Shown here: positions 1-64,000 of the stretch, piece after piece
Layout: each line of letters opens with the position of its first letter
How positions within the stretch are numbered: the first letter of the stretch is position 1
IMG/VR virus record: IMGVR_UViG_3300031992_000032
Coordinates: 1-64,000 of that record
DNA: 64,000 nt
Origin: a virus
Taxonomy: Duplodnaviria > Caudoviricetes
Direction: 5' to 3' (one strand)
Position numbers and translations under genes: made by a program
Notes under the pieces: model-generated
Databases searched by the model: none
What the model saw: the letters and a program-made list of their open reading frames with translations, nothing else
Told to the model about the DNA's origin: nothing

Positions 1-1
1 T

Positions 2-3000
2 AATATCAATGCTTATTTAGATTTTTCTGATTGTTCTGCTGCTTCTGCTGAAAGTGGATTTATTGGAGCTTATCAAAATAATGTAGGAAGTTTATTATTT
101 GGAATTTATAAGTCTTCTTCTAACTATTATTTTAGATTTTCTTATGGAGGTCCTTGAAATGGAGATATGATATCAATAGATTCTAATCGACATAATATTT
201 GATTAAATCAAGATGGAATAAATAAATTAGATAATACTGTTTTAGCTACAGAATCAGATGTCTCTACTTCATTAAATTCTAATAAAAATGGTTATATTTT
301 TTGAACTAATGGAGGGACATCCTATAAAGGAAGCTTTAAATTATATTCTTGTAAAATTTGAGAAGAAAATATTTTAGTTAGAGATTTTCTTCCTATTTTA
401 GATGAAAATAATATTCCTTGTCTTTATGATAGCATTGAAGGAAAATTTTATTATAATGCAGGAACAGGAACATTTAAATATGGATATGAAATAAATAATG
501 ATAAAAAAGTTTTAACTGGAAAAAGTTACACTCCTATTGAATATGCTCAATCAACAGGAGCTCAATATATTGACACAGGATTTAAACATAATCAAAACAC
601 TAGAATGATTGCAGAAATAGAGCTTTTAGGTGGTAATGCATGGATTAATATTTTTGGTTCTTGAGGCAACACAAATAATGGTGATAGACGTATGATGGGC
701 ATACAATGTAACACAGATGGTATGGGGTGCGTTTCAGCATATTATGGCAATGGTTTATATAATAAATGGACTGGTGTAACAGGAAAAACGACATTTGATT
801 TTAATAAAAATGTCTATACAATTAAAGGAACTTCACATACATTTACAGCGGCATCATTCCAATCATTATACAATGACTATATATTTACAGCGTCTGGTTA
901 TAGTGGCGGACCTGAAACTGGTTGTGCCCAAAAATTATATTCATTTAAAATATATGATAATGGTAGACTTATTAGAGATTATATACCTGTTAAAGATGAA
1001 AATGATATAGTATGTTTATTTGATAAAATTAGTAATAATTTTTATTATAATCAAGGGACAGGAGATTTAACGGCAGGCCCTGTAACAGGTCAAACTGTTT
1101 TGGTAGGGTATGAGCCTTTAAATTATATTGAAAGTAATGGAACTCAATATATCAATACTAATTTTTATGCAAATAATAATACTCACATACAATTAAAAGC
1201 AGTCCCAACAAAATTTGAAGAAGAGTGACAATGTATCTTTTCAAGTAAAACGGCATACCAACAAAATGAATATGTATTACAGGTACATCGAACAAATAAT
1301 AATTGATATTCTTCGTATGGAACAAACGATAGTAGAGATGTAAATATAGTATTAGGAAAAGAATACATTTGTGATAAAAATAAAAACATTACAAATATTA
1401 ATGGAACAACAATGACTTTAGATTCAGCTACTTTTACCGCAACTCACCCAGGATATATATTTGCAGATAATGAAAATGGGGCTTGTCATTTCTGAAGAGG
1501 AAAACTTTATTATTTAAAAATATATGATGATACAACATTAGTAAGAGATTTTATTCCAGTTTTAACACAAGAAGGAATTGTTAGCTTATATGACCAATTA
1601 AATAATAAATTTTATGTTAGTGAAACAAATAATTTAATAGCAGGAACTTCAGAATTTAATACTTCTGTAGCAAGAAAAGTTAGAAGAGGATATGTAGGGG
1701 TTAAGAATCAATATCAAGAGTTAGAATATTTAGAAAGTACTGGAACTCAATATATTAATACAGGAATTATTCCTACTCAAAATACAAGAACTAAAATAGC
1801 ATTTCTATTAACTAGTGGCACACAAGGTGAATATGCAGGAATGATGGGATATCAAAATGCAGATGGTAGTGGATCCAGTAACTATCGTCTTGGTAATGTT
1901 CCTGGACGCAATTTTCAATTTAATGGAGGCTCTAGTTATATAGTAGCAGAAAATACAGAAAGATTTAAATATTATGTTGCTGATTGTTCTATGAACAATT
2001 TTATAGTTAATGGAATTTCTCATTCAAGTTCTGGGCAAACCTGAGGAACTGCATCAGGCCCTATCTATTTATTTGGAAGATATAGTAGTGAATCTTCAGG
2101 AGTTTTATCTTCAACTTTATGTTCAGCAAGATTATATTATTGTAAAATATATGAAAATAATGTTTTAGTTAGAGATTTTATTCCTATTTTAGATGATAAT
2201 AATATTCCTTGCTTATATGATAAAATTACTTATAAACGTTTCTATAATATTGGAACAGGAACTTTTAATTATGGATACAAACTTGATAAGCCAAAAGGTA
2301 CTATTTTAGAATATATTGAAAGTACGGGTACTCAATATATAGATACTAATTATAAAGCAAATGATAATACATCAATAGAAATGATAATTAAATTTAGTAC
2401 TCTTTCGAGTGGGCCAGATGGATTTTGATGTAGTCGTGAAACTTCAGATATAAATAGTTACACACTATATAAAACAACAAATCGTTATTTAGGTCGTTAT
2501 GGAGCTAATGAAGAAAGTATATCTTTTACTCCACAAACGGATATATTATATACTCTTAAGCAAGAAAAAAATAAATTTTATATTAATGGGGTTCTTATGG
2601 CAATCTATCCTGATGCTACTTTTAATAGCCCTAATAATTTAATATTATTTGCTTTAAATAATGCTTCGTCTTCAAATCCAGACGTGCAAAGTTTTGGTGA
2701 ATTTAAATTATATCAATGTAAAATTTGAGATGGAGATACTCTTGTAAGAAATTTAGAACCTGCTTTGGATTATGATGGAATACCTTGTTTATATGATTGG
2801 GTTTCTCAAAGTTATTTTTATAACAAAGGAACAGGACAATTTTTATATAGTTATAATTCATCTACGACATCTTATAAAAGCACTGGGAAAAAATATACTC
2901 AATTAGAGTATATTCAATCAACTGGAACCCAATGAATTGATACTGGTTTTAATGTAACTCCAAATACAAGATTAACAATGTCATTACAGCATACATCATT

Positions 3001-4657
3001 TACAGTACAGGATAGATTTTTTGGTTCTTATGATTCTAGCGGATTATTTTTCTGTTCTTACATAAATGGTACAAGTGAATATGCTTTCGCTTATCAAAAT
3101 AATGAGGGTAATTGAATTGATACTAATAAAGATGCAAAAAATAATTCTACTTTAAATATTGATTTTGATGGAAAAAGTAAAAAATATAAATTATCTGGAG
3201 CAGTGTCATGTAGCGAAGATTTAACGCGTTATACTGCAACATTAGGTTGTAAGCAAACTTTAGCTTTATTTGGAGGAAAAGTTAATTCCGGTGCTATTGC
3301 AGGCCTTGCTAAAATGAAATTGTATTATTGTAATATATATAATGATGGTGTTTTAGTAAGGAATTTTATTCCTGTTAAGGATGAAAACGGAGTTGCCTGT
3401 CTATTTGATAGAATTAGTCAAAATTTCTTCTATAATGCAGGAACAGGAACGTTTACTGCTGGGCCTGAGACTGGAATTACTATTCAAACAGAATATCAAC
3501 CAATTAATTATATAGAAAGTACTGTTTCTGGACATCAATATATTAATACAGCAATACAAGGTGCTACAAAAATTGAAATGAAAATGAAATTTAAAAAATT
3601 AAATCCTGATGGCTCTGATGGTAATAATGCTCTAATCTGAGCAGAAAATTCAGCAGCTCCTTGAAATGCTAATGGAATTAGATATGCACTGTATGGCAGT
3701 ACGACAGAAGACCAAAGATGACAAATTGCTGGAGGAACAACTTTTTATTATAATTTTCCAAATATGGATACTGAATACATCTTAGAAGGAGATACTTCAG
3801 TTGCAGATGATACTATAAATTATTCTTTAAAAATAAATAATGAATTGGTTATTTCTGGAAGTAATACTGCAGCTTTAACATCTAATCCATTATATTTATT
3901 TGCAAGTAATCAGAATGTTTTTCCAAAACAGTATTCAATTATACAGTTATATTACTGTAAATTTTGAGATGAAAATAATAATTTAATAAAAAATCTTATT
4001 CCAGTTTTAAATTATAATGGACAACCTTGTTTATATGATACTATTGAAAATAAATTTTATGAAAATTTAGGTCAAGACAAATTTGTTATAGAAAATACTT
4101 CTAGTACAAAAGTAATAACTCCTGGAATAGCAAGAGAATTTTATCATGTTCCAAGATATACGACATTTACGAGTTCAATAGCACCAACAAGCTGAAGTGG
4201 GTCAACTACAACGGCAAACGCGGAATTTTCATCATCAAACTCATATGGTACTTGGACGTGTAAGATGGATAAACAAGCATACAATTCAACATATGTATGC
4301 TGAAAAGCCTTTGATAATGACACATCAACATATACTAGACCATCTTCAACAATTACCAACTGGGTACGAATAATATTACCTACAAATATTTCAATATGTC
4401 CTTCTAAAATTAGTATAAGAGTTGCGTATTTTAGAAATGGGTCTTATATTGAAGGATATAATGCAGAAAAAGGTGTGTGGCAAAAATTATATACACATTC
4501 TGCAAATATTAGTGGAACGGCAACAGATATTACAGCTAATATATCAACCGATCAATATTTTACACAGTTTGCCGTTAATGCGCAATACTATTCAAATTCA
4601 GTTAGATTATATAATTTTAAAATAACAAATGGAATAGTAGCAGATGATAGATTATAA
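2..4657 (+). CDS. Large repeat protein (5'-partial), about seven ~190-aa units, likely LamG/ConA-like tail fibre or adhesin; TGA=Trp
   Basis: ORF fragments at 692, 1841, 3203, 3764 and 4475 share one frame and end at TGA except the last; repeated motifs EYIESTGTQ(Y/W)IDT and KLYxCKI(Y/W)xNxxLVRDFIP...CLYD...FYYNxGTG. Confidence 0.75.
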
Positions 4658-4682
4658 TTTTTAAAGGAGGATATTATATATA

Positions 4683-5024
4683 ATGGTATACGCAGAATTA
4701 TATAATAAAAGAAAAACATATTTTTTCCAAGATAGTCATTATGCAACTTATGAAGCTTTAAAAGCTTTATTTCCTGCAATAGATGATTTGGCGCAAATAG
4801 TATTTACAGATTATACTGGACAAATAATTATATCTATTGAGCCTTTAAATTTAAAAAGGACTGAGCTTGAAATAAGTCCAACTTTAACAAATGAAGATGC
4901 AGTCCTTGCAATCGTAGAAAAACTAAATAACCCTGATGAAGAAACTTTAGATCAAACTCGTATTGCAGATGCTTTGGAAGATTTAGTTGTTCTTAATATG
5001 CCAGATGAGGAGGTAATTGAATAA
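4683..5024 (+). CDS. Hypothetical tail-associated protein
   Basis: Intact 113-aa ORF with AAGGAGG SD, between fibre gene and XkdX-like gene. Confidence 0.7.
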   Translation: MVYAELYNKRKTYFFQDSHYATYEALKALFPAIDDLAQIVFTDYTGQIIISIEPLNLKRTELEISPTLTNEDAVLAIVEKLNNPDEETLDQTRIADALEDLVVLNMPDEEVIE

Positions 5025-5149
5025 TGTTTGAAAAATTAAAGAAAAGATATGATGAAGGCAGAATTTCAATTGCCATGTTAAGAGTATATGTTCGCAAAGG
5101 ACAAATTACTCCAGCTCAATTTAAAGAAATAACTGGCGAAGAATATTAA
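5024..5149 (+). CDS. XkdX-family small phage protein
   Basis: 41 aa MFEKLKKRYDEG...VYVRKGQITPAQFKEITGEEY, typical XkdX C-terminus; missed by the ORF track. Confidence 0.75.
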   Translation: MFEKLKKRYDEGRISIAMLRVYVRKGQITPAQFKEITGEEY

Positions 5150-5276
5150 AATAAAAATTTTTTGATTTTTAAAAAAATTTTTGATATAATAAATATATAA
5201 AATAAATGAAAAATGTTTATTTTATAAGTACAAAGTTTCCACCTAAACTTATTAGATTGAAGTCAATTAGAATTGC

Positions 5277-5315
5277 AAACGGGCAAACTTTGTTAAAAAG
5301 TTTGCCCGTTTTTTT
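5277..5315 (+). terminator. Rho-independent terminator
   Basis: aaacgggcaaacttt-gtt-aaaaagtttgcccgttt hairpin followed by T-run. Confidence 0.7.
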
Positions 5316-5442
5316 ATATTCTAAGAACAGAAAAGGAGTGAGTTAAATGGATACAAGAAATGATAGTTTAGCTCCTGTTCAAGGCGATGCAGAAAATCAA
5401 AGAAAAGAAGAAGATTTTGCATAGCAGAAAGGAGATATTCTA

Positions 5443-6534
5443 ATGAATGTTAAAAGAGGAATTGATATCAGTGCTCATAATGGAGATATCGATCTTGCCG
5501 CTTTAAAATCACAAATTGATTTTGTAATTATTAGAGTAGGATTTGGTACTTCAGGAACAATTGATAAAAAATTCAAACGAAACGCGGATCTGTGTAAGAC
5601 GTTAGGTATTCCTTTTGGATTCTATTGGTATTCTTATGCTTTAGGAGTTGTAGGTGCAGAAAAAGAAGCATATGCATGTTTAAAAGCAATTGCACCTTAT
5701 AAAGATAGTTATACTATGGGTGTATGATTTGATATGGAAGATGCAGATGGATACAAGAGAAGAAATGGAATGCCATCTAATCAAGTTTTAAGAAACATTT
5801 GTGCAAGATTTTGTAGTGTAGTAAAAAATGCTGGTTATTATACAGGTATTTATGCAAGTCAAAGTTGGTTTAATAATCAACTAAAAGGAAATGAAATCAC
5901 TGAGTATGATAAGTGGGTTGCACAATGACCTACATTCGGAGGCAATCAAAAAGGTTTGAATGTAAAGCCCGAAGATAAAACTGGCATTAATTTATGGCAA
6001 TTTACTTCATTTGGACAATTTAAAGGTTATTCTGGTAGATTAGATACTAATTATGCTTATAGAAATAATTTTACTTATAATTATGTTGTTCCTCAAAAGA
6101 AAACTAATGCGGAAATTGCACAAGAAGTATTAGCTGGAAAATGGGGAAATGGTGAAATTAGAAAAACAAAATTAACCGAAGCTGGATATGATTATGCGGC
6201 TATTCAAAGTGAAGTAAATAAATTATTAAATCAACCTATTCAACCTAAAAAATCTATTGAGGAAATTGCTCAAGAGGTTTTAGATGGTAAATGGGGAAAT
6301 GGTTCAGAAAGGAAAAGTAAATTAGAACTTGCAGGTTATGATTATAATGCAGTTCAAAAGAAAGTAACTGAACTATTAAACAAAAAGAAAAAGAAATCTG
6401 TTACTGAAATTGCTAAAGAAGTTATTGCAGGCAAATGAGGTAATGGAGCAGAAAGAAAGAAAAAATTAGAGGCAGCTGGATATAACTATATAGAAGTACA
6501 AAAGAAAGTTGCAGAGCTAGTAAAAAGTAAATAG
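5443..6534 (+). CDS. Endolysin, GH25 muramidase plus three CW_7 (Cpl-7-type) cell-wall-binding repeats; 3 in-frame TGA
   Basis: GIDISAHNG, W(TGA)FDMED, LWQFTS...RLDTN motifs; three EIAxEVxxGKWGNG repeats, the third using TGA for W. Confidence 0.9.
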
Positions 6535-6611
6535 GGCGGCAATCGCGTCCCAAGATTTTAGGACGCCTCCAAGAATCCCGGGACCGAGCTCCCGCGAAGG
6601 AGTTAATTATT

Positions 6612-7121
6612 ATGGCATATAATCCAAATAATTTTTATGGTCAAAGCAATCAGATGATGAATCAATTGTTAAGACAAAGGGATAATATTGATAGCCTGAT
6701 AAATCAATATTCTCAACCTTTCTTTACGTCACCTCAGGCGCCTGTCCAAAATATAATAAATACAAATTCTACTTCCCAAGTCGAAATGGAAGCTAGATAT
6801 TTAAAAACAGGTGAAAACGTAAATGACATTTTAATTAATAATAAGACTCTCTTTATAGATGAAAATAATTCTAAAATCTATATTAAGGATGTCAATGGAA
6901 CAATAGCAAAAAGCTATGATATTGTAATTCCTAAAGATGAAAAGGATTTAAAAATTGAAGAGCTTGAAAGCAAGCTTAAAGAATTGGAGGCAAAAGTAAA
7001 TGATAAATTTACAGAACCTATTAGGTCAATTAACAATGTCGAACAATCCAATGCAGATGTTGACAAGTCTACTAAGTCCCCAACAACAACAGTTATTAGG
7101 ACAAATACAAAGTCAACCTAA
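6612..7121 (+). CDS. Hypothetical protein (post-lysin cluster, gene 1)
   Basis: Intact 169-aa ORF with AAGGAG SD. Confidence 0.7.
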   Translation: MAYNPNNFYGQSNQMMNQLLRQRDNIDSLINQYSQPFFTSPQAPVQNIINTNSTSQVEMEARYLKTGENVNDILINNKTLFIDENNSKIYIKDVNGTIAKSYDIVIPKDEKDLKIEELESKLKELEAKVNDKFTEPIRSINNVEQSNADVDKSTKSPTTTVIRTNTKST

Positions 7122-7215
7122 AGAGCAACAAGCAGAATATATAGCCAACTTATGTAATCAGCGTGGAATAACAAAAGATGATTTATCTAAATTAATTTCT
7201 ATGTTACCACGTTAA
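7000..7215 (+). CDS. Small Gln-rich hypothetical protein
   Basis: 71-aa ORF preceded by GGAGG, overlapping the end of the upstream gene. Confidence 0.6.
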   Translation: MINLQNLLGQLTMSNNPMQMLTSLLSPQQQQLLGQIQSQPKEQQAEYIANLCNQRGITKDDLSKLISMLPR

Positions 7216-7274
7216 TTAATAAAAGTCTAAGGTAGACTTTAAAAACCTAATATTAAACTAAGGAGGAATGTTCG

Positions 7275-7859
7275 ATGGAAACAGGTTCAGGTATGTCAGC
7301 AGCAGATGTAATTGCTCTAACCAAAAATAACTATGGCGGTTTATTTGGTGGAGAAGGCGGAGTAATGGGTATTTTTGCTCTAATCATTATTTTCATTTTA
7401 TTATTTGGAGGTAATGGAGGATTTTGGGGCAATAATAATGCATCTACCGCACTAGGTATGGCAGATTTACAAAATAGTTTATACTTCCAAAGTCAAGACG
7501 CAACACTTAGAGGTTTAGCGCAAGGACAATGTAATTTAACAGACACAATTTTAACATCTAATTACAACAATTTAGTTGCAATGAAAGATATCCAACAACA
7601 AATATCTAACAGCATTGCTGCTATTGGTAATCAAGTCGCAGAACAAGGAAATATGACAAGGTCATTAATGCAACAAAATTATATTAATGAATTGTCTGAT
7701 AAGTTGCAAACAACAAGAGATGAGTTATCTAATCAAAGACAAACTTCTGCTCTTGCCGCAGCTATTCAAAATTCAACAGACACAATTTTAAATCTACAAG
7801 GTAGATATGTAATGAATCCACCTTGTTATAACACTTGTGGATGTGGTTCACTATATTAA
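7275..7859 (+). CDS. Gly-rich membrane-anchored coiled-coil protein with Cys-rich C-terminus
   Basis: TM helix IFALIIIFILLF, Q/N-rich coil, ends CYNTCGCGSLY; AAGGAGG SD. Confidence 0.75.
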   Translation: METGSGMSAADVIALTKNNYGGLFGGEGGVMGIFALIIIFILLFGGNGGFWGNNNASTALGMADLQNSLYFQSQDATLRGLAQGQCNLTDTILTSNYNNLVAMKDIQQQISNSIAAIGNQVAEQGNMTRSLMQQNYINELSDKLQTTRDELSNQRQTSALAAAIQNSTDTILNLQGRYVMNPPCYNTCGCGSLY

Positions 7860-7971
7860 AATAGTTCCTTGCTAATCGCAAGTTGATATAGGCATAGGAA
7901 CTTAAAAGAAAAGTTCCTATGCCGTTTTTTTATTTTGTAGTAAAAAATTAAAACAAAAAGGAGAAAATAAA

Positions 7972-8319
7972 ATGGATAATAATCTTATGATTTGTTCAAA
8001 TGTAACAGTATCAGATAATGAAGTAATTTTAGTCCCGAATAGAGAAGTAAAAAATGTAATCAACACAGGAACATACAGATTAGTGATCGCATCTAACGTT
8101 GCGGCTTCTGCAAATTTACCAGTATATATACAAACAGCCATTGGAAATATTCCATTAATTTGTAAATATGGAAATACAATTTATGCCAATCAATTAAGGA
8201 CAAGATACAACTATATTGTTGGATATGGTAATGAGAATGAAAATTATGAAAATGGACAATTTGTTATTTTCAATAAAATTTGTCCTAGAAGCACTATTTC
8301 TCCTACTGAATCAATATAA
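7972..8319 (+). CDS. Hypothetical protein
   Basis: Intact 115-aa ORF with AAGGAG SD. Confidence 0.7.
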   Translation: MDNNLMICSNVTVSDNEVILVPNREVKNVINTGTYRLVIASNVAASANLPVYIQTAIGNIPLICKYGNTIYANQLRTRYNYIVGYGNENENYENGQFVIFNKICPRSTISPTESI

Positions 8320-8339
8320 TTTACACAGGAGGGGCAAAT

Positions 8340-8780
8340 ATGCATAAAATTTATATACAAAAAATAATAGATTCATCTAATAATCAAAAGATGGAGGATA
8401 TGGCAGATTTATTTAGAAATTTAATTACAGACTTAAAAGATATTGATTATGATAAATATTGTGAGGTTGAAGATAGATTATATGAAATATCTGAAGGAAA
8501 GATATTAAATGAAGAAAAAGCAAAATGCATTATAGATAATATGAAACCATATGGAAGAAAATGGATTTTAGATGAAACTGAGCAAGTAAGATCGAATTAT
8601 GGTTATGTTAATATTAGACCAATTGATTTTTGGGTAGTTATGAATTCTGCATATAATGATTATAAAGATATATTTGAAGATGACGTTGAAAAATACGCAA
8701 TGTTTAGTTATGCTTTTATTAATGATGAAGATGCAGGAAAAGATAAAGTTTATAATTATTTTACAAAAATAGTAAAATAG
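8340..8780 (+). CDS. Hypothetical acidic helical protein
   Basis: Intact 146-aa ORF with AGGAGG SD; hairpin terminator follows at about 8788-8822. Confidence 0.7.
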   Translation: MHKIYIQKIIDSSNNQKMEDMADLFRNLITDLKDIDYDKYCEVEDRLYEISEGKILNEEKAKCIIDNMKPYGRKWILDETEQVRSNYGYVNIRPIDFWVVMNSAYNDYKDIFEDDVEKYAMFSYAFINDEDAGKDKVYNYFTKIVK

Positions 8781-8841
8781 TTTATATAGAAGGGGATAGT
8801 AAAATGCTATCCCCTCTTTTTTATTTTAAGGAGATGATTTT

Positions 8842-9780
8842 ATGGCGGTTTCCGCATTAGACAATTGAGAAAAATTTACTTATTTAGGAATAACAAAATT
8901 CCATAATAAAGGATACAAAGGAAAAGGAATAACTATAGCTAGTAGAGAAAATATAAAATCTAGACATGGAAATATGGTTGCAGATATAATTTCTCAAATT
9001 TGCCCAGACGCAAATATTCTAGTTAAACAAGATTATCAAGATCCAAAGAAAAGAGAAAAGAATATTGATATTTATACAACGAGTTTATTTTCTATTTCAG
9101 ATAAATATGAAAAAAATGTTCAAGCTGCTATTGATTTCAATAGAGAAGGAACTTTTTTATGTTGTGCAGTTGGAAATGATGCAAGTTCATCTTGCACAGG
9201 ATTAAGTAAATATGCGCATTGAATTTCTATTGGGGCATGTAATTTAGATAAAGGAAAAGTTTCTAGAGTATATTATTCGAGCATTACAGACAATATTGAT
9301 TATATGAGTTTTACAAATTTAAAAACAAATAAAGGACTTTTTACAGGAACATCATGTGCAGCGCCTTGTTTTGCTAGTATGCTTGCTCTTGTTCAAGGAT
9401 TTTTTAAAGAAAAAATTGGAAGAAAGTTAACTCATGAAGAATTAATAGATTTTATAAAAGAGCATACTCAAGATTTAGATAAAGAGGGCTTTGATGAAAA
9501 AACAGGATTTGGAATATTTATTTTACCCGATCCTGATGAAATTGACGTGACTAAATATGGAAAAGTTATTGAACAACCTATTTTTGATAAAAAAGAACCA
9601 TATATTAAAATGGCTATTGGAAATAAAGAAGTTTATGTTAATGGAGAAAAACAATTATTAGATGTAGCGCCATTAATGAAAGATAATAGAGCATTTGTTC
9701 CAGTAAGATTTATTAGTGAAAATTTAGGATATCAAGTAGAATGAAATAATGAAACAAAAGAAATAAAAATTTTTAGATAA
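8842..9780 (+). CDS. Subtilisin-like (S8) serine protease with C-terminal copper-amine-oxidase-N-like domain; TGA=Trp
   Basis: HGNMVA, AVGND, GTSCAAP motifs; C-terminal LDVAPLMKDNRAFVPVRFISENLGYQVEW; fragments joined through TGA. Confidence 0.8.
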
Positions 9781-9877
9781 AAAAATAATCGTGCAATGAT
9801 AAGTATTCAAAATCAAATCATTGCACGATAGAAAGGGATTTATATAAAATCTAAAATGCATTTAGCAAATTAGATTT

Positions 9878-11332
9878 TTATTCATAAACAAAATATAATC
9901 TACCTTCTTCTAAAGGCGTTACTCCTGGAGTAATGTCATCTAGACTATAAATATTATTATTACTAATTGTGTTATCTGAAATTGTTATTCCAGTTCCAGC
10001 TTCATATTCAGTAGCCAGCTTTTTGCTTCCTGCATCTTTATTTGTACCAGAGGTTGAATGAACATAAACATCTCCTGCATATCAAGCATTACCCTCTCAA
10101 TCAAGAGTGTGCGCATTTGAACGCTCTGATGGTCCTGTACCATTTCCTATAATATGGATATAAGTTCCTCTTTGTGTTTCACTTCCTGTTGTATCTAATA
10201 TATTATACATACCTTCTGCATGCTGTGAATATCTTTGCGCAGTTGTACCTTCTCCTTCAGCATGAGAATTATAACCAGAAGCAATAGTACTAGAACCTTC
10301 AGTATGAGATTCATAGCCAGAAGCTACAGTGTTGCTACCTTCGGCATGAGACTCATTACCGGAAGCAATAGTATAATAGCCTTCAGCATGCGAGTTTTCT
10401 CCACTAGCAATATTATTAGCTCCTTCTGCAACAGATCTTGCTCCAAAAATACCATCTCTTCTCGATCCAACTGTTAAGCCAGTCATTGTTAATGCTCCAG
10501 TCATTGTATCTCCAGTTTTTAATACATAGTTTCCTGATGCACTTACTGTTGACCATGTTCCATCGCTTTTTAAATATTTATTTGTATCACTTGTTGTAGG
10601 TGCTGGGACCAATCCTGCTACACCAGCTGTGCTTCCATTAGTACCTGTAAAAGCGGTTCCATTTGGACCAGGAAGATAACCATCGGTTCTAAAGTAATAA
10701 TTTGTTCCATCGTAATAAACAATATATGTTCCTGCTGGCAGAGTATGATTTGTTGTGCTAGAAGCTTCTCCATTTATATAAATTGGCTTTGCTCCTCTGC
10801 TATTTACATTGAATGTTAATGCGCTAGCACTAGTATTAGAACTTGCAATCAATACGTGTAAATATGAATTTGTTAATAAAGCATAGTTTGTACAAGTCGC
10901 TGTTTTTGCTGCAGATACTGCAGCTGTTGTACAATGTGCACTAGGGACTGTATCACTATTATTAGCATCATAACCGCCACTTATTCAAACCCAATAAGTT
11001 CCATCATACATATAATATAGAGTTCTATTTGCATACCCACAAATTTGAGAACTAGAACTTGTATAAGGTCTAGTTGTATTATACGCTGGTTGAATTGCAC
11101 CAGAATTATTAACATTTAATTTAACTGTACTTGCGCTATTTGTGTAAGAAAATCTTACTCCAATAATATTTCCTACTTGCAAAGACCATGCGGGATCATC
11201 AATTGTAACTATTTTTTCTGCAGTTGCCGCAGCTGTTGCGCAAGTTCCAAAAGCAATTTTAGGAGTGTTGTCATAAACATTGCCAATTATTCTTGAATCA
11301 CCAGTAACTAATAAATCTTTTAATTGAGCCAT
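9878..11332 (-). CDS. Tail fibre protein with YadA-head-like SHAEG repeats; TGA=Trp
   Basis: Fragments in one frame joined by TGA; 14-aa xxASGxxSHAEG repeats. Confidence 0.75.
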
Positions 11333-11345
11333 TTTTCCTCCCTTC

Positions 11346-14244
11346 CTAAATTTCATAAAAGTCATGTGCCATAACTTTATCATTATATATTTTTATTTTA
11401 TCTTCTATTGTATTATTTTGTAATTCTCCTCCAGTAAAAATACCTGTGCCTTTATTAGTATAAAATTTTTGATTTATAGTATCATAAAGTCCAATTTCTC
11501 CGTTTGATTTCTTTTGCATCGGAAGAAAATTACGAATTAAAGTGCCATTATTCCAAATTTGGAAATAATATAATTTTATTTTAGCATAGCATTCTACTGA
11601 AGAAGCTAATCGTCTAGCAAATAATGAAGCTGCTATATTTGAAATATTTGTTGATAGAGCATAAGTATTTTCTATCATATTACTATCATTTACTTTTAAA
11701 TATTGAGAATCTAAACCGTAATAAAATTCTACATTATATTTAGTATTAGTTTGAATCGTTGTAGCAGCGGATCTTCATGCAGAAGAATCTCTATATTCTC
11801 ATTTATTTGAAGAAGATATACCAAAAGCTGTTAAATATGTACCCGTATAAGCACCAAAAATAGATTGATTACCTGTATTAGTAAACTCAAAACTTGTAAT
11901 TATTTTATCTTCATTTCTAGGCTGATATTCTGTATCAATTCATTGAGTTCCAGTACTTTCAATATATTCTAATTGTTCTAAGCCTGATAGGTTCTCATTA
12001 AAATGATTAGAATTAATTATTCCATTTTTATTTATTTTTGTATTTTCTACTTTTTCTACTTTAAATGAATGAATTCAAATTTTATCACCCACTTCAAAAT
12101 TTGCATAATTGGTAATAGCAGAATAAGTAGCACTTGAATTATAATAAAAAGTATTTTCTAATTTTTGATATTCAGTTCCTACTGTTCAAGAATTTTGACT
12201 TTGTGAAGAACCACATTCAACATTCATTTTAAAAGCGTGTTCTCGATTCATTTTTACTCACATTGTCATTTTATATTTTTCGCCATTTATCATATTAGTT
12301 TTACCACTTTTTCATGGTTCTATTCCAGCTCCAATATAATAACCGCTTCCTGTTGTTGTGCATTCAAATAAAGTAGCTTGCCCAGAAGGAGAATCAATAT
12401 CACTAACTAAAGTTCTAGTGAAAACCGCGGTTTTAAAATTTGTATGTCCAGCTATCCAATCTGATTGAGATAAAATTTTTGCATCATTCTCTTCTAGTTC
12501 TAATCCATATAAATTCTGTTGATTATCAATTCAACTACTTGTTTCATAAAGTTGCCTAATATCATCCGCAGAAAGTGCAGTACAATATATACGAAAATCA
12601 CTTATACTACCTTGATAATCGGCAACATTTTGTCTTCCTCCAATATTTAAAGTATCATTTGGATATATAGTTCCATTCGTTGTAATTTGAGTTCTTTGAA
12701 CCCCATTTACATATAAAGTTAAAGTTTTAGTTGTACTGTTGTGTACTAATGTTAACATTTGTCATACATTATTTGTTGCAGTTCAATTGCCTACATAAGC
12801 ACTTCCACTAGATGAATAAACAAAAAATCTTCCATTTTCTAAACACACTGAAGTATTATAACTTTCTGCACTAGCATAATAACTAGTTCCCCCAGTATGA
12901 TAAAATCAACCATTAATAGTAAAATCCTTTGAATTTGCTAAAATCGCCCCAGCAGGAGAATTTATTAAATTTCCATTTAAAGTAATACTACTATTATATC
13001 TAGGAGTATCTATATTTGCTATTGTTAATTTATTTAATATAGCATTATTTTGATAACCACTATCATCATTAGTTATATCAAAACCTATTTCTGAGGTATT
13101 ATACCCATTATCTGATGGAGCTAAAGTTCATTTAGTTAAATCTCCTTTTTCTAATTTAAAATTTTTAAAATAAAAAGTTCCAACTAAACCAGAAAATCCG
13201 AGATGTAAGCTAATATTTCCATACTGAGTTCCAGGTTCATTTCAAGTATTAGTATAATAAACTCTTTGCCATGTATTTAATTGAGTTGGATCTCCTCCTC
13301 CGTAATCTTTTATAACCATTTCCATTATTAATAAATAAAGTAGGAAAATTAGTTCCTTCCTCAATCATAGCATCGCAAGAAATGGTATATTTATCTCCTA
13401 CTGCCATTTTTTCACCTACATTAGTATTACTACTTTTGGCAAAACTTACAGTACATCAATTTCCGTTACCAGATTCTGCAACAACTTTTAAAACTCCATT
13501 TGTAATTGTTCTTGTCATTCCACTAGCAGTTGAAGAACCTGTTATATTATTACTTGTTAAAATCAAATTTTCATTTATATTATTACTATCTAATTTATAA
13601 TGACAAACTAACCCTTTAGCAATTTCTTTAATTTGTTTCTCACTTAAAGCTTCATCATAAACTCTAAAATCATTCAAGTTTCCTTGGAAACCAACGCCAG
13701 AAGATCTACTATCTCTTCCTAAATAAAAAGCTCCACTAGTTTTGTTTAAATCCGCTAAAACTACTGTTTTTGTTACAATTAAATTACCATTTTTATAAAA
13801 TTTTAATTGAGTCCCATCATATACAATAGCCAAATGAGACCAAGTATCTTTTGCTATATTTGTTCCTGTGGCTCTATAATCTGTTCCTCCATTTTTTCAA
13901 TCAAATCTAACATCATCATTTCAATTGCCTGCAGAACTATTTAATTCAATATTAAAAACAACTGCTCCACTTAAACCATAATCACCAAACAAAATAGCTC
14001 TACTTCCTGTTGTCTTTGTATTATATATTCAAAGTGTAATAGTAAAAGGAGTTGAGCCTCCTTTAAAGCAATTACGTAAATCTGCACTGTCAAGAGAAAT
14101 ATAATCACTTGAACCATTAAAAATATATGTCTGTCCTATTTTTCCGTTTGAAGCAACAGTTGCTCCATTTGCGGCAGCTGTAACATTACTTAATCCTTTA
14201 TTTTCTAGATTGCCATTAAGGGGCAATCAAATTTTAAGTGCCAT
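11346..14244 (-). CDS. LamG-domain tail/adhesin protein; TGA=Trp and one +1 frameshift at CGGA (13302-13299)
   Basis: Two LamG-like domains (WxHLAIVYDG...FQGNLNDFRVYDEALS; YQGSISDFRIYCTALS); span is 3n+1 with the frame change at an in-frame CGG. Confidence 0.75.
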
Positions 14245-14258
14245 ATTTGATTACCTCC

Positions 14259-16949
14259 TTAAGCAAAATTAAATTCAATACATTTATCTGTTGAATTATA
14301 TTCTATTGTTACTGCTGTTCCACCTACTTGTACTGATTTAGTTGTTAACACACCACTTGTAGCATATACCTCATTATCAGAATATGTTTGAGGATTTGCT
14401 GCTTGACTCGTAGCACCAATTAAATAAATTTTACTTGATGTATCTGTGCTTCCCGCAGTATTTTTTGTATCTGTTGTTACATAGCCTTTGCCTTCAACGA
14501 ATGTAGCAACTGCCGCACTCGTTGGTAAATTAGCACTAGAACTTCCTGCACTAATACTTGTATCAACAGCTTTAGCGCTTGCCGCAGCTAATGTATAACC
14601 ATTATATGTTTTATTTGTTAAAGCTTGTGTATCACTTAAATTAACAACTTCTTTTGAATTACTATATAATTTTCCATCAGTGCCTACATAAGCTGTATCT
14701 TGTGAATAGGTTTGTGAACTAGCGGTTTGAGATGTAGCGCCTATCAAAAATAATTTAGAACTACTATCTATTGAACCTGCTGTATCTTTTGTATCTGTAT
14801 AACAACCACTTGGGATTGTTCCACTTAATTTTGTTGCATCAAGAGTTGATGCTGATGTTAATGGAGTTATTGTGTTACTTCCAAGTGTAATAGTTCCACT
14901 TGCTATTTTAGCATCAGTAATACCAAAACCTGCAAGAGTAGTTGGATTTTCTCCTGCAGTTACGTGTCCTGTGGCATTTACTGTTACTGATTTATAATTA
15001 CCTGCGGTAACGCCTGAATTAGCATGACTAAGAGTTCTTGTACCACTAGTAGTAATTGCGCTTGAGCTATCAATTGCTATTGGAGATGTAGCTTTAATTG
15101 TTATGCTTGTAACAGTTCCACTAGGTTCATCGCCTGAAGGAATTAATTCCCAAGTATTTGCAGAACTTGTTTTAGTTAAACATATAAATGTATCTCCAAC
15201 TTTTGCAGCTTTACTTGCATAGGTTCCTGCAGTGATGACCTTGTATGTGTCACCAATATTTGCACTACCATCAACAGGTAACGCAGTTATTGTACCACCT
15301 GTACCCAAACTTCCTTTGAATATCATAGGGTCTGGTAAATTTTCAATAGCTGTATCTACATAGGCGGTAGTTGCTATCTTAGTAGAATTATCGCCTTGAG
15401 TTTGTGTTGTTGCGGTAACCGCGCTAGGAATTGCTCCGTTTAGTATTGAAGCGGGTACTGAAGTAATATTAGCTACTCCAGAAGTAGCCACACTAGTTCC
15501 ATTTACTGAAACTCCAGTAATTGTACCTGTTCCTTTACTTGCGGCTAAGTCATATGCAGCTTTTACCGCTTTAGGGGTTGCCGCCAATACTTCACTTGTG
15601 CTATTGGTTGCACTACTTAATTCTGTAACACCATATTTGCTTGTGGTTGCCGCAGGAATATTAGCAGTTCCGCTTGAAGCTACATCAGTTCCATTTGCTT
15701 GTACTTTTGTAATAGTACCCGCATTAGATGTATATCCATTAGGGTTTGCCGCACTATAAGGGGTATATCCCAATGCTGTTGTTACATCAGATGATGTAAC
15801 TGGAGCTTGATATAATCTTAATGCTCCATTTTTATATTCATATATTGGATGAAATGTTGTTCAAGATATTGAATACTTATTTGAACTATATGCAATACCT
15901 AAATAAATATATATTTTTCCATCTTCTGATGTTGGTAAAGTTTGAGTATATCAAGTATCAGCTAAAGTATATGTAGCTCCATTTGGAATACCAACTAAAT
16001 AAACTGGAAGATATTGAGTTAATGTTGCTCCACAATTAGTTGAATATCTTAAATCAATTCCTGAGTGCTGAGTTCATAATGAATTGTCTGCACAAACACT
16101 TCCTGCAGCAACGTCAGAACTTGAATTAAAATAAAATAAAGGAGCTCCTATCATATATGAAGCTGTATTTTTAGTTTTTGTAGTTCCTGTGCTTGCAGAA
16201 GTAACAAAACTTTGCAAAGTATTATCATTACAATAAGTACATATATTATATCTATATACTTTTCCACTACCAGCTTTCATTTTATCATAATATGATTTGA
16301 TTGTTCAAGCAATTGAATTGTCATTAGCATCTCCAGTTTCTTGTAAGCCATTGCCACTAAAATTATATGTAGGAGGAGCACTACCAAAACCAGAATAATT
16401 AGTTGCATTTGCTCCTTCTCAGCTATCTCATTTGATTGCATTATCTAATAAAGTAGCAGTACAGTTTATTTGTTCCAATAATTCTACTTTAATAGTTCTT
16501 TCTTTTCCAGCTGTATCTTTTGCATTTGCATCTTTTAAACTTACACCAATAGCATGCCCATAACCCGCATTAAAACCTGCTTGTAATAATCTATACATAG
16601 TATGATAATAAGCTGGTCGATATGATGTATTATAAATATTATTAAATACTGCATATGATGCAAGACCTGATTGAGAACCCATAAATAATACATTTGCCAT
16701 AGCTCTATAATTACTATCACTCTCAACTCAAACATATATTCTATATCTAATTGACCATATATCTGTAAATGTTGAAGGTTTAACTGACATAAAATAGAAT
16801 GTATTATTACCTCATGATGTGTCACTAGCTGTACCTAAAATATTTTCATAAGTTTTTGTATTTAATACTTTATCTACTTTAGTATCAAATTTAGCCGCTA
16901 ATAGTTGGTTTAATTGCTCAGCCCCAGCTTCGTCTAAATATTTTGCCAT
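14259..16949 (-). CDS. Tail fibre protein (S/T/A/G-rich, contains ATNSTSEVLAATPKAVKAAYD fibre repeat); TGA=Trp
   Basis: Three ORF fragments in frame, joined by TGA; classic phage fibre repeat. Confidence 0.8.
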
Positions 16950-16960
16950 TTAGACACCCC

Positions 16961-18862
16961 CTAACTATTTGCTAATTCAAAGTCAAATATATTATTAACC
17001 TCTTGATTTGTTAAAGCTACTAAATCTGCAGCATTTACTTTAAGTGCTAATTGATCATAAACTAATTTAGCACTAGGATATTGTGTATTAGTAGATGATG
17101 AACTTAAAGAAGTCACTTTGTTTGAAATGTTTTCTACATTATTTAAATAACAAACTTGATGTGAAGCATCTTTTGTTCCTAAGCTACCACCATAATGTAT
17201 CCAACCAGTAGATCCACCATCTATTCCGCCAGCCTCAAAATAAAAATATGTAGTAGCTGTATTGTCGCTATCTGATGATAATAATAAATATCCTGGTTTT
17301 ACTTGAAAATGACTGCTATTATTAATATAAATTTCAGTAGAAGAACTTATAAATTTATATATTCCAGCTTCTAAAGAAGAAATATTTTTTGTATTATCTG
17401 AAATAATTTTAACAGTATCTCCAATAGTACTAATTGTATTATTTGTTATATCTATATTATTTCCCGCAGTTAATTCTCCTTGTTTTAAAGCAAGTTGATC
17501 ATATAAAAGCTTTGCTGATGGATATTGAGTATCTGTTGAAGAAGAAGATATACTTGTAACTTTATTACTTGTATTTTCTTTTCCAGTAATATTAACTGTT
17601 TTATTTGTAATTGTTAAAGCTGTGCCATCAACTTTAATGCTATCAATTTTATTTATTTCTGCAGTTGTACTAATAACATTAGAATCACTAATTGAAATTC
17701 TTGTTCCTCCAGTATACACTGTTCCTGCTGGCATAGCTCATGTTCCATCGGCCTTTAAAAATCTTCCTGCTTCTGCGGTTGTAGGACCAGGTACTAAACC
17801 TGCGGTTCCCGCACTAGTTCCATCAGTTCCTACAAAATCATTATATGTAGTATCTGTTGCGCTGATTGTTCCATCATTTGCGATATTAATATTGTCGCCA
17901 GCTGTTAATTTATCTTGTTTCAAAGCCAATTGATCATATACAAGCTTTGCACTAGGATATTGTGTGTTAGTAGAACTTCCACTAATTGAAGTTACTTTAT
18001 TATTAGCATCTTCAACACCTAGTCCAGTTAAATCAGATTTAGCGACATTAGCAACTGATTTAATATGTCCTTCTGCTGTAGTTGCAAATTTATAAAATCC
18101 ACTTGATTTTGCAGTTGTCAATCTATTCGCATCTGTAGCATGGTCATATGCAATTTTACCTTTATCACCATAGTAAGCAGTAGAACTAGTTTCACCAAGG
18201 GCTAAGCTAGAACTAATTTCTGCATATGCAGAACCGCCCCATCTATATGTTTTATCAGAAGGTAAATCAACATAAATTTTTCCTGTTTCACCAGGGATTT
18301 CGGTTGTATGAGCCGCTTCTTTATAGAATTTACCATTATAATAATATCCTTCAATTACATCGTCAACATAAGCTGGCAATTGTGAGCTTGGAACTTTTCC
18401 ATTCGCATCAAGTTCAGCAAGACCATTTGCAGCTCCTTTTAAAGAAGCATCTAATTTATCTCCTAAAAGGTTATTCATGTCTGAAGTTGTCGTATAATTT
18501 GTTAAATCATTAACATTCTTTGTAATAAAACCAGCACCATTTTCTAATTGATTTGTATTTGTTGGTACTGTAATATCAACAGCTTTATCTGTAATAGTTT
18601 GAGCAACATTATTTACTTTAATTGTTTCAATTTTATTAACTTGAGCACCAGCTTCAACTCCAGCTAATTTATTTTTCTCTGTAGCTGTATAATTATTATC
18701 AGTATGAACATAATTAGCATCTGAAACAAAATTACTATCATTTGTTAACTCACTTGTTTTTTTAGGTATTTCAGTTTTATCTGCTTTTGTATTAAATTTC
18801 GCAGCTAACAATTGATTTAATAACACGGCGCCATTTTCATCTAAATATTTTTTAGTTGCCAC
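16961..18862 (-). CDS. Fibre/whisker-like structural protein; one TGA=Trp
   Basis: 17738-18862 and 16961-17734 are in frame across DGT-W(TGA); NKVTSxSSSSTxTQYPSAK repeats. Confidence 0.8.
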
Positions 18863-18874
18863 TTTTCTACCTCC

Positions 18875-19684
18875 TTAAAAATAAAATATATCTATAATTT
18901 CTTGATTATTCATTGTTAACGGGCTATCTCAAGAACCTCCCGCACTTAAGAACTCTCCAACATTAATAGCCTCAGGAGCAGGAACTAATCCATGAACTCC
19001 ATCTGTAATTCCATCTGTTCCTACGAAGTCAGAAAATGTAGTTTTTTCAACAATTTTATCATATACAGCTTTGGCGCTTGGATATTGTTCATCTGTTGAA
19101 AGGTTTGAAAGACTGGTCACTTTATTTATTTTATCTTCTTTTCCGCTTATATCTTGATGCTCTTGTAAAGCGGTATCTGCCTTATCTAAGCTACTTTGAA
19201 CAGATTCTTCTAAGTCTGTTTTAGGTATTCCATCATCTGGTTTAGTATAAGTTCCATATCCGGCATCATTTTCTAAATCACTAACTTTAGTAGGAACATC
19301 TTCAATAAGCGCATATTTAGTAGATAAATCAACTGAAGAAATTACCTCTCCAGTATTAGCATCTTTTAAAACTAATATTCCTTCGGATAAGTCTAGAGAG
19401 TATTGAGTTCCAGTGCCTATAAGACATCATTTATTATCTTTGTATATATGTTGAGAATAACTATCTTCTCCACCATCAGAAATTAAGTAAACAGTATTTG
19501 GTTCAATTCCTTCTGTTGGTAATTCATTTACAATTTTAAATTCTTGGTCTATTCTAATTCTTCTTTTACTAGATATATCTAAATAAATTGCTTCATCATC
19601 AGTTGTAACAATAAACTGACCTTCTTTTTTAGGTAAGGAATCTAAATTTTCACTTAATCCTTTTCATGGTTTAAATAAAGCCAC
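18875..19684 (-). CDS. Fibre-like structural protein; TGA=Trp
   Basis: GTG start with SD, open with TGA=W; shares QYPSAK and GLVPAP modules with neighbours. Confidence 0.7.
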
Positions 19685-19775
19685 TTTTTCCTCTCCTTTC
19701 TATATATTTTTCTTACTATATATATAAAAAAAGTGGAGGTAAAATTAATCAAATTTTACCTCCAAAAATATTTTA

Positions 19776-22736
19776 TTATTCTGGCATAGTCAAATTATTT
19801 GCTCTAGCAAATTCTTCTAAAAGATTTCTTACATATTCTTTTGTTCCTTCAGAAACATTATCACTTACATTAAGTGTTAATGTGCCATTTGAGTATGTGC
19901 TTGTCATATTTGTTCCAGCTACAACTTTTGAACCATTCTCTCTTGTTGTTACAGTCCAAGTTCCTGAACTTGTTAGTTTATAAACAAATACTTGGTCTCC
20001 TTGTTGAGAAGCGGTCTTTGTGCTTACGCTTCTATAGTATTGGAATTCTACCTCTGTTGGGTTTGTTGCATTATTTACGTATGCCATAAACGCAAGTCTT
20101 GTTTGGCTTCCAGAAGCAGGGTCTGAAGCAGAACTTGCTCTGCAATATACAACTGCGTTTCTATTATAAGCATTTATGAAGTCTTGCCAAGTTGAGTTGC
20201 CATACGAAAGTATAACCATATCTAAACCTAAGTCAGCAGATGTTTTGTTTCCACTTAAAGTTACCCCATTTATTTGAGGCTTATCTGTTAAGTCATCATA
20301 ATCGCTTGAGCCTGCACTAACTGTACCCCAAGTTCCATCGCCCTTTAAGTATTTATTTGTATCGTTTGCTGTTGGGGCAGGAACTACACCAGCTTTGCCG
20401 TTTGATGTTCCGTTAGTTCCAACAAACGTATCTGTAAATTTAGTGTAGCTATCTAGTATCGCTGTGTCTTCCGAATAAACCTCTATTGATGGTGTGTAGC
20501 CACTTATATAGGTATTGAAATATATCTTGTCTCCACTATTCAAATAAACGCCTATCATTCTTGGCTCGTATGCAAAGTCTATAGAAGAGTTTGAAAACCC
20601 TAGCACAATATCAGAACTATCTGTGATTGCAAATAGAGGGCAGTCATTTGAATATGAACATATTTTGAACCCAAATACACCGCTATTGCCTGTATTCTCG
20701 TAAACAAAATATCCCCATGGTTCTTCTAGTATATCATCTATTTCTATTGGGTATCCTTCAGCTGCGGTAAAATAATAACCAAGTGTTGGCTGTAAGGTTT
20801 CTCGACTAGTTACACTTATCAAATATGCACTTGGCGTATATAAGTCTGTGCTTTCACAAGAAATAATAAAGCTTTCGCCAGGTTTTAGCGTTACACCAAA
20901 GTAAGCATTTTCATAATACTTTGTTGCACCAGTTTGATTACGAAAACTAATTGGATTACTTAATATATAGTCATATAAAGATGTGTTGTTGTCGTCCATT
21001 GCAAATATAACGTACTTATCATCTCCTATTGCACTTGAAAATTGAAATACATAGTCCTGACTTGTGTTTGTATTATTATCTACTTTGTAGTAACCACTAT
21101 TTGCCTCGGTCGTTAATGTAACAGGATCTCCTTCGTCTCGGCAATAATAATATTGACCTGTTGTTAATGTAAGTGGTGTTCTTGTGCTTCCATTAGGTAC
21201 AATTCCTGTAATGCTTATCTCGTTGTTTGTTATATCAATGTAGTCTCCAGCTGTGTAGCTTCCGCCACCACCTTGTGGTGTATCCCAGGTGCCATCAGCT
21301 TTTAAATATTTATTTGTATCTTGAGAAGTTGGTGCAGGAACTAGACCTTTAGACCCATTTTCTGTACCATTTGTCCCTATAAAAGTATCATCTGTTGCTA
21401 ATTTTTTAGAACCAGCATCTTTATTTGTTCCAGAAGTTGAACCTACATATACATCTCCAGCAAATCATGCATTGCCAGACCAGTCAAGAGTATGGGCGTT
21501 ACTTCTTGCGCTTTCACGAGTACCATTTCCCACAATATGGGCATATGTTCCTCTTGTAGAGGCTGTCCCTGTATGGTCTTGAATATTCCATTCTCCTTGA
21601 ACATGTTGAGATTGATTAAGAGCATTTGTACTATTTCCTTCTGCATGAGAATTTTCTCCTAAAGCATGGGTATAATATCCTTCTGCATGAGAATTCATAT
21701 TTCTTGCTTGAACGTGGTCTCCTTCGCCAACGCAACCATCATCAACAGTATTATTATTTCCTACACTTAAAGTAGGCACTGTTAATTTTCCAGTCATCGT
21801 GTCTCCAGATTTTTTAACAAATTCATCCTCATCAAATTTTTCCAATTCTTTTAAAATATAATCACTTTTTTCGCTATTATCTATAAAAAATTCATTTTCT
21901 CCATTTGTTAACTTAACTTGTCTTCCATCAAAAAGATAAAATCCTTCCCCATAAACAAGAACTCAATCTTCTGTTTCAGGGGCCTTTTCTATATGAATTT
22001 CTTCAGTAATGAATGAATTGTTTCCATTATGAATTGCCGCAGAAAATCCATAATCTTCATTTCAATCTGTAATTCAACTCATATTTAATCCTGTTGTAGG
22101 TTCAATAGTTTTTTGAGTTGGATCATAAGTAAAAGCACCTTCTTGTTCTATCGCAGAGAAGTAATTATAAAGTCCTTCATTTTGATCTCATTTTTGAAGT
22201 CATTCTATAAAATGTCAAGGAGTATCTCAATAATTTTCTAAATTATCATTTTCATTATACTCTGGGTCACTAGGTATTCTTGGGTTAGCATCTGCGCAAA
22301 GCTCATTTCTATATGCAATTTTTTCTACGGGTTCTGCGCCAATTATTTCAATAGTACCATTTTCTCAATTTTGATTTCCCCAAGTTTCAGTTTTTAAAAC
22401 TTTACTATTTACAACATCTAAAATAGTTCCTTCTGCAGGATTTTCTATTGTACCAGTTCCATCTTCACCTTTATACATTGCCTCTTCAGTAATGACTCCA
22501 TCAAATCCAGGACCTGTTGAGCCCATTATTTCTCATTCTCCATCAGAAGTTCAATAATATTCATCATAAGAGCCGTCTTGATTAGGTCCAACTAAATAAA
22601 TGTCTCCGGCTTTATTACCTGTCGAAGGTAAACTTTGTACTGAATCTACATTCCCTTTAAGAGTAAAAATATCTCCTAAAGATTCAATAGACCTTTTTAT
22701 TAATTTTCTGCATAAAGCATAAGTAATTAAATCCAT
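19776..22736 (-). CDS. Large fibre/adhesin protein with YadA-head-like repeats; many TGA=Trp
   Basis: Three ORF fragments in one frame; the linking sequence I read contained only TGA stops. Confidence 0.75.
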
Positions 22737-22748
22737 TTACTTCCCTCC

Positions 22749-22931
22749 TTATGATAGTTTTACTCATTTTCTTTGAGCGCTCAAAACATATACATCAGAA
22801 GTTGAAGTTATTAAACAAAGACTGCCTGGATAAACATTATTAGGTAAATCTTTTACATCTGCTTCTGTATCAGCAATAAATTCTGTTACATATGCAGAAA
22901 CATCATCATTTTGTTTAAATAATCTATACAT
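22749..22931 (-). CDS. Small structural protein (60 aa); TGA=Trp
   Basis: MYRLFKQND...VYVLSAQRKW(TGA)VKLS with SD; first gene of the minus-strand fibre operon. Confidence 0.65.
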
Positions 22932-23078
22932 AATTTTTAACTTCCTTTCTGTCTTATTTTTACTAAATTATATCATTTTTATTTAAAAGCGGTAAATTAA
23001 AATTGACCGTAAATGCGGGAAGCTGCTAAAAGATGTACGGATCTTGATGGGGGATCCCTTATCGGGTTCCCGCACTTC

Positions 23079-23107
23079 TTGATATTTAATAAAAAATAAT
23101 ATATAAT
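23079..23107 (+). promoter_or_regulatory. sigmaA-type early promoter; related copies at 5162, 23819, 28072, 29481, 29989, 30343, 31730, 32648, 33370, 33721, 33906, 35535
   Basis: TTGATT/TTGATA/TTGTTT-17bp-TATAAT, often with extended -10 TG and a conserved downstream ATAGAAAATAA. Confidence 0.85.
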
Positions 23108-23127
23108 AATTATAAGAAAAGAAAGGA

Positions 23128-23786
23128 ATGATTATTATGTCATTAAGAGATGAATTTGAAAGTGAAATTTTTGATGATGGTTATGTTTTTGGTTTAAAAG
23201 ATGGAAAACAATATTATAAAGATTTAATTAAAGAAAAAATGAAAGCATTAGAAGAAAAACATAATGATTTTAGAGATATGACAGTTTTTAATGTGCCTAA
23301 AGAGATAGAGTCAGATTTTATTAAATATATGGTATATAAGGAGTTAATTAAAAATGACTAAAATTGATGAAAAATTAAACAAATCTTTATTTAAAAATGA
23401 TAACTCAACTAGTTATGATCGCCCTGTTAGAGAGATATATGAAGATGGAACACTTACAAGAATTTATTATAATAGTGGGTTAGAAATAGATTTAGAGAAT
23501 AAAGAAATAGAACTATATGGAACTTTAAAGTTAGAAACAATTAAAATATTAATAGAAAAATTTAAAGAGGCGAGGTGGATTTAAAATGCATGATTTAGAA
23601 GATAAATTATTTGCAGGATTAATAGGTTTTGCTATAACATTTTTTATTATTTTTGTTTTAGGTTTAATAGTTTATGTATTTAGTCAAGATTCACAAATAG
23701 AAAAAGATTTAAAACAAAAACTTGTTAATAATGAAATTACAATAGAAGAATATTATGAATTAAAAGAAGTTTTAGAAATTGAATAA
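23128..23786 (+). CDS. Three small early hypothetical genes (23128-23361, 23354-23584, 23586-23786; the last has a TM helix)
   Basis: Abutting intact ORFs with SDs. Confidence 0.7.
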
Positions 23787-23984
23787 AATTAAAAATCAAT
23801 AGAGTTACTATTTCTCTATTGATTTTTTTATAAAAAAATATTATAATTATTATAGAAAATAAATAAAAAAGGAGATGATAGTAATGAAAGTAGGAGATTG
23901 GTTTAGATTTGATGGAAAAGTCTTTGAGATTGTTGCTATTGTTAATGGAGAATATATATTAGAAGAAAAGAAAGGAGTATAATT

Positions 23985-24395
23985 ATGGATAAGAAGTTTT
24001 ATTTATGTTATATTGATGATGAAAAAAATAAAGCTTATTTTACAAGTGATTGGGAAAATCAATCTGGAGATGATTGGAATGATCGCCCATATGAATGTAA
24101 TGCGGGAATTCCTTATGAACATAATTATAATGCTCCTGAACAAGAAATTAAAAATGGTAGAGGAATTTATCCAGTTATAGAACAAAAGAAGTTGTTTTTT
24201 GATTTTGAGGATAGATGGGATATACAACAACCATATATGCTAGGAAGCGTAAGTATAAATGATATTAATAGAGGTGCTGTTGCTTGGCTATGGGGAGATG
24301 ATTTTACTATTCCCGCTAAAACAGAGTATAATGATTTCATTAGAATTGTAGAAGACCATGGCGGAAAAATTTATTTACCAAGGGAGGATGAATAA
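23985..24395 (+). CDS. Hypothetical early protein
   Basis: 136 aa with GDDWNDRPYECNAG motif; all Trp are TGG. Confidence 0.75.
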   Translation: MDKKFYLCYIDDEKNKAYFTSDWENQSGDDWNDRPYECNAGIPYEHNYNAPEQEIKNGRGIYPVIEQKKLFFDFEDRWDIQQPYMLGSVSINDINRGAVAWLWGDDFTIPAKTEYNDFIRIVEDHGGKIYLPREDE

Positions 24396-24396
24396 T

Positions 24397-24771
24397 ATGA
24401 GCAAATGGACGCATATAACAGGAGCTATTCATATAGATACATTTAAAGAATTAGATAAACCTCAATTAAAAGAGCATATAGAGGGTGAGTTAGTTAGAGC
24501 ACCTCAAATAACAGGTTCTGAAGGGAATGCTGAGACTTTTGTTAATGTTCTTGGTGGGTATAATACTTGGTCTTATGATGTTGAATTAGATATGGATATG
24601 GAGTATCAAACTGATGTAATTATAACATTAAATGGAGATTTAAGAGATAGAGAAGTAATAGAAACTTTAGCAGAAACAAAAGCATTTTTAGAATTTTTAA
24701 GAAAAAAATTTTATATAATAAATTATTCTATAACAATAGAAAATGATGGAGGTTATAGAACAAATTTATAA
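24397..24771 (+). CDS. Hypothetical early protein
   Basis: MSKWTHITGAI... after GGAGG. Confidence 0.7.
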   Translation: MSKWTHITGAIHIDTFKELDKPQLKEHIEGELVRAPQITGSEGNAETFVNVLGGYNTWSYDVELDMDMEYQTDVIITLNGDLRDREVIETLAETKAFLEFLRKKFYIINYSITIENDGGYRTNL

Positions 24772-24790
24772 AAAGGGGGGAATAGCTAGA

Positions 24791-25298
24791 ATGATAGAGA
24801 AAATAGATAAAGAAAAAATATCTTCATATATAGTAGGAACGCCTACGGCTTTAGAAAATATAACAAATAAAATAAATGAAATAATAGAATGCTTAAATAA
24901 TAAAGAAAAAACATATATATCAGCAAAAACAAATGCAACAATAAAAATGACTAATGCAGAAAAATATTTAAAAGATGAAAATTATAAAAAAATATTATGG
25001 TACGACTTTAAAAATTGGTATAGTAAAACAAAGTGCAATTGTCCTTATGGCATAGCATTTGCAGAATTTATGGAACAACAAATAAAACCATCTTTAACGG
25101 AAGATGAAAAAGTTATATTGAAAAACATAGACAAAATATTTGAATATATTGGAAGAACTAAAAATGGGACTTTATTTTTAAGAGTAGAAATGTGTGGTAA
25201 AACCGATGATAGAGCTTTTCATTTCTTTAACCATCTCTTCCAATTTATTAAAGAGCGGAGAAGAATATAGTATAAAAGAACTTTTAAAGGAAGAGTAA
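24791..25298 (+). CDS. Hypothetical early protein with probable +1 frameshift at CGGA (25256-25259)
   Basis: 0-frame ends ...FIKERRRI* at 25270; +1 frame gives FIKE-GEEYSIKELLKEE* ending 2 nt before the next ATG. Confidence 0.6.
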
Positions 25299-25300
25299 AA

Positions 25301-25693
25301 ATGAATAATATGGAAATACAAGTAGGAGAATATGTAAGAACTATAAGAGGGATAGTCAAAATTAAAGAAATTCATACAGTTCAAGCTCGTATGAATGGAA
25401 AAGATTATATTACCTATAAAATCAATAAACCATATATAGGTCTATCTTTGGAAGATATAGTAAATCATGATTTCAACATAATCAAATTAATAGAGGAAGG
25501 CGACTATGTGAATGGACATTTAGTTGTTGGCTTTAATGAAAAAGTTGATATAAATGGCTATAAGTATAAAGAAATTGAAATTGAAAGCGATTACTTAATA
25601 AATCATCATTTAAAATTAGAAGATATTAAATCAATTGTAACAAAAGAACAATTCAAATCTATGGAATACATATTAGGGGGTAAAGATGAATAA
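25301..25693 (+). CDS. Hypothetical protein, paralogue of 26400-26753
   Basis: Shared GEYxRT, HxFxIxxLxExGDxVNG and VTKEQF motifs. Confidence 0.75.
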   Translation: MNNMEIQVGEYVRTIRGIVKIKEIHTVQARMNGKDYITYKINKPYIGLSLEDIVNHDFNIIKLIEEGDYVNGHLVVGFNEKVDINGYKYKEIEIESDYLINHHLKLEDIKSIVTKEQFKSMEYILGGKDE

Positions 25694-25862
25694 ATACTTT
25701 GTAACTATAAAAAGAGCTTATGATGATACATTTAGTGTAGAAGCTAATGATAAAGAAGAAGCATATAGAAAGGCTTGTGAAATGTTTGACGAATATACAA
25801 TAAGTGGAAGTGAAATGTATGAGGAAGATGAAGAAATAACTGAATGTTTGCAAGAAAGCTAG
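25686..25862 (+). CDS. Small acidic hypothetical protein
   Basis: 58-aa ORF MNKYFVTIKR...VEANDKEEAYRKA. Confidence 0.6.
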   Translation: MNKYFVTIKRAYDDTFSVEANDKEEAYRKACEMFDEYTISGSEMYEEDEEITECLQES

Positions 25863-26399
25863 GTGATTATAAAAATGAGTAAAGGAGTTGGGTTGAAATG
25901 ATAGAAATAGTTTTAATTAGTATAGCTATATTATTATTAGTTTTACAATTTTTAGAATATAAATTTGACTTTGCTTCTAATTGGATTGTAGGAAGAAGAG
26001 GAAAAGACTTATTTAAAGATTTTTATATTGATATCACCGAGAATGAAGATGGAGATTATAAACATAACTAATGCAGAAGAATTTTTTATTAAAGAATTAT
26101 TGGAGGATAACAAATAATGAAACTTGAAGATGGCGTAGAGATGGTTAATGATGGAGGAAACACATTTTTGCTTATGAAAAACAAAGATGGAACTCATTTT
26201 GTCAAACCCTTTTTAACCTTACATCCTGAATTGTTAGAAAAATACATAAAAGAATTACATGAAGAAGAAGGTAGAACAGAGAAGAATACTTAATAAAAAA
26301 AATATACTCATCTACCAAGTAGTAGAAGGAGTTTACGCATAAGTATAAAGATGCAAACCCTTTATGCTTATGTTGATTTTTTAAAAGGAGTTGATAAAT

Positions 26400-26753
26400 A
26401 TGGAAGATAAAAAACCTAAAATTGGAGAATATATTAGAACAACAGATGGAGATATTTTTAAATTAATTACATATTATAATTTAGGTAGATTTAAACAAAT
26501 GCAGGGTAATATGGGAACACTTTATGGCGGATCTGATAAAATAATTAAAAAACATTCTTTTGATATAAGAGATTTATTTGAATTCGGAGATTTTGTTAAC
26601 GGAAGAAGATTGCAAAAAGCTGGAGAGATGTTAGGTTTAACAGACCTACAATATGGAACATTTTATGGAATAAAGAGAATTCAAGTGGTATCTTTTGTAA
26701 CAAAAGAACAATTTGCAAGTCAAGAAAAATGGAATAAGAAATTAATAAAATAA
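26400..26753 (+). CDS. Hypothetical protein, paralogue of 25301-25693
   Basis: Shared motifs as above; AAGGAG SD. Confidence 0.7.
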   Translation: MEDKKPKIGEYIRTTDGDIFKLITYYNLGRFKQMQGNMGTLYGGSDKIIKKHSFDIRDLFEFGDFVNGRRLQKAGEMLGLTDLQYGTFYGIKRIQVVSFVTKEQFASQEKWNKKLIK

Positions 26754-26803
26754 AAATTTTATTGGAGAAAAATATTGTATTTAAAAGAGGAGGAATGATA
26801 GTC

Positions 26804-27478
26804 ATGGGTACTTATATTACAGGTGATTGTCATGGGAATTTTGAAAAATTAATATCATTTACAATGAAAATGAATTTAAAAGAAACAGATAATATTATTG
26901 TGCTTGGTGATATGGGATTATGTTGGAGAAAAGATGGAGAAGATCTAAAGAAATTTGTATATAGATGGGAAGAAAAATTGGAAAAAAGACCTTATTTATA
27001 TTTTATAGATGGTAATCATGAGAATTTTGATCTTCTTAAAACATTTAAGGATGGGGTTATTTCTGCTCATATCCACTGGTTAAGGCGTGGAACTGTGTTA
27101 TATTTTGAAGGTAAAAAATGTTTATTTATTGGCGGGGCAGATTCAATAGATAAATTTCGTAGGACTAAACATTTATCTTGGTGGGAAGATGAACAAATAA
27201 CAAAAGAAGATATAGAAAATATATCATCAGGTCATTATGATTATGTATTTTCTCATTGTTGTCCTTATTCTATCTTTCAAAAATACTATCCTTATCTTGC
27301 AGATCCTCAATTTATGGGAGAAGATTTTGATAAAACAAGTGAAAAAATGTTAGATGAGTTAAAAGATAAAATTAAATATGACCATTGGTATTTTGGTCAT
27401 TATCATAAAGATAAACATTTCTATGATGATGATGGTACTTATTGTTGTTTATATGAAGGATGGGAGGAAATTAGATAA
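26804..27478 (+). CDS. Calcineurin-like metallophosphoesterase
   Basis: GDCHG, LGDMG, DGNHE, FSH and FGHYH motifs. Confidence 0.9.
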   Translation: MGTYITGDCHGNFEKLISFTMKMNLKETDNIIVLGDMGLCWRKDGEDLKKFVYRWEEKLEKRPYLYFIDGNHENFDLLKTFKDGVISAHIHWLRRGTVLYFEGKKCLFIGGADSIDKFRRTKHLSWWEDEQITKEDIENISSGHYDYVFSHCCPYSIFQKYYPYLADPQFMGEDFDKTSEKMLDELKDKIKYDHWYFGHYHKDKHFYDDDGTYCCLYEGWEEIR

Positions 27479-27479
27479 T

Positions 27480-28062
27480 ATGATGGAAAAATTTTTAAGA
27501 ATATTTGCAGCAATATTCGCAGCTGTATTATTTACTTTTATTATTGCAATTCCATTAGAAATAATTTATGCGGGATTTACTATACAACCACTTGCCGCAA
27601 GAGTATTTTTCTATGGATTATCTATATGTTGGGTATTATGGTTTATTTATGACCGCGTTAATGTAGAAACTATAATAGACAAGGATGATGATCGACATGA
27701 ATAAGATTATAGATTTCAAGACCGGAAAACCGCTAGATATTTCTGCACTTGAAAAAACGCAAGAAAATAAAGAAGAACAAACAAAAAAAGAATATTTAGC
27801 AGAAGAAGTTGAGCGCAGAAAAAATCTTATACGTAGGCAACTTTGGGAAATAATTGGAGTTGCTATTAGTCAGATAGATGGAAAAACTTATAAATTAAGT
27901 CAATATATAGAAGATACTGATGCTGTTGAAGGAGATCACATAACAAATGGAGGCTATCTTAATAATGATGAATGCCATATTTGTTATGAAATATTAGAAT
28001 ATGTAGAACCTCTTGTTAATAGTGTTGCTAATCAATTACATACAGTAATAGACTTGTTATAA
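27480..28062 (+). CDS. Two hypothetical genes (27480-27704 two-TM membrane protein; 27697-28062)
   Basis: Intact overlapping ORFs. Confidence 0.65.
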
Positions 28063-28151
28063 ACAAGTCTATTGTTTTTTTATAAAAAAAATGTTATAAT
28101 ATATTTATAGAAAAAAAGAAAAATAATAAAAATGAAAGGAAGTTGATAGTA

Positions 28152-29459
28152 ATGTTAAAAACAAGAGAAGTATTAGAAAAATTAGATATAATTGATAGAG
28201 GGTTATATAAGGATATGATTAACCAAGTAAATTTACCAGATTTTTATAAATGCATTGCACAATTTTCTGGATTAAACATAAAAGAAATAAAAGATGATGT
28301 TATGGTAAATTATTTGCTTACTTGGGCAAAAAATAAAATTAAATATTTTAAAATGTTTGGAAATAAGCTTCAATTAGATATTCCTTTTACATATAAAGAA
28401 ATGGGTGATGATAGAAGAAATAAATTTAGAGATTTAGAAATTAAATATGTAAAATATGCAAGTTGGATTGAGGCTTTTAAAGACCAAGAAACCTTAAAGA
28501 TGAATCAACGAGAAATGGATTGGGATGTTAGAGATTTAATTAAAAGATTATTCCCTACTCTTGCTATTGATGGAACTGCTATTACACATTTCTTTAAACA
28601 ATATTTAAAAGTTGAAGATGAAGTTGTAACTGATATTGGTAGAATATATGAAAATAATAAAATTGAAGCTACTTTTACTATGTCCATTGACCCTGTTGAT
28701 ATAATGCTTGCTAGTGAAAATCCATATGATTGGTGTTCTTGTTATAAATTAGAATTAAATAGAGAAGATTCTCATGCCGATGGTTGTATGGCGGCAGTGC
28801 TTGATCATGCATCTATCATTACTTATGTTTGGAATAGGCATGGAAAATTTACATTAGGTGGAAAATATGTATTTAATGATATAAGATATAAAAGAATGAG
28901 AATGTGGATTGCTTTATCTGAGGATATGAAAGCTATACATTTTAATTCAGTTTACCCTGGCCGCTGTGACTATTCTGATGATTTCATCAAACAATTAAGA
29001 GAAGAAGTTGAAACTGTAATTGCTAATTATTTAGAAGTAGATAATAGATGGAAGAAAAATAGTTGTGGTAGTGCATATAGAGTTAATCCATATGGTTACT
29101 CTGAATACGACAGTGGAAATGTATATTGTTTAATTGAAAAAGATTGCTCAGGACAAGATAAAGTTTATACAGATTATGAAATTGGAGTATTTGATGAACA
29201 AATTGAGGATGCTCTTGGAGAAGGAATTTTAAAAGGTTCATATATTGGAGAAGATTGTGAAGATTATGATGAAGATGAAAATAATGATTGCGTATTTTAT
29301 AATGGAAAAGGTTTCTTAACAAAAAATTATAAAAGAAAATATTATTGTGAACGTGGAGATGAATATTGCGATTGGTGTACAGAAGATGGTATTTGTAATT
29401 GTCCAAATGGTTGCGAATGGAATGAAGATGATGATGAAGATGAAGATGAAGAAGATTAA
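28152..29459 (+). CDS. Large hypothetical early protein with Cys-rich, acidic C-terminus
   Basis: Intact ORF with its own promoter; SIDPVDIMLASENPYDWCSCY motif. Confidence 0.8.
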   Translation: MLKTREVLEKLDIIDRGLYKDMINQVNLPDFYKCIAQFSGLNIKEIKDDVMVNYLLTWAKNKIKYFKMFGNKLQLDIPFTYKEMGDDRRNKFRDLEIKYVKYASWIEAFKDQETLKMNQREMDWDVRDLIKRLFPTLAIDGTAITHFFKQYLKVEDEVVTDIGRIYENNKIEATFTMSIDPVDIMLASENPYDWCSCYKLELNREDSHADGCMAAVLDHASIITYVWNRHGKFTLGGKYVFNDIRYKRMRMWIALSEDMKAIHFNSVYPGRCDYSDDFIKQLREEVETVIANYLEVDNRWKKNSCGSAYRVNPYGYSEYDSGNVYCLIEKDCSGQDKVYTDYEIGVFDEQIEDALGEGILKGSYIGEDCEDYDEDENNDCVFYNGKGFLTKNYKRKYYCERGDEYCDWCTEDGICNCPNGCEWNEDDDEDEDEED

Positions 29460-29547
29460 TCATCTTCTTCATTTTTTTTATTGATTTTTTATAAAAAAAA
29501 TGTTATAATAATTATAGAAAATAAAAAAGAAAAAGGGGTTGATTGTT

Positions 29548-29985
29548 ATGGGTTATTATAGTGATGTTAAAGTTATTATGTCAAAAGAAGATTGGAAAGA
29601 ATTTAAAGATGGTGTTATAAATGAAAATTTAATTAATCATTTAGGAGAAAAATATAACATAGATTTCAGTCAAATAGATAAATATGAAATAGAACATTTT
29701 TTTGGAACTTGTAGTGTTATTGACCTATCTAATTCAAATGATTTAGTTGTGTTAGCTTGGGAAAGGATAAAATGGAGAGAGTATGATAAAGATTCAATGT
29801 GTTCAGTATTTTGGGCATGGCTTGATGATTTAGAAGAAAGAAATCATTTATTTAATTATATTAGAATTGGTGAAGATTGGGGAGATAATGATACAAGAGA
29901 ATATGATGGCGGCGATTATGATAAGTTTTATGATGATGGCTATGGCAGAATTGAGATAGTAAGAAGCATTGAGGTATTTGATTAA
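29548..29985 (+). CDS. Hypothetical early protein
   Basis: MGYYSDV...YIRIGEDWGD; own promoter. Confidence 0.75.
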   Translation: MGYYSDVKVIMSKEDWKEFKDGVINENLINHLGEKYNIDFSQIDKYEIEHFFGTCSVIDLSNSNDLVVLAWERIKWREYDKDSMCSVFWAWLDDLEERNHLFNYIRIGEDWGDNDTREYDGGDYDKFYDDGYGRIEIVRSIEVFD

Positions 29986-30048
29986 TTTTTGATTTTTTAT
30001 AAAAAAAATGATATAATATATATAGAAAATAAAAAAGGAGATGATTTT

Positions 30049-30342
30049 ATGGCTAAAACAAAAAGTGAGAAAAAAGTTAATAAAATAGTAAAAGCTATAA
30101 ATCGTAGTCTCGAAAAAGATGTCTTTAAAAATAGATTTTGGATTAGACAAGTAAAAAAAGCTAGAGCAGATGGAATTTCTTTTTTTATATTTGAAATGAA
30201 AGATAGGGAAGATCCATCAAGAGATAAGATAATGCATGGCTGGATAGATGAATTTGAAGCTACTATGTTTCGTCAATTAGATATAGAAATAAATAATTTT
30301 ATCGTGACTAGCGATTTTTGGACAAAATATAAAAAAAATTAA
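30049..30342 (+). CDS. Hypothetical early protein
   Basis: Own promoter and SD. Confidence 0.7.
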   Translation: MAKTKSEKKVNKIVKAINRSLEKDVFKNRFWIRQVKKARADGISFFIFEMKDREDPSRDKIMHGWIDEFEATMFRQLDIEINNFIVTSDFWTKYKKN

Positions 30343-30471
30343 TTGATTTTTTTAAAAATAAATGTTATAATATTTATAGAAAATAAAAAAAATTATTTCT
30401 TATTTTCTCCAGCGTCAACTTGATGTAAAAAGAGATTAATTGAAGTATCTAAACGGTTGTATCTTCAATTC

Positions 30472-30519
30472 GGTGCTACCTGAGGCTCGGTAGTTAAATG
30501 TCAAGAGCGATAGACAGCC
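30472..30519 (+). ncRNA. Unknown two-hairpin kissing-loop RNA motif, copy 1 (others at 31795-31839, 32851-32896)
   Basis: GGTG-CTACY..RGTAG-nnAAA-TGTN..NACA-GCC with compensatory changes among three copies. Confidence 0.65.
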
Positions 30520-30833
30520 TGACTAATCTTAATATTAAAGAAACTGATCCAGAGATGGAAAAGAGATAAGCTCGCGCGTGGGTGATGCTACTTAGTTCTT
30601 TTCAGTGGTGCTAAGATATTAAGATTTAACAATTATAATAGATATTAGATTGCTCGACGTAGACTGAGCAATTGGAACGCGAATAACTTATCAAGAAATT
30701 CCTTGATGCCATCTAAAAGAGGAATTGAGAGGTTATTTAAGATATAAGTGGGTAGGATGATGGACACCATTTATATGCCTAGGATTTCGGGTTACTAGGG
30801 TATCTATTAAAATTGACACCTTCGGGTGTCTAT

Positions 30834-30889
30834 GAGAAGCAATTGGAATACCTCCTCGTGGTGCTTCTCGGGTAATGCTAAAAGTCCAA
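30834..30889 (+). ncRNA. Minimal HDV-like (theta-type) self-cleaving ribozyme, copy 1
   Basis: P1 gagaagc/gcttctc, P3 acc-tcctcgt-ggt, P1.1 GG, J4/2 CTAA, P2 ttgga/tccaa. Confidence 0.75.
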
Positions 30890-30979
30890 AAGTGTAGACT
30901 TACACCGCTAAGTCCGTAGTTGCCGCCGTGGGGCGTAGTGCCAGACCGTTAACTGAATAGAATACCACGGATTTTTTAT

Positions 30980-31065
30980 GGGCGGGTTGCCGAGTTGGTC
31001 AAAGGCGGCGGACTGTAACTCCGTTCTCATCGAGTTCGAAGGTTCAAATCCTTCCCCTCCCACCA
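30980..31065 (+). tRNA. tRNA-Tyr(GTA)
   Basis: Cloverleaf, ctGTAac loop, long variable arm, CCA. Confidence 0.9.
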
Positions 31066-31068
31066 TAT

Positions 31069-31155
31069 GGACGAGTGGTGGAATAGGCAGACACACAGGA
31101 CTTAAAATCCTGTGGGAGCAATCTCGTGTGGGTTCAAGTCCCACCTCGTCCACCA
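31069..31155 (+). tRNA. tRNA-Leu(TAA)
   Basis: Cloverleaf, ctTAAaa loop, CCA. Confidence 0.92.
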
Positions 31156-31158
31156 TAT

Positions 31159-31243
31159 GGGCGATTGATGGAATTTGGCAGACATGCTAGACTTAGAATC
31201 TAGTGTCATAGACGTACAGGTTCAAGTCCTGTATCGCCCACCA
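31159..31243 (+). tRNA. tRNA-Leu(TAG)
   Basis: Cloverleaf, ctTAGaa loop, CCA. Confidence 0.92.
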
Positions 31244-31252
31244 TATGAAATT

Positions 31253-31328
31253 GAGGATGTAACTCAGTTGGTAGAGTACAAAACTTTTAATTTTGGAGTC
31301 GAGAGTTCAAGTCTCTCCATCCTCACCA
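31253..31328 (+). tRNA. tRNA-Lys(TTT)
   Basis: Cloverleaf, ctTTTaa loop, CCA. Confidence 0.92.
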
Positions 31329-31341
31329 ATAGAATTTTTAT

Positions 31342-31417
31342 GGGGATTTAGCTCAGCTGGGAGAGCATCTGCCTTACAAGCAGGGGGTCATAGGTTCGAG
31401 CCCTATAGTCCCTACCA
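31342..31417 (+). tRNA. tRNA-Val(TAC)
   Basis: Cloverleaf, ctTACaa loop, CCA. Confidence 0.93.
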
Positions 31418-31420
31418 TAT

Positions 31421-31495
31421 CGCCCGTTGGTCAAGAGGTTAAGACACGACCCTTTCACGGTCGGGACGTGGGTTCAATTCCCGCACGGGTGACCA
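31421..31495 (+). tRNA. tRNA-Glu(TTC)
   Basis: Cloverleaf, ctTTCac loop, CCA. Confidence 0.92.
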
Positions 31496-31501
31496 AAGAA
31501 T

Positions 31502-31734
31502 ATCAATATCATAGATAAATCATAAGTTGAAAAACAGAACTCTGGCTACGTAGAACTTATGGGGCGGAAACGTCAGGAAGTTCAGGGCACTCATTACCTG
31601 AGATGGTAGTTAAAAGATGTTGGCGGCAACAGAGACGAGAATTGTGAAACGGGCGACAGCCTATCTGGGTGAAACTCAAATAATGGTAGAGGAACTTCAA
31701 TAGGGAAATGAACTGAGTTGAAGATGATATTGAT
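31502..31734 (+). ncRNA. rnpB: Circularly permuted minimal B-type RNase P RNA
   Basis: CR-IV (AGATAAAT) and CR-V (ACAGAACTCTGGCT) precede CR-I (AGGAAGTTCAGGGC); P4 with bulged U, P2, P3-GAAA, L5.1 TGAGAT, CR-II/III, L15 GGT and P15.1 all present; ends closed by an 11-bp helix. Confidence 0.85.
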
Positions 31735-31794
31735 TTTTTATAAAAAAAATGTTATAATATATATAGAAAATAAAAAAAGAAATTTAAAAATTTT

Positions 31795-31839
31795 GGTGCT
31801 ACTTACTCTCAGTAGATAAATGTTGGAGAACAAACAGCC
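31795..31839 (+). ncRNA. Kissing-loop motif, copy 2
   Basis: ctact/agtag and tgtt/aaca stems; tctc/gaga loop pairing. Confidence 0.6.
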
Positions 31840-32102
31840 TGTAGTCGAAGGATCGCAAACACCTTCCATTCTTTGGAAAACAGCGTGATGCTGAAAGAAC
31901 AAATGTTCAGCACAAAAATATGTGTGGTTCGAGTGACCTTAAGCTCTCCTTAGTTTAATAAGTTGGAAACAAAGCAGGTAATACGAAAGTATTAGCACGG
32001 AAGCCTGTGCGGCTAGGAGGAAATGCCTAGCATTTATATGCCGATTGTGGGTAGTAGGGTCGCTCCCTATGGCAGGTTCGATTCCTGCAGGCAGCTTTAT
32101 AT

Positions 32103-32177
32103 AGCGGGATGGAGCAGCGGTAGCTCAACAGGCTCATAACCTGAAGGTCGAGGGTTCGAATCCCTCTCTCGCAACCA
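32103..32177 (+). tRNA. tRNA-Met(CAT), initiator-like
   Basis: ctCATaa loop, 1:72 mismatch, CCA. Confidence 0.85.
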
Positions 32178-32238
32178 ACTAGTCGGGTTTGTCTATTTAT
32201 CGTGAAAAAATAGAACGTATAGCTATATAGTATAAAAT

Positions 32239-32329
32239 AGAAATGCTTTCAAAGGTTCGAATCCTTTCCCCTAAAAAGGTGGCAGAGCGGTTAATTGCAC
32301 TAGGACACATGTTCTAGTAAAGCATTTCT
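32239..32329 (+). ncRNA. Circularly permuted tRNA-like RNA (T arm before D arm)
   Basis: agaaatgcttt/aaagcatttct closing helix; aaagg-TTCGAAT-ccttt; tggcagagcggttaattgca D arm; actaggac/gttctagt hairpin. Confidence 0.7.
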
Positions 32330-32332
32330 TTT

Positions 32333-32391
32333 GGAGAACTTGATAGTAACCTCCTCGTGGTGTTCTCTGGATTAAAACTAATAACTATCAA
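32333..32391 (+). ncRNA. Minimal HDV-like (theta-type) ribozyme, copy 2
   Basis: P1 ggagaac/gttctct (G-U at cleavage site), P2 ttgatagt/actatcaa, ACCTCCTCGTGGT core, CTAA. Confidence 0.8.
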
Positions 32392-32395
32392 ATAT

Positions 32396-32471
32396 TGTCC
32401 TTTAGCTCAATGGTTAGAGCAACTGGCTCATAACCAGATGGTTCGGAGTTCAAATCTCTGAAGGACAACCA
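32396..32471 (+). tRNA. tRNA(CAT), elongator Met or Ile2
   Basis: Cloverleaf, ctCATaa loop, CCA. Confidence 0.88.
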
Positions 32472-32476
32472 AAAAT

Positions 32477-32552
32477 TGAGGCATAGCCCAATGGATAGAG
32501 CAACGCCCTTCTAAGGCGTGTGTTACAGGTTCAAGTCCTGTTGCCTCAACCA
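32477..32552 (+). tRNA. tRNA-Arg(TCT)
   Basis: acgcc-ctTCTaa-ggcgt, CCA. Confidence 0.9.
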
Positions 32553-32559
32553 TATAAAT

Positions 32560-32636
32560 TGGGGTGTAGCTCAGCAGGTGGTAGCGAGTGACTGTTAATC
32601 ACTAGGTCGGTGGTTCGAGCCCACTCACCCCAGCCA
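32560..32636 (+). tRNA. tRNA-Asn(GTT)
   Basis: Cloverleaf, ctGTTaa loop, GCCA end. Confidence 0.9.
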
Positions 32637-32850
32637 ATAATTTTTCATTGATTTTTTATAAAAGAAATGTTATAATAATTATAGAAAATAAAAAAAGAGT
32701 TACTTAACTTTCTTAAAAAAGTTAAGTGGTGTATGGTATATAGGATAGTAACCTTTTCTATTGAATAAATAACTTGGCGACTACGGAGATTGGTAGTTGA
32801 CTTTTAGTCTTGTTTTAAGAGGAAATAAGATAGTTCTTATTAAATAATTT

Positions 32851-32896
32851 GGTGCTACCTGAGGCTCGGTAGTCAAATGTGGGAGAACACACAGCC
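32851..32896 (+). ncRNA. Kissing-loop motif, copy 3
   Basis: ctacc/ggtag and tgtg/caca stems. Confidence 0.6.
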
Positions 32897-33098
32897 AATA
32901 AGGATGAATATTTAAGCCTACAGCTTACTTATTCAAGAGATTAAGTAGTCCGAGGGGAGTATTCTGGATTGTAGGAGATGGAAGAAACAAAGGAGGCGAA
33001 CAATCTACCTAAAACTTTTAATATTAAATATATAATATGACGATATTATATATTCAAAGGACGTGAGACATAGATTAGCTACCTATGCAGTCCTTAAT

Positions 33099-33152
33099 GG
33101 AGGACAGCTGAAACACCTCCTCGTGGTGTCCTCTGGGTAACGCTAAGTTTCA
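33099..33152 (+). ncRNA. Minimal HDV-like (theta-type) ribozyme, copy 3
   Basis: P1 ggaggac/gtcctct, P2 tgaaac/gtttca, ACCTCCTCGTGGT core, GCTAA. Confidence 0.8.
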
Positions 33153-33507
33153 AACAATATAGATTTACAATTACCGCCGTAGTGTCAAATACTAATTAAA
33201 TAGAACACTACGGATTTTAATTATAAAATCAAAGAATTAAAAATATATAGTTTCGCCAAAATGATGTAGATTTTGGTCTCTGTTGCAACAACCCTTTCAT
33301 TGTCAGTGGTTGATAAGTGAGGACAAAGACAGAGATAAGTCCTTATTTATCTTAATAAATAATTTTATATTGATTTTTTAATAAAATTATTATATAATAT
33401 ATATAGAAAATAAGAAAAGAAATAATATCGTTTGTATGGTGTAACTCCATATAAAAAAAATTAATAGCTTGCGGAGGTTGAAAAATCCTATTTTCTTATT
33501 TTCTACA

Positions 33508-33705
33508 TAAATTATATATATAAGTACAAGTGCGTTTCCAGTAGTGGAACCTTGGAACCCCTCTATTAGGATAGTGTCTAGAGCGAGTCCTAGTATGGGA
33601 TAGTAGTCTAATATATAACTATGCTAGCAAATGAAGATTAGACAGAGACCGTCTTGGACGGATCGCCAAAAAGCCCAGCAGGCTTGTACTTATATATGTA
33701 ATTTA
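33508..33705 (+). ncRNA. Unidentified ~200-nt structured RNA
   Basis: 23-bp terminal helix (one G-U) enclosing several GC-richer hairpins; no credible ORF. Confidence 0.55.
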
Positions 33706-34160
33706 GATAAAAAAATATAATTGATTTTTTTAAAAATAAATGTTATAATAATTATAGAAAATAAAAAAGAAAAAGTAATAAATATGGCTTAGAGCTTCAC
33801 GTATATGATTTCAACGTTGTGCCATATAAAATAATACAACGTGGAATATTATTCTTGTTGATGGGGGCAACAAGTAAAAGAATACTTCCCCCAAAAAAGA
33901 TTTAATTGTTTTTTATAAAAAATTATGTTATAATTATTATAGAAAATAAAAAAAAGAAATTAAATAATTTCTTTTACCATCCATCTAATTGGAAAAAAGA
34001 TTTAAATAAGAAATCTTCAATATGGTTCTGTTCTTATTAAACATATATCTCGTTAGGGGCTGCGAGTATAAATAAAGAACAGCTGAGCTACCCAGCATAA
34101 TGGTAGCAACTAATTATAAGGGATGCCACCCAAGAAATGGCAGAAAGAGAGGGATTTATT

Positions 34161-34547
34161 ATGGGAGATGTAAATGTAGAAGTAAAGGAGAAAAAAGTAA
34201 CTCAAGTAGAATTTTATGGTATGTTAAGAGAAGTTGTAGAAGATTCAAATGTTGATAACAAAGCTGAATTAATTGATTTCATTGATTCAAGAGTAGCTCT
34301 TATCAAGAATAGAAAACATTCTGAATCAAAAGTAGCTAAAGCAAATGTTGAATTAGCTGAAAAGGTTTATGATTTTCTTGCTAATGCTAATGAAGCTATG
34401 ACTGTAACTGATATCTACAATGGTCTTAAAGATGTTGAAGGTATTACTTCTGCTCAAAAAGTAACTGCTTTAATTAAGAAATTAGGCGACAGAGTAGTTA
34501 AAGTTACTGAAAGCAAAAAGAAAGTAAAATACTCAATTGCTGACTAG
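34161..34547 (+). CDS. Small winged-helix-like DNA-binding protein (paralogue of 40560-40934 and 44376-44747)
   Basis: T..FY, F...R...., M.VT...., QK.TAL...L motifs shared by three genes. Confidence 0.7.
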   Translation: MGDVNVEVKEKKVTQVEFYGMLREVVEDSNVDNKAELIDFIDSRVALIKNRKHSESKVAKANVELAEKVYDFLANANEAMTVTDIYNGLKDVEGITSAQKVTALIKKLGDRVVKVTESKKKVKYSIAD

Positions 34548-34699
34548 TATTAACTAACATATAGAGTATAGAATTAATCAAAGGGAACATAAGGTAATTT
34601 ATGCTCCCTTTGATGCTATTTATTTAAAAATGGTCAGTTTTAAATTTGCGAAGAGTGGGTTTCGTAAATCCGAAAAAATACGGAAAAGGAGTGTTTCAT

Positions 34700-35524
34700 A
34701 TGGGAAGTGGAGAAGTAAATATCATAAGAGAATATATTAAGGAAGTTTACAATCACGAGTTATTAACTGCGGAAAAAGAGAAGGAATTAGCTAAGGAGAA
34801 AAATTATGATGAACTTGTTTCCGCAAATTTAAGATTGGTTATATCAATCGCAAAGAAATATATGAATCGTGGAGTAGCTTTTATGGATTTAATCCAAGAG
34901 GGAAATATCGGTTTGATGGTTGCCGCAGAGAAGTTTGATCCAGATAAAGGATTTAGATTTTCTACATATGCAACATATTGGATACAACAATATATTGGTA
35001 GAGCAGTAGCTAATCAAGCAAGAACAGTTAGAATTCCAATAAATATATATTCAAATATAAGTAAGATGAATGCCGCAATAGAAAAGATATCTAAACTAAC
35101 TGGAGGTACTCCAACAGATGAAGAGCTTTCCGCAGAAATGGGGATAACATTAGAAGAATTAAAGAAGTTAAAATACTATTATCAGACAACAATCTCTTTA
35201 GATGAGTCTATTGATAATGGAGAGGATAAAGATACAACAGTAGGCGATCTTGTTGCAGATAATAATGCGGAAGATCCATATAGAAAAGCTGAAAAGAGTG
35301 CTTTGCAAGATGCGGTTGCCGCATTGCTTGGTAGTTTAAGTGATAAAGAGGCAGATGTTATAAGAAAAAGATTTGGTATTGGAGAAGTTAATCCAATGAC
35401 TCTTGAAGAAATAAGTAAACTATATGGATTAACAAAAGAAAGAATTAGACAAATTGAGAACCAAGCATTAAAGAAATTAAGAAATCCAATTAGAAGTGGT
35501 TCATTAAAAGAATTCCTTGCTTAA
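34700..35524 (+). CDS. RpoD/SigA-like RNA polymerase sigma factor
   Basis: [50 protein letters not shown]...[15 protein letters not shown]. Confidence 0.93.
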
Positions 35525-35616
35525 TAATTTCCTATTGATTTTTTTTATAAAATATGTTATAATTATTATAGAAAATAAAAAAAATAGAAAAAAGATAAAG
35601 AAGGGGGTTGCCGCTT

Positions 35617-35973
35617 ATGAATAAAGTAGTTAAAGAAATTGAAGATAAGGTTTTGGAAGAACTTCAAAATTGGTATGATATTGAAGTAATTGATAGAAAT
35701 GATGATGGTTCTATCAAGGAAATAATTGCAGACTGTTGGGAAATGAATATAGTAGTTAGAGTTGTGCTTCCATGCGGAGAAACTGATTTTCACTTTTTAT
35801 TACAAGCAGACTATATGGATGATGGAAGAGAAGAACCCGCAATAGATTGCTGGTATGATAGTCTTGATGATTTATTACCTGAATTAAAATCTACAAAAGT
35901 ACATGAAAAAGTATATGATTTTTATGGAGAAGAGGAGGCTGATATTGATGAAACACAAATTAACGAATGGTAA
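35617..35973 (+). CDS. Acidic hypothetical protein
   Basis: Intact ORF after promoter 35535. Confidence 0.7.
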   Translation: MNKVVKEIEDKVLEELQNWYDIEVIDRNDDGSIKEIIADCWEMNIVVRVVLPCGETDFHFLLQADYMDDGREEPAIDCWYDSLDDLLPELKSTKVHEKVYDFYGEEEADIDETQINEW

Positions 35974-36349
35974 AGAAATAGAAATTAAAGATAAAGAATT
36001 AGATAATCTTTGCGAAAAATTAGATATTAGCCTTGAGGATGCGGTTCAACTTTGGTTAGAAGATAATGGCTATGAAGTTAATGAAGAAGTTGAGGAATTA
36101 ACAAAAAAGGCTAAAGAAAATCGCGTGACCGCAACAGTCCATGGAGTAGTTCCAAGGAGGGGCAAGAGAGAAGTAACTAGAAAAGAAGATGCAGATAAGA
36201 GATGGTTAATATCTATGTTAGCAGTTGCTCTTGAAAATGAATTAGATATCAATGGAAATATTTCAAATCCAGAGAAGAAAATAGATTTTGAATATAAAGG
36301 GGCTAAATATACAATAGATTTAATTAAACATAGAGAGCCAAAGAAATAA
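35948..36349 (+). CDS. Hypothetical protein, paralogue of 40042-40455
   Basis: GK.I.I.D.E......LDI....A....L.D..Y..NEEVE.LTKKAK shared. Confidence 0.75.
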   Translation: MKHKLTNGKEIEIKDKELDNLCEKLDISLEDAVQLWLEDNGYEVNEEVEELTKKAKENRVTATVHGVVPRRGKREVTRKEDADKRWLISMLAVALENELDINGNISNPEKKIDFEYKGAKYTIDLIKHREPKK

Positions 36350-36391
36350 TTGAAAAGAGAGATAGTTTTAATTAACTATCTCTCTTTTTTT

Positions 36392-36811
36392 TTATTCAAA
36401 CATTTTCTTATATTTGTCTAATATTTTCTCAATATAATCAAATTTATCATCTATTGTAGATTTTGTTGTTGCGTTTAAAATAGAAGGATCTTTCTTTATT
36501 GTATAGGTTTTTCTATTTTTTCTTAAATATACATCTACTAAATTCTTTACTAAGTCTTCATTTTTCTCCATTCAATCAATTACTTTTTCTACATCATCAG
36601 CAAACATAATTTCGCCATATCCAATAGAATTTATATATTCTGCAAAAGCTTCAACTGCGGCTGCGCGTTTATTTACTTTGTGGTTAACCTTTTCCGCATT
36701 GATTTCCTTTTGAGCTTCTTTAATTTGTTCAGATAAAATGTCTTGTAATTCTTTTTCAGTTGTTCCCTTTTTTAATAGGTCTTTAATTGATATTTCTTTT
36801 GATATTTCCAT
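36392..36811 (-). CDS. Hypothetical protein; one TGA=Trp
   Basis: ORF continues past TGA at 36572-36574 to TAA next to a bidirectional terminator. Confidence 0.65.
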
Positions 36812-36935
36812 CTTCTTTTGTCTCCTTTCTTGTATATTAATATTATATATAAATTTTTTATGGAAATCAAATGGGGGGCGGTGGCGATAGGGGATCCGAG
36901 GAGGAGAGAAATTCTTGCAGTGAGCTGAAAACCGC

Positions 36936-37061
36936 TAGGTAATTTATCTACTTACTAGCACTTAGGTAAAATATCTAAAGAGATAGTGATTTTGGTAAAA
37001 TTTTTAGGTAAAAATTCTACTTACTAGTAAAATATTGGGGGTAATTTTAGGTAAAAATTCT
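36936..37061 (+). repeat. Iteron-like direct repeats (TAGGTAAAAA[A/T]TCTA[CTTACT]) upstream of the Rep-like gene
   Basis: Four or more imperfect copies. Confidence 0.7.
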
Positions 37062-37141
37062 ATTTGGTCATTTTTGAAAATTTGACTTAGAAAGAAATTT
37101 ATATTATAATAGAAATAGGTAAAAAAGGAGGTTTTTACTTA

Positions 37142-37753
37142 ATGGGTAAAAATGATAAAATACAAAAAAGGTTTCCTGCAGAAACCAAATTAGATGAAAT
37201 GACTTTCTTGAATAATAAAAAGATCAATGGTGAATTGTATGCTTATTTACAAGAGAAATCTTATCCTGAGGATGGAGAAACGAGGGTATATAAAAAGCAA
37301 TTACCTTCTCAGGCGGATATATGCGAAGCTGTTGGAATTAAATCACCCAAAACGCTTAAGAGGCATATACAAAGTTTAATTGATTACGGGTTTCTTGAAG
37401 ACCGCGACAAGTATTATGTATTGGGGGATAGAGAAAATATGTTTTTGCTATTGCCGCTTAGTACAGTTCAATTCTTAATTGATACTTTGACTGAAAATGT
37501 TATTAAGGTTTATATATATTTGGGGCAGAGGTATAAGTATGCTTTAAGTCAGGGTATACTTTATTCATTTACTCTTAAAGAATTGGGGGCGCATACGGGC
37601 ATTAATATAGAGGGTAATTCTAGGGGGTATACGGTATTGAATAATGCTCTAACTTGTTTACAAAATAATGGATTGATAAATTATGTAGATTATTTTGATG
37701 ATAGAAGTCCTCGAAAGAGATTAACTGGATTCAGTTATTATTATAAAAAGTAG
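37142..37753 (+). CDS. Putative replication initiator / tandem winged-HTH DNA-binding protein
   Basis: SQADICEAVGIKSPKTLKRHIQSLIDYGFL and FTLKELG...LNNALTCLQNNGLI HTH-like segments; flanked by iterons. Confidence 0.55.
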   Translation: MGKNDKIQKRFPAETKLDEMTFLNNKKINGELYAYLQEKSYPEDGETRVYKKQLPSQADICEAVGIKSPKTLKRHIQSLIDYGFLEDRDKYYVLGDRENMFLLLPLSTVQFLIDTLTENVIKVYIYLGQRYKYALSQGILYSFTLKELGAHTGINIEGNSRGYTVLNNALTCLQNNGLINYVDYFDDRSPRKRLTGFSYYYKK

Positions 37754-37757
37754 CGAT

Positions 37758-37818
37758 TAGGTAAAAAATCTACTTACTTTTAGGTAAAAAATCTACTTAC
37801 TTTTAGGTAAAAATTCTA
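37758..37818 (+). repeat. Tandem 23-bp iteron-like repeats downstream of the Rep-like gene
   Basis: taggtaaaaaatctacttacttt x2 plus a partial third copy. Confidence 0.8.
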
Positions 37819-37967
37819 GGATATCTAAATAAATATAAATAAAGAGTGCTAAGTAAACAACTGCTATTATCACTTCTTCGCTTTTGGAGACTTCGCTTCG
37901 CTCAGCCTCCAAGCTCAGAGTGAAATAGCAGTTATAGGCGCTCGCTTTAATAAGGGAGGAAAATGAT

Positions 37968-38525
37968 ATGGAATTAGAAAAAGATATTGTTGTTTTTGGT
38001 ATTATAGAAGAAGATAGTATTATATATGTTGGATGAAGATATATTGATGATATAAGAGAAGTAAAGGATAAATATATTGAATGATATAAAGAGGATATAA
38101 TGACTGTATATGGAGATGAAGAATGGATAAGAGAAATAAAGGAAGAGGGATATCTGCATCTTAATTATGTAATTTTAAATAGATTTAGGAAAGAAGAATT
38201 TGATAGTATGGAAGTTAGTAATTATTTTTATGGTTTATGTAAAATATGACCTATATATAGAGAATGATTTTTTGAAAATGATAAAGGAAAGATAGTATTG
38301 TTAAATATATATAGAGAACTAATTGAAATGGATTTAGATAAAATTTTTGATTTAGATTTTATAAGAATGACACAAAGAGAAATTGATGAATATAAAAGTA
38401 ATTTAAATAGAGATTTAGGAATATTAAAAATGAAAGCGATACAGGGAGATTATGATGCGATTGAGAGATTAAGTTTGATTGAGCATGCAAGAGATATATT
38501 TTTATATGGAAGAGATATGGATTAA
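37968..38525 (+). CDS. Hypothetical protein, four TGA=Trp; N-terminus faintly GIY-YIG-like
   Basis: GGGAGG SD; open to TAA only if TGA is sense. Confidence 0.6.
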
Positions 38526-39392
38526 AAATTAGTGAATATGTTTATAATATAAAAATAGATTTGAATATATAATATATAAAATGTATTAAGAATATGTTAG
38601 AGATATATTAAAAATGTGCTAGAAATGAGTTGGGTGTGGTGGACCGACCTCCATCCAAATACCATTTTCTTTATTTCGTTATTCGTTATCCTTATTTATA
38701 TTATTTAGTTGCGTTCGCTCTTGGATTCTATGCGGAAGCGGCATATATAAGAAGCGGCTGGACCCGCTTCTTCAATTAAATATATTACCCCATTATATTA
38801 TATAATAATTTTAAAATAAAATCAAGTTGCTGCGTAGTTCATGGCAATTTTGCATATAGCTTAGCTTATTAGAGCTAAGCTAGGCCCACTTCGTTAACAT
38901 AATAAGTAGTCATAAATTGAATTACGTCAAGACATTATGTAAACCTGCGGCGCCCCCCACCAGAAGCGGGATCCCGCTTCTAATTCTTTTACTCTTGCGT
39001 GAGCGAAGCGAGCATTTCGGGAAAAATTGCGGAAGCGCGGCAGGCCTGGTAGTTCCTAGAAAAATTCCATATAGGTGTCGTTCAGGCAGAAAAACGCGCC
39101 ACCTCGGTCGGTCGCGCGCCGTTGAACAGGTTTACATAATTCCTTTGCCGCATTATGTTAACCGCATTTTAGACAAAAAAAATAGAGTAGTTGCAAGCCT
39201 ACTCTATTCCGACAATTTCTTCCTAACGTGAGAAATTATCAAACATCCGCTCTTAATAACGATAAAGAGACACGCCATTTAATAACCCCTCAAATGGTAA
39301 TCGGAATTTTTTTCGTTAAATTCAACGACTAGCTTTTCCTTGGTACTAGCCACCATACCTTTATTGTAGACCTCTTGCAAGGTCATTACAAT

Positions 39393-39593
39393 CTAATTTT
39401 CTTCAATAGATATTTTAATTGTTTCTGGTAGTATTGTTGCGGTTGCCATTACAATATATTCTTTTCCGCATTTTTGACATACTCCAAGATGTTCTTCAGT
39501 TAAGTAGCCATCTTCTATTGAACCATAAAAATCAACCATTTCATCATCTTCAATCTCTCCACCACATTTACAATTAGGAATTTTTAATTTCAT
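39393..39593 (-). CDS. Small zinc-ribbon protein
   Basis: CKC and CQKC; own promoter and AAAGGGG SD. Confidence 0.7.
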   Translation of the reverse strand: MKLKIPNCKCGGEIEDDEMVDFYGSIEDGYLTEEHLGVCQKCGKEYIVMATATILPETIKISIEEN

Positions 39594-39735
39594 TTTTCTT
39601 TTCCCCTTTCTCTTTTTCTATAATCATTTTATCATTTTGTCTTTTCTTTGTCAAGTCTTTTTTTATTTTTATTTGTAATTTTTTTAAATCTTTAGCTTCC
39701 ATAATTATCAACCCCTTTTTTTATTTTCTATAATA

Positions 39736-39764
39736 ATTATAACAATTATTTATTATTTTGTCAA
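39736..39764 (-). promoter_or_regulatory. sigmaA consensus promoter; representative of about 20 minus-strand cassette promoters between 39.6 and 48.5 kb
   Basis: TTGACA-17bp-TATAAT with TG extension and ATAGAAAATAA leader. Confidence 0.85.
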
Positions 39765-40041
39765 TAAAAAATGATAATTTTGTTAAAAAATTTTTAAAAA
39801 TGCGACCAAATATGCGGAAAAAGGCACATTTTATTAATTTTCTAAGTAAAAAAGTTGATTTTTCAAGCAAAAATGCGGTTTCAGGAGTTAACATAACGCA
39901 AAAATAATATAGTTTTTGATAAAAAATAACCCAAAAGTAAGGTTATTATGTAAATCGCGGCCTGCGGTGACCGCAAACCGGCCGCCCGGATTATGTAAAC
40001 TTCAAGAAGATAAAAAAAGAGAGCCTTATGGCTCTCTGTAC

Positions 40042-40455
40042 CTACTCGCTCTTGGCTTTCGGTGGTCTATGTTCAGTTAGTGTAATTGTAAAGTATTTTT
40101 CATTTATGTAAAGGTCAATTCCTTTACTTGTTTGTACTATTGGACTTATGTTAAGCATTTCGCTATTGTCAATCAATGCTTTATGTAAACAATTTAAAAT
40201 GCTTGTTTTTAAGGGGTTTTCCTTTGGCTTTCTTTCGGTCTTGGCTCTTGTAGTCTTTGCCTTATTTACAATTTTATCAGCACCACTTGCTTTGGCTTTT
40301 TTTGTAAGGGTTTCAACCTCTTCATTTTTAATATAATCGTGGTCGCACAAGTACATTTCAATAGCTTGCTCTTGCGTTATGTCAAGTAGTTTCATTGACT
40401 TTTCAATTTCTTGGTCTGGAATATTGATTTTTTTACCTTTGATTTCGTATTTCAT
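40042..40455 (-). CDS. Hypothetical protein, paralogue of 35948-36349
   Basis: Shared motifs; own promoter and terminator. Confidence 0.75.
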   Translation of the reverse strand: MKYEIKGKKINIPDQEIEKSMKLLDITQEQAIEMYLCDHDYIKNEEVETLTKKAKASGADKIVNKAKTTRAKTERKPKENPLKTSILNCLHKALIDNSEMLNISPIVQTSKGIDLYINEKYFTITLTEHRPPKAKSE

Positions 40456-40559
40456 TTTGATTTCCCCTTTCTTATTTTCTATAATTATTTTACTACATTA
40501 AAATTAAAAAGTCAATAGAAAAATTAAAAAAATTTGTAAGGGGCTTTTCGCCCCTTATA

Positions 40560-40934
40560 TTACATTGCTTTGTAGTAAGATTTTTTGCCTTCTTTAATAT
40601 TTGCGATTTTATCTTCTTTTTTTAATTGAGTAAGTAAGGCGGTTAATTTTTGATTTGAACCTTGTACTTTTTCGTTAATGTCTTTGTCTTGTAGCAATTC
40701 AGTAACAGTAACCATTTTATCGCCTAGAGCCACAAGTGTTTCAAGTACCATAGCTTTGATTACTTCATTTTCTTTTTGTTTTGCTGTTTCTCCCTTGCTA
40801 GATGCTTTCTTTTCAAGCATTTCAATTCTTCCTTTGAAGAAATCGGCTAATTCAGTGTTGCCAGCTCTTTCAGCCATTTCAATACCTTCCTTATAAAAAT
40901 CTTTTTGTGTTTTTGTGTTCTTCATAATGAACAA
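40560..40934 (-). CDS. Winged-helix-like protein, close paralogue of 44376-44747
   Basis: KGETAKQKENE, LGDKMVTVT, LLTQLKKEDKI, KEGKKSYYK identical in both. Confidence 0.8.
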   Translation of the reverse strand: MFIMKNTKTQKDFYKEGIEMAERAGNTELADFFKGRIEMLEKKASSKGETAKQKENEVIKAMVLETLVALGDKMVTVTELLQDKDINEKVQGSNQKLTALLTQLKKEDKIANIKEGKKSYYKAM

Positions 40935-41312
40935 CTCCTTTCTTTTTTTTAATTTTTTTTGTAAGATTTTCTTTTCTTTATCTTACATATTTATTATAAC
41001 ATTTGTAATTAAGTTTGTCAATACTTTTTTTAATTTTTTTTGATTTTTTTTAATCACTCTTTTTGACTTCTTAATTACTTTTGTTATAATAATTATAACA
41101 TTGTAAGTTTTAAAAGTCAAGCATTATTTTTAATTTTTTTAAATTATTTTTTTTAAATGCTTTTTTCTTTTCTTTATCTTACATATTTATTATAACATTA
41201 TTTATAAATAAAGTCAATTACAGAATTGTTACATTTTTGTTACAATAGTCAACACATTATGTAAACTGCGGGATCCAGGTCAAACCCGCTTGGCTCTAGG
41301 TTTTGGGAGAAC

Positions 41313-41326
41313 CGAACGGGTGTTCG
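41313..41326. promoter_or_regulatory. LexA/DinR SOS (Cheo) box
   Basis: CGAAC-GGGT-GTTCG matches CGAACRNRYGTTCG. Confidence 0.65.
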
Positions 41327-41474
41327 CGCGGCCAAATTTGAAATGAAAATAATGTAAAGGTAAAGTTATTATGTAAACTCGGCCCAGCACGCTCGTGCGC
41401 CGGCCGCCGAATTATGTTAACTTCTCCCCTAGCCGCATTATGTTAACTTAGGGTGTATAAAAAAAGTGCTATTT

Positions 41475-42017
41475 CTAGCACTTTGTAGGATTATAGTTTC
41501 CATAATATTTTAAATATGCTTTTGTGATTTCGTTTGAATAAAGCCTTACTAGGTCATAATTTTCGTTTACATAATTAATTGCCCATTGTGTTGCTCGTTT
41601 TTCTTCTTTAAGATTAAAATATAAATATGTTGTAAGTTTGTCTATTATGCTAATATGTCCAAAATGATAACTCAAAAAATCTGTAATTTTTCTAATGCTT
41701 ATAAAAGGGTCTTTTATATCATAATTTTGAACGTGTCCCATTTCGTGAAGAAAAGACCAAATATAATATGGTATTATGTCAACTATATCTTTTTCTTCTT
41801 TTGGAAGCTTTACATAAACACTATTTAAAAAATCTTGAATTGATTTTTCATAAAATTGCTTGCTTGGAATAGGTATATATATTTCATTAAATAATGGTAT
41901 TGATTGCCATATTTTGCCTTTTTTGATTTCAATTGAATTATCAATAATATTTGCAAAGTCTTGATAAGTTTTTAATAATTTTTGTAAATGTTTTCTATTT
42001 ATTTTTTTTCTATTCAT
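41475..42017 (-). CDS. HEXXH zinc metallopeptidase-like protein
   Basis: FLHEMGH plus downstream EEKRA. Confidence 0.7.
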   Translation of the reverse strand: MNRKKINRKHLQKLLKTYQDFANIIDNSIEIKKGKIWQSIPLFNEIYIPIPSKQFYEKSIQDFLNSVYVKLPKEEKDIVDIIPYYIWSFLHEMGHVQNYDIKDPFISIRKITDFLSYHFGHISIIDKLTTYLYFNLKEEKRATQWAINYVNENYDLVRLYSNEITKAYLKYYGNYNPTKC

Positions 42018-42122
42018 TTTTTTGTTCCCCTTTCTTATTTTCTATAATAATTTTATCATTTTATTATAGAATTGTCAATAGAAAAATTAAAATTTTTTAA
42101 AAAATTTTTTAGGCTTGTTATG

Positions 42123-42869
42123 TTAACAAGCCTTGATTAACCTAAAAGGAAAATAAGCAATAGTAAACTCAGGTTTACGTAATTTTAAAATTCTTTGTAA
42201 AATTTCAGTTTCAACCTCGCTATCGCTTAGAGCAGTATGGCTTTCAACAAATTCGCCATTTAAGTCGTTTACATAATTGTAAACTATTTCAGCATTGCTA
42301 ATTATGTTACCTTTTGCGGTTGTCTTTTTATAAAATGCTTGAAAAGTTTTTTGGTTACATAATGTTTGGCAAGCCATTGTCCAAATGTCCAAAACCTCTA
42401 TTTGCAAGTCTTTGAAGATATATTTTTTAACGAAGTTTACATAATCTGGAGCCCATTTTCCGCTCTTTGTAGGTCTAAATAACATTTTGAAGCGGTTTAC
42501 ATAAATGTGTTCAGTGGTTTGCATAAATGCGTCTAGGTCAAAATTGATATTATAAGCACAAGCAAATTTTACATTGTAATTATGTAAATCATTTTGTAAG
42601 ATTTTAACAATTTCCGCAAATGGTTTTATGTCAATCTCTCCATTTTCTACCATTTCTTTATACTTTGGTAATTTGTTTACATAATAAGCAGTGTTCATAA
42701 GTTCTTCATTTTCAAAAATTTCTTTTACAAGATAATTTCTTTTTATGTAAATTTGTTTTTTATCTGCTATTGTATAACCTATATCATAAATAAGTTTTAT
42801 GTTAACATCTCCCCCCGTTGTTTCAGTGTCAAAAATTAAATAGTAGTTTTTTCTTTTATCAATTTTCAT
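42123..42869 (-). CDS. DEDDh 3'-5' exonuclease
   Basis: FDTETTG, AYNINFD, HTALSD motifs. Confidence 0.88.
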   Translation of the reverse strand: MKIDKRKNYYLIFDTETTGGDVNIKLIYDIGYTIADKKQIYIKRNYLVKEIFENEELMNTAYYVNKLPKYKEMVENGEIDIKPFAEIVKILQNDLHNYNVKFACAYNINFDLDAFMQTTEHIYVNRFKMLFRPTKSGKWAPDYVNFVKKYIFKDLQIEVLDIWTMACQTLCNQKTFQAFYKKTTAKGNIISNAEIVYNYVNDLNGEFVESHTALSDSEVETEILQRILKLRKPEFTIAYFPFRLIKAC

Positions 42870-43005
42870 TTTTTTATCCCCTTTCTTAATACAATATCAT
42901 TATAGCATTATAACAAAAACTTGTCAATTACAATTTTGTAAAAATAATGTTACAATTATGTTACAAACGTCAATACATTATGTAAACCTAGGCGGTTTTG
43001 GGAAG

Positions 43006-43032
43006 TTAGCACTCGTGATGCGTGAGTGCTAA
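43006..43032. promoter_or_regulatory. CIRCE element (HrcA operator)
   Basis: Perfect TTAGCACTC-N9-GAGTGCTAA. Confidence 0.9.
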
Positions 43033-43411
43033 GCCGCAAAAAATAACCCAAAGTGTCAATACTTTATGTAAACTCGGCCTGGCGCGATCGCACGCCGGCC
43101 GGCCGACTTATGTAAACTAAAAAAGAGCAAAAAAAATAGAGTAGTTTGCAAGCCCACTCCATTTTTGAAAATTTTTTTAACGTTCCAAAAAATTTACAAA
43201 ATAACGTTCCCTGCCACATCAGGGCTGAATGACCGTTTTTCAAGGAAAAAGGCAAAACCTTATTTTTCGCTCTCTTGCAAAGAGCGGTTGCAACCTTAAT
43301 TTCTAACTACTTGGCTTCTATCTTCTATTATCATTTTTATCTTCCCCTTTCTTATTACAATTATATTGTAACAAAGGCTTGGCTTTTTGTCAAGCCTTTT
43401 TGAAAAATTTT

Positions 43412-64000: not shown

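What the first reader, a model, noticed from the sequence alone, without database searches (positions are those of the whole stretch)
30343..34160. A 3.8-kb protein-free RNA island organised as promoter-driven, self-processing units
Seen: six strong promoters (30343, 31730, 32648, 33370, 33721, 33906) drive DNA with no credible ORF. The first three units each contain the same kissing-loop motif near the start and a later HDV-like ribozyme, interleaved with 10 tRNAs, a permuted RNase P RNA, tRNA mimics and several helix-closed unknown domains (e.g. about 30526-30626 and 30638-30808). Inference: an RNA-only toolkit that matures its own 5' ends (RNase P) and 3' ends (ribozymes).
Basis: partly seen in the sequence, partly recalled or inferred. 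Interest (0 to 1): 0.75.

Follow-up and report, generated by a model that had tools for sequence, protein, structure and literature searches.

The report
Phage tRNA island with own ribozymes
A large rumen phage packs into 3.8 kb of protein-free DNA ten tRNA genes, a back-to-front miniature copy of the tRNA-trimming ribozyme RNase P, three small self-cutting ribozymes and several folded RNAs of unknown function.

Summary
Window 30343-34136 has no credible ORF under three genetic codes. It holds six copies of the phage's early promoter and all 10 tRNAs of the 127-kb record.

- **RNase P-like RNA (31502-31734).** It is circularly permuted and lacks P1. I found five more members in phage tRNA arrays. 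On six sequences, 98.3% of cells across 47 pairs are paired and 23 pairs show changes on both sides.
- **HDV-like ribozymes.** Three minimal ribozymes have complete hand-checked folds. None follows a real tRNA. Each sits 3-4 nt after a hairpin or closing helix of a non-tRNA RNA.
- **Repeated 48-nt motif.** It occurs three times here and once in one other phage.
- **tRNA mimic.** One clear permuted mimic is present.
- **Expression.** Sheep-gut metatranscriptome contigs match 30407-30795 exactly.

Corrections: the promoters are genome-wide early promoters. The sixth drives an mRNA. ARAGORN's "suppressor" tRNA is probably Arg(UCU). "Kissing loops" and "RNA-only self-processing" are not shown. No phage RnpA was found. 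The tRNAs all encode CCA and have no ribozyme.

This scan has noted permuted phage RNase P RNAs on other genomes before. My literature searches found none in print. Verdict: a real, unusual phage RNA-processing island, a new variant of known kinds.

The parts
30343..30371 (+). Early promoter copy 1 (TTGATT-17-TATAAT, TG-extended); predicted start about 30378
   Evidence: (D1)
30472..30519 (+). 48-nt motif A, copy 1: 5' GGUGC, hairpin 1, UUAAAUGU, hairpin 2, ACAGCC
   Evidence: D7; 73.1 bits to the model built from the four copies
30520..30833 (+). Body of the unit-1 RNA: two helix-closed domains (about 30525-30627 and 30631-30812), then terminal hairpin 30815-30830 plus UAU
   Evidence: (z -2.7 and -4.0). 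Exact metatranscriptome contigs cover 30407-30795 in 4 runs from 2 samples
30834..30890 (+). Minimal HDV-like ribozyme 1. P1 30834-40/30863-69, P3 ACC/GGU, P1.1 GG 30870-71, C30878 then UAA, P2 30843-47/30885-89. Predicted cut 5' of G30834
   Evidence: (RF02682 25.6 bits, gathering 44; alignment shown)
30936..30979 (+). Terminator-like hairpin plus U-run, directly before tRNA-Tyr. A similar element follows ribozyme 3
   Evidence: (D16). Inference only
30980..31495 (+). Six tRNAs: Tyr-GUA, Leu-UAA, Leu-UAG, Lys-UUU, Val-UAC, Glu-UUC. All have an encoded CCA
31502..31734 (+). Circularly permuted, P1-less, type-B-like RNase P RNA. Order: end-helix strand, J18/2, P2 3' strand, P4 3' strand, 6-nt linker, P2 5' strand, P3, CR-I/P4 5' strand, P5, P5.1, reduced S-domain, P15, P15.1, end-helix strand
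   Evidence: (RF00011 45.6 bits, gathering 97)
31730..31758 (+). Early promoter copy 2. Its -35 box overlaps the 3' end helix of the RNase P-like RNA
31795..31839 (+). Motif A, copy 2. The last pair of the hairpin-1 stem is changed on both sides relative to copies 1 and 3
31841..32102 (+). Unit-2 body, with a weak tRNA-like piece at 31999-32096 (T arm present)
   Evidence: tRNA-Sec model 20.2 bits, E 0.23; z -1.3, not significant
32103..32177 (+). tRNA-Met (CAU)
32240..32328 (+). Permuted tRNA mimic: 10-bp closing helix, T arm, closed acceptor-like hairpin, D arm, 8-bp hairpin with a 4-nt loop
   Evidence: z -2.5 for 32178-32332; only the T arm matches the tRNA model; no YrlA match
32333..32391 (+). 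Minimal HDV-like ribozyme 2. P1 32333-39/32362-68 with G.U at the cut site, P2 32340-47/32384-91, C32378 then UAA. It starts 4 nt after the mimic and ends 4 nt before tRNA-Met
   Evidence: (RF02682 17.2 bits; drz-agam-1 17.1)
32396..32636 (+). Three tRNAs: Met-CAU; a tRNA that ARAGORN calls 'Pyl(CUA)' but that is more likely Arg-UCU; Asn-GUU
32648..32676 (+). Early promoter copy 3
32851..32896 (+). Motif A, copy 3
32897..33098 (+). Unit-3 body, ending in hairpin 33057-33095 plus AAU
   Evidence: z -2.1
33099..33152 (+). Minimal HDV-like ribozyme 3. P1 33099-105/33129-35, P2 33110-15/33147-52, C33143 then UAA
   Evidence: (RF02682 26.9 bits). An RNA-library contig covers 33108-33387
33370..33398 (+). 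Early promoter copy 4, driving a 300-nt strongly folded unit (33405-33710)
   Evidence: z -5.1
33511..33540 (-). Promoter-like copy on the minus strand, convergent with promoter 4. It would give a transcript antisense to 33405-33503
   Evidence: 33496-33516, minus strand, 1 mismatch. Inference
33721..33749 (+). Early promoter copy 5, driving a unit of about 140 nt (33756-33895)
   Evidence: z -2.3
33906..33934 (+). Early promoter copy 6 (-35 TTGTTT), driving a structured 196-nt leader (33941-34136) and the ORF 34137-34547
   Evidence: z -3.5; ORF hits phrog_19455. RNA-library contig 33942-34589 starts at the predicted start site

Best explanation
**What it is.** This is the early-expressed tRNA and non-coding-RNA island of a roughly 127-kb, 29%-GC rumen phage. 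Host-type (sigma-A-like) early promoters give three long precursors and three short units.

**How it most likely works.**
- **tRNAs.** The ten tRNAs read A/U-rich codons. They all carry an encoded CCA, so their 3' ends are presumably left to host enzymes.
- **RNase P-like RNA.** A 233-nt RNA sits in the first tRNA operon. Its ends lie where the P18 loop would be, and P1 is replaced by a 6-nt linker. It keeps the catalytic-core landmarks and a shrunken tRNA-recognition domain. I infer that it pairs with the host RnpA protein and cuts the 5' leaders of the phage pre-tRNAs. In relatives the same cut would also form the RNA's own 3' boundary, where a tRNA follows it directly.
- **HDV-like ribozymes.** Three minimal ribozymes would cut 3-4 nt after a terminal hairpin or closing helix. 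This frees non-tRNA RNAs with defined, hairpin-protected 3' ends carrying a 2',3'-cyclic phosphate, and separates them from downstream tRNAs. The freed RNAs are the unit-1 RNA, a precursor ending in the tRNA mimic, and the unit-3 RNA.
- **Freed RNAs.** Their function is unknown. My leading guess is protein-binding RNAs, for example for the phage's Ro60-like protein, or decoys.

**Shown:** the elements, their folds by covariation, and their recurrence in other phages.

**Inferred:** all catalysis, the partner proteins and the RNA ends.
For: **RNase P-like RNA**
- RF00011 scores 45.6 bits, E 2e-10.
- With relative G001, 51 of 51 pairs are formed in both sequences. 19 pairs change on both sides, against 0-2 in slid controls.
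- With six members, 47 pairs are 98.3% paired. 23 pairs change on both sides, against 1-4 in slid controls.
- All six members lie in tRNA arrays.

**Ribozymes**
- Three copies have complete P1/P1.1/P2/P3, with C-UAA at J4/2.
- Across these three and three IMG/VR ribozymes, P1 is 100% paired and 5 of 7 pairs change on both sides. The three IMG/VR ribozymes were chosen from the 13 that passed my fold filter.
- P2 differs completely among the three window copies yet always pairs (read by hand).
- Of 116 IMG/VR places with the same 14-nt core, 13 passed the fold filter. At least 10 of these also sit 3-6 nt after a hairpin, read by eye.

**Island as a unit**
- All tRNAs, ribozyme cores and motif copies of the genome are confined to this island.
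- There is no ORF.

**Expression hints**
- Exact metatranscriptome contigs cover 30407-30795 in 4 runs from 2 samples and 2 studies. Contig depth figures are 458.5, 66.5, 45.2 and 3.8-3.9. Other exact contigs listed in the same runs have depths of 3-21.
- Contigs also cover 31425-31708 and 33108-33387. One covers 33942-34589 and starts at the predicted start of promoter 6.

**Ro60-like protein**
- It carries DUF2828 plus DUF7788.
- The top 12 Foldseek PDB matches are all Ro60/TROVE, E 8e-7 to 6e-4.
Against: - No activity has been measured for any ribozyme.
- All four ribozyme candidates score below Rfam gathering thresholds: 45.6 against 97, and 17-27 against 44.
- No RnpA, TROVE-Pfam or RtcB match was found in this record or in G001. 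The record is only 86% complete.
- The RNase P-like RNA lacks P1 and most of the S-domain, so it could be inactive or have another role.
- The RNA evidence is contigs only. The tool warns that contig depth cannot rank genes and that DNA can be present in RNA libraries.
- Three contigs end at 30760-30765 and one at 30795, not at the predicted ribozyme cut at 30833. No listed contig shows an end at a cleavage site.
- Unit 1 has a terminator-like hairpin between ribozyme 1 and the six tRNAs. These tRNAs have no promoter of their own, so their expression needs read-through.
- Relative G003 has the same promoter type and 30 tRNAs but no RNase P-like or HDV-like match. The extra RNAs are therefore dispensable for this phage group.
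Confidence: 0.68

Rival explanations
1. The RNase P-like RNA is not a working tRNA-processing enzyme. It is a decoy or regulator. It could soak up the host RnpA protein, or compete with host RNase P for pre-tRNAs or for a tRNA-targeting defence, and so tilt RNA processing towards the phage.
For: - P1 is missing and the order is rotated.
- The S-domain is cut to about 60 nt in this phage and in L252.
- No phage RnpA was found.
- It scores only 45.6 bits against a gathering score of 97.
Against: - The parts that matter for catalysis and substrate binding are the ones kept and covarying: P4 with its bulged U, CR-I, the J18/2 and J2/4 strings, the P15 loop with GGU, and the CR-II/CR-III strings.
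- From recall, engineered circular permutations of bacterial RNase P RNA stay active.
- A decoy for RnpA would need only the P2-P3-P4 region, not P15 or the S-domain.
Confidence: 0.12
2. The non-tRNA units are Y-RNA-like partners of the phage's Ro60-like protein. These units are the tRNA mimic, the unit-1 RNA and perhaps motif A. The island is then mainly an RNP toolkit for handling structured or misfolded RNA. The ribozymes and RNase P only trim these RNAs.
For: - The phage encodes a 523-aa DUF2828+DUF7788 protein whose model matches Ro60/TROVE structures over its full length. The matches include a phage Ro60.
- The mimic at 32240-32328 has the T arm, closed acceptor and D arm order with a long closing helix, as I recall for YrlA.
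- Relative G001 has a sub-threshold YrlA match (32.4 bits, E 4e-4) in its tRNA array.
- Earlier scan notes report Ro60-like genes travelling with small 'handle' RNAs in phages (e1-6085749; not checked on that DNA).
Against: - There is no YrlA match in the window, even in a 218-nt search at E up to 10.
- The protein gene lies about 80 kb away, at 111,994-113,565, not beside the RNAs.
- The 'ACAGCAA handle' described in those notes is absent from the island.
- The closing helix of the mimic is a perfect duplex without the bulge that Ro60 binds in Y RNAs (recall).
- The model is of moderate quality (pLDDT 72, TM 0.35-0.48).
Confidence: 0.13
3. Apart from the tRNAs, the island is mostly junk. It would be spacer, decayed tRNA and RNase P fragments and promoter duplications, with no selected function.
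For: - The unit bodies have no relatives in G001, G003 or IMG/VR at the blastn level.
- Motif A was found in only one other phage.
- Two of the unit bodies do not fold better than shuffles (31841-32102 z -1.3; 32683-32850 z -1.6).
- RNA-library contigs suggest strain variants lacking 30978-33719 or 33031-33946.
Against: - Changes on both sides occur across six RNase P-like RNAs and across the ribozyme P1 helices.
- All three ribozymes keep every core nucleotide while P1 and P2 differ.
- Several units have strongly negative z-scores, from -2.7 to -5.1.
- The best-covered phage-specific stretch in four metatranscriptome runs is a unit body, not a gene.
Confidence: 0.05
4. The island hides protein genes that are read with the phage's unusual code.
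For: - TGA appears to be sense in the middle and late genes. Cover by ORFs of 120 aa or more rises from 0.43 to 0.90 at 0-23 kb and from 0.42 to 0.92 at 64-90 kb when TGA is read through.
Against: - With only TAA left as a stop, the longest island frames (134-154 aa) start inside promoters or run through tRNAs, and need 5-8 read-throughs.
- 0 of 8 frames hit PHROGs or Pfam.
- The early region around the island gains little from TGA read-through (0.47 to 0.56).
Confidence: 0.02

Closest known systems
Bacterial type B RNase P RNA (Rfam RF00011, Bacillus-type rnpB)
   Same: - CR-I and the P4 5' strand with a bulged U.
- P4 3' strand, P2 and P3.
- The type-B-specific P5.1 and P15.1 helices.
- P15 loop with GGU, and the CR-II/CR-III strings.
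- All helices covary across six members.
   Different: - The gene order is rotated. The 3' elements (J18/2, P2 3' strand, P4 3' strand) come first.
- P1 is replaced by a 6-9-nt linker.
- The ends lie in what would be the P18 loop.
- The S-domain is reduced to about 60 nt in this phage. Three relatives have a larger one.
- It is encoded by a phage inside a tRNA operon.
- It scores 45.6 bits against a gathering score of 97.
Theta ribozymes: minimal HDV-like ribozymes of gut phages (Kienbeck et al. 2024, PMC10879173; abstract and sections 7 and 13 read)
   Same: - Minimal HDV-like fold with a very short P4.
- The same L3/P3 core.
- Caudovirus from a gut habitat, sitting in a tRNA region.
- That paper counts 526 occurrences not associated with tRNAs, mostly in non-coding DNA and of unknown function.
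   Different: - None of the three has a canonical tRNA 3' end within +/-5 nt of the cut site.
- They follow a hairpin, a tRNA mimic's closing helix, and another hairpin.
- The tRNAs here all encode CCA. That paper reports 4.5% for theta-associated tRNAs.
- The paper's search descriptor and hit list are in supplements I could not open. I cannot say whether these three are already among its 1753 examples.
HDV ribozyme from Faecalibacterium prausnitzii (Rfam RF02682)
   Same: P1, P3, L3 and the J4/2 string align over the whole model.
   Different: P4 is almost absent (15-19 model positions replaced by 1-6 nt). Scores are 17-27 bits against a gathering score of 44.
YrlA, the bacterial and phage Y RNA with a tRNA-like domain (Rfam RF02553)
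   Same: The mimic at 32240-32328 has a T arm, a closed acceptor-like hairpin and a D arm inside a long closing helix. A Ro60-like protein is encoded by the same phage. Relative G001 has a sub-threshold YrlA match.
   Different: There is no match to the YrlA model in the window. An extra 8-bp hairpin is present. The Ro60-like gene is about 80 kb away. The architecture comparison is from recall.
Phage tRNA regions with extra small stable RNAs (T4 species 1 and 2 RNAs, T5 tRNA-like RNAs; recalled, no paper read on these)
   Same: tRNA genes are interleaved with small structured RNAs of unknown function. They are transcribed early and cut out by tRNA-processing enzymes.
   Different: This island brings its own RNase P-like RNA and self-cleaving ribozymes. 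It also repeats a promoter-motif-body-ribozyme layout three times.

Membership tests
Bacterial RNase P RNA, type B (RF00011) | P4 helix formed by CR-I and CR-V strands, with a bulged U | tested here: met
   8 pairs, 100% paired in 6 of 6 sequences. 4 pairs change on both sides. The bulged U is kept (helix 3).
Bacterial RNase P RNA, type B (RF00011) | Type-B-specific helices P5.1 and P15.1 | tested here: met
   P5.1: 5 pairs, 93% paired, 3 covarying. P15.1: 6 pairs, 96% paired, 3 covarying (helices 5 and 8).
Bacterial RNase P RNA, type B (RF00011) | P15 loop with GGU (binds tRNA 3' RCCA; recalled) and S-domain CR-II/CR-III strings | tested here: met
   Both strings are invariant or nearly so in the members that reach them. 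The S-domain is much reduced in the window copy.
Bacterial RNase P RNA, type B (RF00011) | P1 helix joining the 5' and 3' ends, and the standard 5'-to-3' order of elements | tested here: not met
   The 3' elements precede the 5' elements in all six. A 6-9-nt linker stands where P1 would be. A new end helix takes the place of P18.
Bacterial RNase P RNA, type B (RF00011) | Rfam gathering score (97 bits) | tested here: not met
   45.6 bits for the window copy. 58.8 bits for the G001 copy.
Bacterial RNase P RNA, type B (RF00011) | Cleaves pre-tRNA 5' leaders | not testable with these tools
   Needs an in-vitro assay.
HDV-like / theta ribozymes | Nested double-pseudoknot fold: P1 (7 bp), P1.1, P2, P3, short P4 | tested here: met
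   Hand-read in all 3 copies. P1 and P3 were counted on 6 sequences: 100% paired, 5 of 7 P1 pairs covary.
HDV-like / theta ribozymes | Catalytic C at the first position of J4/2, and G at +1 | tested here: met
   C30878, C32378 and C33143, each followed by UAA. G30834, G32333 and G33099.
HDV-like / theta ribozymes | tRNA-associated subgroup: tRNA 3' end within +/-5 nt of the cut site (PMC10879173, section 7) | tested here: not met
   0 of 3 here. 1 of the 13 IMG/VR ribozymes that passed my fold filter with the same core.
HDV-like / theta ribozymes | Rfam gathering score (RF02682, 44 bits) | tested here: not met
   26.9, 25.6 and 17.2 bits.
HDV-like / theta ribozymes | Self-cleavage | not testable with these tools
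   Needs in-vitro transcription, with C-to-U controls.
YrlA / Y RNA (RF02553) | Match to the family model | tested here: not met
   No match at E up to 10 in 29900-34700 or in 32178-32395.
YrlA / Y RNA (RF02553) | Encoded beside a Ro60/Rsr gene | tested here: not met
   No Pfam TROVE match. A Ro60-like DUF2828 gene exists but lies about 80 kb away.
Pistol ribozyme (RF02679), considered for motif A | Match to the family model; three stems plus a pseudoknot (PMC4604425, passages read) | tested here: not met
   No pistol match at E up to 10. Motif A has two hairpins and a 3-bp closing helix.
   None in the window at gathering thresholds, or at E up to 10 over the island.
tRNA (RF00005) | Cloverleaf above the gathering score | tested here: met
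   10 of 10, at 53.6-72.3 bits.

The most novel reading that the evidence does not exclude
The three promoter-motif A-body-ribozyme units are a modular phage system for making defined structured RNAs. Motif A is a 48-nt element that looks like a miniature of the P5.1-to-P7 stretch of the phage's own RNase P RNA. In this reading it is a shared handle. The stripped-down, permuted RNase P, or the phage's Ro60-like protein, would recognise or process these RNAs through it. The phage would then have re-targeted RNase P-type recognition to non-tRNA substrates and would run a largely self-contained RNA-processing circuit during early infection.
Probability: 0.1. Interest if true: 0.88.

Novelty: new variant of a known kind. 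Interest (0 to 1): 0.7.

Why it matters
**RNase P.** RNase P RNA is a universal ribozyme. I know of no description of a natural form with rotated order and no P1. In the held library, the phrase 'permuted RNase P' occurs in 0 papers. Searches pairing RNase P RNA with phage terms gave nothing relevant in their listings. A 2024 RNase P review mentions phage-encoded tRNAs but no phage RNase P RNA in the passages I read. Subscription journals are mostly not searched.

A phage that brings its own RNase P RNA would mean that tRNA 5' maturation can limit phage growth, or is targeted by host defence. It would also offer a natural minimal scaffold of about 230 nt for studying the ribozyme.

**Ribozymes.** The island also gives a concrete context for HDV-like ribozymes that are not associated with tRNAs. 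The published work on theta ribozymes leaves their function open. Here they would set the 3' ends of hairpin-terminated non-coding RNAs.

**Unit-1 RNA.** The RNA-library contigs over unit 1 point to an uncatalogued RNA of about 360-450 nt that may be present in rumen samples.

Tried and rejected
**Searches that led nowhere**
- **Cultured-phage blastn.** 492 records matched, but only over tRNAs. There is no relative of the island.
- **Flanking proteins.**
  - The 136-aa flanking protein has no relatives in IMG/VR.
  - The sigma-factor neighbour gave 2 loci. G003 has 30 tRNAs but no RNase P-like or HDV-like match.
- **Motif A.**
  - The IMG/VR pattern scan gave 3 loci, of which 1 is true and 2 are coding.
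  - The genome-contig scan gave 20 loci, all in coding sequence and none with the 3' ACAGCC.
  - Model R1 was run over 90 sources (840,221 bases). These were chosen from roughly 280 held loci. It found only its own training copies plus one 16-bit match at E 0.34.
- **P15-loop pattern in IMG/VR.** 32 loci; the only RNase P-like one was L027.
- **My first promoter pattern.** It had the wrong spacing and found nothing. I replaced it.

**Readings considered and rejected**
- **tmRNA.** ARAGORN at lowered thresholds proposes permuted tmRNAs built from real tRNAs. I rejected these. The Rfam permuted-tmRNA match is 16.8 bits and lies over tRNAs.
- **Amber suppressor and TAG recoding.** Rejected for four reasons.
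  - ARAGORN's fold needs a C.C mismatch.
  - The 5-bp Watson-Crick alternative gives anticodon UCU.
  - The same anticodon loop occurs in G001's tRNA-Arg.
  - Reading TAG through adds only 0.03-0.08 ORF cover.
- **Circular RNAs from ribozyme-flanked units.** No back-joint within a unit appears among the listed joints, and no RtcB was found. Many joints were not shown.
- **'ACAGCAA handle' RNAs beside the Ro60-like gene.** None was seen.
- **Promoter-to-promoter joints in the RNA contigs.** Examples are 29532 to 33750 and 30023 to 33370. They lie in the repeated promoter block, so I take them for assembly effects.
- **Parts of the island without contig cover.** These are not used as evidence.
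- **Motif A and the RNase P RNA.** The resemblance of motif A to 31597-31661 is by eye only: a shared 8-mer, 10-mer and 7-mer in the same order. The model search does not report it.

Full report
**Setting.** The window is the first 64 kb of a 127,072-bp IMG/VR virus record, 86% complete by CheckV, with about 29% G+C. The finding lies in a rightward-transcribed block of small early genes. It ends about 500 bp before a sigma-factor gene at 34646-35524.

**Promoters.**
- Six copies of a 75-nt block lie at 30331, 31718, 32636, 33358, 33709 and 33894 (family D1, 67-100% identity to the reference copy).
- Each has TTGATT (TTGTTT in the last), 17 nt, then TATAAT. Five have a TG extension. All have an almost invariant block just downstream of the -10.
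- The generic sigma-70 scan is no better than chance: 24 sites against 21.2 +/- 4.2 in shuffles.
- The specific 21-nt block occurs 26 times in the window, against 0.88 expected.
- The same block stands in front of ordinary protein genes on both strands. These are therefore the phage's general early promoters, six of which fall in this 3.8 kb.
- A seventh copy lies on the minus strand at 33540-33511, convergent with promoter 4.
- Promoter 6 leads through a 196-nt folded leader into a 136-aa ORF (34137-34547) that matches phrog_19455. An RNA-library contig runs from 33942, the predicted start site, to 34589, inside a terminator-like hairpin.

**No protein genes.**
- Between 30343 and 34136 there is no credible ORF under table 11, under TAG=Q, or under table 4 plus TAG=Q.
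- The longest read-through frames start in promoter boxes or run through tRNA genes.
- 0 of 8 tested frames hit PHROGs or Pfam. Both flanking ORFs hit PHROGs.

**tRNAs.**
- Ten tRNAs are found by ARAGORN and by Rfam.
- They are the only ones in the whole record, and all have an encoded CCA.
- ARAGORN labels 32477-32552 as 'Pyl (CUA)', that is an amber suppressor. Its drawing needs a 6-level stem with a C.C mismatch.
- The alternative is five Watson-Crick pairs, a 7-nt loop with U33 and A37, and a 5-nt variable loop. This is the minimum-energy fold and gives anticodon UCU.
- The same loop occurs in the tRNA-Arg(UCU) of relative G001.
- Reading TAG through hardly lengthens ORFs anywhere in the genome. 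I therefore read this tRNA as Arg(UCU).

**The RNase P-like RNA.**
- Rfam's type-B model matches 31559-31750 at 45.6 bits (E 2e-10, gathering 97). The match covers CR-I, P5.1, P15 and P15.1, with the specificity domain mostly deleted.
I checked this.
- A pattern asking for the CR-V string followed within 8-38 nt by CR-I found 38 places in IMG/VR. One of them (L027, in record G001) is a true relative, lying between two tRNAs.
- A stricter pattern on the metagenome collection found 41 places. Five are true: a duplicate of G001, plus L238, L244, L252 and L256. All are in tRNA arrays.
- I wrote a structure with these parts: an end helix, P2, P4 (a pseudoknot with a bulged U), P3, P5, P5.1, a P7-like helix, P15 and P15.1.
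- On window plus G001, 51 of 51 pairs form in both. 19 pairs change on both sides, against 0-2 when partners are slid by 1-3 columns.
- On six sequences, two of them cut by contig ends and with P3 left out because of length variation, 47 pairs are 98.3% paired. 23 pairs change on both sides, against 1-4 when slid. 0 of 500 shuffles reach the observed pairing or covariation score.
- The order in all six is: end-helix strand, J18/2, P2 3' strand, J2/4, P4 3' strand, a 6-9-nt linker where P1 should be, P2 5' strand, P3, CR-I, and so on, ending with P15.1 and the other end-helix strand.
- By position, the end helix is P18 with its loop opened.
- This is a natural circular permutation without P1. 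G001, L238 and L244 keep a larger S-domain. The window and L252 have a minimal one that still carries the CR-II and CR-III strings.
- No RnpA gene was found in G000 or G001.
- A P15-loop pattern found no other RNase P-like RNA in IMG/VR, so the family is rare there.

**The HDV-like ribozymes.** The 13-nt core occurs three times in the genome, all in the island.

| Feature | Ribozyme 1 | Ribozyme 2 | Ribozyme 3 |
|---|---|---|---|
| P1 (7 bp) | 30834-40 / 30863-69 | 32333-39 / 32362-68 | 33099-105 / 33129-35 |
| Cytosine followed by UAA | 30878 | 32378 | 33143 |
| P2 length | 5 bp | 8 bp | 6 bp |
| Best Rfam score (RF02682, gathering 44) | 25.6 | 17.2 | 26.9 |

- Reading the sequence, each copy also has P3 ACC/GGU around a 7-nt L3, GG for P1.1 and a very short P4.
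- The P2 sequences are entirely different among the three copies.
- Rfam aligns them end to end with the F. prausnitzii HDV model, with P4 missing.
- On these three plus three IMG/VR ribozymes chosen from the 13 that passed my fold filter, P1 and P3 are 100% paired and 5 of 7 P1 pairs change on both sides.
- The cut sites lie 3 nt after hairpin 30815-30830, 4 nt after the closing helix of the tRNA mimic, and 3 nt after hairpin 33057-33095.
- None is at a tRNA 3' end. That distinguishes them from the tRNA-associated theta ribozymes (PMC10879173, sections 7 and 13 read). It places them with that paper's 526 unexplained occurrences not associated with tRNAs.
- Among 116 IMG/VR places with the same 14-mer, 13 passed the fold filter. 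1 of the 13 abuts a tRNA. At least 10 also sit 3-6 nt after a hairpin, read by eye. 'Ribozyme just after a terminal hairpin' therefore looks like a general arrangement.

**Motif A.**
- Three copies lie at 30472-30519, 31795-31839 and 32851-32896. They are 94, 30 and 168 nt from the predicted transcript starts.
- They share a 5' GGUGC, a 5-bp hairpin, UUAAAUGU, a second short hairpin and ACAGCC.
- Copy 2 changes the last pair of hairpin 1 on both sides. The fourth pair of hairpin 2 is C-G, U-A and G-C in the three copies (read).
- One more copy exists. In an unrelated, higher-G+C, complete phage (G002) it fills the spacer between tRNA-Arg and tRNA-Ile.
- Nothing else was found in IMG/VR, in 185,579 species genomes, or in 840 kb of held loci.
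- It matches no Rfam family, pistol included.
- By eye it resembles the P5.1-to-P7 stretch of the phage's own RNase P RNA with the S-domain core removed.

**Other RNAs.**
- The unit-1 body folds into two helix-closed domains plus a terminal hairpin. This appears in both the MFE and the centroid folds. z is -2.7 and -4.0 for the domains, and -2.24 for the whole 434 nt.
- Unit 4 (33405-33710) has z -5.1, the unit-6 leader -3.5, and 33154-33360 has -3.35.
- Two bodies are not significant.
- The element at 32240-32328 is a tRNA written from the T arm onward, with the acceptor closed and no anticodon loop. Only its T arm matches the tRNA model, and it does not match YrlA.
- None of the unit bodies has a relative in G001 or G003.

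**Expression hints.**
- Five metatranscriptome runs hold 9-32% of the island's sampled words. I laid four of them, from 2 sheep-gut samples and 2 studies, as contigs.
- Contigs identical to the window cover:
  - 30519-30764 (depth figure 458.5);
  - 30435-30795 (66.5);
  - 30407-30760 (45.2, one mismatch);
  - 30418-30575 and 30559-30765 (3.9 and 3.8);
  - 31435-31708 and 31425-31691, over the RNase P-like RNA (12.5 and 5.6);
  - 33108-33387 (14.6);
  - 33942-34589 (20.9).
- Exact contigs over neighbouring genes have depths of 3-10.
- The tool warns that contig depth cannot rank genes and that DNA may be present in RNA libraries. I take this only as a hint that the unit-1 RNA is present, possibly at a high level.
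- Three contigs stop at 30760-30765, not at the ribozyme site.
- Two joints suggest strain variants. One is 30977 to 33720. The other is 33030 to 33947 with three extra letters, seen in both samples. The variants would lack the tRNA/RNase P block or units 3-5.

**Elsewhere in the genome.**
- A 523-aa protein at 111,994-113,565 (minus strand) carries DUF2828 and DUF7788.
- Its AlphaFold model (pLDDT 72.4) has Ro60/TROVE structures as its 12 best PDB matches. These include a Thermus-phage Ro60 (E 8e-7 to 6e-4, TM 0.35-0.48).
- This makes a Y-RNA-like role for some island RNAs worth testing, but nothing links them yet.
- TGA seems to be read as sense in the middle and late genes, but not around the island.

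**What the scan knew already.**
- Earlier notes report the same kind of permuted, P1-less phage RNase P RNA on at least five other genomes (e1-5981551, e1-6033142, e1-5665892, e1-6047142, e1-6047120). I did not check those.
- They agree with what I found independently here.
- My literature searches found no description in print.

**Verdict.**
- The island is real and unusual.
- Its best-supported reading is an early phage tRNA and non-coding-RNA factory with three features. It carries its own rearranged RNase P RNA. It uses HDV-like ribozymes to end non-tRNA RNAs. It makes several structured RNAs of unknown function.
- Each component is a variant of a known kind.
- The combination, the three-fold modular layout, motif A and the unit-1 RNA are not described anywhere I could search.

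Noticed in passing
window 32477-32552: ARAGORN calls this tRNA 'Pyl (CUA)', an amber suppressor. The better cloverleaf has 5 Watson-Crick pairs, U33, A37 and a 5-nt variable loop, and gives anticodon UCU (Arg). TAG read-through does not lengthen ORFs in the genome.
   Followed up: yes
whole record G000 (0-23 kb, 49.5-127 kb): Reading TGA as sense raises cover by ORFs of 120 aa or more from 0.43 to 0.90 (0-23 kb) and from 0.42 to 0.92 (64-90 kb). The early region at 23-49.5 kb barely changes. None of the 10 phage tRNAs has a UCA anticodon.
   Followed up: partly
G000:C1:111994-113565 (minus strand; locus L279 331-1902): A 523-aa DUF2828+DUF7788 protein. Its model's 12 best PDB matches are all Ro60/TROVE, including a phage Ro60. 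More than 7,800 relatives were found, many on 130-150-kb contigs.
   Followed up: partly
window 33405-33540, both strands: A minus-strand copy of the early promoter (33540-33511) faces promoter 4. About 100 nt would then be transcribed from both strands. A 32-aa hydrophobic ORF (33352..33450, minus strand) lies downstream of it, with no family match.
   Followed up: partly
window 30977/33720 and 33030/33947: RNA-library contigs join these places. The second joint is seen in both samples. This suggests strain variants that lack the tRNA/RNase P block or units 3-5.
   Followed up: no
L176 5198-5304 (minus strand; relative G001): A sub-threshold YrlA match (32.4 bits, E 4e-4) overlaps a tRNA-like match, inside a 23-tRNA array. 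It is a permuted tRNA mimic with a closing helix, like the one in the window.
   Followed up: partly
L216 7482-7556 (minus strand; relative G003): ARAGORN reports a tRNA with a two-base 'anticodon' (a short anticodon loop) in a 30-tRNA dispersed array.
   Followed up: no
window 30767-30803 and 32029-32062: Units 1 and 2 share a block of about 35 nt, just where three RNA-library contigs end (30760-30765). Its function is unknown.
   Followed up: no
window 30936-30979 and 33170-33222: Similar terminator-like hairpins with U-runs follow ribozymes 1 and 3. The first lies directly before six tRNAs that have no promoter of their own, so it may be a regulated read-through point.
   Followed up: no

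What the first reader, a model, noticed from the sequence alone, without database searches (positions are those of the whole stretch)
31502..31734. Circularly permuted, P1-less minimal B-type RNase P RNA in a phage tRNA operon
Seen: the normal 3' elements come first (AGAUAAAU 31513, P2 strand CAUAAGUU 31521, ACAGAACUCUGGCU 31534). A ~6-nt linker replaces P1. Then follow P2' AACUUAUG (31554), P3 GGCG-GAAA-CGUC, and CR-I AGGAAGUUCAGGGC (31575). P4 pairs AG(U)UCAGGG with CUCUGGCU and keeps the catalytic bulged U. B-type hallmarks follow: P5.1 with UGAGAU loop, GCAACAGAGACG and GUGAAACG, P15 with the CCA-binding GGU loop, and P15.1 GGAAAUGAAC. New ends are joined by an 11-bp helix (31502-31512/31724-31734) at the P15.2/P18 position. 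P8, P9 and P10.1 appear absent and P12 is vestigial; total about 233 nt. It starts 7 nt after the tRNA-Glu CCA. I know of engineered but not natural permuted RNase P RNAs, and linear covariance models would likely miss or split it. Inference: it matures phage tRNAs with host RnpA, or sequesters RnpA.
Basis: partly seen in the sequence, partly recalled or inferred. Interest (0 to 1): 0.93.

Follow-up and report, generated by a model that had tools for sequence, protein, structure and literature searches.

The report
Back-to-front miniature phage RNase P RNA
A rumen phage carries, at the end of a tRNA gene cluster, a 233-base slimmed-down copy of the tRNA-trimming ribozyme RNase P whose parts are written in rotated order, an arrangement I found in no paper for a natural RNase P RNA.

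Summary
Rfam's type-B RNase P model matches 31559-31750 at 45.6 bits (cut-off 97; E 1.4e-12 over the 127-kb record) but only for model positions 12-316. The missing 3' elements (J18/2, P2 3' strand, J2/4, P4 3' strand) lie upstream at 31513-31547.

I found three more natural members: L004, L072 and the cut L074. All have the same rotated order, no P1, and ends closed by a helix at the P18 position. On the four sequences, 55 proposed pairs are 96.8% paired. Twenty pairs show compensatory changes (slid controls 0-1), including P2, the P4 pseudoknot and the closing helix. RNAalifold recovers the nested helices unaided. Contigs from other studies bridge the junction, so it is not a mis-assembly.

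Best reading: a genuine, selected, circularly permuted, P1-less, reduced type-B-like RNase P RNA. It probably cleaves phage pre-tRNA leaders with host RnpA. Activity is untested, and the proposed un-permuting cmsearch could not be run here.

This scan had already noted the L004 copy and other permuted phage RNase P RNAs on other DNA. My paper searches found none described.

The parts
30343..30371 (+). Promoter of the transcription unit that ends with the RNase P-like RNA (TTGATT-17-TATAAT with TG)
   Evidence: one of the near-identical promoters in the 30.3-34.1 kb RNA island (five listed; sequences read)
30980..31495 (+). Six tRNA genes (Tyr, Leu, Leu, Lys, Val, Glu) directly upstream. The four ends I read (Leu 31243, Lys, Val, Glu) carry an encoded CCA
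31502..31512 (+). 5' arm of the closing helix; it takes the place of the P18 3' strand
   Evidence: Perfect 11 bp with 31724-31734. 5 of 11 pairs show compensatory change among 3 members. Predicted de novo
31513..31520 (+). J18/2 (CR-IV) AGAUAAAU
   Evidence: Matches RF00011 consensus AGAuAgAU and is identical to the Solobacterium sequence. Unchanged in 3 of 4 members
31521..31528 (+). P2 3' strand, written before its 5' partner
   Evidence: 8 bp with 31554-61. 4 of 8 pairs compensatory, 100% paired
31529..31539 (+). J2/4 (5' part of CR-V) GAAAAACAGAA; no P19
   Evidence: Invariant in 4 of 4 members. ACAGAAC matches the consensus and the bacterial sequence
31540..31547 (+). P4 3' strand CUCUGGCU
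   Evidence: Pairs with 31579-87 as a pseudoknot. 3 of 8 pairs compensatory, 100% paired
31548..31553 (+). 6-nt linker ACGUAG where P1 would be
   Evidence: 6-9 nt and no helix in all four members
31554..31561 (+). P2 5' strand
31563..31574 (+). P3 hairpin, 4 bp with GAAA loop
   Evidence: All four pairs vary with pairing kept (columns 65-68/75-78). 5 bp in L072 and L074
31575..31587 (+). CR-I and P4 5' strand AGGAAGUUCAGGG, with a bulged U (31581 or 31582)
   Evidence: alignment. AGGAAGUUC is invariant in 4 of 4. Aligns without gaps to the RF00011 CR-I, giving 3 bp, bulged U, 5 bp
31588..31592 (+). P5 5' strand (pairs with 31667-31671)
31593..31610 (+). P5.1 hairpin with UGAGAU loop (type-B hallmark)
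   Evidence: 4 of 6 pairs compensatory
31615..31666 (+). Remnant of the specificity domain: a 4-bp P7-like helix, a 3-bp P10/11-like helix, CR-II-like GGCAACAGAGAC, a 7-nt stand-in for P12, and CR-III-like GUGAAACGGGCGACA. No P8, P9 or P10.1
   Evidence: P12 spans about 66 nt (roughly 60 more than in the window) in L004/L072 and is 3 bp plus a tetraloop in L074
31667..31671 (+). P5 3' strand
31675..31691 (+). P15 hairpin with loop AAAUAAUGGUA carrying GGU
   Evidence: alignment to RF00011. 1 of 3 pairs compensatory
31695..31723 (+). P15.1 hairpin with GGAAAUGAAC loop (type-B hallmark)
   Evidence: 2 of 7 pairs compensatory
31724..31734 (+). 3' arm of the closing helix; it takes the place of the P18 5' strand and overlaps the next -35 box
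31730..31758 (+). Promoter of the next RNA unit

Best explanation
Window 31502-31734 encodes a genuine homologue of bacterial RNase P RNA in circularly permuted order. The normal ends are gone: P1 is deleted and replaced by a 6-nt linker. New ends lie where the loop of P18 would be, so P18 has become the terminal helix. The catalytic domain is complete and type-B-like. It has P2, P3, P4 with a bulged U, P5, P5.1, a P15 hairpin with GGU, P15.1, J18/2 and J2/4. The specificity domain is cut down to a P7/P10-11 stalk carrying the CR-II/CR-III-like strands. The RNA is the last gene of a promoter-driven unit of six CCA-encoding tRNAs. Shown here: homology, the permuted topology, and selection on the fold. 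Inferred: once released from the transcript it folds, binds host RnpA (none is encoded in the record as held) and cleaves the 5' leaders of the phage's closely packed pre-tRNAs, and perhaps of the tRNA-like RNAs in the island. This would add 5'-processing capacity during infection, beside the HDV-like ribozymes that another note places in the same island.
For: 1. RF00011 partial match: 45.6 bits, model 12-316 only, E 5e-11 and 1.4e-12 over the record. L004 and L072 give 58.8 and 52.8 bits with the same truncation at model 317/318.
2. The missing 3' elements sit upstream and match the consensus shown. The combined pattern is unique in the window and absent from 100 of 100 shuffles.
3. Four natural members share the order.
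4. Covariation on A6: 26 pairs (P2, P3, P4, P5.1), 99% paired, 12 compensatory; slid controls 29-46% paired with 0-1 compensatory; 0 of 500 shuffles reach the observed values.
5. Covariation on A2: 55 pairs in 9 helices, 96.8% paired, 20 compensatory; slid controls 0-1.
6. RNAalifold without my structure predicts 65 pairs, 23 compensatory, including the closing helix, P2, P3, P5, P5.1, P15 and P15.1.
7. Junctions are more conserved than helices: 96 of 121 unpaired columns are invariant against 64 of 109 paired columns. J2/4, the J3/4 AGGA and L15 GGU are unchanged in every member that covers them; J18/2 has one change, in L074.
8. It is not an assembly artefact. DNA contigs of two other studies bridge 31371-31735 and 31449-31735. 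RNA-library contigs of two studies cover 31425-31691 and 31520-31735.
9. L074 has its own promoter-like hexamers (read by eye) just upstream of the 5' arm, which fits a free-standing transcript.
10. Engineered circularly permuted B. subtilis RNase P RNAs have been made and studied in folding experiments (passage read in PMC8632103).
Against: The Rfam score is less than half the gathering cut-off. The 52-nt 5' segment alone gives no Rfam hit. A sequence-only rotation scan with a profile of five bacterial type-B RNAs gained only 0.8, 3.2 and 4.6 bits when un-permuted, which is inconclusive. There are only four members, all from one group of related ruminant-gut phages, so most covariation rests on the contrast between the window and the other three, and the events are not independent. 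P8, P9, P10.1, P12 and P1 are missing, which could cripple substrate recognition or stability. There is no activity, end-mapping or protein-binding evidence. RNA-library contigs do not prove transcription. The host and its RnpA are unknown.
Confidence: 0.88

Rival explanations
1. It is a permuted RNase P RNA homologue that no longer catalyses. It acts instead as a decoy that titrates host RnpA or pre-tRNA, or as a scaffold or stabiliser at the end of the tRNA transcript.
For: The specificity domain is heavily reduced and P1 is lost. No RnpA gene is in the record. The window copy is the most reduced of the four, at 233 nt against 288-290 nt.
Against: Positions needed for chemistry and substrate docking, not only for protein binding, are invariant in every member that covers them: the bulged U, J3/4 AGGA, J2/4 ACAGAA, L15 GGU and the CR-II/III strands. 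That C-domain-only and S-domain-less RNase P RNAs are active is recalled from the literature and was not checked here.
Confidence: 0.1
2. It is an assembly or rearrangement artefact, or a decaying pseudogene: a normal rnpB-like gene broken and shuffled in this contig.
For: The window comes from a metagenome-derived virus record. The region is flanked by repeated promoters at which assemblers break (three contigs stop at 31735).
Against: The same order occurs in three other contigs with different flanks. Contigs of four other runs from four other studies span the junctions. Compensatory changes keep every helix, which decay would not do.
Confidence: 0.01
3. It is an unrelated structured phage RNA that only mimics parts of RNase P RNA (P15/P15.1 and CR-I-like strings) and has another job.
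For: The score is below the gathering cut-off. RF00010 finds nothing. The island holds several other unexplained structured RNAs.
Against: All five conserved regions occur with the right helices between them. P4 forms with canonical geometry (3 bp, bulged U, 5 bp) in an ungapped alignment to the RF00011 consensus. E-values are 1e-11 to 1e-13 in three members.
Confidence: 0.01

Closest known systems
Bacterial type-B RNase P RNA (Rfam RF00011; Bacillus subtilis rnpB type)
   Same: CR-I, P3, P5, P5.1 with a UGNGAU loop, a P15 hairpin loop with GGU, P15.1 with a GAAAUGAA loop, J18/2 AGAUAAAU, and J2/4 ACAGAAC followed by the P4 3' strand. Like type B, it has no P6, P16, P17, P13 or P14.
   Different: The gene order is rotated: the 3' elements come first. 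P1 is deleted. P18 is opened at its loop into the terminal helix. P19, P10.1, P8 and P9 are absent and P12 is vestigial. It is 233 nt long, against 340-390 nt for the five bacterial examples. It scores 45.6 bits against a cut-off of 97. It is phage-encoded.
Engineered circularly permuted RNase P RNAs (B. subtilis P RNA variants used in folding studies; Pan, Fang and Sosnick 1999, seen only as a reference-list entry in PMC3851714; passage read in PMC8632103)
   Same: The topology idea is the same: old ends joined and new ends opened elsewhere, with the fold retained.
   Different: Those are laboratory constructs that keep a capped P1. This one is natural, lacks P1, and was found in four phage sequences.
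Normal-order RNase P RNA on a huge-phage contig (L157; RF00010 142.3 bits, full model 1-367)
   Same: It sits on a viral-collection contig near a tRNA gene and is reduced (299 nt). It shares a 16-mer and a 17-mer of the CR-II/CR-III strands with the window RNA.
   Different: It has canonical order with P1, is type A, and passes the Rfam cut-off.
Other naturally permuted structured RNA genes (two-piece tmRNA, permuted tRNA genes of red algae, permuted SRP RNA): recalled, not checked here
   Same: A conserved RNA fold is written in rotated gene order.
   Different: They are different RNA families. Several need cutting or ligation to mature, whereas here nothing beyond end trimming appears to be needed.

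Membership tests
RNase P RNA (bacterial, any type) | P4 helix formed by CR-I and CR-V strands with a bulged U | tested here: met
   8 pairs, 100% paired in 4 members, 3 compensatory. Ungapped alignment to the RF00011 consensus gives 3 bp, bulged U, 5 bp. The role of the bulged U is established knowledge, recalled.
RNase P RNA (bacterial, any type) | Conserved junctions J3/4, J18/2 (CR-IV) and J2/4 (CR-V) | tested here: met
   AGGA, AGAUAAAU and GAAAAACAGAA are present. They are invariant in 4, 3 and 4 of 4 members respectively and match the consensus.
RNase P RNA (bacterial, any type) | CR-II/CR-III strands of the specificity domain | tested here: inconclusive
   CAACAGAGAC and GUGAAANGGGNGACA are conserved in 4 of 4 and shared with a bona fide type-A RNA (L157). 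The helices that normally frame them (P8, P9, P12 to P14) are missing, and RF00011 does not align this part.
RNase P RNA (bacterial, any type) | P1 pairing the 5' and 3' ends; collinear order P1-P2-P3-P4...P4'-P2'-P1' | tested here: not met
   The order is rotated and P1 is replaced by a 6-9 nt linker in all four members.
RNase P RNA (bacterial, any type) | Endonucleolytic removal of pre-tRNA 5' leaders | not testable with these tools
   Needs a cleavage assay.
Type B (RF00011) | Score at or above the Rfam gathering cut-off (97 bits) | tested here: not met
   45.6 bits for the window, 58.8 for L004 and 52.8 for L072, always ending near model position 317. The linear model cannot score the rotated part.
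Type B (RF00011) | P5.1, P15.1 and a P15 hairpin loop carrying GGU | tested here: met
   Aligned to the model. Covariation.
Type B (RF00011) | P10.1 and P19 | tested here: not met
   Only 3 nt lie between the P7-like and P10/11-like strands. Only GAAAA lies between the P2 3' strand and ACAGAAC, where the model has a 9-bp hairpin.
Type A (RF00010) | Match to the model | tested here: not met
   0 matches at E<=0.001 in the whole record.

The most novel reading that the evidence does not exclude
The phage carries a self-sufficient ribozyme kit for tRNA maturation. It consists of a permuted RNase P RNA for 5' ends and HDV-like ribozymes for 3' ends in the same promoter-driven RNA island. On this reading the permutation itself is adaptive. 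One possibility is that both P4 strands, P2 and P3 lie within the first 90 nt, so the catalytic core folds first during transcription. Another is that a P1-less RNA escapes whatever the phage or the host uses to shut down or degrade the host's own RNase P RNA. This would make phage translation independent of host RNase P RNA.
Probability: 0.15. Interest if true: 0.95.

Novelty: new variant of a known kind. Interest (0 to 1): 0.85.

Why it matters
RNase P RNA is one of the few universal ribozymes, and every natural example I know of has its ends paired in P1. That statement is recalled. A 2024 review (PMC11143913), searched for 'permut', mentions only permuted tRNA probes.

A natural, phage-borne, P1-less, circularly permuted form of 233 nt would matter in four ways:
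- It would show that the fold tolerates rotation in evolution and not only at the bench.
- It would give a naturally minimised RNA for structural and folding work.
- It would explain why covariance-model annotation misses such genes.
- It would add 5'-end processing to the list of host functions that tRNA-rich phages bring along.

It is directly testable with a simple cleavage assay.

Tried and rejected

Substitutes that led nowhere:
- An Rfam scan of the 52-nt 5' segment alone gave 0 hits.
- An nhmmer rotation scan against a profile of five bacterial type-B RNAs gave best-hit gains of only 0.8 bits (window), 3.2 (L004) and 4.6 (L072). The profile sees little beyond the P15 region, so this is inconclusive.

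I built a 111-position junction model, R1, instead. Over 75 sources it found only the four known members. The next best hit was 22 bits, E 0.034, at window 57005-57134, taken as chance. R1 was not run on the 80 genome-contig loci (L076-L155).

Searches for more members:
- INPHARED phages by blastn: no match.
- Viral contigs patterns: 0 stretches, 1 true of 7, 1 true of 48, 1 true of 10, 1 of 1, 1 of 1.
- One search returned only L157, which has normal order.
- A pattern for permuted forms with canonical CR-I/CR-V gave 0 hits.
- Metagenome contigs: 3 true of 12, one of them the L004 contig again.
- Genome contigs: 0 true of 81. Triage was by nhmmer, so weak relatives could be missed.

The sigma-factor protein of the window was not found in the L004 record. 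RnpA was not found in the record; the record is 86% complete, so absence is not proven. TAG=Q recoding opens few extra frames in the window and was not pursued.

In one search, some stretches had no RNA-library contig cover (for example 31696-31826 in X3).

Paper searches that returned nothing relevant: 'phage-encoded RNase P' (0); 'permuted RNase P' (0); RNase P RNA with circularly permuted and phage (9 papers, none on a natural permuted form by their listings). The library lacks most subscription journals, and supplements were closed.

Full report
WHAT IS THERE. The window is the first 64 kb of a 127-kb linear virus record estimated 86% complete. Between 30.3 and 34.1 kb there is no ORF of 60 aa or more apart from two that overlap tRNA genes. 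The stretch is organised by near-identical promoters (TTGATT, 17 nt, TATAAT): five at 30343, 31730, 32648, 33370 and 33721 and a variant near 33905 (read). The first unit holds a large structured RNA and six tRNA genes at 30980-31495. The finding follows 6 nt after the CCA of tRNA-Glu. A sigma-70-family protein is encoded just after the island.

THE OBSERVATION. With relaxed thresholds, Rfam's type-B RNase P model (RF00011) matches 31559-31750 at 45.6 bits, with E 5e-11 in a 1-kb scan and 1.4e-12 over the whole record. The gathering score is 97, which is why the default scan listed only tRNAs. The match covers model positions 12-316 of 365. That span runs from the last three bases of the P2 5' strand to the first bases of the P2 3' strand. 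Its last 12 bases are forced onto the A-run of the next promoter. The type-A model finds nothing.

What the linear model lacks is present upstream: AGAUAAAU (31513), then an 8-nt strand perfectly complementary to 31554-61, then GAAAA-ACAGAAC-UCUGGCUAC. A bona fide type-B RNA aligned to the model shows the consensus 3' end as AGAuAgAU, the P2 3' strand, a P19 hairpin, then ACAaAACAUGGCUUAc. The phage segment is therefore J18/2, P2', J2/4 and P4' without P19. A pattern built from that consensus occurs once in the window and in none of 100 shuffles.

When CR-I and CR-V are aligned without gaps to the consensus strings, P4 has the usual geometry: three pairs, a bulged U, five pairs. Two pairs are swapped compensatorily, A-U to G-C and G-C to U-G. 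The usual geometry is recalled knowledge, since Rfam does not annotate this pseudoknot.

RELATIVES AND COVARIATION. Pattern scans that require CR-V to lie 10-40 nt upstream of CR-I, an order impossible in a canonical gene, found three further members.
- L004 is in a 64.7-kb viral contig, between tRNA-Gly and tRNA-Cys. The same contig came up again as L069.
- L072 is on a 2-kb contig, between protein-coding sequence.
- L074 is on a 1.7-kb contig and is cut at its 3' end. It lies behind a tRNA array and directly after hexamers that look like its own promoter (read by eye).

RF00011 gives 58.8 bits for L004 and 52.8 bits for L072, again stopping at model 317/318. The window RNA is 71-74% identical to the others, which are 85-88% identical to each other.

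On a model-guided alignment of the rotated junction, 26 pairs (P2, P3, P4, P5.1) are 99% paired. Twelve pairs changed on both sides. With the 3' partner slid by 1-3 columns, pairing falls to 29-46% with 0-1 such pairs, and none of 500 shuffles reaches any observed measure.

On the full-length alignment, 55 pairs in nine helices are 96.8% paired and 20 are compensatory (slid controls 0-1). Per helix, the compensatory counts are 5 of 11 in the closing helix, 4 of 8 in P2, 3 of 8 in P4, 4 of 6 in P5.1, 2 of 7 in P15.1, and one each in P5 and P15.

RNAalifold was given only the three full-length sequences and no structure from me. It predicts the closing helix, P2, P3, P5, P5.1, P7, P10/11, a P12 present in L004/L072 only, P15 and P15.1. 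That is 65 pairs, 23 of them compensatory.

The closing helix has an unrelated sequence in L004 and L072 and is not followed by a promoter there. Its overlap with the -35 box in the window is therefore incidental. Unpaired columns are more conserved than paired ones (96 of 121 against 64 of 109 invariant). J2/4, the J3/4 AGGA, L15 GGU and the L15.1 AAAUGAA are unchanged in all members that cover them, and J18/2 has one change, in L074. This is the pattern expected of a working ribozyme core.

The caveat is that the four members come from one group of related phages. The L004 record is syntenic with this one at 33-77% amino-acid identity over about 17 kb, and L072 and L074 are close to L004. 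The changes are therefore few evolutionary events, mostly the window against the rest.

NOT AN ARTEFACT. Near-identical sequence occurs in public runs labelled ruminant gut, from 16 studies. When laid on 31200-32100, DNA contigs from two other studies run from the tRNAs through the 5' segment into the body: X5 covers 31371-31735 and X13 covers 31449-31735. Contigs from two metatranscriptome libraries of different studies cover 31425-31691 (no differences) and 31520-31735. The tool warns that RNA libraries can hold DNA, so this shows presence and not transcription.

ANATOMY. Reading 5' to 3', the order is:
- P18-like arm, J18/2, P2', J2/4, P4'
- a 6-nt linker where P1 would be
- P2, P3 (GNRA loop), CR-I/P4, P5, P5.1
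- the P7-like and P10/11-like stalk with the CR-II and CR-III strands
- P5', P15 (GGU loop), P15.1, P18-like arm

The old ends are fused and the new ends lie in what would be the P18 loop. P8, the usual docking partner of L18 (recalled), is absent, so opening that loop costs no contact. P12 shrinks stepwise across the family. It spans about 66 nt (roughly 60 more than in the window) in L004 and L072, is 3 bp plus a tetraloop in L074, and is 7 unpaired or barely paired nt in the window. This makes the window copy, at 233 nt, the smallest of the family (288 and 290 nt for L004 and L072).

'Type B' describes the catalytic domain. The CR-II/III strings are not aligned by RF00011. A 16-mer and a 17-mer of them recur in a normal-order, above-threshold type-A RNase P RNA on a 379-kb viral-collection contig (L157, 142.3 bits).

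HOW IT MOST LIKELY WORKS. Shown: homology to RNase P RNA, the permuted topology, and purifying selection on fold and junctions. Inferred: the RNA is released from the tRNA transcript by trimming of the flanking tRNAs. In L004, cleavage at the 5' end of the downstream tRNA-Cys would define its 3' end. It would then fold with P18 as the terminal helix and bind host RnpA; no PF00825 match exists in the record. It would cleave the 5' leaders of the phage's tightly spaced pre-tRNAs; the four tRNA ends I read carry an encoded CCA, and L15 GGU would dock onto it. I put the identity as a selected, permuted RNase P RNA at about 0.88, and catalytic tRNA 5' processing as its function at about 0.6. The main rival is a non-catalytic decoy for RnpA or pre-tRNA, at about 0.1. 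Artefact and mere mimicry are about 0.01 each.

COMPARISON WITH WHAT IS KNOWN. Engineered circularly permuted B. subtilis RNase P RNAs exist and have been studied in folding experiments (passage read in PMC8632103; Pan et al. 1999 seen only as a reference entry). I found no paper describing a natural permuted or a phage-encoded RNase P RNA.
- Phrase searches returned 0 papers.
- Broader searches returned nothing relevant by their listings.
- The theta-ribozyme paper on recoded gut phages mentions RNase P only as the host enzyme (passages).
- A 2024 review has 'permut' only for permuted tRNA probes (passages).

The library lacks most subscription journals, and supplements were closed, so these searches do not prove the form is undescribed.

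Earlier AI notes of this scan describe the L004 copy (e1-5981551, confirmed to be the same sequence) and several other permuted mini RNase P RNAs in marine and huge phages. I re-derived the L004 case independently and did not test the others.

VERDICT. The function is plausible but untested. It is a new variant of a known kind. Interest is high, because a natural rotated, P1-less RNase P RNA in a phage would surprise specialists and can be tested with a standard cleavage assay.

Noticed in passing
L157:1182-1480 (+), 378,912-nt viral-collection contig: A normal-order, reduced (299 nt) type-A RNase P RNA scoring 142.3 bits (cut-off 100, full model 1-367), with a tRNA about 400 nt downstream. 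It shares a 16-mer and a 17-mer of the CR-II/CR-III strands with the window RNA. It looks like a phage-borne RNase P RNA in canonical order.
   Followed up: partly
window 30852-30880, 32351-32380, 33116-33145 (+): Three copies of a CCUCCUCGUGGUG...UCUGGGUAA-type element. Rfam gives only a weak HDV-like hit (drz-agam-1, 16.9 bits, E 1.9, at 32329-32390). Another first-reader note (e1-6221681) reads them as theta-type HDV-like ribozymes.
   Followed up: no
window 30472-30519, 31795-31839, 32851-32896 (+): Three copies of a roughly 46-nt two-hairpin motif (GGUGCUAC...GGUAG...AAAUG...CAGCC) near the start of the first three promoter-driven units. There is no Rfam match at gathering score.
   Followed up: no
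window 30343, 31730, 32648, 33370, 33721, about 33905 (+): Near-identical strong promoters (five TTGATT-17-TATAAT sites, four of them with TG, plus a variant near 33905 read) drive a 3.8-kb island without protein genes.
   Followed up: partly
window 32477-32552 (+): A tRNA with anticodon CUA (an amber suppressor; ARAGORN labels it Pyl). Reading TAG as Gln extends only a few ORFs of 250 aa or more in this window.
   Followed up: partly
window 32063-32097 (+): A T-arm-like hairpin just before tRNA-Met gives a weak match to the 3' end of the tmRNA model (10.2 bits, E 0.1). ARAGORN finds no tmRNA.
   Followed up: no
window 34646-35524 (+): A phage-encoded sigma-70 family protein (regions 1.2, 2, 3 and 4) sits immediately after the RNA island. 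It was not found in the related L004 record, which is 36% complete.
   Followed up: partly
L163 (G001:C1) 163-5489 (-): The related phage record carries 23 tRNA genes in one array, with its permuted RNase P RNA between tRNA-Gly and tRNA-Cys.
   Followed up: partly
window 31640: An A-to-T difference in the vestigial P12 loop is seen in contigs of three runs from other studies (X21, X5, X13). It is a variable position in an unpaired stretch.
   Followed up: no
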